The notes under the pieces were generated by a model. It was not told where the DNA came from, did no database searches, and saw nothing but the letters and a program-made list of their open reading frames with translations. A stretch of DNA of 64,000 bases. Origin: Mytilus trossulus (Eukaryota). A program made the translations under genes and the position numbers. Positions 1 to 64,000 of the stretch are shown piece by piece; the stretch's first letter is position 1; every line of letters starts with the position of its first letter. The DNA is taken from positions 31,868,001 through 31,932,000 of the forward strand of contig NC_086374.1 of the NCBI RefSeq assembly GCF_036588685.1. The letters are read 5' to 3'.

Positions 1-502
1 GGACAGTTTTTCTTATTTCTTCTATAGGAAGAAATTCGGCGACAAACAAAGAAATGTGTTTGCATAAAAATTCAGTCTTCATATTTTGATGCATAAGTCG
101 CCATTGTAAATGTGGAGGAAGACTGGTGGTGTCTTCGTCGTCACTGTCGTCACTGCGTGTTCGTTCAGTTACATGTTTAGTATGAGAATGCATTCGTTTA
201 CATTTTTTGCATAGAAATATACTGCATAAGAAACAGTTATGGTACACAGGTAGTTTTATGCATTCTTGACACAATTTGGGTGGTTTCTCGACTGGAACAA
301 AGTAATTAGTTGGGAATTCGGTAAATCCCTTGTCTGGTACATAACAAGGTTCTCTGCATAACGGACATATTAAGTTTGACTGATCTTGTAAACCTCCCAG
401 AAATTCGTGAAGACATGATATACAAAATGAATGTTTGCATGGTAGCATTTTGGGAAATTTGAATGTATCATAGCACACAGAACAGACAGTTTCGTTACTC
501 AT
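1..502 (-). CDS. RING / B-box-like / beta-propeller (TRIM-NHL-like) paralog A, 5' part only; runs off the left edge of the window
   Basis: Not in the ORF track because there is no stop in the window. Manual translation from ATG 502 is open to the edge: MSNETVCSVCYDTFKFPKMLPCKHSFCISC...ICPLCREPC...FPTNYF...CQEC...CFLCSIFLCKKCKRMHSH...SDDSDDED. Motif order matches the five other paralogs. Acceptor TTGCAG lies just upstream (about 517-522). Confidence 0.85.
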   Translation of the reverse strand, partial: MSNETVCSVCYDTFKFPKMLPCKHSFCISCLHEFLGGLQDQSNLICPLCREPCYVPDKGFTEFPTNYFVPVEKPPKLCQECIKLPVYHNCFLCSIFLCKKCKRMHSHTKHVTERTRSDDSDDEDTTSLPPHLQWRLMHQNMKTEFLCKHISLFVAEFLPIEEIRKTV

Positions 503-552
503 TATATTGCCATCACCTGCAACCAGAAATATACAACTGTTAACATAGGAAT

Positions 553-838
553 AACAAGAATGTGTCCATAGTACACGCATGCCCCATCCGCACTAAAATT
601 TTCTATGTTCAGTGGACCGTGAAAATAAGGTAAAATCTCTAATTTTGAAATAAAATTAGAACGATTATATCATAGGGAACATGTGTACTTAGTTCCAAGT
701 TGATTGGACTTCGACTTCATCAAAAACTACCTTTGCTACAAACTTTAACCTGAAGCGGGAAGGACGGGCGGACGTATGGCGAACGTACGGACGCACAGAC
801 CAGAAAACATTATATATGCCCATAAATAGGCCTTAAAA
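553..838 (+). mobile_element. Dispersed about 280-bp repeat with a (GGAC)n-like tract and terminal hairpin (Helentron-associated / pearl-like)
   Basis: Starts AACAAGAATGTGTCCATAGTACAC. Other copies at 22549-22812, 40605-40751 (internally deleted) and, inverted and degenerate, at about 8345-8745. Confidence 0.65.
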
Positions 839-2193
839 CGTTTTAACGGAAATGTGATCCATATTCCTAAAACGGACACTTCTTTAGCATCACGCTTCGA
901 CATCATCCATAAAATAATAACAGATAAAAATAAACAAAAGAACCCCGATCTTTTTAGGATGAAATTGGGCCCTGTAGTTTTGCATCGGTAAAAGTAGATG
1001 TTTTTCTTATGCTCATCTTCAAACGTATGTTTATTGCAGTAATAAGATAAAATATTTGAAGTTCTCAGTATTTAAATGAAACATTGTGAAAGATGCACCA
1101 TTATATATATGATTTAAACTATTTACATTTGTTTGTTCAATTCTAATATAAAACGTAGTTATATTTTTTGACTTATGTTTTGTTTCAAAAAGTTTAAATG
1201 TTCAATTATAATATCAAACTTTTTTATTACCCTCAAATTTAAAACTAATATTTTTTTTTTTAAATTCATTTTTTTTAATGAAAGTTGTTTGTTAAATTTG
1301 ATACAATATTTCATTTTTTCATTTGCTATTTTCTTTTACGCCAATTCTTAGAACAGCGGTTAGGACATCCTAGCTAAGATAATCCTAAGTTAGCCTCAAT
1401 GTCCATGCATGTCGGTCCTAATGTTATCATAATTTCGGTCCTCAGAATATCTAATAGGACCGATCTTAGAACATGCAGTCTTGATAAATAGGCCCCAGTT
1501 GTCATAATGTTATTATGTAACACATGATATTTTTTATTTAAATGAATAAATGTCATTTATTTACTCGCATTTATATTTTAGGCATTAAGCTTAATACCTG
1601 CACACACATGTCAGGATTTAAGCTTAAATCCTAGGATTTAAGACTAATGCCTAACATCATTTAGGCAATAGACTTACTGCCTAGGCGTTAGCTTATTGCC
1701 TAGGATTTAGGCTTAATGACTAATTTTACTTATTGCCGCTAACATATTATACATAATTTCACTCCTGCCAATAATACAGGTGAAATTGATAGGTTTAGCT
1801 AGCTATGAAACAAGGTTTAACCTACCTTTTCTACATCAGGACTATGACAGTTTTTGTCCATTTGTTAGAGCTTTTGATTTTTAATTTGCCATTTTATAAA
1901 GGACTTTCCGTTTTGAATATTCCTGGAATTGAGTATTTTTGTTATTTTACTTTTTTCTATTAAAAGCACATAAACTCGATAAAACATACTTAAATTTATC
2001 TTAATATCATTAACACTCCATTTTCAAATTCGTAGATTTTTCTTCAGTTTAATGTACTTTCTATACGAATGTTCACCTATATTTTGAAAGATTTCAGTCA
2101 GTAAAATTTTAGAGAAAAAGAGAAAGGACCTAAATATGCATTATTTGTTTTTATCGATTTACAGTTATAGTCCAACGGGTCGAAGTTGCATGC

Positions 2194-2765
2194 AAAAGGA
2201 CAAGGTACAATAAGGCCCTCTAATTTCCTCTTTTTTCAAATTCTGTTTTAGAAAGCTATTTATCACGTAAAGATATTCCATTAAGTTTGAAGTTTGTTTA
2301 GCTGAACTTCAAAACCATTAATTTCAGAAAATGAGTGAGGTTAGGGTGGTTAAAGGGCACCAAAAACGCCAAAAGAAGGAAAAATTGCGATATTTGCTCA
2401 TTTTTTTCTTAAAATTTGATAAGGTGCGCTTACGTGACCCGGAGATAATTACGTCGATTTAGACAGCAAAAACTGTGCTAATGACATTCGAATAAAAAAT
2501 ATCCTGGGTCACGTTGTCGCAGGCACTTAAAATCTTAAAAAATGTTGTACAAACCACCTGAAAAGTGAAAAATAATTAAAATATTTGAATGATAACAGAA
2601 AGTTTCCCCCCTAAGTTGCTAAAACTAGTGGTTTCGAAGTTCATCATAACAAACTTCAAGCATTAGGGAATATTTTAACATAATAAGTAGCTTTCAAAAA
2701 CAGAATTTGAAAAAATGAGAAAATAGGGGAGGCAAAAAACAGGCCTTATCGTACCTTGTCCTTTT
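2194..2765. mobile_element. MITE with about 110-bp imperfect TIRs (possibly Kolobok-like)
   Basis: AAAAGGACAAGGTACAATAAGGCC..TTTTTTCAAATTCTGTTTTT is inverted at AAAAACAGAATTTGAAAAAA..GGCCTTATCGTACCTTGTCCTTTT. Confidence 0.7.
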
Positions 2766-3681
2766 ACCCACATCTGCCGGCTCTTGATTTTGGTTACGAC
2801 GGCCGCAAAAACAAAAATGAAACCATTAAAAATGTGATGTACATGTAGAAGGAAGTAAGTTAAATGTCAAATATAGAAATATGACATCATAGATTCGAAA
2901 AAAGAACAATATATATATAGTATATTTTTTCATAATATCCATTCATAAAGTAAGTATCATTAATCAAATTCGAAGTAAATAAATACCTGTATACATTTTT
3001 TTATGCGTAAAATAAGATAATAACGGTCAATCTTATCATGGCGGGGGTTATATAACTTGGAATTCCCAGTCAACTTGTTTTGGTTTCGGTTTTAACTTAT
3101 TTGGTGAGTTTCGTACTACTGCAAGACTAGAGACCCTTTGCCTGTAAATTTGGTTTACCATAGCCCTGGAGTTCGAGTTGCAGTCTTCTCAATTATTTGT
3201 TATTCTTATAGAATTCAACAACGGCTACATTTTGACTTTTTTCACAAATGTTACCATAATGACTTTCGCGTGTATGGCCTACATGTATGCTTCCAATTAT
3301 GACACATGCTCTATTAAGCAATAGTTTGACCCACTGGCTGCAACAATAAGAATTCGTTGACAGGACTACGTGCTCCAGAATGGGATCTTGAATATAGTTA
3401 CACTGACTCCGGGTTCCACAAGGAGCGCGTGTTATTAACCCGGCCCATCTTTCACAGCTGAGGACAGTACATCTAAGATCATCTAACTGTTGCCAAAGAC
3501 AAGCACGAAGATATTTCTTTTTAAACAATAGATTACACATACTGTTATGATAAACCATTTTCCCACAAAAATGAGAAATTTAAACAGTTAGAATTCTCGT
3601 TCAATTAATATTGGATTATCTATAAGCAGAATGAAGCACTTTAACATGTCGTTAATACATAAATTGTCTTTTCTTTAAGGA

Positions 3682-5073
3682 ATGATGGAAGATCACGACT
3701 CTTGTCCAGTTTGCTTTGAGAATTTCATTATGCCAAAACTGTTGCCCTGCAAGCATACCTTTTGTCTTCGTTGTTTGAAGGACTACTGCGATCAACAAAA
3801 GACTATTTCAAATGAAAAGTTAACTACCACAGATAAAGATTCGAACAATGCAATAGATAAAGATAAAATCATTTGTCCTCTTTGTCGAAACGTGTGCACT
3901 ATACCAAACAAAGGATTTCAAGATTTATTTACAAATTACTTTATAAAAATTTCAAAACCGTCTAAGATTTGTGAAATTTGTGTACAAGAAAATATTTCAA
4001 CATATTGTACAACTTGCTTTAAGTATAAGTGTAAGGTTTGTTTTCGTCAATATGATCATAGAAAAAAGACAAGTGGTAAATCCGAGGTAACAGAGGATGA
4101 CCGACCTGATCCTCGTCTTCCCTTTCATCTAATGTTCATTGATGGAATCAGAACTGAATATATTTGTGAACTGACGAAAACCTTTCAGTTAGATGTTCCA
4201 CCCAACGATGAAGGAAAGCGTATGGTATATTCTGTCATTGCCTCAAGGAAAGGAGGGGCATATGTTCTCCCTCAGACAGTTCCCTTTGTTTTGAAGTTTG
4301 GAGCAAATACGGATTTACTAGCAAAAATAAGGACACCTGAAACTTGCACATGTATAATCGAACTTCAGAATGGAGACCTGCTTGGAATTTTCATTGGTAG
4401 TCGTCTAATACTGCGCTATACTTGTGGTGGTTGGTCGCATTTTGCTACAGCATTGGATTATTTTCCCTTTGGACTCGCCGAGTTGTCTGATAGTAAAATT
4501 GTTGTATGTGGTCCGAATGCTATACCTTCAGTTGGTATCAAAGAAGACAAACTATATGGCATTGTTAGAATGTATTCGGCGGATGGTGATGCACTTGGGG
4601 AAATTGAGAAAAAAAACAAAGAAAACAGTTTTCTTTCACCTTCTTTGGCTGTGTCTAATAGACGAAGCAAAACATTCGCAATTAGCGACCAGAAAAGATT
4701 ATGTGTAACTATATACCACGAAAACGGAGACGAATTAACAACTTATAATGGGGGGACATCAATGTTTAACTTACCGCTGAACCTTTTTGGATTTCAATCA
4801 CAGGGAATTTTTCAGCCAATCGAAATGTGTTGTAGTCAAGCCGGGAACTTCTTCATATCTTGTACAGACGGTACATTGCACGTGTTGAATCCATATGGTA
4901 AAATCAAGGGTGTCGCCTTAGCCAACTGTGCCGACGGATTTGGGACACTGACGGATGTCGCCGTTGACATAGATGGAAACATTTGGTGTAGTAATTCTGA
5001 ATTAGGAACAATTAAATTATTTCGATTAGTGAGATATAAAAACCATTTAAAAACAGGCTCTATATTGCCATGA
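3682..5073 (+). CDS. RING / B-box-like / NHL-like beta-propeller protein (TRIM-NHL-like) paralog B
   Basis: 463-aa ORF with a C3HC4 RING (CPVC..PCKHTFCLRC..CPLCR), TNYF motif, a Cys-rich B-box-1-like module and C-terminal propeller-type repeats (DVAVDIDGNIWCSN). Acceptor TTTCTTTAAG lies just before the ATG. Confidence 0.85.
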   Translation: MMEDHDSCPVCFENFIMPKLLPCKHTFCLRCLKDYCDQQKTISNEKLTTTDKDSNNAIDKDKIICPLCRNVCTIPNKGFQDLFTNYFIKISKPSKICEICVQENISTYCTTCFKYKCKVCFRQYDHRKKTSGKSEVTEDDRPDPRLPFHLMFIDGIRTEYICELTKTFQLDVPPNDEGKRMVYSVIASRKGGAYVLPQTVPFVLKFGANTDLLAKIRTPETCTCIIELQNGDLLGIFIGSRLILRYTCGGWSHFATALDYFPFGLAELSDSKIVVCGPNAIPSVGIKEDKLYGIVRMYSADGDALGEIEKKNKENSFLSPSLAVSNRRSKTFAISDQKRLCVTIYHENGDELTTYNGGTSMFNLPLNLFGFQSQGIFQPIEMCCSQAGNFFISCTDGTLHVLNPYGKIKGVALANCADGFGTLTDVAVDIDGNIWCSNSELGTIKLFRLVRYKNHLKTGSILP

Positions 5074-6674
5074 TTATTGGGTCTTCTTTATGGAATTACA
5101 CTTTGATGTGTATTTTATGTACACAAAGCACTTTTGAGGAAATAAGTTTGTACTTTTCACGAGACATCCAACATATTGTATTATTAAGCGATTTTTAACT
5201 TAGTCTTCAAGTTTTAACCATTTCAAAATGTGTCTTTTATTTATACCAACAATATTCAGATGCAATACAAAAAAATGTGTTTCTTTTCTTTTTGTAGGCA
5301 TATAAAAACGCCAAATTCATAAACTTGTTAGTGAACGAGAAACTATCGTTTGGCATGTACTTACATTTACAAACAATATATTTATGAATATGTGCCTGGC
5401 TTTTGACCTTAATGCATTCCAAATAAATACATGCCACTAGTTCATACCAATTTTTATATGGATTGCTTCTTTTAGTTATTCGAGCAGCTAGCAGTTGATG
5501 ACAGTCCACATAGATACACCACTCTGATGTTTAAACTTTTCATCGTTGCAGTAAATCAACAATGATAGATTTTAACCGGTTTTGAAATTGTCATTGTATT
5601 AGGATATCTGAAGGCCGACATTTGGTACGTATTTTTTATTGAATGGTCCAAAAAGCCTTGTCATACGGTATACCTTTTTTATACGATCTCGACTTGATTG
5701 ACAAACCAGGTTCACAAAACTTTGAATACTAATATTTGTAAACCATATGCACATTGTCACAGATTCGACTTATATATATTTTAATCCAATGTTTGAACAG
5801 ATTATATTATACTTCTATGCAGTATTTGATAGAAGTAGTATATGCAGTATTTGTTTTGTTGTTTAGCGCAAACGTTCAGCATTATTGTGTTAATTTGTGC
5901 CAGTCAGTTTAATGGCAAATGAAGCTGGAGTACCAGGAGAGAACCACATTCCAATTCATTTAGAATTGTAGTAGATTCTAGACAATAGTGTTGACATGCT
6001 AGTGATAACGTTGAATTATAGGACCACTTGGCCACCGAGATCGAAATGTCGATGTGAGGTCAAGGTCACAATACCAAATGCATATTTCTAGGGCATGAAC
6101 TCCATATAGGGTGTGCATAATTTACTGCAATATATGAATGGAGATAGAACTTGCAATCTTGATTTTTATTTGTTTCAATTTACAATTCTTACTTTAGCTT
6201 CTGGTTTCAAACTAAAGTAAAGATAAATATTGCAGGGGGGACAACTCCCCTTCATGTGAACAAATTCATCCCTTTAATTAGGGTATAAACAGCCTCCCAT
6301 TTTTAACAAGTTATTTTTGTTTTTTTTCAATCGCTTATATTTCTGACAGATCAGCAAAGCCCAAAACTTAAGATGAAACATGAACACTTGAAAATGGCAA
6401 GGCCATTATACTTAAAAAATAAAGTTCAATAACTTCTCAATGGCATATTAAAATTCTATTAAAATCAAAAGAGAGCTTACCTTAATAGATGTAAACAATT
6501 CACCAAAGTTTCATGAGAACTGCTGAAAGCATTTTTGAGTTTCCATAACTTGAAAATCCCATAAAACCCTGTAGCTACAAGAACTCGAAGTTGGTGAAAG
6601 CATTCTTTATTCATTGTCCGAAAACTTGAAAACCCCCCTTTTTTAATGGATAAAAACCTCATTAATTTGAGAGA

Positions 6675-9358
6675 AAACTAGAGGCTCTAAAGAGCCTGTG
6701 TCGCTCACTTTGGTTTATGTGAATATTAAACAATGGACACAGATGGATTCATGACAAAAATGTGTTTTGGTGATGGTGATGTGTTTGTAGATCTTACTTT
6801 ACTAAACATTCTTGCTGCTTACAATTATCTCTATCTATAACAGTAGTTTCTGTGGAAAATGTTAGTGAAATCTACAAATTTTATAAAATTTGTTAAAAAA
6901 TGATTATGAAGGGCAATAACTCTTTAGGGGGTCAATTGACTATTTTGGTCAGGTTGACCTATTTTTAGTTCTTACTTTGTTGTACATTATTGCTGTTTAC
7001 AGTTTATCTCTATCTATAATAATATTCAAGATAATAACAAACTAGAGGCTCTAAAAAGCCTGCGTCGCTCACCTTGGTCTATGTGAATATTAAACAAAGG
7101 AAGCAGATTGAAAATTGACTACAAAGGTCAATAACTCCTAAAGGGATCAACTGACCATTTCGGTCATGTTGACTTATTTGTATATCTTACTTTGCTGAAC
7201 ATTATTGCTGTTTACAGTTTACCTATATCTATAATAATATTCAATATAATAACCAAAAACAGCAAAATTTCCTTAAAATTACAAATTCAGGGACAGCAAC
7301 CCATAAACAGGTTCTCGACCTGATAAACAATTTTACACCCTGTCAGATTTGCTCTAAATGCTTTGGTTTTTGAGTTATAAGCCAAAAACTGCATTTTACC
7401 CCTATGTTCTATTTTTAGCCGTGGTGGCCATCTTGGTTGGATGACCGGGTCACCGGACACATTTTTTAAACTAGATACACCAAAGATGATTGTGGCCAAG
7501 TTTGGGTTAATTTGGCCCAGTAGTTTCAGAAGAGAAGATTTTTGTAAAAGATTACTAAGATTTACGAAAAATGGTTAAAAATTGACTACAAAGGACAATA
7601 ACATCTAAAGGGGAAAACTGACCATTACGATCATGTTGACTTATTTGTAAATACACAAGATTTTGGTTGGAAAAAATGCTCGTTTTTGGCTCCCAATTCC
7701 TGTATGAATTGGAAGAAATTTTAACATAATATCTGACACAAAATAAAGGTCAAGATCTTACAAATCTATTGTGCAATTGAAGATTTCTTCTTCAAACTTT
7801 TCAAAAATTTGGGTAAAAAAATTGAAAAACGCTACCCCTCCCCCAAAACTTGACATTTCTTTATACATAATTTACAAGTGTAATGGAGGTACATCAGAAC
7901 TTGCCCAACACTTAAATGTTAAATGTTTTTGAGTCACCTGTCTTACACTGCTTTTAAATTGTCTTAATTGTACAATCGACCAGAAAAACCTAGTTTTTCC
8001 CCCTTTTGTTTTGCCCCTAATTCTAACCAATGTTGAGCGATAACCCCCAAAGCCAATACTTACCATCCCTTCATATGGAAACTTGTGGTATAATTTCAAA
8101 GAGATTCATACACTTAAACACAAGTTATTGTTTGAAAACTACAAAAATGCTTATTTCTCAACTATTGGGACCATAACCCCAAAATCAATCCCAACCTTCC
8201 TTTAGTGGTATTGAACCTTTGGTAAAAAATTATAAGAGATCCATTCAGTAAAACAAAAGTTATTGTCCGGAACCAAACGTGTTTCAGACGACGACTACAT
8301 GATACAATGCAAACATTTTTTTTGCAGCCATATAAAAATGTCCCTTTTTATGACCCACCTATGATAGAAGAGGGGCATTAGGTTGTCAGGTCTTGTGGGT
8401 CTGTTCCTCTCACATCAGGTTTAAAGTTTTCGGTAAAGGTAGTTTTTGATGAAGGTGGTCTAATCAACTTGATATGATCTTTCTGATTTTTATTCCAAAG
8501 TAAAGTTTTGACCCCAATTTCTCTGTCTACTGAACATAAAATATGATAGTGCAAAGTTCAGGTTAAAGTTTTTGGTCAAGGTAGTTTTTGATGAAATTGA
8601 AGTCTCATCCACTTAAAACTTAGTACACGAGTTTCCTATGAAGTGATTTTTCTAATTTTAATTCCAAATAAAAGTTTAGACCCAAATTTCACGGTCCACT
8701 GAAATTGAATATGACAGTGCAAGTGAGGCATCCGTGTACGTGGATTAATTTCGCCTGGTAGTTTCAGAGGAGAAGATTTTTGTACAAGATCATGGAGATT
8801 TACAAAAATGGTTAAAAATTGACTATAAAGGGCAATAACTCCTAAAGGGGTCAACTGACCATTTTGGTAATGTTCACTTATTTGTGAATCTTACTTTGCT
8901 GAACATTTTTGCTGTTTACAGTTTATCTCTATCCATAATAATATTCAAGACAAGATAATATCCAAAAACAGCAAAATTTCCTTAAAAATACCAATTTAGG
9001 GGCAGCAACTCAACAATGGGTTGTCTGATTCATCTGAAAATTTCAGGGCAGATAGATCTTGACCTCATAAACAAATATAACCCATGTCAGATTTGCTCTA
9101 AATGCTTTGGTTTTTGAGTTACAAGCCAAAAACTGCATTTTACCCCTATGTTCTATTTTTAGCCATGGCGGCCATGTTTTTTGATGAAATGGGAATTAAA
9201 ACACAAGCTTTATTCTAGATACCCTAGGAATCAATCAGATGGAGTTTGGTTTGAATTGGTTCAGTAGTTTCAGAGGAGAAGATTTTTGTAAAAGTTAACG
9301 CCGAACACCAAGTGATGAGAAAAGCTCACTTGGCCTTTTAGGCCAGGTGAGCTAAAAA
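6675..9358 (+). mobile_element. Nested or composite Helentron-associated-type repeats
   Basis: Two 5' ends AACTAGAGGCTCTAAA.AGCCTG..GCTCAC (6675, 7040), repeated internal blocks, and a 3' hairpin AGCTCACTTGGCCT-TTT-AGGCCAGGTGAGCT plus A5 (9323-9358). Other repeats are inserted between them. Confidence 0.6.
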
Positions 9359-12300
9359 TGCTTGTTTTAAGCCCATAATTCACCTACGGTTGAGATCCTT
9401 ATCCCAAAATCAATCCCAACCTTTCTTTTGTGGTATTGCACCCTTTTTAATTTCAAAAAGATCCATTCACATAAACTAAAGTTATTGCTTGGAAACGAAA
9501 CAAGTCTTCTGATGATGACATCTAGCGGTACATATTTTTTTCATTTGTCAAGGGGTACAACTCTAGAAAGGTCGAAGTGACACCAACAAAATTCAAACTA
9601 AATCTTTTGCGGTATTAAGTTTTGTGTACAAGTTAAAAACATTTGGGTTGAGGCAAAGTTTGAGAACAGACGTAATGATCATCCTTTTTGTTTGTAAAGG
9701 TAAAAGCGACACCATCAAAAATCAAACGTGATCTGTGTTTTGTGGTCATCAGCATTTTGTTAAAGTTTCACAACATTTAAGTTTTAAGCACTCAAGAACA
9801 GAAACCAACTTAGAGATGTACATACATACTTACGAACAAGAGTCGAGGCAAACGGAAATTAGAGAACAAACTGAATATGCAGCATTTTTACCATTTGAAG
9901 GGGCACAACTCTAGAGCGACAAAATTGGAGATTTTGATGTAGTGAAAGACCAGGCTAAAACTTTTTGTCTCATCTGCTGCAGGCATCAAAATTATGGCTA
10001 TGAATTATAGACGCAGCTTCTAAGTCTAATTCAAAGTTTGAAAACTGAGGTGCCCTACAGAACTTATGTGTTGACACAACTGTCAAGATATTGGAAATAT
10101 TGTCATTCTGCTCTGTAGAATCAAAGATGAAAATATTCTAGAACCTTCTGAATTCATTTCAGAAATTGCTGCCAATAGAAAGTTGATAACCAGGAGATCA
10201 GGTTAGTGTTCACAGATTTAAACTCACCAACCCAGTATAAAGTTGTCCTTATCAATAGTACACAACAAAATAGGGACGGAAAAGGGGCAGGCCAGGTGAA
10301 TGCAACAAGTTGGGTTACATAAATCAAACTCTTCAATTACAAATTAAAACTTTTTTTCTATAATTGATTTAGAGAACTTCAGTGCAATCACTCTCGTCTT
10401 GTCTGTCTTGGTTTTAAAGGCATTCATTTTTTTTTTAAATAAAGCATTTGAATGGGTATGTTTTGAGATTATTTACTCACCAAATAAGAAATAGCTGCGT
10501 AGCAGAGTATGAAATTTGTTTATACAGTACACTCATTATAAATCTAAGTGAACAAGTTATTCCATTTCATACAAGCATAGAAAACTGACAAAACTCCCAT
10601 GCTCAGTGGTATAAGAAAACTTCAAGTGAAGTCATACTCAAATCAGAAGCATGTATTATGTAGAACGTAAGAACTAAGATGGATAAAATGACAAGGCCTT
10701 GGAAGATTACATCATACTTTTGGCATAGGGGGGTTCAATCTAGTCACCTCCATTCAATGACCTTCTTTATCTGGGAAAGCTGAATTTTTCTCTCAGTTAT
10801 TAGATATTATTGTTGTTACTCCAGCAATAAACTAAATCTAATCATGCAAGTGATGAATTCTTTTCTTGGATATGATATCATTATTGCTGTTACTCCGGCA
10901 ATAAGTTAAATCTATTCAAACTTCAAACTACCTTTTGAAAGGAACAAAATCATGTGTATAAAAATATCTATATTTTTCTCAATTATGCAGTATTTGTATG
11001 GACATTTTGCATATAATAAATAAATATTTTGCAAGATATCAATTAGAAATGAGCATATAAAAAGGCATTTAAAATTGGTCTAAAAGTGGCATATGTCATA
11101 TATAAAATTATGGCAGTGATGATTTTGTCATATTAAAAGCAACATACAGTTTTGTCAATGCAAATATCAAATTTCATAAGAATGTCAATTAATAAACGAG
11201 ATTGCAAAATATGGCACAAAACAGTCTGAAAAAGGCATCATTCAACAATCATTTACAAAAATTTTCAATGAATTTTAAGCAAGTAACAAATATGCCATAG
11301 ATATTCAATTTCATGCATAAATATTTTTATGTCCATAATTTTCTCCGAACAAAGGCTATTTCTATTTCGGTCAGGACTAGTATCAATTTGCTGCCACCTC
11401 AAATTTTCTCTCTCCATTACAGCCTCTGTCAACGCCAATTCCTGTCCCCATCTACATAAATAGAGGCAAATCATAGCAATCATATAAAAGCAAGTTCATT
11501 TTAAAACATATTTATTTTTTGTCACATAACCATACCTGTTCTCAGGTAGACATATGAAACCCTCTGAGGGTAAAAAAGTATACATATACACAGCACAAAA
11601 GAAATACATGTGAGATAGTTATCACTGGGTTTACATAGTTATTTATTAAAATGCTTTTATCATTACTCTATATAAAAAAGACATTTAATGTGATCAATCA
11701 GTTAAGGTAACATGGATGATTGTGTGTATCTGTGAATACCAATTACAAATTAAAAACAACATATACCAAGCAAATATCAAGAAAAAAATGGCTAAGAACT
11801 ATGTAAAGATTAATGGTCAAATCACCTAGATAGAATATACTAATAATTATTTAACACCAACAGCTCATACATAAACAATATCTTGGCGAAGGTCCAATAA
11901 AGGAAAACCTGAATAAGTATGGGATATACAACACACTATTTACAACGATGACCAATGGGCAGGAGGCTTTGGGGGACCAGCTTCTATGGCAACAAGAATC
12001 GACGATCTCAATATATATGAACAACGCAATGCATAATAGAAGTCTTATCATCAACACATGGGTATCATCATCATCAATTTAACAGACATCAATAATATAG
12101 TTGGATATAATCATCATTTTAAGCAAAGAAAGAGAGGTAATCTCACTTAGTTAAAGGGAGGTTACCTCTCCTGGACATGTTTTTTCAATGCATCATATTA
12201 TAATAATACTAGAAACATACATTTTGTATTTCAATAAGACATGGCAAAAAAATATCAATATTTCAAATGTTTAAAAATTCATTGTTCAAGTGAAACTAAA

Positions 12301-13587
12301 ATAATCATTACGACCAATATGCAATGGAAAATATATCAATACGAAAAAGTTTTCATTTATATCATATGCAATGCAAATTTATTATGTAAAAAAACAATTC
12401 AAAAAGTCATTTCAACAAAATAATGAAAATTATATATCTCTATCATTTCAAAAGGCATTATCTTCTTTAAAATACTTTTAACATTTCAAGTAAAACATGA
12501 TATCAATATGAAATCTTTTAACAGCAATAAATTCAATGCACATTATTTTCATTAAAATTAAACAAGTGTCTTTCTCTGAAAAACTACAACTAACACAAAA
12601 TAAAAAAGAATAAGTCTTTCACGATCAATATTAAGAGTTTTGATTGCAATGCAAAATAATTTTCAAGAATACATAATATAAATAACAGTGAATAAATTGC
12701 AATATTTTCAAGAAACAAAAAAATAAGCATTTACCATTTGGAATGTATTGTCTAAAAAGTATAAAACAAACTATGTCCTACAACTATATTTTATGACAGA
12801 CAAAAAAAATAATCCCTGACAATGAAAAAAAGAGAGAGTTGCTTTGGGGTATTCTAAATTTATGCAAATTTGGCACTGAAGTACAGAAATGTTTTATATC
12901 ATATACAATACAAGGGCATCAAGATAAAATGATCATCAATGATAATAAAATACTCTTCTTTACATAAAATAATGAATCACAATTTGCAACATGAAATGGC
13001 AATAAACATATACTTTTATCAATAAGAAAACAACTTTATATAGAAAAATGCACTTACAATTTAAACAAATTAAAGAATACCCCAATGCAAAAGTCTTAAT
13101 TAAAAGTTCATTGTCAAGATGAGCACTTTTCAATAGTAGCCTATGTCTTCTGTGTGGATGTTAAATATGATGATTCTTTCACAACAGTCTTATATAAAAG
13201 TCTCGACCAAAATATTGCCATTCGATTCCTGAAAAGAAAGAAAATGATTCATTTACTATCAACAGTCCTCCTCAATATCTTGATTTTCTTTTTTTCCCTT
13301 TCAATTATATTTATGCATTATCCACATCTGTTCAGATCATTACATGAGAATAAATGTTAAATTTAACAACAAACTTTAAACTTAAAATCATTATTTCTTG
13401 TTCTATGTTTTTATATAAATTGTGCCACAATTCAACTGCAACACTTTTTTTTTACACATTAGAAAAGCAACATATGACTATCATAGAGACTATCTACCGT
13501 AGACATAAAATATAAAATTTAACTAATATTTTTTTTAGATCTAATAATGAAAGTAGTATTATGTATATTGTACCTGTTACTAGTAAT

Positions 13588-16500
13588 TTACTGAGGAGGT
13601 TGTGTAGGCTGGTGACCACCTGCCCCTGCCTGTAAGGCTGCGGCTTGTTGTAAGACCATCTGTGCCTGTGTAAACATTCCTTGCTGTCTGTAATACTCTG
13701 CCCATGCTTGACTGTAATCTGGCTGCCCAGTTTGTGGGTTGATGGCCGCTGGAAAAAAAACATTACATTCAAGTATTTTTGAACCAACTGATTATCTCTC
13801 AAAGTTTTGACAGACAATCTAGTGTATATTTTGGGGAATTTTCTAGTTGGTTTTAAATTAATCTACCCGTTATCCTATCTGAATTTAACTTAGTAACAGT
13901 GCATGCCAAATCGAGTACACAAATGATCAGAAATGATTTTGTTCATGGAAATAAAATGTAGAAATGGCTGTACCTGAGGCCAATCAACATGTTTAATCTA
14001 GAAATTATAATGATAAAATCAGAAGCAACAATAGCAAAAATCCCCAGAAAAGCCAAATAGAATCACCCCCGAAATCAATGCTACAACATATAAATAAAAT
14101 TGTTCTAAAAAACTAGCGTTCTAGAAAGTGAAGTCCTACTGTATTTGTGGTTCAATCAATCATAGCGAGAGAAAAAAAAATCAGTCTATTCATTTTAAAT
14201 TTTTTACAACATAAAGATAATTATTGAAAGTGAGGTTGTTCCACTAACAAGGTTGTTGAGAAGCTGGCTGCTGTGGCTGTTGAACAGGTTGCTGCTGCTG
14301 GGGTTGTTGTCCTGCAGGAAACTGTTGTCCACCATACTGAGCATACGGAGTCTGGTTGTAGAACTGGGCATAGTAAGCAGCCCATGCTGCAGCGTTATCT
14401 TGAGCCTGTTTACCTGTTACATATATTATTTATTTTAAAGCAATGCAATTTCCTCTTCTGATCGGTCGAAGGTCATAAGTACAACTACTAGTAAATTAAA
14501 GCTCAAGCAAATAAACAAAATTTCAAAAAAGGCTTACTTCTGAAGTATTTTTAATTTCTTGAACCATTATTTGTTGTATTTTCCCCCATCAAAATTTTTA
14601 GACTGATTCTTTTGGCTTATAATGTACTAGTACTTAAATGTAAATAGCAATAATGTACAGAATGTGTTAACACAGCTATAATTCTTTTTCAAACACGATA
14701 CTTTTTTTTCATGTGAAACTAAGGTCTATTAATTCTGAATCATGACCAAGACATCCAGAAAAGCAACAAGACTTTTCTTCACACCTTTGGGATTTGATTA
14801 GACTCAATTGTGAATTTTCATGTCCTTAATTTGGCATATATCTTAGAAAGTTCACACCATAATAAACATGTATACGTAGTTAAAAAGCTGATGCCACCAC
14901 AATTTGATGGTTAACCATCTGAAACCAAAACTATAACCTGACCCAACATGAGATTGACCAAGGGACAAAGCAGACCAGAAAGTAAAATAGACAATTTTCA
15001 TTACCCCCCCCTCTAAATTGCAAATTTTAAATCGTGTTTAACATTGGGATAAGGTAGTTTTCCATGAAATTTGGTACATTGATGTTCATGTTCAGTAATG
15101 ACTTCCCTATCATACTTCTTAACAAGTTCAGACTAAAATAAATGTTATTTAAAGGGCATAGACATTGCCTATCATACTTCTTGACAAGTTCAGACTAAAA
15201 TAAATGTTATTTAAAGGGCATAGACATTGGCTATCATACTTGAATGCTATTTGACCTTGTTGTTATATCTCAAACCTACAACAGCATTGGAATTACAAGT
15301 CATCCTAAATTCTACCTAGTTTCATACTTATTTTCAGTAGTTTCTATTAACTCACTCTGATTTGGATCTCCAGATGGTTGAGGTTGTGGCTGTTGATATC
15401 CAGGACCACCCTGAGGTCCTCCATAATTGTTACCACCACCACCCCATCCTCCTCCTCCGCCGCCACCACCACCACCACCACCGCCTCCTCCCCAGCCTCC
15501 TTGGCCACCCTGAGGTCCACCATACTGTTGAGGGGGTTGACCACTGTTAAAAGAAAAATGTAATTAAATTTTAACTTCTATAAAATTGAACACTGATAAT
15601 CTGTCACAGAATTTTACAAAAATCACCACAAAATGTATATATGGTTGTGATTGGTTGTGATTGTTTATATATTTTTCTGTAATAATTAACTTTTTGCAAT
15701 GAATTGAAAAGTTCATGCAGTCATGTCTCAAAGACCATCAAAGGTTTTATGAAATACATACTAATCTAACAAGGTGGTCAAGTATGTTAAAGCAGCACTT
15801 TGATAACTAGTTTCAAAGAATGGGTTATCATCAAATAGAAATTGTATAGAATGAAAGAGTAATTTGGACTTCATCATAAAATCCTTGTATTCTATATAGT
15901 GTTTTCACAAAAAATTCTCAACAAGGTAGTGTTTGTTCTAGTTATAAAGCAGGCTACCAATAAAATAAAATTATTCAATATCTTGTTTCCATATTTAGTT
16001 ATAATAAACATTTTTTATAGCACTATTCTACAGAACCAAGGTAGACACTTGTAGTGATAAACACAAAAGCGATTGTAAAAGTGTTCATCTCATTAATAAT
16101 TACTACTGATTCAAAACAAAATACCAAATTATTCCCTATTCAAAATTGAACTATAACTTACAGAAATTAGTTGATAAAATTCCAAACACACATCTCATAT
16201 GTATTGAAAATCACAGAACTGGTATCATGTGTTAATTTAATTATTATGAAATTATTTTTAACATCAATATCCATTGATTATTTTCAAGAGACATGTGTGT
16301 TACATTTCTAACAAATAAGTGTAATATTAATTTTTCACAACTTGAATTTAATTTCAAAACATTAAATCGACCCTATATCAAAGCTTTTCAACACTTTCAC
16401 TTTCTAAAAACCATAATTGAGCTCATAACAAGAAATGGAAAAATTTCTTTCTTTTTTTTTTCTTCACATGAGACTAATCCTTTCAGGACTTTTTCAAGCA

Positions 16501-19500
16501 ATGGTTAGTAAAAAGCTATAAAAATTAAAAGGTTCAGTGAAACACTTCAGCTCATATTCGTGTTCTTTTTCACCCATACATATTTTATAATGCAAATTTT
16601 AAAGACCAATTCTTCAAGTTGCCATTTAATCTATGTAAAATTACAATGTGTTAGTCAAAACATATCTAAAGAATAAAAAAACGTGATCAACTGAACAAGG
16701 ACTTACCCTGACTGACCATAATGGTCACCATAAGGACTATTTCCTCCATCATTTGGCCTGGCAAAAATTCCACAAAATTATGTTTCAGTAATGCCAAGAA
16801 AAAATCATTTTGGAGGTTTGCATTATTTTGACCATACATTTTTTTTATTTCTAAAAGTATAGGAATTCTTAAAACAGAATTCTGTGATTAAAATTTGGCA
16901 ATATCATGAACTGTCCAAAATAAATGAAAATTCCAAAAAGTTTTCCATCATTCATCTTCAATATAATTTTGTAAATTGCAGCAAATATAATGTTATCACA
17001 AAACTTTGGTTCAAGCTCATGCGACAGAAATAAATGTACATATTTCATTACAGAAACCAAACTTAATAGTATGCTTACCCAGGACCACCAAACTGGCCTT
17101 GATCTCCTGGACTTGGACCACCATTGCCACCAAACTGATCTCCATACCCTCCAGGACCACCGGGTCCACCCATACCACCATGGGGACCACCTGGACCAGG
17201 TCCTCCAGGACCACCACCCTGCAACAAACAAATATTTTACTCCTTATCTAGTTCAGAAATTAATTTATTTAAACAGTACTCACATTTAAATATACTATGG
17301 TTATCAGTCTCAGAAATATTTTGTCACAAATTCAGAATCCAGATCAGTCTTCTATATACTGCTGTTCAACAGTCTCAGCAAGTTTTTTCTCTCTCAAATT
17401 CAGAATCAATATATATCAGACTTAATGTATTCAAAATAATAGTATTTTTAGAATTTTTAGAACTATAGAAGTTATTACACTGACACTTCTATTTTTGCAG
17501 AAGAAAACTATTAAACAGATTAACAATTTTAACAATAGAACATACCACTGGAACTCCAGCTTTCTCTGCTATCATTTGAACAGCTTGTTGAACTTGTTGT
17601 GGGTTACCACGGACAACAAACACCTTCTCATTAGGATTTGGACCTGGGTTTCTCTGCAATTCAACATGGGCCCCTGACTGTTGATTGATCTGTCTGATTG
17701 TTTCTCCACCTAATAATATAATATATGTCAATCAGTAATAGTTTTTAAAACACAAATTTACTATCAGAAGTGATGGGACCTATAGGAATCATGAAGGCCA
17801 GTTGCTCCTATATACCTTTCATCTTGACCACTTAGAAAAAACTTCTCGGGTGTGAATCGCATAACTACCTAGATTAGTAGTTTTTTCTTAGTTTTTTTTC
17901 TTCAAAAATTGGTTTGTTCAAAACATGACTACTGATTAAAAATCCATTTGACAATTAAATTTCTTAATCAATGATATTGAAAGATTTAGCTGAAATTATT
18001 TGTAATTTTAAGTTATTTATTTCATATTGACTGTAAATTACATTTTTCTTAAATTGCTGAAAAGTTTTAAATTTTGCAATAAAAGGAAAGAGAGGAATTT
18101 TTTAAGTGCCATTAAAATAATGATGTTGCATGTATTTAAAAATTAAGCAAATGTATCAAAAAGTCCTACCTTTTCCAATAACCAAGCCACATTTGTCAGC
18201 TGGCACAGGGAAGAAGTTTTCATCATTAAAACCTCCCATGCCTCCACCACCACCACCACCACCTCCTCTTCCTCCTCCACGGCCACCACCTGGCCCATAT
18301 CCACCTCTTCCCCCTCCAGGTCCCCCTCTTCCACGACCAAAACCTCTACCCATTCCACCTTGAAATGGGAAATCACCATCCTAAAAGAGAGATAAGAAAT
18401 TTAACACATGCCATAAGATCTGTAAAAACACTTCTTGAATATCATAATTTCTATTAATCCTGGCATCATTTTATCTTATAGGTGTATAAATAAAACTTCA
18501 GCAATATCTGTATGGTATGTATATATAATTGTATTGTCTTATTGTATCCTGCTACTATTGAAAAGAGATTGTGACTATCAGATTGATGTTTGTCAGATTT
18601 CATTTCGAGTTCTTTGAAACTTTCATCTTCAGCCATGTTTATTTCTTGATCAACTGGGAATTTTATCATATACAACTTGAATAATTCTTGTAACATCGAA
18701 ACAAGTAAATCAGCTGATTGCAAGATTTCCTGGTTCAATGCGTTAGTTTCTGTCTAAGGAGTTGAGACGTATAAATTTTGAAAGTCAAAAACTTGAAAGA
18801 CTGATGTTACTTTTAACCTATTCTAAACTACACAGGGTGCATATATTTTATTTGGTAAACATTTTATGTCATTGTTAAAGTAAGTAAATAAGATGGCTGC
18901 CAAGATGAATTTATGATTCTTGTTAATTACCAAAGTACTTGATCTAGCTTATACATATATTTTGTATAATGGTGATACTGACCTCGTCTGGTAACAACCT
19001 CTGGATCATCTGGATAGCAGCTTGTACTTTATCTGATGCACCACTGATAGTACATACTCGGTTATCAGTTCTACCATCATCTACAAACAGTCACTTTTTA
19101 TTATCTGATTATCAATTACTACTTTATATTTTAACTATATTGTATTCAAGAGAAACTTTAGTTATTTAAAAGTTCATCGCTGGATGGATACTGAAAATTT
19201 GGGAAACATTTTACACATTCTGATAAAATGTGCAGTTTTGTAATATGATTACAAGCATAAATGTGCAAGATGGTGTGTTGATCATTAACTATAATACAAG
19301 AGAAACACAACTGCACATATACAACCTTCAAAATATTGTTTGAACCATTCATTGCTATTATAAATCATGTAAGATGATTGATAGTTACTTAGAAATTCTT
19401 AATCTTAATTAAATGCAGATGAACAAAAGGCAAACATTTATTTTTTCTTAATTTTTCTTTCATAATTCATATTTCTATTTATCCTAAAATATGGGCAGGT

Positions 19501-22500
19501 TTCAAACACTTCACTCAGTCAAATAAAATTGGTTACCTCGGTATTATATTTCCAAATCATATCATCCTTGCTAAACATTTCTTAGTCTGCAATGCCTGTT
19601 TATGAATCATAGCAAAATAAAAGTCTCAGATTAGAATTCTCTTTCTGCATTATATCTACTTTTTCACTCCTTAATTTCTACAAACCTGGTTTAAACTGAA
19701 CCTTAGCACCAGTCTCTGATTGGATTTTCTTGATCATATCTCCATTCTTTCCAATTACAATTCCAACTGCACTTCTTGGAACTTGAATCTACAGAGAAAA
19801 AAAATCACATATTTATATACTTAAGAAGTGAATTATTTTGAGCTTTCTACATGTCTAATAATTCATAAAATATATCATTCCTTCCTTGCACATGTTTCTG
19901 AGAACAAACTGATATTCAAGGGTATTTTCTTACAAGTTCATACTTCAGAACTGGTCCAAAATAACTTCAAACACAATTTTTTATTAACTAATATCAAGTC
20001 TCAATAACAAATGATTTTTAGCAATCTTAAAGAGTACATTTCAAAATGCTGGCTGGTATATATCTTTAGTGTGTGGTTTATGAACTAGTCCAGATTTTTT
20101 GGGATACATTTATTTCATTTTTCAACTAATTTTTGATACCCAGTATTCAATAAGAATTGTCCAGAACTGTTGTTTCAGTTTTTTTCTGCTTTCTTTCGCA
20201 TGTTTAACTATATCTGAAGATCAAGACCTTTTTTCTCTGAATATGAGTTGCAAGCTGTATAAAAGATTACAGCATTTTTCTTTATTATTAAGTTTGTCTA
20301 CTATCAAAATGGAGGATAAAACTTTGTAACTTACCTCTGACCCGCTGGAATTTTGACCACCAAAGTTGCCATATCCACCTCCCATAGACTGAAAATATAT
20401 ATAATCAATTAGTGTCATACACATCAAATATATACATGCAAGTAAGTTGTTTAATGTAACTATTTTTCAAACCCCTAATGAGGGATCTACTTTTGTTAAG
20501 ACTAGGCAATGCTAACCTTCATACTAAAATAATCCTGTAGTAAAAATTTAATGTAGATATAATCATATTAGAAACAAGTGTTGTAAGGTCTACTATCAAA
20601 CCCCATTCACAGAATGTATACACATCCTTATGGTGTTAGCGATATCTTACATTAATGTAGCACATGACGACACCCATTTGACAGAACAATGGTCACATGG
20701 GCTCTAATTATGTGCATTTTGCTTCAATATTTATCAGTAGATTCAATAAGTCAACTTAAGTAAACATCACAGACTAAAGTTATTAATCTCTTATTAGAGT
20801 CCTTTGAATAGCAATGCAGAAAACTCAATGGTGAGGTTTTAAAAGCACGACTGAAATATTCATTAGTTATAGCACTAAACCAATTGAAGCTTGTCACCAG
20901 CCTCCTGTACACTCCTCAAACAATTACTTAAATGATGAATTTAGTTAAAAATCTTACAAGTTTGAAAATTAGCTGCACAAAATCTTACAAGTTTGAAAAT
21001 TAGCTGCACACCATGACTTTTAATTGAACCCATTCTAGATCCAAAGAGTGAAAAAAAACCAAAAAAACCAGAGATTGGCATAAAATTGATGACTTACAAT
21101 CATAGACCTTCAAAACTGATCATAAGTATTGCCTATTAATTTTAATTTTTCCACAAGAGTTAATGACAAGTGTTATGTTTGTTGTAAGGTCTACTATCAA
21201 ACCCCATTCACAGAATGTATACACATCCTTATGGTGTTAGCGATATCTTACATTGATGTAGCACATGACGACACCCATTTGACAGAACAATGGTCACATG
21301 GGCTCTAATTATGTGCATTTGGGTCATTATATCTTTGGTTAACAGATAAGTAGATTTTTAAAATAAGACAACTAAAGTATCCATCACACACCTATATTTT
21401 TTTGTGAATGATATGCCACTCATCACATCAACCAAGGACTGTTACTCCTGAATGACGGTGAAAATCATTTTCATTAACCCCGACTTCCATTTCTTCATTA
21501 GCATCAAAATAGAAAGCCAAGGTTTGAAAAGCATCATTAAAACTATCTGACTATTCACAAATTATTGCACAGAAACAATTGGAGCTAGCATTCTGTACAA
21601 ACCTCAAACATTAACTGGAATCCTCAAATTTAGAGATTTTGGTTCCAAGGTTTTTTCTTGGCAAATTGTGTGAACGACTCTTGAGTGAGACCATTCTAGA
21701 TCCTAAGTGTTAACTTGCTATCTTAGACAGTTAAGACTTTTAAAACTTAATTCACCATAGCTGAAAAGTTTTACCTTTTTATTTTAATTTTTCCAAAGAG
21801 TTTTATGGCCAGTGTTTAATTGTTGTAAGGTCTACTATCAAACCCCATTCACAGAATGTATACACATCCTTATGGTGTTAACAATATCTTACATTGATGT
21901 AGCACATGACGACACCCATTTGACAGAACAATGGCCACATGGGCTCTAATTATGTGCATTTGGCTTTCATTATAACTGTTGTTATCTGTTGATTCAATAT
22001 TAAAGAAACTAATGTTATCATCACTGATGGCAACTTTAGTTATAAATCTGTCAACTAGAATAAAAAATTTTACACTGAAAACTGTCTATTTGTACTGCAC
22101 CTCCATTTCCTTTTTTCATCAATGACAAACTAACAGAAGCTTAAAGAATTGGTTAAACAGTGAGCTTGTTGCACAGAAATAACAGAAATGCCACTTTCAA
22201 GTCAATCAAGGACCATAATTTACTCCTGAACAACATTGAAAATAAGTATTAAACTTGACCTCCATTTTGTCAATTGCAACAACATAGTGAGGTTTGAAAA
22301 GCATCATGAAAATATTCATAAGTTAGCACAGAAGAAATTAGAGCTAGCAGTCTCTGCAAAACAATAAATGGGTTTGTCTTGACAGCAAGATTTTTGGTCG
22401 GACATTTTGTCAGTCAGACAGAGTTTGGGATACACTGAGCTAGCCACCAGCCTCCTATACAATCCTCAAACAATAACTGGATTAATACTTAAATTAATTT

Positions 22501-25500
22501 TGTCAAAAATCCTGTTCCCTGGAAATTTCCTGCAAGCATCCTAGAGTGAAACAAGAAAGTGTCCATAGTACACAGATGCGCCATCCGCACTCAAGTTTTC
22601 TATGTTCAGTTGACTGTGAAAATGGGGGAATATCTCTCATTTGGCATTGGAATCAGAAAGATCATATCATAAGGAACATGTGTACTAAGTTTCAAATTAA
22701 TTGAACTTAAACTTCATCAAAAACAACCTCAATCAAAAACTTTAACCCTATGCAGGACAGACGGACAGACTCTGACCAGAAAACATAATGCCCATAAATG
22801 GAGCGTGAAAAACACCAGGGCATCCAATACAAGTGTTGAATTGCCATTTTAGACCTTCAAAACTTATCCCATCATAGCTGATCATAAGTATTGCCTATTA
22901 ATTTTAATTTTTCCACAAGAGTTAATGACAAGTGTTATGTTTGTTGTAAGGTCTACTATCAAACCACATTCACAGAATGTATACACATCCTTATGGTGTT
23001 AACAATATCTTACATTGATGTAGCACATGACGACACCCATTTGACAGAACAATGGTCACATGGGCTCTAATTATGTGCATTTCTGCCAATGCATATTCAA
23101 ATCATTTGCAGTATCTTGGTAGTTTTGGCTCTTTACACTTTAAATACTTAAGAATATTCAAGCAGGATTTTTTTTTAATAATTCCTGGGTTTAAAGCTTC
23201 TTATGCAATTCTCAATAAATAATGACAATAAAACATTTTGTATTTCAGTAAATATTTCAAATAAGAAAGTTTGAGATTCTTCTTCAAATCACTTTTACAA
23301 GTATGGTAATAGACTGTACCATCACTTTTTCAAGTATGGTAACAGACTGTACAACTATAATACTTCAATTTATTTTAAGGACTTCCTTTTTTTCCTGGGT
23401 CATAACATTTTCCAAGGAGGATCCCCAAAAGTTTATCTTTAAGGAAGTAGAAAAAATCACTCTAAGCTCATCTCAGTCAAAGGGGGGCATAAGTCTGATA
23501 TTTATTTCTATTATTAAAAAAAAATTCTACTTAATATACATGTGCATCTTTTAAGTTTTTAAACTGTTTTTGGATAGTGTTGTAAGGTCTACTATCAAAC
23601 CCCATTCACAGAATGAATACACATCCTTATGGTGTTAGCGATATCTTACATTGATGTAGCACATGACGACACCCATTTGACAGAACAATGGTCACATGGG
23701 CTCTAATTATGTGCATTTTCTGTTGATTTTTTAAGTTTAAGGTGCAACATGACTATTAAGAAATATTGAATTAATGGGATGCAATTATCTTAAATGGTCC
23801 ATTTCTATTTTTTAAGGTACAGGAATATTAGCTCTCAAATTTTTCGCCCCAAAATTTACGATATTGCAGTCCACAAGAAATTGAGATATGATCATTGATC
23901 CTTGGAGTTAAAAAAAAATCTCATCATAATCAAATGTAAGTTTTGTCTTTAAATTGAAACAACTTAATGTGGAGATGAAGCTAAAATTCAATCAATTTTG
24001 TTTCTAAAGAAAATTTAGAGGCACAACTGACTTACCAATGGTCCTTTAGATACATGTGTGTGTGAGTGGGGTGGGTGGGGGGAGGGGGACATTTATTTTT
24101 TCTTAAAAAATATTAGTCTTTAAATACATTTGCCTCCTTAATTTTAGTTGTTTTTTGATAAAGTGTTGTAAGGTCTACTATCAAACCCCATTCACAGAAT
24201 GTATACACATCCTTATGGTGTTAGCGATATCTTACATTAATGTAGCACATGACGACACCCATTTGACAGAACAATGGCCACATGGGCTCTAATTATGTGC
24301 ATTTTGCTTCAATATTTATCAGTAGATTCAATAAGTCAACTTAAGTAAACATCACAGACTAAAGTTATTAATCTCTTATTAGAGTCCTTTGAATAGCAAT
24401 GCAGAAAACTCAATGGTGAGGTTTTAAAAGCATGACTGAAATATTCATTAGTTATAGCACTAAACCAATTGAAGCTCGTCACCAGCCTCCTGTACACTCC
24501 TCAAACAATTACTTAAATGATGAATTTAGTTAAAAATCTTACAAGTTTGAAAATTAGCTGCACGCCATGACTTTTAATGGAACCCATTCTAGATCCAAAG
24601 AGTGAAAAAAACAAAAAAACAAACAGAGATTGGCATAAAATTGATGACTTACAATCATAGACCTTCAAAACTGATGATAAGTATTGCCCGTTTATTTTAA
24701 TTTTTCCACAAGAGTTAATGACAAGTGTTATGTTTGTTGTAAGGTCTACTATCAAACCCCATTCACAGAATGTATACACATCCTTATGGTGTTAGCGATA
24801 TCTTACATTAATGTAGCACATGACGACACCCATTTGACAGAACAATGGTCACATGGGCTCTAATTATGTGCATTGTCAACAATCAAAACCATCTAAGTAA
24901 CCAGTGGGAGCCATAGTTATTACCTGCTACCTGCATTATTTTTTCATACAAAATGTGATGGGTTTTTTCATGATATATTATATGTACAATATCTCTGACT
25001 TTAACACACTGTATTATGTTAATCTTGAACTTGCTAAGGAATCTAATGATTTAGAGAGGTTTACAGTTGTTTTAAATGTATATACTTACTTCCATTTCCT
25101 TCTCTGCTAATAAATCCATGACCATTTCTTTTGCTCTCTACAAATGAAAAAGAGAACACTTAAGCATTGACAAATTAATAATATAATGCTTTGTTGAGTG
25201 CAGCCTGAAGCAACCACAGAGATCGTACCCTGAACAGTTGGTGCAAATTTGGACACCTAAATATATACAACTGCAAAAATTTTGAAAGGATTAGAATCAT
25301 GTTCGGTACTTGTCATCTAAATCCCATCACAATTATCAATTTCAACATTTCCTAGACATTTTATTATCATAAATGTTTGTCTGTTCACTTTACATAAATT
25401 TACACTAATAATCTTTATATTTTCATCACTTTGAGCTAATTATTAACACCCTTTTTATGATTAGAGTTTCTTGATTTTAAAATTCCAATAGGGAACATAC

Positions 25501-28500
25501 TTTATATAAATGTATCAACAAAGCCATTGGACAAAACGTCTCAATAAATTGGGTTATTGATTAAAGTTTCTGCAATAAAGCACGAAATAAAGAAATGATT
25601 TGATAAACATTAAATGTCACAAAGTATATATAACTAAATATATGTCCAAGTTTGCTATTATAATATATTTGGAAGCTACAGACAACAATAATCTGTCATT
25701 CCATCACTTTTATAGAATTTTCCGTAGAAACATCCTTTTTAATTAGATTTTAGTTGAGAGAGGGGCATCTTACCTGACAGTTCTGATTATCTCCTGTTAT
25801 TCTCAAAGGTTTTTCATTGGCTGTTTGAATATTGCTGTCTTGTATCATAACCATTTTAACACCTGCCCTTTCCTATAATTAATAAACATCATGTCATTAT
25901 ACAAAGAGTAAAGAATTTAAAGCTTATAGACAAGTTCACTATCTTACATATATAGTCTTCACACTGAGTGGCAGCCAAGGCTTGTAAAATTGCTCTTGGG
26001 CCTGTAAAAATCAAATCTACAGGCCAACAGAATCAAACTAAAAAATTTCAAAATTTGAGATCCGGGCCTGTAGATTTAACAGTTTATTGTGAAGACTGCG
26101 ATGTAAATAAAGCAAGTTTAACAAGTTTTGAATAGCTTGACCAAAGTCAACAATGGCTGTTAATATTTGGGGAGAAAATTGTATTCCTATAAAAATAAAC
26201 AGGAATATCTCAAGAAAATCCTTAACATCGTACTGTGAAAATTAAATGCAGTTCTATTTAATAAAGCAATGTCTAAAGCTTATTTTTACCTGCAAGACTT
26301 TAATGGTCTCTCCTCCTTTTCCAATAATGAGTCCCACCTTGTTACCAGGAATCAACATTTCTACAACAGTCTGCATGTCTCCATACATTCCACCATTGCC
26401 ACCTCCTCCGTTGCCACCACCACCACCACCGACTGGTCCTCCTCCCATTCCCATCTCCATACCATTACCACTCTGTCCTCTGGCAATGATATCCTGCATC
26501 TGCTGCTTACAAGCACTGTTAAGGAAAATGAATTCATTCTTTTACTTTAACTGTACATGATTTTGTCAAAGATTCAAGTCCTCAAAATATGTGTATATAT
26601 ATATTCAATCGGAAAATTTTCTATACTACTGTCTAGTGTTATTTTGTATCTTTACCTGGATGAGCAATTGAACCAAAAATAAGACCTGTGATATATTTCT
26701 ATACCAGACGAAAACAGACATTTAATATCATAAAAATTAACTAACACTCTAGTGTGAAATGTATATCATAGTGACCAAAAATCTGCTAAACCGGCTGAGC
26801 TATGCAGATAATAATATTTACTTATATTATTAGAATGTTTTTGACAAATTGATATCAATACAAATACCACAAAAAAATTGGTATTCAACAAATAATAATG
26901 AATTCACAGTATGTCAGGTATTAACCTTATTTTCAATTCAGCTTCCTGTTGGTGATAAAATTACAAAAACAAAACCTTTGTACATACCCAATAGAAGCAG
27001 CACTCCCTGTTAGTTGGCATGGTCTATCTGGAAGTCCACCACTGTCTAAAATTGAAACCAACAAATTTCAGATTACAAACAATCTCATAAAAGACTAATT
27101 ACTTAAGGTGATTCCATATTATTCCCCTGCAACACAGTTAAGGAATCAGATAGTCAGCACTAATTTTCATATATTCAACCAATATACTAGATATAAGAAA
27201 AAAAAGTTCATTTATATTGTAATGTCCATTAAACATCATCATTGTTATATCTTGGTTTTTCTACTTTACATTGATTGATGAGATCAATTGATATACAAAA
27301 TCATTAAATGTAAGCACTTGTCACCTGGATAATAAATTTTATCAGTTGACTTGAAGCTTGTTTCTTTTGAGTGCACATTCTTTTGACATCTTATTCTTGT
27401 CAAAATTAATGTAAAGCCAGGACAATCAGAGGTTTTACTGAATTGTTTAACTTTTGTCATGATGTTTGACATAGTATCTCATTTTAAATTAAAATAAATC
27501 TTACATTACATGCGACATTGTTTATTTTGATTCAAATTGACGCCAAGTGCAAAATAGGAATAAAAAATGACAATAAAGCAAATTTCAAATAAGCAGCAGG
27601 GGAGTGATAGAAGAAAACAACAACTCTATATTAACTTTCAATAAAAACACTAAATAATAATAAATGCCAAGATTGAGTCCTTTTAAATTGGTAGGTGTTT
27701 GTCAGTGAATAAAACAAACATAGAAACTCACCAGGAGCAATCTGTATTTTACACCCAGTCTCTGCCTGTAGTCTTGTTATCTGCTCTCCTCCTTTTCCTA
27801 TTACTATAAGAAACAAAGAGTGCACACACTGAAATACCTCGCCAGCTAGCTGATAATCATTGAATCCGATGTTGAAAGATTAAAGGTCAAATTTCAAGAA
27901 GCTATGAAAATGTTGTATATGAAATCGACCAAAATGTCATATAAAGTATTACAGTTAAAAAAATATATTAGTTTTTGACTAACAGAAAATAGAACAGCAA
28001 CAAATCTGAAAACATGTCGAATGAAACTTGGTATAAAATATGAAGAAGCTATGAATAATAGTTGCTGACTAAATGACGAACATTTCATATTATAGTTATA
28101 GGGAGAGAAAAATCTTTCTCCAAACAAAAACAATGAAAAAAACTTATTGAACTGTAAAATCTAACTTACTCAACCCAACCATCTTATCTGGGACTCTAAA
28201 TTCTTCTGTGACCACCATCCCTAATCCTGCATGTGGGCCGGGCTTCTGCAGAGCTGGATTGACTGCTGGGGGCGATGTGGGTCCTCCTTTTCCTAGCTGT
28301 TGGTTAATTCTTTGAGCTGCTTCTTTAGCAGCTTGAGCTGCTGAACTTCTACTAAAAAATTCAAATTGATATCTATTAGATAATTCTGTTTACAAACATA
28401 ATCAAATGATAAAACTCCTTTTTTTTTTGGTGTGTAAAGATAATTCTGTAAAATTCCATACAAAATTATAACCACCCTGATGATATCAGAAAAATTCAAA

Positions 28501-31500
28501 TCCTTACATTAAGAGAACTAACTAGTCTAGATAATATTTAAAATCACTTCTTTCGCCTATTTTGCTTTGTAAATACTAACCAATAGTAAACTGTTTGGCC
28601 CTTAACAAAGAAAAGATCATGCCTTATTCCATTTACAGTATCATTTATGTCAGAACATTTAAAGTAGAATGGTTATTTTCATTGATCATATTAATGCCTC
28701 TTTATCAAAATTATAATCAATATAATCGTACTACAGAAAGTAAACTGTATCGGATAATTTACGTAGTTGCACCTGCAATAATTGTCTTGATATTATATAT
28801 TACTCATGACATACCTTTGTTGATCTTGGTTGGACTTGATCTGTCCTAATGCTGTGGAGAGAAACAAAAGGCAACTTTAAACCCCAACTATATCATTGTA
28901 ACCAGAGAATTGTGCCTTCTTTAAAACCCCAATACATAAATACATGCAAGAAGGACTAGTTAGGACTGTTAATGTAAATGGTTTTTTTTCTTCATACAGA
29001 TCTCTTACTTTCTTTCTCAACATTATCTAATAAAGGAAGTTGCTTGTAATTAATCAAAATTAATGAAAACAGATGTTTATTTACAGTGTAGCTATAAATG
29101 TGAATGTCCTCTCATATCTCAGTCTAAAAAAAAGTTAAAAAAAAGTTTTTTTATGTGTTTTTTATATGTTTTTAGGTACAATAACGAATATTTTTTCCAC
29201 TTTTAAATACCACTGAAAAGGCACATATGACTGATCTATTAAAAAATGTTGGGACACTTGTTTCCAGGAGTAGAGAAATTTGATTCCAAACAAAAACTGA
29301 ACTGTAAACACACAATGACATCTTGCAGTAACACAAGTCCAAATATGTTTACAAGAAATATACATTTTCAATTGACTAATAGGTCCATAATCCAATTTTA
29401 CAAAATAAAATAGTTCAGAGGCAACTTGGACTTGTGCTATATCTACAAGTAAAGCTAGCATTAATCTATAAGAAACACAAAGTTAGTTAGGTAATTCTAC
29501 AAGGTACTGCATTTTCTATGTAATCATGAAGACTGCTTTCCCATTTAAACATATAGAGATGTCATGCATACATGTGAAAGTTTAGCACATAGTGGGGATT
29601 ATTGTCCAATGTCCAAAAAAAAATTGCTATGCAGAGCGAACAAGCTTTTTTTTCTTAAATCCTGTTGATAAGACTGTAAATTTGTGTATATAATAATATG
29701 AACACTTAGTTGCCATTTCTCGAGGAAGTGGTAAACACACATTCTTTCCTCACTTTTGAGCAGAATACATAATGACAAAGAGAAAAAATGTAACCAGTTT
29801 AGATGACAATGCTCCTTATTCCAAGTTGAGTTACACTCTTCAGCAGGCTAAATAAATTCCTTATATTACCCAATTCATTCCCCATAGATTTTGGAGACCA
29901 TAGTTACGGTAAAAAACAAACCAAATAATATATTATATTTGAATAAATCATGTTTGAGAAGATAACTATTTAACATTCCTATTTTGTGTTTTATGCAAGT
30001 GCTCAATCCATCTTTGCTACTTGACAACATCATCAGTCATATTATTAAGATTCTAGTACTTAAATTTAATTTATTTTGCTTTGTGAATTTTAAAGAGCTT
30101 TTCAATACAAAACATGTAAAAGTTAAAACACAGAAGAAACAAAAGTAATGAAAAATCAATTGATAAAATAAGCATTATCCATCCTAACTATTAAAGAAAT
30201 AAATAATTGTGCTCTCATGGATTCAAAATTCAACTTTATTGTAAAACATAATCAATTACCATTGAACCTAAAACATCAATACAGTATTGATCAAGAGCTA
30301 TATATAGCTATGAATAATTGAAGATGAGGCATTGTTAAGGACACAAAAAAGCCCATTTAATATTTTGGTTCATCAAGAATTAATATTTATGGTGTTCAAA
30401 ACATCCTTTTAATTATAACCAATCTGCATAAAGACATGATCCCACTTCCATGCTTCTGCTTTAATAATCTGAACTGATGGATAATAATTCCTCTCTTGAA
30501 TTTTTTAAGATGGGCATCATTCAAGATAATGCTCTGATTACAAGTGAAGCATGGAGACAAGGATCTGTATAATAATTTTTTAGATTGAATAATATAGTGA
30601 ACAACAAGTCCTATGTATATATACATGTACCTATCATACAAGTAGCAAACCAATGCAAAGTCATACATTTATAAAATATCAATATATTTGTCAAATGACC
30701 TGATGCTCTTTATATTATTAAGTAAAATGTAACATTAATAGTTTCTTTTAACAGGGTTCAAATTCTCAGTGCTCTGAAAAACATTTTTAATGTATGTATG
30801 TATAATCCACAACATTTCTAAATATCTCCTCCAGGATTCTCCTTCAGATTGTCAACACTGAAAATTGAAGCTCTGCATTACAAAAGAAATATCATTGTCG
30901 GATAGATTTACATATATAAATATCACATATAAAACACTTACCTTAAACATCCACATTAACAAGTGTACATGCATGAGGATTAATTTATGACATTGGAAAA
31001 TAATTCATGATTATATATGCTAAGCTGTTTAAAATAGAATCAACTGTCTTTACATCCTTTTATCTCAAAACTATGAACTGGAACTGATTTCGACCTACAT
31101 GTAGCAGAATGGATGTAGGAATTTGCCACTTTATACCAATGGTCAAAAAACTATCACACTAATGTGTGGTAATCAGTCTTTTTTTTTAACTTGTCAAAAT
31201 AAACTTGTGTGTTGAGTTAATTACATTTTCAAAACAGCAAGTTTTAAATATGTTAAGAAAAAAATGTACAAATCTATTAACAATACTGGTACATTAAGAA
31301 CTTATTATTCTTCACCCCCATTTTTTTTTTAATTAAATGCATAATTCTAAAAGCATGCCATCATCTGCTTTAATCAACTGCTTCAATGACAATGGGGACT
31401 ATGTACTATAATACAAATGACTTGTTTAGTATCATCAGAATCTTATGACTGCCAAGTAAACCTTTACTTCTCCAATATCAAAAAGCTTCTATATACACCT

Positions 31501-33654
31501 ATAAATACTTAAAATAAAAAGATCTGCGAGATCTTGCTTGTCAATGGTCACAAGTATTTAATCTGAATTTTTTACTTAAAATCTGGACTAAAGTTAAACC
31601 CTGCTTTGAAATTTTTTATGAAAAATCTGAATAGATAGTTTTAATAGGTTTTTGATATTGAAATGGGTTTGAAAAACCTAAAGAATGTTATAAAAAAAAA
31701 GGTAATAAATGCCTCTGCATCTAAACAGAACTATTAAGCAACCTCTGCTTGCTTTACTTAAATGTTACATGTAAAATTATACTAAGTAAAAAATAAAGCA
31801 GACTTTCCAAATATGGTTTACTTACTACAAATTAACCCCCAATACCATTTCCTTTCAGTATATATACATATTTTGTTTACTACTATATCCTCAGATTCAT
31901 TTCAGGAGATAAAAGGATGCAATACAAATCCGTTATATAAACCAAAACACAAAAAAAATAGCAAAGTTTCTAAACAATTTAAAGAAATGTTAATTGAAAA
32001 ACATTGGACATTTGTTCCGAACCAGGATGTGCAGTGAAAGATGTGTTTTTACAAATATCACACATACGATCATTAATATCAGGAGTAGTCTTCTTGAATT
32101 CAGGTTCACCTGTAACGAAAACAAATGCAACATGTGTATCCCTACCAAAGTGAATTCACTTAGAGGCACACTGTCAATAAATATGATGAAATCCTTTTTT
32201 TGTAATCTTAAATTTTGTAAAAATGGAAGTTTAAAAAGAAACAGCATACCTCTTTTTGTGATTTTTTTCCCGTTATGCTTTTCTATGTTCCTGTTTAAGA
32301 CAATGTACCTTTAAATGATATAACAGCTAAATCCTATCAATTCACATTCAATATTGACAATATCATTTAACAAATATAATAAAAACTTTTATTCTAGTAC
32401 CTTGCCCGTCTGATTCAAATGAACGTTTCAATGGCCCTGTATCACCACCACCTTGTCCCGGCTGGTTTATCTTAGCAGCAATCTGAAAGAGGGTAAATGT
32501 AGTGTAATTTCAGGGGACTTCTCAAGCAACACTTTTTCTAGTGTTTAAAAGAAAGGTAAATTATTAAATTGCGTTTAAAAATCATATGAAAACATATTTT
32601 AACTAAAAATTAACAAAGCAAACTTGTTAACATAACCTGCAGTTCAGCAGTTGTTTGTTTATGTGGTTTACAAGCATATCTATATTTTATATAGATGAGA
32701 TTGTTGGTTTTGCTGTTTGAATGGTTTTACAAATGTCATTCTTTGGGCTCTTTACAACTTGCTGTATTGGTGCGAGCCATGTTTCTGTGTTGAAGGCTGT
32801 ACTATGAACTATGATAAAGATCGGAAACTTTTAATGCATTGAGACTTGGATCGAGAGTTGTCTCATTGGCACTGATACCACATCTTCTTCCTATAGATCT
32901 TTACAGAACAAATATACCCAAATTGATGTAGAGATGTAGTTGAATCAAGTGTTGGTAAAAATGACAAATCTCAAACATCTTTATTATCTCTAAGAGCAAA
33001 ACGGTCCAGCAACGGTGTACCATGAAAATACCAAGTAAAACAGAGACAAGTCAATTCAAATTTGACCCTAACATTATTGCATCAGGAAAATTTGGTAAAA
33101 AGTTTTATTCATATCCAATAAAATATCAATAAACAAATTTTTTTAAATATAAAATAAACAATAGCATTTTCGAGTTGAAACTATCTGACCCTCACAGAAC
33201 ACTGCTAACATTGAATATCTTTAAATTAAACGCTTCTATTCAGCTTTCGCTTTTATTTTCCCAGGAAGCCGGTGGAAAATCCAGGAATTCAGTGTGAAAC
33301 AATGGACTTTTTAGGTAAACGTAATGAAGGTGAAAAGCTTAAGTCTATGAGATTTGTAGGTATTCGGATATACTATAGCAAGATGTACTATTGTTCAGTG
33401 GCAACAACGTTTGTAAAGCATCGTGGGAAACTAACGCACGAGGTTTGCAAAGCGTGGGGGGAAATAAACGCACGCGGTCAGGAATAGCGAACCAAACGAT
33501 CGTCTGAACAAAGCTGTGGTCTAATATTAACCTGCAAACTAGATGAAAACTGAAATTAAAGTGTTTGTTTTATTTATACCTGTCGGGCACGGGCTACAGC
33601 GTCAGCAAAAGCAGCTTTTTGTGCATCAAATTGACCAGGGCCTCCCGCATCCAT
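13588..33654 (-). CDS. FUBP1: Far-upstream-element-binding protein (FUBP1/KHSRP/FUBP3, Drosophila PSI family); 4 KH domains plus C-terminal Tyr-rich boxes; 20 coding exons, about 751 aa
   Basis: Hand-built GT-AG exons with consistent phases, in transcript order: 33580-33654, 32401-32482, 32068-32109, 28815-28851, 28170-28351, 27732-27803, 26988-27045, 26290-26515, 25774-25872, 25090-25137, 20335-20388, 19686-19788, 18983-19080, 18170-18380, 17546-17709, 17079-17218, 16707-16757, 15356-15543, 14249-14413, 13588-13748 (2256 nt). Motifs: N-terminal AFADAVARARQIAAKI; KH GXXG loops GLIIGKGG, GLIIGKGG, GIVIGKNG, GLVIGKGG; C-terminal AAWAAYY and PDYSQAWAEYYRQ. The symbol denotes the family, not one vertebrate paralog. 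Confidence 0.93.
15106..15241. repeat. 62-bp tandem duplication (about 2.2 copies) in FUBP intron 18
   Basis: CCTATCATACTTCTT..GGGCATAGACATTG repeated at 15106 and 15168. Confidence 0.85.
20576..20716 (-). ncRNA. box H/ACA snoRNA candidate, array copy 1
   Basis: Hairpin 1 (GCACAU/AUGUGC lower stem; GCCCAU-UGAC/GUCA-AUGGGU upper stem), H box ACAUUA (20653-20658), hairpin 2 (UGUAAG/CUUACA), ACA (20579-20581) plus 3 nt. Intronic and sense to FUBP. Confidence 0.85.
21177..21317 (-). ncRNA. box H/ACA snoRNA candidate, array copy 2
   Basis: Same 138-nt unit (21180-21317); H box ACAUCA. Confidence 0.85.
21818..21958 (-). ncRNA. box H/ACA snoRNA candidate, array copy 3
   Basis: Same unit (21821-21958). 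Pocket UCGCUA changes to UUGUUA and stem UGAC to UGGC; both are G-U compatible. Confidence 0.82.
22549..22812 (+). mobile_element. Copy of the 553-838 repeat inserted in the snoRNA array spacer between copies 3 and 4
   Basis: Direct homology to 553-838, including the GGACAGACGGAC tract. Confidence 0.65.
22939..23079 (-). ncRNA. box H/ACA snoRNA candidate, array copy 4
   Basis: Same unit (22942-23079). UUGUUA pocket variant plus one stem mismatch (AUGUGG for AUGGGG). Confidence 0.8.
23575..23715 (-). ncRNA. box H/ACA snoRNA candidate, array copy 5
   Basis: Same unit (23578-23715); one substitution next to the apical loop of hairpin 2. Confidence 0.83.
24161..24301 (-). ncRNA. box H/ACA snoRNA candidate, array copy 6
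   Basis: Same unit (24164-24301); H box ACAUUA; UGGC stem variant. Confidence 0.85.
24732..24872 (-). ncRNA. box H/ACA snoRNA candidate, array copy 7
   Basis: Same unit (24735-24872); matches copy 1. Confidence 0.85.
25954..26098. mobile_element. Small MITE remnant in FUBP intron 8
   Basis: Terminal AGTCTTCACA / TGTGAAGACT inverted repeat with internal GGCCTGTA motifs in both orientations. Confidence 0.5.
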
Positions 33655-33667
33655 CTCCCGATACAAC

Positions 33668-33719
33668 AAAAATGGCGGAAGAGAAATTTGCAATGAATAA
33701 CTTCTGGTTTTCTGATTGG
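33668..33719 (-). promoter_or_regulatory. Putative FUBP core promoter: CCAAT box, pyrimidine (TCT-type) initiator and YY1-type motif
   Basis: The minus strand reads CCAAT (33715-33719), then TTTCTCTTCCGCCATTTT. TCTCTTC (33678-33684) fits YCTYTYY, and CCGCCATTTT fits the YY1 consensus, 14-30 nt upstream of the ATG. Confidence 0.5.
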
Positions 33720-34286
33720 ATAAAAATAGGTGAACCCCCTCTGAACATGTGCGCATTTCAACAATGACGCATTTATAAAAGAGGCTCCGAAGGGTAGATA
33801 CTGTTAGTCGATTCTTAGTCAGGCAGCCAAGGCGTAAACATATATATATATTAATTTCTATGATATAATCTAGAGTCAGACGGATATCTGTATGTCACAA
33901 ACAAACTGGCTATATTTGAGACTAAAAAGTCGCAACTGTAAAACAGAATGATAAATAATTCAAATAATTCAAATGTTATCCAATCTTAGGTCAACAAGTG
34001 GCAATCAAAGCGCTGAAGAACTGAGGTATTGTTCCAAGAAAATATGTAAGCACGTACTTGAAGTATGTGCACACAATTTTGGAAAGAATTTAAACGCATA
34101 AAATGGTACATACTTCTGACCAAAAATCAACTTGACAGCCACATTTGTGAGCAAGTTAACTGATACCAAACCGTAGAAATATATCATCAAATGACCTATA
34201 ATCTTCGAATATATACGTACAGTATATGCCATTTTTTTTTAGATAATTACATGCTGTGACAATAAAAACACAAGCAAGGCAAGCTA

Positions 34287-34319
<33 letters not shown>

Positions 34320-35289
34320 AAAAGCTTAATTATGACATGCCCTAAATGTGCATGATAAACTAGCCTGGCTACATTTAGAAATGCGATTAAATTCGCGGTA
34401 TACTATAGGAATATATGGTCACGCTGCCTGATCAAGTTGTGGACTCATCAGTTTGACATCAGGGAAAATAAAAAGGTGAAAAGCATACAGAAAAGAGAAG
34501 CACATTTTTTCCAGCCTTAGAAACAGGATGTGTAATAAATAGCATCACGGCAATATTGGAGGATCCAGGGGGTGGGGGTCCGGGGGTTGGAACCGCCTGG
34601 GGGGGGGGAGATCAATGCATTTGAGTAGGGACATATTGTTGGACCCCCTTTTGTCCTTGGTTGGGACCACCCCTCTTTTCAAGCTGGAACTGTCACCTCT
34701 CAAGGCATTATAGCGTATCTATGTCATAACATGTAAATTATTGCATCATAATTCTATGACTCTAAAACTGCAGCTTTTGTAGAATAGGGCAATGTGTTCG
34801 TAATTGCATTTTCGAATAAATAGAAAGACATGTTGAAGAAAGATTTCCGCGCTGTAATAGCGCTTGATACCATTTTGATTTTTTAAGGACATATGCAAAA
34901 TTAGTGATGTATCTTGATTATTCAGAATATATGATATATAAATTTAAATTTTTTTGTAAATTCCGTTAAAGGAAATAAGACGAGACGCGCGTCTGGGGTA
35001 CTAAATTATAATCCTGGTACCTGGGTCGATGCCACTGCTGGTGGACGTTTCGTCCCCGAGGGTATCACCAGCCCAGTAGTCAACACTTCGGTGTTGACAT
35101 GAATATCAATAATGTGGTCATTTTTATAAATTTCTAGTTAACAAAACATTGAATTTATAGAAAAACTAAGGATTTTCTTATCCCAGGAATAGATTACCTT
35201 AGCAGTATTTGGCACAACTTTTTGGAATTTTGGATCCTCAATGCTCTTCAACTTTGTACTTGTTTGGCTTTATAAATATTTTGATATGA

Positions 35290-35333
35290 GCGTCACTGAT
35301 GAGTCTTATGTAGACGAAACGCACGTCTGGCGT
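35290..35333 (+). ncRNA. Type I hammerhead ribozyme
   Basis: GCGUCA-CUGAUGA-GUCU(UAUGU)AGAC-GAAA-CGCACG-UC-UGGCGU: stem I, conserved core, stem II, minimal stem III and GUC site. Confidence 0.85.
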
Positions 35334-35648
35334 ACTAAATTATAATCCTGATACCTTTGATAACTATTAACACCACTGGGTCGATGCCACTGCTGGTGGA
35401 CGTTTCGTCCCGAGGGTATTACCAGCCCAGTAGTCAACACTTCGGTGTTGACATGAATATTAATAATGTGGTCATTTTTTTTTTATAATTTTCCAGTTAA
35501 CAAAACATTGAATTTTTAGAAAAACTAAGGATTTTCTTATCCCAGGCATAGATTACCTTAGCAATATTTGGCACAACTTTTTGGAATTTTGGATCCTCAA
35601 TGCTCCTCAACTTTGTACTTGTTTGGCTTTATGAATATTTTGATATGA

Positions 35649-35692
35649 GCGTCACTGATGAGTCTTATGTAGATGAAACACGCGTCTGGCGT
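35649..35692 (+). ncRNA. Type I hammerhead ribozyme
   Basis: Same motif; stem II GUCU/AGAU, stem III CACGCG. Confidence 0.75.
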
Positions 35693-37254
35693 ACTAAATT
35701 ATAATCCTGGTACCTTTGATAACTAATTACGATTAAAAATAGCTTTTAAGTTGATAATTCCACATCTTTTGAATCGCGTAGAAATCGCGTAGAAATCGTT
35801 AAGCCGTTTGCGCGCAAAACTCACTTTTGTGACCATACAAGCTCCAAATGGGTATATATATGACATATATATAATCATGGTCCCTATCTCCCACCCTATC
35901 GCCTTTTAATAACGATCAAGTAAACAGTTTCACAACAACAAAACATTACGACTAAAGTGGTTGTGAAACTGCATGATCACAGGACAATGCATCTGTATGG
36001 AAGCAGTTTTAAACTGAGTTCTACTGTGTGTATACCGTGTGTTTCGTTATTCGTGACATCGGCTAGAGGTATAAGAAGAGGGTTGAGCCGATATCTCAAA
36101 AAAATGTTTAAGTTGCCCCGTCGCATTGTTGCGCCAGTTTCAAGTCTGGAGCCTAATGCTTTTGTAAGTCTTGTATGTTTTTTTTTCTAATTTTAGTTAA
36201 GTAATATGTTTTGGAGTTTAGTGTGGCGTCCATTTTTTACTGGACTAGTATATACATTTTTATTTAGGGGCCAGCGGATGCCCAACTCCGGGTGTCTCGC
36301 TGCTTTAAAAACCCATTGATGGCCTTCGGTTGTTATCTGCTCTTTGGTAGGGTTATTGTCTCTTTGACATATTCCACATTTCCATTCTGAATTTTACGGG
36401 ATCACGTGTCATATCATATACATCATATAACATCACATTTCACAATTTACATACATTTGGCGAGCATGCATTTTGTATAGCTACGGCCCTCTTTAAGTAA
36501 CTGAAACTGACATACATGTATTATACATGTCACTTATAACATTATCAACATTTAAAAATCTAGACGGAAGTTCAGTAGCGTTTCTCGTTTTTTATATATA
36601 GATTAGACCGTTGATTTTCCGTTTGAATGGTTTTGCACTTGTTATTTTTTGGGGCATTTTATAGCATGTTATTCGATGTGAACCAAGGCTCGAGACAGAG
36701 AGTTGTTTCATCGGCACTCATACCACATCTTCTTATAATTAATATAGAATTAGAAAATTGATATCCTTAGTGCTATACTATTGTGTGATAGTGTAGTGGA
36801 TAATCCTGTTGTGTCACACATCTAAAAATATATTTAGTTCAAGTTCAATAATAGTTCATCACACATCTACAAATATATTTATAGTTCAAGTACAATAATA
36901 ATACTCGCTTGAGGGAAATTGAAACTATATTCTCAGGAAATGAAAACCTGCACATCGTAACTATACCAACACGTAGTCTATAACCTTTTCACAACATAAA
37001 AAACACCCACAGGACTTTACAAAAAATATTGACGAAAAATGTAAGTTTTATAGTCAGATAGTACATGTATATATGCCAGTTAAATTCGAGTATTAAAAAG
37101 ACGCACTTTGTTAATAATTGTATGTCATTGACTTGCACGGAAATGCGGAAACAGAAATCTCCAGATAAAAATGATAATTTAATTCAATACCATTATTAAG
37201 AATGACACACACGACAATTGTGTTTTTACGGTATATAATATACGTGTATGTGTA

Positions 37255-37640
37255 TCAGAGTTGGTTGACCGTTATGGAATAACCGTTTCACAGATGGTGT
37301 CAGATATGTTCCTTACCATGCTTACGTCGTAACTACAATCCCCTTCCTTACATGAATGTGACCTACCGAATTATACTATTTACCGGATTTGTTATAACAT
37401 GCATGGGCAACACGACGGGTGACACATGTGGAGCAGGATCTGCCGCTACCCCTCTGGAGCACCTAAGATGGCCCCTAGTTTTTGTTTGGGTTCGTGTTGC
37501 TTATTCTTTAGTTTTCTATGTTGTGGCATGTGCACTATTGTTTGTCTGTTTGTCTTTTTCATTTTTAGCCATGGCGTTGTCAGTTTATTTTCGATTTATG
37601 AGTTTAACTGTCCCTCTAGTATCTTTCGTCCTTCTTTTCA
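37255..37640 (+). mobile_element. Dispersed repeat fragment (probable retroelement 3' end)
   Basis: An inverted, diverged copy lies at about 57230-57506. Family assignment is not supportable without a search. Confidence 0.5.
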
Positions 37641-38023
37641 AGCCCCGCTCGGGGAGGAAGTTACGAATCAGATCTACTCTAACATCGTTAGGTTGATTTT
37701 CTATAGGAACTTCATATATTAACATAAAATCAGTTGTTATGTACAACTGATTTTATGTTTCCATAATTAATAATGACTGATTTTAGAAAATAAATATTTC
37801 CATCCGTCTTAATACAGGTTTCATGTTGTTGATAACCAAATATATATGCGGAATAGGAAACTGAGGAAACCTACTTATTGGAAGTCAAGTCATAAGGAGG
37901 TTTTGTTCTAAATTGCTGTAGGTTTGGGTGTCTCTTGGATCGGTTATAGATGGAAATATTGCCCAGCGTCGTTGGTGCAATATAAAAGGTACAATGTATG
38001 CAACATTTTCTCCTTAACTAACA

Positions 38024-38631
38024 TAGAGTGGGGTGCTCATATTCGCCGGGGACACAATTTCGCCGTTTTATGATTTTGAGGTGTAAAAACTTTAAGGGAT
38101 GGTTGAAATGAAAGACATATACCAGTAAATGACATTATATAACAAATATGATTATTTTTTAAAACTGAGACAAAATTGCGGCACCTACTGAAAAGGACCG
38201 AAAAATGGACAACGATTTTCGGCCAATTTCATGAAGAAAAAACACAAATTCAAAGAAGTATTTCTTAGTAACTCTTTGTCTAAATGCCCTAAATTTCAGT
38301 TCTTTTATTACCTTTGAAATGTCTGCTATTCATCTATAATGAAATTGATTTGATCAATTTTGTTTAAAGCTGCGGTTTTTTGGTTTTAAATAGATATGTA
38401 AAAACGGCGAATATGTGTCCCCCATTGACAAAAAATCAAGAAATTTCAAACACCCTTCAATCTAACTTTTCAGATGATTCTATTCAAATAAACACGTTTT
38501 CAAGCTTAGGAATATTTTGCGTTTGAAGTTATCTTCATATAGAAATATCAGTATACTTCAAAAACACTTAGACCTGAACATAAACTGTAGAAAACATGCA
38601 AAGATGTGGCGAAAATGAGCACCCCACTCTA
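38024..38631. mobile_element. MITE with about 24-bp TIRs
   Basis: TAGAGTGGGGTGCTCATATTCGCC ... GGCGAAAATGAGCACCCCACTCTA. It can be read as TAG..CTA ends with an ACA TSD (Academ-like) or as GAG..CTC ends with a TA TSD. Confidence 0.75.
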
Positions 38632-39000
38632 ACAGTTGTGCGAGGTTAAAAGATATGGACCTTGTCATTTTATCAATTTGTTTTAAAAGCAGTACTCTCA
38701 ATTATTCATATGTTATATACCTATCATTTTCCCAGAATTATAAAACTACAGACTGAGACAAAATTAAAATTGATTATTCTTAGAATTAAATATTTTCCAG
38801 AGTTAACCACAATGTGTTCAATGACAAGTTTTCGTTTCGTTATAAATATAAGTAGATGTGAGTTCATGGAAATAAATAATATTTTTTCTGAATTGAAATA
38901 TTTTATAAATTTCTTTTTTGCATTGCCAAGGGAACATGTATTGCTATAAAACTGCTTCAGACGTTACATAGATATAGGAAGATGTGGTGTGAGTGCCAAT

Positions 39001-39373
39001 CACTGTGCTTAAACGGCCGTGGGTAACTTAAGTTACCCACAGCCCAAGATGGAGCCGCCTGGCTTCGGTTAGGAAGTTTTCTCCTATATAATTACAATAC
39101 CATGAATGCAAAAGAAAAGTTCAGTAATTAAAAAGTTATATAAATCTTTTAGTGAAACTCTGCAATGTAAAACGTGGTTAGTTACTACAAAATAAACGAT
39201 TACAGCACGATTTGCCAAAACACTTATGATGTCCGTAACTTCAAAACAACGTGTCCGTAACTTTTTCCCTTATACCAATAGGGATGTCCGTAACTTTAGC
39301 ATGATACCAGTAACTTTCAAAGAAGTCAATCCTTAGCAGAAATACAGTTACCCACGGCCGTTTAAGCACAGTG
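39001..39373. mobile_element. Non-autonomous DNA transposon (MITE), Transib-like
   Basis: Perfect 28-bp TIRs CACTGTGCTTAAACGGCCGTGGGTAACT and a 5-bp TSD CCAAT (38996-39000, 39374-39378). It splits a common host repeat (GAGTGCCAAT|GAGACA). Confidence 0.8.
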
Positions 39374-39774
39374 CCAATGAGACAGTATGAATTAATCAGT
39401 AGCGTGGACGTTCAAATATAAGAGTATATATATAATTATTTTTTTTAGAATAAAATATTTTTATTTCCCAAATTACAGGGTCCATAAAGGGCATAAAATC
39501 AGATACAATTGATTTACATAATTGGTAACAACAACAATAATACATGTAATAGAGGCATATATATACATATAATTACATTAGATGTATGTTTCATTATAAT
39601 AATTTATTTTGATTGGCTAAGTGCACATCACGTGTTATTCCGTAAGCAATTGCATCACTCAATAAAACTTTTCATTTTTGATAGCACGTGGTCCCACAAA
39701 AAAGTGCACAGGTGAATAAAATACAAAATCTATAAAATTCGTGTTTTCATGATCATAGCTAAAAAATGTAATTA

Positions 39775-39933
39775 TAAGTATTGAATGCTTCTTTTTGTAA
39801 TTTTATAGGGTTGTAAAAGCGTTGATCGTGCGCACATTTTTAAAATGAAGCGCTTCCACGCTTCATACAAAATGTACTTCGGTCAACGCTTTTACACCCC
39901 AATAAATTTACAAAAAGAAGCATTCAATTCTTA
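39775..39933. repeat. Long inverted repeat (MITE-like hairpin)
   Basis: ATTGAATGCTTCTTTTTGTAA..TGTAAAAGCGTTGA pairs with TCAACGCTTTTACA..TTACAAAAAGAAGCATTCAAT. Confidence 0.7.
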
Positions 39934-40398
39934 AATAAATTTGGAATATAAACATATATATGATATCATGCGGTAGATATTATTAACAGGTAATTCAAAA
40001 TATTCCAGTGCTTGCGATCCTATCATGATTTCCTTGATAGAAGATAACGATACTTGATACAAGGAAGTATTGAACCAAGGGTTCTAAGAAGTAAAGTTGA
40101 AGCCATTTTCCGCCTATTTTTTTTTTAATTTGACTCCTATTCAGTAGCTGCACACATTATTTGTTATTATATATAATTGCTCTTTTGTTCATACTGATGT
40201 TTTGATGTTTTATTCTTTCGATATTAAAGAAGTGAGGGTTTTTTTCTGAACTATTTTTTGTTGTACATTCTTCTATGCATCTTTTTTTTTTTTTTATTCC
40301 ATTGATCTACATTAAAAAGAAGAGGACTTTTTAACAAATCAGTTTAATCCCTCTAAATTTTCATGTGAATGTCCCAATAATGGTCCTGTTTACTGCTC

Positions 40399-40468
40399 TG
40401 CGTTGACGTTTAACCCACACATGCGTTGACGTTTAACCCACACATGCGTTGACGTTTAACCCACACAA
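40399..40468. repeat. Short tandem repeat, about 3 copies
   Basis: TGCGTTGACGTTTAACCCACACA repeated three times. Confidence 0.85.
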
Positions 40469-40604
40469 ACTTTACTTTAAAATAAATTGAAAACAAACTC
40501 AACTGAATCACATAACTCCATTTCTTTATCATTTCAAACAAATTCCCTTGCAGCTTTAGTACAATTACCATCTAAGGCATCTTGTTTTTTTCAGTTTTTT
40601 TCAT

Positions 40605-40751
40605 AACAAGAATGTGTCCATAGTACACGGATGCCCCATCGACCAAAAACTTTAACCTGAAGCGGGACAGACGGACGGACGTGCGGACAAACGAACGAAC
40701 GAACGGACGCACTGACCAGAACACATAATGTCCATAAATTGGGCATAAAAA
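40605..40751 (+). mobile_element. Internally deleted copy of the 553-838 repeat
   Basis: Same ends, a GGAC/GAAC microsatellite and terminal hairpin ATGTCCA..TGGGCAT-AAAAA. Confidence 0.65.
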
Positions 40752-41015
40752 GGACACTGTAACAAACACATCTGTTAACTCCTCGAGTAAATGAAAATGT
40801 TTAAATAACAGTTTGTTGCCAAATTCTGCCAGTCTATCAATATAGTACGATTACCAATGAGACAATTATCAACCAGAATCCAAATTTCGTGGATGTTGGC
40901 AACTATACGTAGACTCAAAACAACTATTGTAATTCTTCGAATGGTTTGGTACGAGATGATCATTTACAGGATTATGGTGCTTGATATAAAGAGATTTCTA
41001 CCTCCTCAATAATGT

Positions 41016-42106
41016 TAGTCCAGTCAAACTAAGATTTAACCTCAAAGTAATTGCAACAGAAAATGTTTAAGTTCTAATCTATAGCATTATGCCCTTTAAA
41101 TTCACAGAAAAATGTCCCATAAAATCTAATTTAAGGAAAACTAAAAAAAAATAGTATTGTATTTATCTGTATATTTTATTTTTTTCAGCAACTTACTTGT
41201 CTAAAAAAACTTTAAACCACAAAAGAAGAATACATGCTTAATTATTTTTTTTTATTAAATTTGAGATTCTTTACCTTGACATACTGAAAAATTCAACAAA
41301 TGATCAACTAATGAATTTAGAAATCTAGATTATAGCTTGATAATTATATGAAAACACCTTTAGAGTTGATTGTTATTTCTGTTAATATTGACAATGCAAT
41401 TTCCCATAGGAACTCCTTTTACGGCTAAATCTGTACCACTATTACCATGAAGTTTTGAAAAAACTCTTATCCTAGAATGGAATGTTCATATGCATCACAT
41501 AAAAGGTCAAAATATAGGGCTGTGCGGCATATTTTCAACGTTTATATGCCCTGAACTTCTCAGAGTTTTAATGAGCACTAATTTTCTTAACTACCCCTAC
41601 CTCGAATGAAAGGTCACCACAGATTTCAATGTAAACAATATGCACATGTTTATTTACTGGTAACATTGCTATGTTATGTGTCTGTGAGATGGAACACAGA
41701 GAGCATTACTGGGAACCAGTATGTAAACAACATTAATTTTCTATGAATATTCAATTTTTCCCCAAAAGAGGCGTGTTTTGAGAAACAGCTGTATTTACAA
41801 AGTGCAACCTATACACCGCTAAAAAATCAAGAATCAATACATTCTGATGAATAGAAGCGGTAAAGTTATAATTTTGTATCAATTTTTATTGATATTTCTG
41901 CCTTTTTTGCAAGAGTTATCTCCCTTTTCAATGCAAATCTTCATAGGAATTTAAATGGTGACTTTTTTTAGTCTTTCTCAAGTTAAATTTTATGGGACTT
42001 TTTTCTGTGTATATTTGGGGTATAATGATCAAGATTAAAACTTAAAAATCTTCTGTTGAAATTACTTTCGGGTTAGGGTCAAATTTATGCTAGCTTGACT
42101 AGACTA
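41016..42106. mobile_element. About 1.1-kb non-autonomous TIR element with TAG..CTA ends
   Basis: TAGTCCAGTCAA..AAAGTAATTGCAACAGA at left is an imperfect inverted match to TCTGTTGAAATTACTTT..TTGACTAGACTA at right; no clean TSD. Confidence 0.6.
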
Positions 42107-42133
42107 CATGTTGAATTATTCTTTTCTTTTCAG

Positions 42134-43708
42134 ATGACGACAGAAGAATTTACCTGTCCAATATGTTTTGACGGAATCATACTACCAAAGCTACTCGAAT
42201 GTGGGCATACGTTTTGTTTAAAATGCATAAAAGATTATTCCGACGACATTAAGACCGACAGTAGGGATTTAGTATGTCCACTGTGTCGTTCTAAGTTTAA
42301 CCTGCCAACGGGAGGACCTTGTCAACTAATCACCAATTATTTCGTTGATATACCAAAGCCGCAAAAGTATTGCCTTAAATGCCAGGAAACTGAAAGAATA
42401 TCAAGTTTTTGTCTTGTTTGTGGTTCATTATTTTGTAAAAAGTGTTTCAAGTCTCACATTCACTCAATCGTTGATAATAACTCCTCGGATGACGAAAACG
42501 ACGAAGACGGTTCGATCCCTATACACTTGCTACTACAAGGAGTTCGGACAATGTTTACTTGTAAATTGCAATCTTACTTCGTTATAGACATTCCTCAAGA
42601 CAACCAGGGGAACCGTACTATTCATTCTGTACGAGCGTCAAAATATGGAGGAGTTTATGTTGTGCCCGATCAGGTTAATTTCATTTTAAAATTTGACCAG
42701 ACTGACAGAATACATGAAAAAATAAGGATAAGAACACCATCCCAAATGCAGTGTAGTGGAGTTATTGAAACGGACATTAACACTTTGTTGGCAACATTTC
42801 CTGTTCATAAATTGATTAAGAAATACGCATTCAGCCGCTGGTCCAACTTTGCAACTTGCCAAGACTTTTACCCACTTGATTTAGTAGAATTGTCCAATGG
42901 AAATATACTCGCATGTGGTCCAAATCGATTACTAGAGCGTAAGGAAAATTCTATCAGACGAACAGGGTATCTTCAGGTATACTCATTTCGGGGAGAACCG
43001 TTGTTCAGACTAGACAAACTATTGGGCAACAGTAAGCCTTTAACATATCCACGTATACTGGCATACGACAAAAATAGGATGGTCATCTCTGTGGTCGACC
43101 AAGGAAATAAAGAAATGATAGTGATACAAGAAAAAGACAAATCGTTCCACATTTACAAAGGGAGTGGCAGGCCGATAGTTCCATTTCCATTATCATTATT
43201 TGGAATAGGTGACGATTTTTTCCCATTAGGACTCTGTTGCGGTCCAAATGGACATTTTATAGTGACTTCCGACGATGGATATCATATGGTAGATCGGTTT
43301 GGAAAATTGGTTGGAGTTGGTCAGACAGACGATAAAGATGGCTTTGGAAGACTTGTTACAATTGACGGAAAAGGAAGTATATGGTGTAGTGATCCTCAAA
43401 ATGGTGCCATCAAAACTTATAAGGTTATTGATTACAGGAATGAACTCGACAGTAATAAAAAGTCTGGTATCCGAAAAGGTTTGTCGTCCGATTTCCGAAA
43501 TAACACGCCTGGTATCCGTGGTAGTATCTCGTATGGTGTCCGTGGACTTCCCATGTCTGGTATCCATGGAAATATGCCGTCTGGTATCCGTGGAAATATT
43601 ATGTCTGGTAGCCATGAAAATTTCACGTCTGGAAGCCATGGAAATATCACGTCTGGTAACCGTGGAAACATCTCTTTATCGAATAGATCACATTTTTTTT
43701 CAACATAA
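42134..43708 (+). CDS. TRIM-NHL-like paralog C with an 8-aa-repeat C-terminal tail
   Basis: The true start is probably ATG 42134, directly after acceptor CTTTTCTTTTCAG; the ORF-track start at 42095 lies in a transposon end. Contains RING, B-box-like, acidic linker and propeller regions, then an SGxxGNxx-like repeat tail. Confidence 0.85.
   Translation: MTTEEFTCPICFDGIILPKLLECGHTFCLKCIKDYSDDIKTDSRDLVCPLCRSKFNLPTGGPCQLITNYFVDIPKPQKYCLKCQETERISSFCLVCGSLFCKKCFKSHIHSIVDNNSSDDENDEDGSIPIHLLLQGVRTMFTCKLQSYFVIDIPQDNQGNRTIHSVRASKYGGVYVVPDQVNFILKFDQTDRIHEKIRIRTPSQMQCSGVIETDINTLLATFPVHKLIKKYAFSRWSNFATCQDFYPLDLVELSNGNILACGPNRLLERKENSIRRTGYLQVYSFRGEPLFRLDKLLGNSKPLTYPRILAYDKNRMVISVVDQGNKEMIVIQEKDKSFHIYKGSGRPIVPFPLSLFGIGDDFFPLGLCCGPNGHFIVTSDDGYHMVDRFGKLVGVGQTDDKDGFGRLVTIDGKGSIWCSDPQNGAIKTYKVIDYRNELDSNKKSGIRKGLSSDFRNNTPGIRGSISYGVRGLPMSGIHGNMPSGIRGNIMSGSHENFTSGSHGNITSGNRGNISLSNRSHFFST
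43463..43675 (+). repeat. Coding 24-bp minisatellite, 9 degenerate units, in the paralog C tail
   Basis: Unit approximately TCTGGTATCCGTGGAAATATCACG; the second unit is 21 nt, so frame is kept. Confidence 0.8.
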
Positions 43709-46236
43709 AAAAAAAGAAAATATTAACTTTTCATTTCTTCGTTTTGTTTACGCCATATTCCAACAATCTTACCATGTTGACATAATGGCGACATTACTTA
43801 TATATCAGTTTATAAACCCTGTTTAATGGGAACGGTTGCATACGAATGAGGAATATGTCGGAAGTTCAAACTTTTTTCGAAGATTTTTTGTTGAAAATTT
43901 ATGGGAGATTTTTAATATATATATATATTGCACAACGATTTCTATTAAAATAACGTAATTGGGAGAAGTAGAAACATAATAGCAGTTATTTCAGACAATA
44001 CGAAGCATGCAAATCAAGCATATTATGTTCCAGTTGATCTGATTGTTTCCAACACACAAATGAATACCCATGTACTGGTTATGAGACGGCATCAGGCATA
44101 TTCGCCTTTCTTCGTGACGTCATGATAGAAAACTCAGAGGAAATCAATACATATAAAGAACTAAATTATAACGAACCACACGTTGATTATAGAAAAAAAT
44201 CAACCGTTCGGGGAAGTATAAACGAAATTTCTCCACTCGAGACAGTAAAATGTTCAAATCTTAAAGGCATAGCTTCTGAGATTTTGTAAATACTAAAAAA
44301 AAATAGCTTCAACATCGAGAAATATCGTATTACACGGGCGTATTCATGTTGTCTTTTGGCACCAAAATATTCAGTATTTTAAATTATTGTAAAACAATTC
44401 TTTTATACCATCGTTGTGGAAGATATAGTTCCTGAAATCGCTTCCGTTTGTTAACCATATCAAACTGACATTGGTTGTATGATAAAAGACAGCATCCTTG
44501 ACGATCTTACATAATGCTCCCATGGCAACACGTGACTGAGAAGACAACACACACTACAAGCAAACTTTGTCCTAGAACTTTTATTCTAAATCACAATTTG
44601 ACATATATGTACATTTATATGTTGAGTGTCCATCCAAAGGAAATTATTCTCTGTTCAAGTTTTTTATTCTTCTATATAACGATGATAAACTATCTTTAAT
44701 ATAATATGTATTTCTGATTTTATTAAAGACAATTTTAATTTTAGATTGCAATAGAGAATCAATGCCAGTCTTATATAAAGTTCTGCGTTTGATTCTTATT
44801 GGAGAATTATCTGGCATCACTTTTACGGGAGTTCGTATCGTTCAATATTTTTATTGTTGTCTGCTTCAGGTGCATATGATTTAAGTTATTGTGTATTTAT
44901 ATAACTGATTGTCTCGGTCTCATATTATCCTAGGGATTTTCATTATCATTTCTATTTTTTTCTTCTTTGGTAACTTGAAAAAATATGAAAAGTAGATTTT
45001 CAGGGATGGGCAATATTCCGCAGTGTGAACTAAAAATGTCCACAACAAGAGAAGAGAGTTCATTCTGTTTCAAACTGAAAGTTTGTGAAGGAAGGTCATT
45101 GTTCCTATGAAAACAAATCAAGTAAAAGATTGATCTTAACCCCGCCACAGTCTATATGTCTTTTTCAAATCGGGAAATTTAAGAAAAATTGTTGTCGCAG
45201 GAAACATTTTTTTTAATAATCAGGTTGTTGCCTTTTCCGTTTGATTCTTTTTTACATTTTATCATGTCGGGGTATTTCATACTGAATATATGCTCTTTGT
45301 TAAAGACTATGATGACCTGAAGTTGCTTATGCTTTGTTTTCTGATTGGCAATCATATCACATGTCCTTATTTTATATTTACAAATAAACCATGAAAATTA
45401 GGTCAAGGTCAGATTAAACACAGTATGGTTGGATTACTGCTGTATAGTTTTTAAGAAATGGACCAAACCACGAAAAGTAAACATTGACCAATTAACATTT
45501 AAAATGAGATCAAGTTCGAATGAAACCTGCCGGACAGACGTGAACACTTTTAAATCATTCTGGAGAGTTGTCTTACATGCAATCATAATGCATCTTCTTT
45601 TTTTCATATTTGCAACAGTCTGAGACTACTCTAACATATAGTAGTCTCAGCAACAGTTGACAGATTGTCGTATGATACGTAGTCAGTTACACAATTTTTA
45701 CCTGATCACTGATCCATGAAATGATATCTAAGTCAAGTGAGTCCGTCAGACAGGCATGGAGATCTCGAAAGAATCCCATATGCCAAATGCAGTTATCCTA
45801 TTTCTCATGATAAGTGAAAAATGTGCATGTCAAAACAGTCAGGTCAAGGACAATGGACATACGACAGACGGAATATTTTCTACTGGTTACTTCGTGACAT
45901 AATGCCTTTTAAAGTTATCTAAAAGTCCTTAAGTAGTTTGCAGATAAAGTGTCTTAGGAAAAGACTTGAGACAAGGCTCCATGTTGAACGCCGTTCTTTG
46001 ACCAATAATGGTTTACTTTTACAAATTGTGACTTGGATGGATTTTGCTTCGTAAAACAGACCCAACAATATATCTCAAGCATATCTGGCATCTCAGGCGA
46101 TACTATAATAATTTCTATATTAGAATATTACCAATAGTTTAAATATTTCAGATTTTCATTGCTGTTTCTTAGTTATGATTTTTTTTTTAAATATTATGGA
46201 GATGAACAACCTTATGCTGTTACACGTTACTATTAT

Positions 46237-46672
46237 CACATCTACTTTTGCATAGGTACTATTTTAAAATCTGTTGCACTGGAAATTTACTTTTAATATT
46301 TAGAACTATTTCTTTGCTTTAGAATTATTGTAATTTGTAGGCACTTGTATTTTCCAGTACTTGATTTGTACTTCAAATATTGGTACAAAAAAAAAAATAC
46401 AAACAATGATCCGCACAGTATTCCACGTTTGAACATCATAACTTTATGAGATTTGAAGAAGACAAACTTTCAAAATGCTGAAAATGTCAAATACCATACG
46501 GCAAAAAAATTGTAGTACTTAAATTTCAAGTACAAATGAAATACTGTAAAATACAGGAACATAAATATTACAATAATTTTAAGGTAACTAAATAGTACTG
46601 AATATTAAAAGTAGATTTCCAGTACTACAGATTTTTGGTACAGAAAATAGTACCTATGCAAAAGTAGCTGTG
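46237..46672. mobile_element. Foldback MITE with long imperfect TIRs
   Basis: CACATCTACTTTTGCATAGGTACTATTTT.. versus ..AAAATAGTACCTATGCAAAAGTAGCTGTG; inverted similarity extends more than 100 bp. Confidence 0.7.
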
Positions 46673-48911
46673 TACACATGTATTACGGATCGACTTTCAC
46701 TGATGCCACCTCTCTGTGTAATTAGCTTTCACTTTATCAATATTTACCCTGAGAAGGCAATTTTTTTAACTACAGGTGACAATAAATTTAAAAGTGAGGC
46801 GACAAGGTTTGAGGGTATATTCTCCATCAATGATTACTGTTGATCAGTATCCTCTCTGGCCATACACATACACAGATACACACACATTAAGTGGATTTAA
46901 AAATAACGACCATTTTATGAAGTGCAGATGCCAAATAACCATTACAATTTTGGAATTCTTTAGCAATTAAAAAACTACCAAAGACTTGTATGTTTATAAA
47001 CACACATTCAAAAACTTGATGCCATTGTTTCAGTTTATCATATATGTTTGTACGAAGTAAGGCCTAAAAGAGCACTAAATACATCTGTACTCAACAACGG
47101 TAATGTCCTATATTGTATGGACAAGTCGGCTATTCTAATGAAGAACCAGCTTGATTAGCCATTCCATTTGAATATAGACTGGTTTTTTTTTGTAAATATG
47201 ACAGCTACCACGAACAACGTGAATTATATAACAATGAAATATCTGACATCAGGTGGTTCAGACCAAGTAATAAGTGTATAAATCGAATCAGGGTTTTCAA
47301 CTGTGACAACTCATTTTTCATGAGCAATCACGAAGAAACAAATACCCGTTCAAATGACGCATCCTTGTTCTTGTGAGTTATGATCTCAATACAGTTATAA
47401 AAGATTAATTCAACTAAAGTAAATTCATATGTGGTTGTGAAAAATCCAAATGGGTAGTTAGTGAGGTATGTGATAATTTTATGTAAGTCATTTTTGCTGA
47501 TTCTTTTAAATTGTGATTTTACTTGGTGTAAAATTTGATTTACTTGTTTGCTTACTTATTATATGTTTTAATTTATTCTTATTCATTCACACAGCTTTTG
47601 TTTTCTTTATATATGAATTATTCCGAACACCATTTAATATAGTTGGGTAAATAGAGTTGAATATTTCTTGTAGTGGTGGGTGTTAGGTGTCAATCTTGTT
47701 AATTAATTCTGTGTAGTTTGAATCTCCTATGTTTTAAATCTGTAAATATCCACACATGCTATTGTGATAAATGAGGTTGCCGCTTCCTAAAGAAAAAGTG
47801 GCATTGGTATAAGTATTTTCTTTTGTATTTTCCAGAGCTTTGGGTTTTTAATGTATCATAATTTTTATCCATATTTTTCGCTTTCTAAATATTTTAAAAC
47901 ATTGTTCTAACCTCGTGCTGATTGTTCCCGGAATACTCGTACTGGGTAGGGACACAATTCCATAAATTTGTGTTTCTTAATAAATGCCGAAAATAGTCAT
48001 TACCTTGTGGGTGCTACAAAAACTAAAGTCCCCTATCTTCCAATTTCAGTCGAAACCAATTTCTAATTCATGCGTTTTCTTACCCTAAATTTTTATACTT
48101 ACTACAAAAATTATTAGCTTAGTGAATATTCAACAAATTAATTACGTTTTGAAAGCAATAATCAACAATCGATAATTATTATGTTGTTGCAGGAATACAC
48201 AGGTAAATTACGCATGTTCAAAACTACAGAAAGTAAATCCTGTATAGCAAATTCCAAAGTTAAACTTACTGATTTCTTTTATTTCTTTGATCATTTGCAT
48301 TCACTTTAAATATTTTAGTTTATTTTGATTACACTTATCTATTCCGACGGAGACAAATACAGTAATCAAAGATTCATTGCTGTTGTAAGTGATTGCATTA
48401 TATGCTTTAATAAAGTCGTGAATGCTTTCATTTGCATTAGCAAGTAATTTAATCTCAACTCAGCTGTGTATAAGTTATTTTGTAACATAGCAGTTTATTC
48501 AGATCAAGAAGGATGTGTTGCTGATGTGTTGCTAACTCACTAGAAACAAGCAACTTTAAATACAAAGCATCACACAATGTTTTCTTTATATTAAAATTTG
48601 GTGTTGTTTTGTTGTTGTATACCCGCTTATTTACCTAAATATATGTTTAACTTCGTTTTCAGTTTTTACCGAAAGAACCATAAGTATCGCTGTGTCTAAC
48701 AAATCATAATGGTTTTTATTCTTTACAAAGATTTATATACATTTCTAAAAGTATGCGCTCAATACTTCGAAATATGACTCGTAAGGACACATACCATTAT
48801 ATTTAATACATCAAAAATGTTGTACGATCATGAAAAGTTTTTTTCCGTGTCATTCCGTCAATAACTATGATATCAATTATCCGTTATTTTTGAGAAATGA
48901 GAACAGATTAA

Positions 48912-50267
48912 CTAATTGCTGCTGTTGAAGAAATTCTGATATTTGGTGATTTTGAAAGTTTTTAAAGTACCGAATAGTGAGTCGCTGCACCAAAGTAATC
49001 CATTAATATCGAGCGCTATGTTTGGTTTGTATCGTCCGAATCTGTCTTCACAATTCGTAAAACCCATACAACGCAAATGTCCTAGTTCGTCTATAACGTG
49101 CAGACATCCTTCTGGAGTAGAAACAATAAATCGTCCAGTATCGGTACTGCAAACGCCTGTAGCTCGAAAATTTAGTGTATGTTCTATTCCAAGAAATGAT
49201 ACTGATATTGTAACCATACTAATATTAGCTTTATTTATTATACAGTTTCCATCTGAAACTTTTAAAATTGTAATAGAATTAGTTTCCAGGTCTAACACAG
49301 CAATTGTTTCCTCTTTCTTATTATACGCAATTTTGTGTGGAAATTCGAGTGTATTGCATTCTTTTGAAATATCATTCAATTTTAAAAGCAGTTCTCCATG
49401 CAAAGAATACACATGCACGTGTCCTCTCCTGGAAATGTTCCTTTTGTAAATCGGGTTCCATGTATCTGGACCGCATGCTAATATTTTCCCGTTTGATAAT
49501 TCAACCATATCAATTGGACAGAAACCAATGCATGAAGCAAAATGTGACCAACCACAGAAGGCATACTTTAAAATCAGTTTCTCGTCGGGAAATGCCACTA
49601 ATAGACTTTCATCACACATTTCAATAACCGCATAGCATTTTTGTGTGTCTGGTATTCTGATTCTATCTAATATTTGTCCATTGTGGTCATATTTCATAAT
49701 AAATGGTACATCATACGACAAAACATACATACCCCCATTCTTTGAAGGGGATAGCGAAGAAATAACGTGGTGACCCTCATTATCGACAGGTATCTCTACA
49801 ACGAATTGGGTATCAAGTTTGCAATCTATATTCGTTTGAACATCATGTTGTTTGTTAGCAAATTGAATTTGTAATGGCGTTCTGGGTTGATGTACGTCTT
49901 CTTCTCCATCCGAGGACTCATCAGTAGAACTGCCCAAATGCCTATGTGTTTTGAAACACTTTTTACATAAGATTAGCCCACAGATAGTACAGCATATGTA
50001 AATAAGTTCAGACCTTTCGCAGTTCTTGCAATATTTGTCTGGTTTACAAACTGACACAAAGTAATTTGTTAAAAAATGACTAAATCCTCTTTTTGGTATA
50101 TTAAATTTAGTTCGACATAACGGACATGATAGTTTTTGTTTTCTAGATAACACTTCATCTCCATAATCTTTCAAACACTTATAACAAAATGTATGCCTGC
50201 AATCCAATACTTTTGGAAATGTTAGACTGTCATAACATATTGGACACGTGGCTGCAGTTTCTTCCAT
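48912..50267 (-). CDS. TRIM-NHL-like paralog D
   Basis: 451-aa ORF: RING CPIC..CRHTFCYKC..CPLCR, TNYF, B-box-like module with HRH, acidic linker, propeller ending IALDINGLLWCSD. Confidence 0.85.
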   Translation of the reverse strand: MEETAATCPICYDSLTFPKVLDCRHTFCYKCLKDYGDEVLSRKQKLSCPLCRTKFNIPKRGFSHFLTNYFVSVCKPDKYCKNCERSELIYICCTICGLILCKKCFKTHRHLGSSTDESSDGEEDVHQPRTPLQIQFANKQHDVQTNIDCKLDTQFVVEIPVDNEGHHVISSLSPSKNGGMYVLSYDVPFIMKYDHNGQILDRIRIPDTQKCYAVIEMCDESLLVAFPDEKLILKYAFCGWSHFASCIGFCPIDMVELSNGKILACGPDTWNPIYKRNISRRGHVHVYSLHGELLLKLNDISKECNTLEFPHKIAYNKKEETIAVLDLETNSITILKVSDGNCIINKANISMVTISVSFLGIEHTLNFRATGVCSTDTGRFIVSTPEGCLHVIDELGHLRCMGFTNCEDRFGRYKPNIALDINGLLWCSDSLFGTLKTFKITKYQNFFNSSN

Positions 50268-53020
50268 ATTTTAGAAGTAAGTGTTACAGTTCTTTCTAAA
50301 AGTAGACACATGACAATGTTTATAATACTAGTAACTAGTATACATTTCCCTTATTAATAGTATACAAAACATCTTATTGAATGCAAAAAAAGTTTTAAGA
50401 GAGAGAGAAAAAACTAACGTTTCAGTTTTTGACTTTCTACGTTCAGTTCAAATTATACAGATGTAATTTTAGAGCATAGTATTTGCCATATATTACAAAG
50501 ACCAGGGAATAAGTCAGGAATATGACAGTTGTTATCCATTCATTTCATGTGTTTGAGCTTTTGATTTTGCCATTTGATTAGGGACTTTCCGTTTTGAATC
50601 TTCCTCTGAGTTCAGTATTTTTGTGATTTTACATTTTTGTATATATTGTATTGCTGCAATCGATTTTTTTTAATTTTATAATCACATATTTACTAAATGC
50701 TATTTAATTTTTTTATCACTGTAACTAATCAGACTGAGTATATGTTTTGTAAGTTTGTAGCATCGTGAAAGCTAGCAACGTAGCACATTGTCAACCAAGA
50801 AACGCTTCAGTGTTGATGGCAAAATGTTTGTATAGTTGCAAAATACTTCATCGTTAGGTCAACATACGGTTTTCAATATTAAAAAGGTGTCTTAAGAGTA
50901 AGCCGCCTTTTTTGGTTTTCATCTAGTCATCGATTAAGGAAGGATGAATTTTGAGAACATGGTGTTTTTAAAGTCGCATTAAAACTATGTCTTTACAATC
51001 GTTGAAGTGTTCATATTCAAAATACGCGGATGCGTTTAAAGGTAGTTCTTAGAATTACATCAATATCATAAGTGCATCTTGAAAGCTTGTTCGCAGAATT
51101 TATCTAATAATTTTATGTTTCAAATTTTTAACAGCACTTGAAAATATTTGATATCATTTACCTTTTCCTGTCGTATTCACATTAGAAGTGCTTCTGTAGA
51201 AATGTCCTACTACAAATAAGGATAATATCCGTTGAAAAGTACCACCAATTGTAGTTGATTCATTGTCCATTACAATTGCACAATCAATTTGGAGTGCTAT
51301 TTCCTTATTGGGAACTGATTTTTATCTCGACAAATTAATACGAATCCGAACTTAAACAGAAAATTGCATGAGTTATAAAATACCACTATTTTCCAGTTTC
51401 TAAATTTAGCTGAACGATATTTCTTAGACATACAACTATTCTTATATCAAAGTATTATTGTCAAATCAAACTATAGCCGTAAAGTTAGTTTCACGAAAAA
51501 CAAGGACGTTTTACAACTTTAAATTAAAAATTAACAAATACACCAATCTTAAATGATAACGTAAAAAATCAAGGTTTGCATGATGATAAACTTATTATTA
51601 GGGCAAATACACATCTATTGTTTTTGTTAAGGTCAGGTATCTGCTAACGAGAAAGTTTCAATAGTGACTTAAAGTCATATGATACTTAAAAAAATAATCT
51701 GTTTCGTATACCAGAATGGCAACTTTTTACATTAAAACAAGGGTATGTGAACTTTCTTGTTAAATAAACTCCGTTATTTTATCAAAATCTTCAATAAATT
51801 TTAGATGGAAATGGGGAATTTGTCAAAGAGACAACAACCTGACCAAAGAGCAGAAAATGTGTACTGCAATTGAATTTTTGTCTTCCCGTACACAAATTAA
51901 CGGATATTTTCCCGTATGCAGTGGCTTTAACTACGAGCTCTCTTATATACCTTTCAAACTCAAGTATCAAATCAACTTTGGCCTAAAATCACACACAATG
52001 TATTGCTTTTAAAGTTATGGGAAATTATAATTATTCTTTTCGTTTGTAGCGGTGTGAAGCTATATGCCATTGTCAAAATCCAAATATTTTTCTAAAATTA
52101 AGAGTAAAAGTTTACTATGTCAACTCTTTCTTATCCCCAATATACAACACTCTATCACCATAAGCTCATGGTCATGGAGAGTTTACCATAGATATTCTAA
52201 CTGGAAAATCAGTATGTTAAAAAGAGATAGAAAAAAAACAAAAACAAAACAGAAAAAACGTGTGATTAAAATGATCCTAAAATGAAGTTTACTGAAATTT
52301 TCAAGATCAGAAGATTCAATTTGTGTATTTAATTCAATAACAATGTTTTTCATGAAAATTTCCAGTGCATTGCCCGGAAAAGAAATACGAAACAATAGGA
52401 ATTGATGAATGATAACGCGTTGACAATGAGATACACAATTCAATTCTACGAAAGTTTTGATATACTTCCTTTTTGTATTTTGAAACCTTCCTTATAGTTG
52501 ATTATTATCTCTTTTTAGACATTCCCTACGCATGATTAGTTGTTTGACATAACAGGAAGTTTGTTTTGTTATTTGTTTCTTGTTGTTGTTGATTAGCTGT
52601 TTGATTTTTTTGGTGTGGGTTTGTAGTTTTTTTTAGGGGGAAGAGTTTTCATAGTATAGAAGTTTACACTAACTCATATATAGAGTGCAGTAAAAGTCTT
52701 TTTTGTATATATAAATAAAGACATAGAAACATAACGTGATTAAAGGCAACAGTAGTATACCGCTGTTCAACCGACAAATATAAAAGTACTTGTTATTCTT
52801 AATAAAAAAAAACAATATTTTATTACAAATAATATATATATGTATTATATCAGAATGTAAAATAACAAAAATACCGAACTCCAAGGGAAATTCAAAACGG
52901 AAAGTCCTTTATCAAATGGCAAATCTAAAAGCTGAAACACATCAAACGAATTAAGTGCAAAATAAATGTGACATTTCTAATTTTATTACATTTAATTTGC
53001 AATTTGCGATCCCAAGCATT

Positions 53021-54340
53021 TCAGTTATCTAAATTATTCGCAAATTTTTCCAACTTAAACGTTTTGATGGTACCATAGTATGAGTCACTACACCAAATGA
53101 CCCCATGATTATCTAATGCAATATCAGGTACAAATAATCCAAAGCTGTCCTCACAATCTGTCGTACCTAATGCAACTAGTTCCCCAAACTTGTTTATTAT
53201 ATGAAGGTGACCTTCAGGTGTGCAAACAATGAAATTGCCGTCAGAGCTAGAACAGATCCCTGAAGCACGAAAACATATCTGGCGTTCAGTTTGAACTGAA
53301 GATGTCGACATTTGCGTAACTGTTTTATTTCCACCCTTATATATGACATAGGGTCCATCATTCTCTTGTAAAATTATAACGGAATGGTTTTTATGATCTG
53401 CAATTGCAATTACTCCATGCTCCTTATCATAGGCAATTTTATGTGGAAAGTCGAACACCCCAAACTCTCGGTCAACTGTTCGTAGGAGTTCTCCGATAGT
53501 AGAATATAGTTGTAAACATCCCTGTCCGAATCCTGGAAATGTCATATGCAACTTTTGACCACATGTTAGTAAGTTTCCATTTGTTAACTGAACAATGTCA
53601 ACGGGAAAATAATCTGGACATGTTATAAATGCAGACCATACACCAAATTTGTATGAAAGTATAGTTCTTTTAAAGGGAAAAGTTCCTATTAAATCTCCTC
53701 CATTTGTTTCGTATATTCCCACACACTGATGTGGAGTAGGAATTTTATTGATAGTTTTTCCATATTGATTCATAAGTAATATGAACGGAACACCAGAAGG
53801 TACTACTAAAAGATCACCAGAAGAAGCAAGTCGTATTGAATATATGATATGAGAGTCGTTTTCTGGTGGTGACTCAACTACAAAATGTGTTTCTAGCTTA
53901 TAATAATCAATTGTTTTTAAATTTCCTACGCGTTGTAAAAATGATGAGCTAAAATCTACTCTTGAGAGTAGAATTTCACTTCCATTATCGTGATAGTCCT
54001 CGTCGGGTGAAGAATGAAAGTGTTTTTCGAAACAAACCATACATAAAGACAAACCACAAACCTTGCAACTTCCAGAAACTTTAAGATGATTTTTACACTT
54101 CAAGCAATATTTGTCCGATTCCGAAATACCCACAAAATAGTTTGTTACTAAATGGCTAAGTCCGTCATTTGGTATTTTGAATTCTGTGCGACATAGAGGA
54201 CAATACAGTTTGTGCTGTTTTGGTCCAATCTCATCGGAGTAACCCTTTAAACAGTTCAAACAAAATGTGTGTCTGCAGTCTAAAATCTTTGGAGATGTAA
54301 ATATCTCAAGACATATTGGGCAGGTGTCACTTTCGTCCAT
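53021..54340 (-). CDS. TRIM-NHL-like paralog E
   Basis: ATG 54340 directly follows acceptor TTACAG; 439 aa with the same architecture. Visibly closest to paralog F. A 15-nt upstream exon (55628-55642) could add MTTS in frame. Confidence 0.85.
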   Translation of the reverse strand: MDESDTCPICLEIFTSPKILDCRHTFCLNCLKGYSDEIGPKQHKLYCPLCRTEFKIPNDGLSHLVTNYFVGISESDKYCLKCKNHLKVSGSCKVCGLSLCMVCFEKHFHSSPDEDYHDNGSEILLSRVDFSSSFLQRVGNLKTIDYYKLETHFVVESPPENDSHIIYSIRLASSGDLLVVPSGVPFILLMNQYGKTINKIPTPHQCVGIYETNGGDLIGTFPFKRTILSYKFGVWSAFITCPDYFPVDIVQLTNGNLLTCGQKLHMTFPGFGQGCLQLYSTIGELLRTVDREFGVFDFPHKIAYDKEHGVIAIADHKNHSVIILQENDGPYVIYKGGNKTVTQMSTSSVQTERQICFRASGICSSSDGNFIVCTPEGHLHIINKFGELVALGTTDCEDSFGLFVPDIALDNHGVIWCSDSYYGTIKTFKLEKFANNLDN

Positions 54341-54790
54341 CTGTAATTTCAAATACATTGAAAAGATAAAATGTACAGCAAATACAACCTTTAAGAAACT
54401 TGTTTACCAAAAGACAATCGGCATACAATGGTAACCAACTGTACTTGTCTTCGTGACGGCTTGTTCCTTTATTTATTAGAGACCAACTTACAAGGGTTTG
54501 TTTACATAGGTTGTTGAGGAATAAAAAGCGCCAACATTGTTTCATAACTTCACGTTCCTCTATAAAGTATGTGTGATAATCATTATGTGCCTGTCTAGCA
54601 TTACTTTTCGTCAAAGAAAACAGATATAGGGAAATTTGTTATTTCTTTTATTTGAATCCATAATTTTAAACAGCAATTTTTTTGGTTAAAAAAAGAAATA
54701 ATCTCCTGAAATACTTAGTCTAAAGTCTAAAGCTTTTGATCACTTCTAAACTTTAAGAAAAAAAATCATTTTATCAAGTTTTAAGCCGGT

Positions 54791-55047
54791 CAGTAGTCAA
54801 CACTTCAGTGTTGACATGAATATCAATAATGTGGTCATTTTTATAAATTTCCTGTTTACAAAACATTAAATACCTAAGCCGTATTTGGCACTTTTTGGAA
54901 TTTTGGATCCTCAATGCTCATCAACTTTGTACTTGTTTGGCTGTATAAATATTTTGATACGAGCGTCACTGATGAGTCTTGTGTAGACGAAACGCGCGTC
55001 TGGCGTACTAAATTCATAAGCCTGGTTCCTTTGATAACTATTTACAC
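54791..55047 (+). mobile_element. 5'-truncated retrozyme-type copy with an intact hammerhead ribozyme at 54963-55006
   Basis: Homologous to the 35 kb monomer; the HHR has an intact core and palindromic stem III CGCGCG. Confidence 0.8.
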
Positions 55048-55778
55048 GTACAACATTTCGACTCTCATGGATAGTTGTCTCATTGGCAACCGTATCACTT
55101 TTTATGTTATGTGTAAGTGTTTATTAATAATCTTATCTGGACATCATCATACAGCTAAACGAAGTTTATTGACATGTTAATTCGGACAGTTATTCAAAAA
55201 CTTAAGACTTTCAGACTTTTTCTGTTTGTTGAAAAGATAGATGTATCAATAACACCTCTTGGCCTTTAATTGACATACTGTGCTGTATTAAGAGAGCTAG
55301 TATAATGTTTACTTTGCCGACCAGTAGGCTACTGGTCGGCAAAGTAAAAAGTATACACAATCGTCATTCGTCAAAGGTAGACAACATGTAGGCCAAATCT
55401 TAATTAACCTTCCCTGCCTAACTGTTCAAACAAATATTTCATTAAACACCAGCAAGTAACCAATTTGCATACAGATGACGGAATAATTAAGTATATTAAG
55501 GCAATATTATTGTTTATTCATAATCAACATTTTTAAACGTACAAGATAGAAGATCTGCATTAATATTTGTGTATAAAAGTGGCATATGAATTCTTTTTTA
55601 ATTGTGAAAAAATAAGTTAAAACTTACCGAAGTTGTCATTCTCTGTAAGGAAGAAAATAGATAAAACTATGGAAAAAAAATAATAATCCTTATCTATATG
55701 TAATATAATGGTAATTGAACGGTAAATGAGGACATAATTTATCAGGGAAATATTAAAAAACCTTATAAGGCTTGGGCA

Positions 55779-56329
55779 TGTTCGTCTGGTATTCGATTTG
55801 AATATTATAAGGTTAATGTTAGTCTGGTATTCGATCTGAATATTATAGTGTTAATGTTCGTCTGGTATTCGATTTGAATATTATAAGGTTAATGTTAGTC
55901 TGGTATTCGATCTGAATATTATAAGGTTAATGTTCGTCTGGTATTCGATCTGAATATTATAAGGTAATGTTCGTCTGGTATTTGAATATTATATGGGTAA
56001 TGTTCGTCTGGTTTTCGATTTGAATATTATAAGGGTAATGTTCGTCTGCTATTCGATTGAATATCATAAGGGTAATGTTCGTCTGCTATTCGACTGAATA
56101 TCATAAGGGTAATGTTCGTATAGTATTCGATTTGAATATTTTAAGGGTAATGTTAGTCTGGTATGCGATACAAATATTATAAGGTAATGTTCGTCTGGTA
56201 TTTGATCTGAATATTATAAGGGTATTAATTGTAGTCTGGTATTCGATTTGAATATTATAAGAATAATTTTAGTGTGGTATTCGATCTGAATATTATAAGG
56301 GTAATGTTTGTCTGGTATTTGAATATCTT
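55779..56329. repeat. 38-bp minisatellite, about 14.5 copies
   Basis: Unit approximately TGTTCGTCTGGTATTCGATTTGAATATTATAAGGTTAA. Confidence 0.9.
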
Positions 56330-56543
56330 AAAGAATCTTGTTTGTCATTAAAAGCATCAACCAAAGTTGAAATCAGCGACTACCTTAACCAAAAACATAT
56401 TTAGTTTATAGCGTATCTTTTTTTTTTTACCTTTTTTGGTATTTGACTAAAAAAAACTTTTTTTTTGTATCAAAGTAAGATTTAAAGAAAACCATGGATT
56501 AGATTAAATAAAATATACACATAAGATATGGTGGAGATTAATC

Positions 56544-56858
56544 TCCCCGAGGGTATCATAAGCCCAGTAGTCAGCACTTCTGTGTTGACAAGAGTTATCA
56601 TTGATATGTTTATGATATAAATTAACCGCTAGGAAACTTTGAATTTTCGAAATACTATGGCTTTTCTAACTCAGGAATAGATTACCTTAGCTATATTTGG
56701 CAAAATTTTTAGGAATTTTTTATCATCAATTCTCTTCACATTCATACTTTATTTGGCATTTTAAACATTTTTTATTCGAGCATCACTGATGAGTCTTCAG
56801 TAGACGACACGCGCGTCTGACGTAAATATAAAATGTTAATCCTGTATCTTTGATAAGT
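56544..56858 (+). mobile_element. Diverged retrozyme-type copy; HHR 56780-56823 has GAAA changed to GACA
   Basis: Homologous to the monomer (CCCCGAGGGTATCA..AGCCCAGTAGTCA); catalytic core mutated. Confidence 0.7.
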
Positions 56859-58392
56859 TTATATATGTATACCTACGGCTGTTGGCTGCTCTATGGTTGG
56901 GTGGTTGTCGCTTTGACGCATTCACCATTTCCTTTCCCAATTCTATCTGTTATAAAATTTGTTTTTTTTATGAAAAGTATACGTATAAAATTTTCTGACG
57001 TCAGACACGTGAATCAATGATTGTGTTTGTAGATTGATATTTTTGTGTTCTATTAAATTGTTCCTTTTGAAATTGTTACACGATGGTGACTGCTGTACCC
57101 ATATCTTGACTATTTTACTTATTATATCTGTTTAATTCACGCATCATTGTAAATATAACTGTCATCAAAGTGAGAGGTTTAGCGCTTTAAAACAAGGTTT
57201 AATCCACCATTTTTTACATTTCTCTGCAAAAGAAAAAGACCAACAGACAAACAATAGTGTACACACAGCATAGAAAACTTTAGATTCTGCAGTACGAATA
57301 TCACCAAAAACAAAATGTTCTCAAAAATTCATTATAAAAGGACAAGAAAGTTCTCGGCACCTGTTGTGTTACTCAGGTTAGTGGAAAACCCGGTCATTAG
57401 TCTAATTCTGTAGGTCACATGCTTGAAAAAAGGTACTGGATTGTACTGACGTCATTCGGATGATATCTGCTGTCACCTCTGAAACGGATAATCTCTAACG
57501 GTCAACATGAATATAATGTACCGTTATTTATTGTCAACTTGACTATCAAAAGTCGGATAAAGCAAGTTTCTATTAAAGCTGCAATCCTACTTTAGAGTCA
57601 TGACTTCACAAGTAATGTAACATATCAGGATGACTTCTGCCATCTATGACACCAAACATCAAAGATATTTCACAACAATTATTGTTTCAATCAATTCTGG
57701 TAAGTGCTAATTAATTTCATAAAGTTTGAACAGTTTCTTAAAGTTCAAACATCGAATCATATTAGACCTTTATGCTACGTTTGCATAACGATTTAAAACA
57801 AGTACTTTGATGTTCTTTCCTGACAATTTTAAGATCAGTTTATTTAAGAAAAAATAGAAACGGAAAATTTCGTATGTAGTCGGGAAGAGAATTATGAAAC
57901 GATGGGGATAAATAATCAATAACCCCATAACAGTTTTAACACAAATAGCGTTGTTTTACTTACAGATTGCAATGGAATTTATAATTTCTATATCAGAATT
58001 AAGAGTACTACATTTGTTTCGGTATTCACAAGTTTAGTCATATATTTCTTAAGCATTGGTTTGACGTAAAGGTGGTCTTTTCTTTTTGTTCCGGTCTGTT
58101 TTTGGTTGTTTGTAGATGTTATTCGTCGATTAATGACAAGGTCGTTGGTTAAAGTTTCCCAAGAATATAATTTTACACGTATGATGAAGAGAGTGTAGTA
58201 AAAGGCAATCCTCTTTAAAAGTAAAAAGTCCATAGATACAACAGACAGTTAAATCCTTCTTTTTTCTTCCTAGAAAGTTGGATCTGCAGCGCTCTATTAT
58301 TTCTTTTTCTGAGATGCATGTATTATCTACACAAAGATAGAAATGCCATACATGTAATATTTGGTCTGGTACCATGGATAACAATTTCATAT

Positions 58393-58762
58393 ACTGGGTC
58401 GAAGCCACTGCTGGTGGACGTTTCGTCCCCGAGGGTATCACCAGCGGCGGCAGCCCAGTAGTCAGCACTAGGGTGCTGACATGCATATCAATTATATGGT
58501 CATTTCTAAAAATTGACTGTTACAAAACTTTTTCGAAAAACTAAAGACTTTCTTATAGCAGGAATATGTTATCTTAGCCGTATTTCGCACAACATTTTAG
58601 AATTGTGGGTCCTCAATGCTCTTCAACTTTATACTTGTTTGACTTTTTAACTATTTTGATCTGTGCGTAACTAGGGAGTCTCATGTAGACGAAACGCGCG
58701 TCTTGAGTAATCCTGGTACCTTTGGTAAGTATTAAATTATAATCCTGGTACCTTTGATAACA
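58393..58762 (+). mobile_element. Diverged retrozyme-type copy; HHR 58665-58708 has CUGAUGA changed to CUAGGGA
   Basis: Near full-length homology to the monomer; core destroyed. Confidence 0.7.
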
Positions 58763-59934
58763 ATTACTGAACTGTAAAGTGTTAAAGTGTTAAATTAAGA
58801 CACAAGAGCTCTATCGTCTGTGTAACATATTCATAACGACATGCAATGCGCAATTGATGTTGAGATATTACTAATTGAATTATATAAATATAAACAATAT
58901 CTTGTTCACACAATTCCAGTTGAAATGTTAAAATGTCATGTAACAATGGTTTAATATTTCAATTTATACATTGGAAAAGAAGATATATGAGTCAGGTATA
59001 CATGAGACCCAAAACTCAAGGAAAAGAAAATAAGCAATCAATTTAATAGAACTCTTCTTAGGTTTTTTGTTCGTTGGCTAAACTCAATGATAAATCAAAC
59101 CTCGCAACATTTCAAGACATTCCATTAAACGTCCAATAAAATATAACGAGGGAAAATGTTGTTTCGTTGTTAAGTATGAAATTTTCTTCAGTGTCAAACC
59201 ATATATTTACTTTTATATTTTTAATGATAAAAACAATTATACCTTATATGATTATTTAAATTCAAAATATTTAAAATGATTTCCTTGTTATTTGTTTAAT
59301 AGTTTTACTGTTTAATGGTCTTTTATGTGAAAGATTTTTACTGTTGTAAACATAACAAGTTATATGTGACAATACTTTAATGCAAAGTAACAATATACAG
59401 TCTGAAAGTAATGATATAATAAAACTAAACTCTTAATCTGTTTGAATGCAACATGTCTCAGTGATGTTGTTTGGTTGTTTTAAAGATCAAGTTCAGCTAC
59501 AGGTTTGCAAACTGGTCCTCACATTCATATATTATTTGGATTGCAAATGTCGTAGGCATATATTTTTTAAGGTGTTAAAATTGTCATATGCCAATTCATT
59601 TTATGAAAACAAAACCAAATAAGGACACAATTGTATTAATATATCGGATACATACAGTTTCGTTCTTCTCACAATAATAGTTTCCTTTATTAGTTTTTTT
59701 GAATTATTAAACTGAGTATTAATCCTCATATAATTTTTATTTAAATAAGATTATGAATTTCACAAATTTAGCAACTTAAAAATATGCTATAGTCTATTTC
59801 AGCACGAGTGACTCAACGTAAAACATAGCCTATAACATTGAAATTGAAGATTAACAAATGAGACACATAAATCAGATTGTAAAAATGTAAGGAATATATA
59901 ATTAAAGTTCAAACGATTTGTAATCACAAGCATA

Positions 59935-61251
59935 TCAGTTGCCTAAATTATTCCCAAACCTTTCCAACTTAAACGTTTTGATAGTGCCATAAAGAGAATC
60001 ACTGCACCATACGATTCCATTATCATCTATTACTATACCTGGCACTACTCTTCCAAATTTATCCTCGCAATCTGTTATACCTAATGCAACTAATTCACCA
60101 AATTTGTTAATTATATGAAGGTGGCCTTCAGGTGTACTACTAATAAAATTACCGTCAGAGCTAGAACAAATCCCTGAAGCATGAAAACATATCTGCCGTT
60201 CTATTAGAATTGAAGATCCCGATATTTGCTCAATTGTTTTGTTACCACCCTTATATACTGCATACCGTCCATCATTATCATGTACAATTGTAACGGTATT
60301 GTTTTCCATATCTGCAATTGCGATTACGTCATGCTTCTTATCATATGCAATTTTATGTGGAAAATCAAACATTCCAAACTGACTGTCAAGAGTTTGAAGA
60401 AGTTCTCCGAAACTAGAATATAGTTGTAAACATCCCTGTCCGGATCTTATAAAAGACATATCCACCTTCTTACCACACGTAAGTATATTTCCATTTGATA
60501 ACTGAACTATATCAACGGGTAGAAAATCGGGACAATCAACGAATGTAGACCAATTACCGAATTTGTAGGAAAGTATAATTCGATTAAGAGGAAAAGTCCC
60601 CAATAAATCACCTGTGTTTAGTTCACATATCCCTTTGCACTGATGTGGTGTATGAATTTTATCTACTGTTTCCCCATATTGATTCATAAGTAATATGAAT
60701 GGAACACCAGAAGGTACTACTAAAATACTTCCAGAAGAAGCAAGTCGTATTGAATGTATGATACGACAGTCGTTTTCTGGTAGTGATTCAACAACAAAAT
60801 GTGTGTCCAGCTTATAAAAATTTACTGTTTTTAAATTCCCTAATCGTCTTAAAAATGATGCGTGGAAATTTATTCTGGCTTCACTCATTTCACTGCCATT
60901 GTTGTTATCTTTGATGGTTGGAGAATGGGAATGTTTTTCAGAACAAACCCCACATAAAGACAAACCACAATCCTTGCAACTTACAGAATCTTTCAGTTGC
61001 TTTTGACAATTCATGCAATATTTATCTGCTTCGGAAACACTCACAAAATAGTTTGTCACTAAACGATCAAGTCCGTCATTTGGTATTTTGCACTCTGTGC
61101 GACATAGAGGACAAGATAAAGTGTTCAGCTTTGGTCCAATCTCATCGGAATAAGCTTTTAAACATCTGAAGCAAAATGTGTGTCTACAGTCTAAAATCTT
61201 TGGAGATGTAAATCTCTCAAGACATATTGGGCAGGTGTCACTTTCTTCCAT
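59935..61251 (-). CDS. TRIM-NHL-like paralog F
   Basis: 438-aa ORF with the same architecture; acceptor TTTTAATTGATAG lies 3 nt before the ATG. Confidence 0.85.
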   Translation of the reverse strand: MEESDTCPICLERFTSPKILDCRHTFCFRCLKAYSDEIGPKLNTLSCPLCRTECKIPNDGLDRLVTNYFVSVSEADKYCMNCQKQLKDSVSCKDCGLSLCGVCSEKHSHSPTIKDNNNGSEMSEARINFHASFLRRLGNLKTVNFYKLDTHFVVESLPENDCRIIHSIRLASSGSILVVPSGVPFILLMNQYGETVDKIHTPHQCKGICELNTGDLLGTFPLNRIILSYKFGNWSTFVDCPDFLPVDIVQLSNGNILTCGKKVDMSFIRSGQGCLQLYSSFGELLQTLDSQFGMFDFPHKIAYDKKHDVIAIADMENNTVTIVHDNDGRYAVYKGGNKTIEQISGSSILIERQICFHASGICSSSDGNFISSTPEGHLHIINKFGELVALGITDCEDKFGRVVPGIVIDDNGIVWCSDSLYGTIKTFKLERFGNNLGN

Positions 61252-64000
61252 TATCTATCAATTAAAATAAGTAGAAATAAGTAAACATTTGTATATGCCA
61301 ATTGTGATGGTTTTTTGAAAGTTTTGGTATTTTCAAATATTTGTTTGTCGATTTTCCAATTTTGACCTTTTTCAATATGCATATTTTAAAAGTATCTAAT
61401 CATTGAATCATTATAACAAGTAAGCTACATTGACGTTTTGAGTTTAGTTGTTATCAATATATATGCATCTTCAAGGATATTATAAGTTATCTACATTCAT
61501 ATCCGTAGCACCTTGAAGTATCCAAGTACACAGGGTACTGAAGGATGTTAAAATATCCATATCTACGGATATGAACGCAGACAACGAATGTATCCCCGAT
61601 CTTAGTCTAAATCTGGCGATTTTTAGAGAAATTCGACCACAAAGTCTAACGTGAAAGTAACGGTTTTTTTTCATTTTTTATATATCTTTTATTGAAATTT
61701 GGGATTTTGACATATTCTTAACGCCCCCCCCCCCCCCCCCCCCCCGGGTGTATGGTTCTACCATAGGTAGTACAGGTAGACAAATAGAACACGTTTTTAA
61801 TCTAAAGACAGAGAAAGTAAAATGGGTCGAATTTGCGCTCAAACAATTTGTGAGAGTTACATCATAGACGGTATGACGTCAACGTGGATCATTTGCATAG
61901 CTAAGTCAGCAGTCCCATTCATTGACAATGTCACAGTGGCAGAATAGTGATGCATTTACTAAAATGAGTGCAAATAATCGACATATTGAGATAAAATCGT
62001 TAGTTTGTTAAGTATCTAATTATACAGATACCATGGATTATCTACAGAAGTCGATATTTCATAAGGAACAACCATGGAACTAAGGAAAACGCGCGTGCAT
62101 TTCCCCAATGTAAAGGGTAGCAACGTCCGGGGATATGGATTAGCAACACTCAGGGGGCTATGGGTTTTGTAACGACGTGCGTTAACCAATCAAAATCCTA
62201 AAAACATACTTAGCCGGGGATAAGATACCTTATTCAAAATGGGTAACTATGTTTACATAAATACAAAACCTTTTTCGTAAAAGTATATATATATAATTCA
62301 ATAATAAAATAGGTCAAGTCCTTGATAGTTCGTGTACGGTTTCATTACGGTCCTATGAAATATGTGTGATATAATTGTGTGCCTATGTTACTCACAAATT
62401 ATACTTCAAAAGATCATTATTTCGCAAATGCATTAAATGTTGAACATAAATCTAAGATGTTACGCCTTGTCATGAGTACCAGTACCTTCGTTTTACCAAT
62501 AAGTTTGTCCATAGATAACAGGTAATTATGCAGGTTTGGTACACCCACAAACATCGAAATTCGTTCCCAAAATAAGTAAACATGCCTCAAAGAGGGCCCA
62601 TTTTCTTTTTTTGTTTTGTTTTGAATTAACATGTTATACTTAAATAGAGCATATAAAAAGAAAAAAAGTGAAGAAGCTTCAATCACAACACTTTAAGGCT
62701 TAGAAAGTATTTTATTACATTTTATTGGAATTATAACTTATGAAGCTTATTTTCAATAAGTTTATTAACTATGTAAATTCAGACTTTCGCCCACAAATTA
62801 AACATAAAGTCCTTCAGAGTTAAAGTTTTGAAAGTGCACCGACCGAGTTTACTCATCAATAAACTTCTTAAATACAAACCGTAGTTTGATAACTAGTATA
62901 TCTTTCCTTGGGTCATTACGAATACTAATGGTGATTCAGTCACTTTATGGTTCCATCCATTCAGAGTCCAGTGACGTTGACAATACTTAAATTATACATT
63001 CGAATTTGTAATTTTTTTGTTTGCAGTTTTGGAAATTGACTTCCAACAGCATTCAATTCTCAAAGCTTAAATTGAGTTTTCTGCGTCATGAGTACTAAAA
63101 TATGTACCATAGGAACAAAAAGAAACCAGTTTATTCGAACCCTCTTTTTAATGTGCGAGATGTACTCATTATACACCAATCGTCATTCTGATCAGGCGTA
63201 AATTATCATTTCCGTAAAAATATATACCAGCTATCCATCTATTTGGTTTATTTAATGAATGACTGTAATATTTGTTCTGTCTATGATAAAATAGGCAGAA
63301 AAAATGTTAGCCATTCCTTATAATTTAATTCTAAATTTCATTTTAATCAGGAGTAAATCATGAAAACACGTTAACGACGTCACAGTCACATGACAAAATT
63401 CATGTCTATGAGCTGATAGACAAAACACTGTCAGCCAATCAGAATACGTGTTACATTCAAAACTAAAGTATACGTAATTATGACTTTATACGCAATAATA
63501 GTATATCTCTGTTCAATAGTCATAAATCAATTTTACTGAAACAAATCCAAACCGAGGGATCAACTATATAAAGATGTAAACAACTTTTATTTACGTACCA
63601 GTACAGATGAAAGACCTATATCAAAATTCGTGTACAAAAGTAATATGTAAATGTTATATAGAAAGAGTCAATTCTTACCGAAGTTGTCAATCTCTTCCTT
63701 ATAGATGAACTATTATAAATTAAGGAAAAATAATTTCAAGATCGAAAGAAAGATGACAAAATATTAAATAATGATTTTTTTCCCTAATGCATGTCCTGCA
63801 TATATACCAATACGGAAATAAGACGATGGACAAGGAAATATTTTTTTTGTGGAAGTATAAAAAAATAGCTTTTATTTTAATCATTCTGAACTTAGTAATG
63901 ATTCTGTTGTATTCCTTTAAGGTAGATGGGGTGTCAAGATTATAATCCATATAATTTTTTAATAATTTGCCAAAATGTAGTTTATATTTTGCTTGTTTAT

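What the first reader, a model, noticed from the sequence alone, without database searches (positions are those of the whole stretch)
20589..20642. 3' pseudouridylation pocket matches a conserved LSU rRNA site (yeast 25S U2349/U2351 equivalent)
Seen: the pocket strands of hairpin 2 are UCGCUA and GAUAGUAGA (TAGCGA and TCTACTATC on the + strand). Joined, they are the exact complement of 5'-UCUACUAUCUAGCGA-3'. From memory of eukaryotic LSU rRNA, this is the segment ...CCCUAUCUACUAUCUAGCGAAACC..., where yeast snR82 guides Psi2349 and Psi2351. Two registers fit: 7+6 bp with 14 nt to ACA (U2349 equivalent) and 9+4 bp with 16 nt to ACA (U2351 equivalent). One pocket may therefore guide two nearby uridines. 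The 5' pocket (AAUUAGA / GUCGUC) has no clean target that I can identify; LSU helix-69 AUGAC-U-CUCU is only a partial candidate.
Basis: partly seen in the sequence, partly recalled or inferred. Interest (0 to 1): 0.7.

Follow-up and report, generated by a model that had tools for sequence, protein, structure and literature searches.

The report
Seven-copy intronic rRNA guide, three targets
Seven near-identical copies of a small RNA related to human SNORA6/SNORA62 sit in one intron of an RNA-binding-protein gene, and their guide loops match three uridines of this animal's large ribosomal RNA, which they likely mark for chemical modification, one loop possibly serving two neighbouring uridines.

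Summary
Window 20576-20718 (minus strand) is a box H/ACA snoRNA homologous to the SNORA62/SNORA6 family (Rfam RF00091, full length, E 5.5e-12, but 68.5 bits is under the 80-bit cut-off). Seven copies lie in one spliced 4,701-nt intron of a FUBP-like KH gene. The genome's own 28S carries the target. Of 1,324 rRNA uridines, the 3' pocket's two best hits are U2673 (9+4 bp, 16 nt to ACA) and U2671 (7+6 bp, 14 nt). U2671 equals human U3832, the family's published target. U2673 equals yeast 2351 and Xenopus 2993; it is C in human, is pseudouridine in Xenopus, and has no guide in the published Xenopus table. The U2673 register fits the hairpin better by about 2.7 kcal/mol. Helix 69 fits worse. One pocket serving two uridines has tested precedents and is untested here (about 50%). 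This is a new member of a known kind, with one useful testable lead.

The parts
20576..20718 (-). H/ACA snoRNA copy 1 (SNORA6/SNORA62 homologue), about 141-143 nt
   Evidence: Rfam RF00091 model 1-154, 68.5 bits, E 5.5e-12
20703..20709 (-). 5' pocket, 5' strand AAUUAGA; pairs 3' of 28S U2455 (an eighth pair is possible with the U at 20710)
20668..20671 (-). 5' pocket, 3' strand GUCG; pairs 5' of 28S U2455; starts 13 nt before the H box
20653..20658 (-). H box ACAUUA (ACAUCA in 4 of 7 copies)
20637..20642 (-). 3' pocket, 5' strand UCGCUA (UUGUUA in copies 3 and 4)
20589..20597 (-). 3' pocket, 3' strand GAUAGUAGA; starts 16 nt before ACA (UAGUAGA starts at 14 nt)
20579..20581 (-). ACA box, 3 nt from the modelled 3' end
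21177..21319 (-). snoRNA copy 2
   Evidence: 68.2 bits
21818..21960 (-). snoRNA copy 3; two C-to-U changes in the 3' pocket's 5' strand give G-U wobbles and a more closed pocket
   Evidence: 67.2 bits
22939..23081 (-). snoRNA copy 4; same pocket changes plus G-to-U in the upper stem; most closed pocket, likely the weakest guide
   Evidence: 59.2 bits
23575..23717 (-). snoRNA copy 5
   Evidence: 68.5 bits
24161..24303 (-). snoRNA copy 6
   Evidence: 68.8 bits
24732..24874 (-). snoRNA copy 7
   Evidence: 68.7 bits
20389..25089 (-). Host intron, 4,701 nt, GT..AG, holds all seven copies in the host's sense
   Evidence: joint 20388/25090 in contigs of 4 of 4 runs
20335..20388 (-). Host exon downstream of the cluster
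   Evidence: joints 19788/20335 and 20388/25090
25090..25137 (-). Host exon upstream of the cluster
   Evidence: joints 20388/25090 and 25137/25774
26290..26514 (-). Host coding exon with the start of a KH domain; best PDB matches are far upstream element-binding proteins (FUBP1, KHSRP)
   Evidence: phmmer E 5.5e-08 to 1j4w_A; 5 of the 6 best of 16 hits are FUBP1 or KHSRP

Best explanation
This is an intron-encoded box H/ACA RNA homologous to SNORA6/SNORA62, present in seven copies, that likely guides pseudouridine formation at three uridines of 28S rRNA: U2455 through its 5' pocket, and probably both U2673 and U2671 through two alternative pairings of its 3' pocket. Shown: boxes, hairpins, family homology, intron position, complementarity to the genome's own 28S, and equivalence of the sites to human U3616, human U3832 and Xenopus U2993. 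Inferred: the copies are released from the spliced intron, bind dyskerin/Nop10/Nhp2/Gar1 and pair with pre-rRNA. In the 16-nt register GAUAGUAGA pairs over U2671 and exposes U2673, with the helices nearly flush on the upper stem. In the 14-nt register the GA lets go, UCGCUA extends over U2673 and U2671 is exposed, at the cost of a 4-nt bulge. Each binding would modify one uridine, so both need a 2-nt slide or rebinding. My odds: working guide for at least one of the two 0.9; U2673 0.75; U2671 0.62; both 0.5; U2455 0.75.
For: RF00091 full-length hits for 7 of 7 copies, E 4e-11 to 7e-9. U2673 and U2671 rank 1 and 2 of 1,324 uridines, beyond nearly all shuffles. U2671 minus U2455 is 216 nt, the same as human 3832-3616 and Xenopus 2991-2775, the two sites listed for SNORA6 in the supplement of PMC6984369. 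That supplement's 28S alignment shows pseudouridine at Xenopus 2989, 2991 and 2993 and C at human 3834; '2993' has 0 hits in the file and all 9 hits for 'U299' or '28S-299' are 2991. The RF00091 and nematode ceN58 consensus lines both keep GA 16 nt before ACA (read by eye), which only the U2673 register pairs. Fungal snR82/HACA_2 hairpin 2 is assigned to yeast 2351 (PMC5824354). One pocket serving two close uridines was shown in yeast assays for SNORA57 (18S 1045/1046) and SCARNA8 (U2 43/44). Pockets tolerate four unpaired bases and modify the 5'-most free U (PMC6049503). Cores are 96-100% alike over 21 pairs while most 100-nt flanks are 42-66% alike.
Against: No pseudouridine map, mature-RNA end or protein binding is available for this organism. 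Scores of 59-69 bits are below the 80-bit cut-off. The 5' pocket is 13 nt from the H box against the usual 14-16, and on its own it is not beyond chance: 4 of 100 shuffles by pair score, at least 10 of 60 by energy, where 28S U3186 ranks first on duplex energy alone. The U2671 register leaves 4 unpaired bases under the upper stem and is 2.7 kcal/mol worse. The whole RNA does not fold better than shuffles (z -0.84) and the unconstrained 3' hairpin misfolds. A Drosophila guide with the same pairing as SCARNA8 failed at the second position, and SNORA71 failed at two predicted positions, so two registers on paper need not both work. Copies 3 and 4 have weakened, more closed pockets.
Confidence: 0.5

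Rival explanations
1. The 3' pocket works only in the 16-nt register and modifies U2673 (yeast 2351, Xenopus 2993). U2671 is left to another guide, such as a SNORA8-like RNA. The family's assignment to human U3832 would then be secondary, following the U-to-C change at human 3834.
For: Better energy and near-flush geometry; GA at 16 nt kept in vertebrate and nematode consensus lines; fungal hairpin 2 assigned to 2351; SNORA8 also listed for U3832/U2991.
Against: The UA of UCGCUA is also kept in both consensus lines and its U has a target partner mainly in the 14-nt register; the human family keeps this pocket although human has C at 3834.
Confidence: 0.25
2. The 3' pocket works only in the 14-nt register and modifies U2671 (human U3832), as published for SNORA6 and SNORA62. 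The extra GA pairing only tightens binding.
For: Published assignment; 13 Watson-Crick pairs at a canonical 14 nt.
Against: It needs a 4-nt bulge under the upper stem and is the weaker register; it leaves Xenopus pseudouridine 2993 without a listed guide.
Confidence: 0.14
3. The copies are not processed into working guides (seven in one intron may block exonucleolytic release), or they bind rRNA only as folding chaperones.
For: One snoRNA per intron is described as the wide rule in animals (PMC1821038 passage); the spacers share no clear long hairpin that could be a cleavage signal; some predicted guides modify artificial but not native rRNA (PMC8522698).
Against: These seven are the only RF00091 matches found in the genome (39 of 34,759 candidates scored); boxes and pockets are intact in 5 of 7 copies; cores are far more alike than flanks.
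Confidence: 0.08
4. The 5' pocket's real target is not U2455 but 28S U3186 (14 nt to the H box) or helix-69 U2586.
For: U3186 has the canonical distance and the best duplex energy alone (-16.8); the equivalents of both sites are pseudouridine in human and Xenopus.
Against: Both must open the upper stem: totals are -30.2 and -29.9 against -34.5 for U2455. U3186 uses 3 G-U pairs, one beside the target. U2455 is exactly the SNORA6 site.
Confidence: 0.15

Closest known systems
SNORA6 (ACA6), Rfam RF00091; listed targets human 28S U3616 and U3832, Xenopus U2775 and U2991 (PMC6984369 supplement rows)
   Same: Full-length model match; both pockets fit the same two sites at the same 216-nt spacing.
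   Different: Host is a FUBP-like KH gene, not RPSA; seven copies in one intron; 13 nt to the H box; this 28S has U at the human C3834 position, which opens a second register.
SNORA62 (E2), Rfam RF00091; human 28S U3830 and U3832; also in sponge FAU introns (PMC4515611 passages)
   Same: Same 3' pocket sequence and U3832 target.
   Different: The 5' pocket here does not pair around U2669, the U3830 equivalent (no fit of 3+3 pairs), so it is not SNORA62 proper.
Yeast snR82 (25S pseudouridines 1110, 2349, 2351) and fungal HACA_2 / Neurospora NcACA2
   Same: Same rRNA sites; three targets for two hairpins, so one pocket must serve two; hairpin 2 is assigned to 2351.
   Different: No sequence homology was detected by Rfam. 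Which snR82 pocket guides 2349 could not be read: the original papers are not held.
Nematode ceN58 (Rfam RF01645)
   Same: The 3' hairpin consensus shares both pocket strands and the 16-nt spacing.
   Different: Weak score (22.4 bits, cut-off 60, E 0.017) and an unrelated 5' hairpin; no paper on its target was found.
Multi-target pockets: SNORA57 (18S 1045/1046) and SCARNA8 (U2 43/44)
   Same: One pocket with alternative registers on close uridines, tested in yeast.
   Different: Those targets are adjacent; here they are 2 nt apart, and nothing is tested.

Membership tests
Box H/ACA guide snoRNA | H box ANANNA in the hinge | tested here: met
   ACAUUA or ACAUCA in 7 of 7 copies
Box H/ACA guide snoRNA | ACA triplet 3 nt from the 3' end, after the second hairpin | tested here: met
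   20579-20581 by model alignment; the mature end itself is not mapped
Box H/ACA guide snoRNA | Two hairpins, each with an internal pocket | tested here: inconclusive
   5' hairpin folds freely (z -2.19, 8 of 200 shuffles); the 3' hairpin forms only with the pocket or lower stem constrained; whole RNA z -0.84
Box H/ACA guide snoRNA | At least 8 bp of bipartite pairing around an unpaired U | tested here: met
   13 bp at U2671 and at U2673; 11-12 bp at U2455; rule from PMC6049503
Box H/ACA guide snoRNA | 14-16 nt from the target to the box, 3' pocket | tested here: met
   14 and 16 nt; rule
Box H/ACA guide snoRNA | 14-16 nt from the target to the box, 5' pocket | tested here: inconclusive
   13 nt counted from the first paired base, one short of the usual range; the rule is called not absolutely essential in PMC8522698
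Box H/ACA guide snoRNA | Intronic, in the sense of a spliced host | tested here: met
Box H/ACA guide snoRNA | Mature RNA bound to dyskerin; target uridine modified | not testable with these tools
   only assembled contigs were available
RF00091 SNORA62/SNORA6 | Covariance score at or above the gathering cut-off of 80 bits | tested here: not met
   59.2-68.8 bits; filed as a homologue, not as a curated Rfam member
RF00091 SNORA62/SNORA6 | Significant full-length sequence and structure homology | tested here: met
   model 1-154, E 5.5e-12; next full-length family E 0.23
SNORA6 type | 5' pocket fits human U3616 and 3' pocket fits U3832 | tested here: met
SNORA62 type | 5' pocket fits human U3830 | tested here: not met
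   no fit at U2669
scaRNA (snRNA guide) | CAB box in an apical loop and an snRNA target | not tested
   no UGAG is seen by eye in either apical loop (CAB consensus recalled); snRNAs were not fetched or scanned

The most novel reading that the evidence does not exclude
The ancestral job of the SNORA6/SNORA62 3' pocket is the yeast-2351 uridine, with sliding to the 2349 uridine. It would be the unlisted guide for Xenopus 28S pseudouridine 2993, overlooked because human has C there. The SNORA6-type 5' pocket would predate vertebrates, and this animal would release seven copies from one polycistronic intron by cleavage between them.
Probability: 0.4. Interest if true: 0.5.

Novelty: new member of a known kind. 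Interest (0 to 1): 0.33.

Why it matters
The RNA class, the family and the U3832 and U3616 targets are known, and single pockets with two targets have precedents, so this is mostly annotation. Its value is a concrete correction to test. The 3' pocket fits a uridine that is modified in yeast and frog but absent in human, which would supply a guide for a frog modification that has none in the published table and would link the animal family functionally to fungal snR82. It also offers a natural case for measuring 2-nt register sliding, and a seven-copy single-intron cluster whose processing is unexplained.

Tried and rejected
Rfam at gathering threshold over the whole window gave 0 hits; the family appears only by E-value. 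Helix-69 U2586 as the 5' target: -29.9 kcal/mol with the 5+4 pairing; my first model of it used the wrong 3' strand and is superseded. U3186 as the 5' target is kept only as a rival. U2669 has no fit to either pocket. Other family members: none by model (39 of 34,759 candidates scored, so not exhaustive); the pocket pattern gave 19 matches, 7 in the cluster and 12 elsewhere against 10 control matches, read as chance. Expression: no RNA holder listed; contig depth over the snoRNA is what collapsed copies would give and is no evidence; run X7 laid nothing. Selection in a related population: 2 differences in 141 core bases, both in apical loops, against 15 in 268 spacer bases (Fisher p 0.065); pooled with seven intron pieces picked from the displayed table, gaps ignored, p 0.03; one contig under depth 5 had 5 differences. 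This is weak. The two C-to-U pocket changes in copies 3 and 4 keep pairing as G-U but also close the pocket, so they are not counted as compensatory. Cryptic exons between copies: two weak candidates, both overlapping snoRNAs, none among the listed joints (10 joints not shown). Shared spacer hairpin: not found. Papers: 10 searches showed none assigning this pocket to the 2351-equivalent; only some listed papers were opened and subscription papers are missing. Four look-ups for three primary papers were not held and the fungal snoRNAome supplement was unavailable; these may already show the snR82 pocket assignment. PMC9997552 and PMC5778458 passages added little. snRNA targets were not scanned. 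No other invertebrate genomes could be searched.

Full report
What is there. The finding's coordinates are the two strands of the 3' pocket of a small RNA on the minus strand at 20576-20718. Rfam finds nothing in the window at curated cut-offs. By E-value the stretch matches the whole SNORA62/SNORA6 model RF00091 at 68.5 bits, E 5.5e-12, against a cut-off of 80. It has an H box at 20653-20658 and ACA at 20579-20581. The 5' hairpin folds on its own (z -2.19); the whole RNA does not beat shuffles (z -0.84) and the free 3' hairpin misfolds, but it takes the expected shape once the pocket strands are held open.

Copies and host. There are seven copies between 20576 and 24874, and no others were found in the 1.3-Gb genome by DNA search or by model (39 of 34,759 candidates scored). 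Their cores are 96-100% alike with six variable positions in 138, while most 100-nt flanks are 42-66% alike; a few pairs share a flank at 71-100%, the mark of piecewise duplication. Contigs from 4 of 4 runs join 20388 to 25090 with canonical ends, so all seven lie in one 4,701-nt intron, in the host's sense. A nearby host exon matches FUBP1 and KHSRP KH domains. The organism looks like an invertebrate; its repeats recall a bivalve, which I did not test.

The 3' pocket. The target segment occurs 207 times in the genome against 0 for the control. I took a full rDNA unit and scored both pockets against all 1,324 uridines of 18S, 5.8S and 28S. The 3' pocket's best sites are U2673 (9+4 bp, 16 nt to ACA) and U2671 (7+6 bp, 14 nt). 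No shuffle of 100 reaches the first score and one reaches the second. By energy they give -22.1 and -21.0 kcal/mol, the next site -14.3, and 0 and 1 of 60 resampled rRNAs do as well. With the hairpin included, the U2673 register is 2.7 kcal/mol better and leaves one free base on each side of the upper stem; the U2671 register leaves four on the 3' side.

Which sites these are. The supplement of PMC6984369 (table rows and part 3 of 12 read, machine-extracted text, so figure labels may be lost) lists SNORA6 for human U3616 and U3832 and SNORA62 for U3830 and U3832. Its 28S alignment shows pseudouridine at Xenopus 2989, 2991 and 2993 and C at human 3834. Yeast has modifications at 2340, 2347, 2349 and 2351 (PMC5699541, section 5 part 1), with the same spacing as human 3823, 3830, 3832 and 3834. 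So U2671 is human 3832 and yeast 2349, and U2673 is yeast 2351 and Xenopus 2993. No guide for 2993 appears in that supplement. Read by eye, the RF00091 consensus and the nematode ceN58 consensus both keep the GA that starts 16 nt before ACA; only the U2673 register pairs it. Fungal snR82 and HACA_2 use hairpin 2 for yeast 2351 (PMC5824354 passage; PMC2780460 table row).

The 5' pocket. The top site by pair score is 28S U2455, with 8+4 Watson-Crick pairs flush against the upper stem. It lies 216 nt before U2671, exactly as human 3616 lies before 3832 and Xenopus 2775 before 2991, and the flanking sequence is that of human pseudouridine 3616. On its own the match is not beyond chance (4 of 100; at least 10 of 60), U3186 outranks it on duplex energy alone, and the distance to the H box is 13 nt against the usual 14-16 (bioRxiv 10.1101/569061 passage). 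The case rests on landing at the family's known site and on the total energy: -34.5 against -30.2 for U3186 and -29.9 for helix-69 U2586. The pocket does not fit the U3830 equivalent, so the RNA is SNORA6-type. PMC4515611 (passages) reports SNORA62-type RNAs in sponges and suggests SNORA6 arose by duplication of SNORA62; a SNORA6-type pocket in an invertebrate suggests that this happened early or more than once (inference).

Mechanism. Inferred from established H/ACA biology: the RNA assembles with dyskerin, Nop10, Nhp2 and Gar1 and pairs with pre-rRNA. In each 3' register the other uridine is paired and so protected, and two marks need a 2-nt slide or a second binding. This is plausible: pockets accept up to four free bases and modify the 5'-most free U (PMC6049503 passages), and SNORA57 and SCARNA8 each modify two close uridines from one pocket (PMC6984369 and PMC5473140 passages). 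It is not assured: the same passages record guides with good paper pairing that failed (also PMC8522698 passages). Copies 3 and 4 carry two C-to-U changes that turn G-C pairs into G-U and let the pocket close on itself; they are probably weaker guides. How seven copies leave one intron is unexplained. One per intron is described as the usual rule in animals (PMC1821038 passage), multi-snoRNA introns in Drosophila are recalled only (paper not held), and I found no shared spacer hairpin.

Verdict. It is a new invertebrate homologue of a known family with two known targets. The dual use of the 3' pocket is about even odds. The most useful new point is that the better register aims at a uridine that humans lack and frogs modify without a listed guide; ten paper searches did not show this in print, but primary yeast papers and subscription journals were out of reach. 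The scan's index had no look-alike DNA; a note on another genome names snR82 as nearest kin and did not change my reading. Interest 0.33.

Noticed in passing
window 35290-35333 (+), repeat family also near 35638, 54952, 56769, 58654: Type I hammerhead ribozyme-like match (RF00163, 30.1 bits, cut-off 34, E 0.00094) inside a dispersed repeat with 5 copies in the window (D14); possibly a retrozyme-like element.
   Followed up: no
window 20389-25089: Seven snoRNA copies in one intron with spacers of 428-978 nt; spacers 20719-21176 and 24304-24731 are near-identical at both ends, which suggests a recent block duplication or gene conversion.
   Followed up: partly
window 20888-20928, 21576-21616, 22438-22478, 24473-24513: A 41-nt spacer motif recurs in four spacers at 68-100% identity (D20); it could be a remnant of the duplicated unit or a processing signal.
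   Followed up: partly
window 22550-22770 and 553-773: A high-copy genomic repeat is inserted in the longest spacer, between copies 3 and 4.
   Followed up: no
L013:1271-3917 (G000:C13): This rDNA unit is rearranged: two 5.8S copies with LSU fragments between them, ahead of a full 28S.
   Followed up: no
window 20576-20660 versus Rfam RF01645: Nematode ceN58 shares the 3' hairpin pocket with SNORA62/SNORA6 although Rfam does not place it in that clan.
   Followed up: partly
window 43497-43664 and 55761-56359: A 24-nt tandem repeat (5 overlapping units listed) and a 38-nt tandem array (families D13, D3, D6).
   Followed up: no
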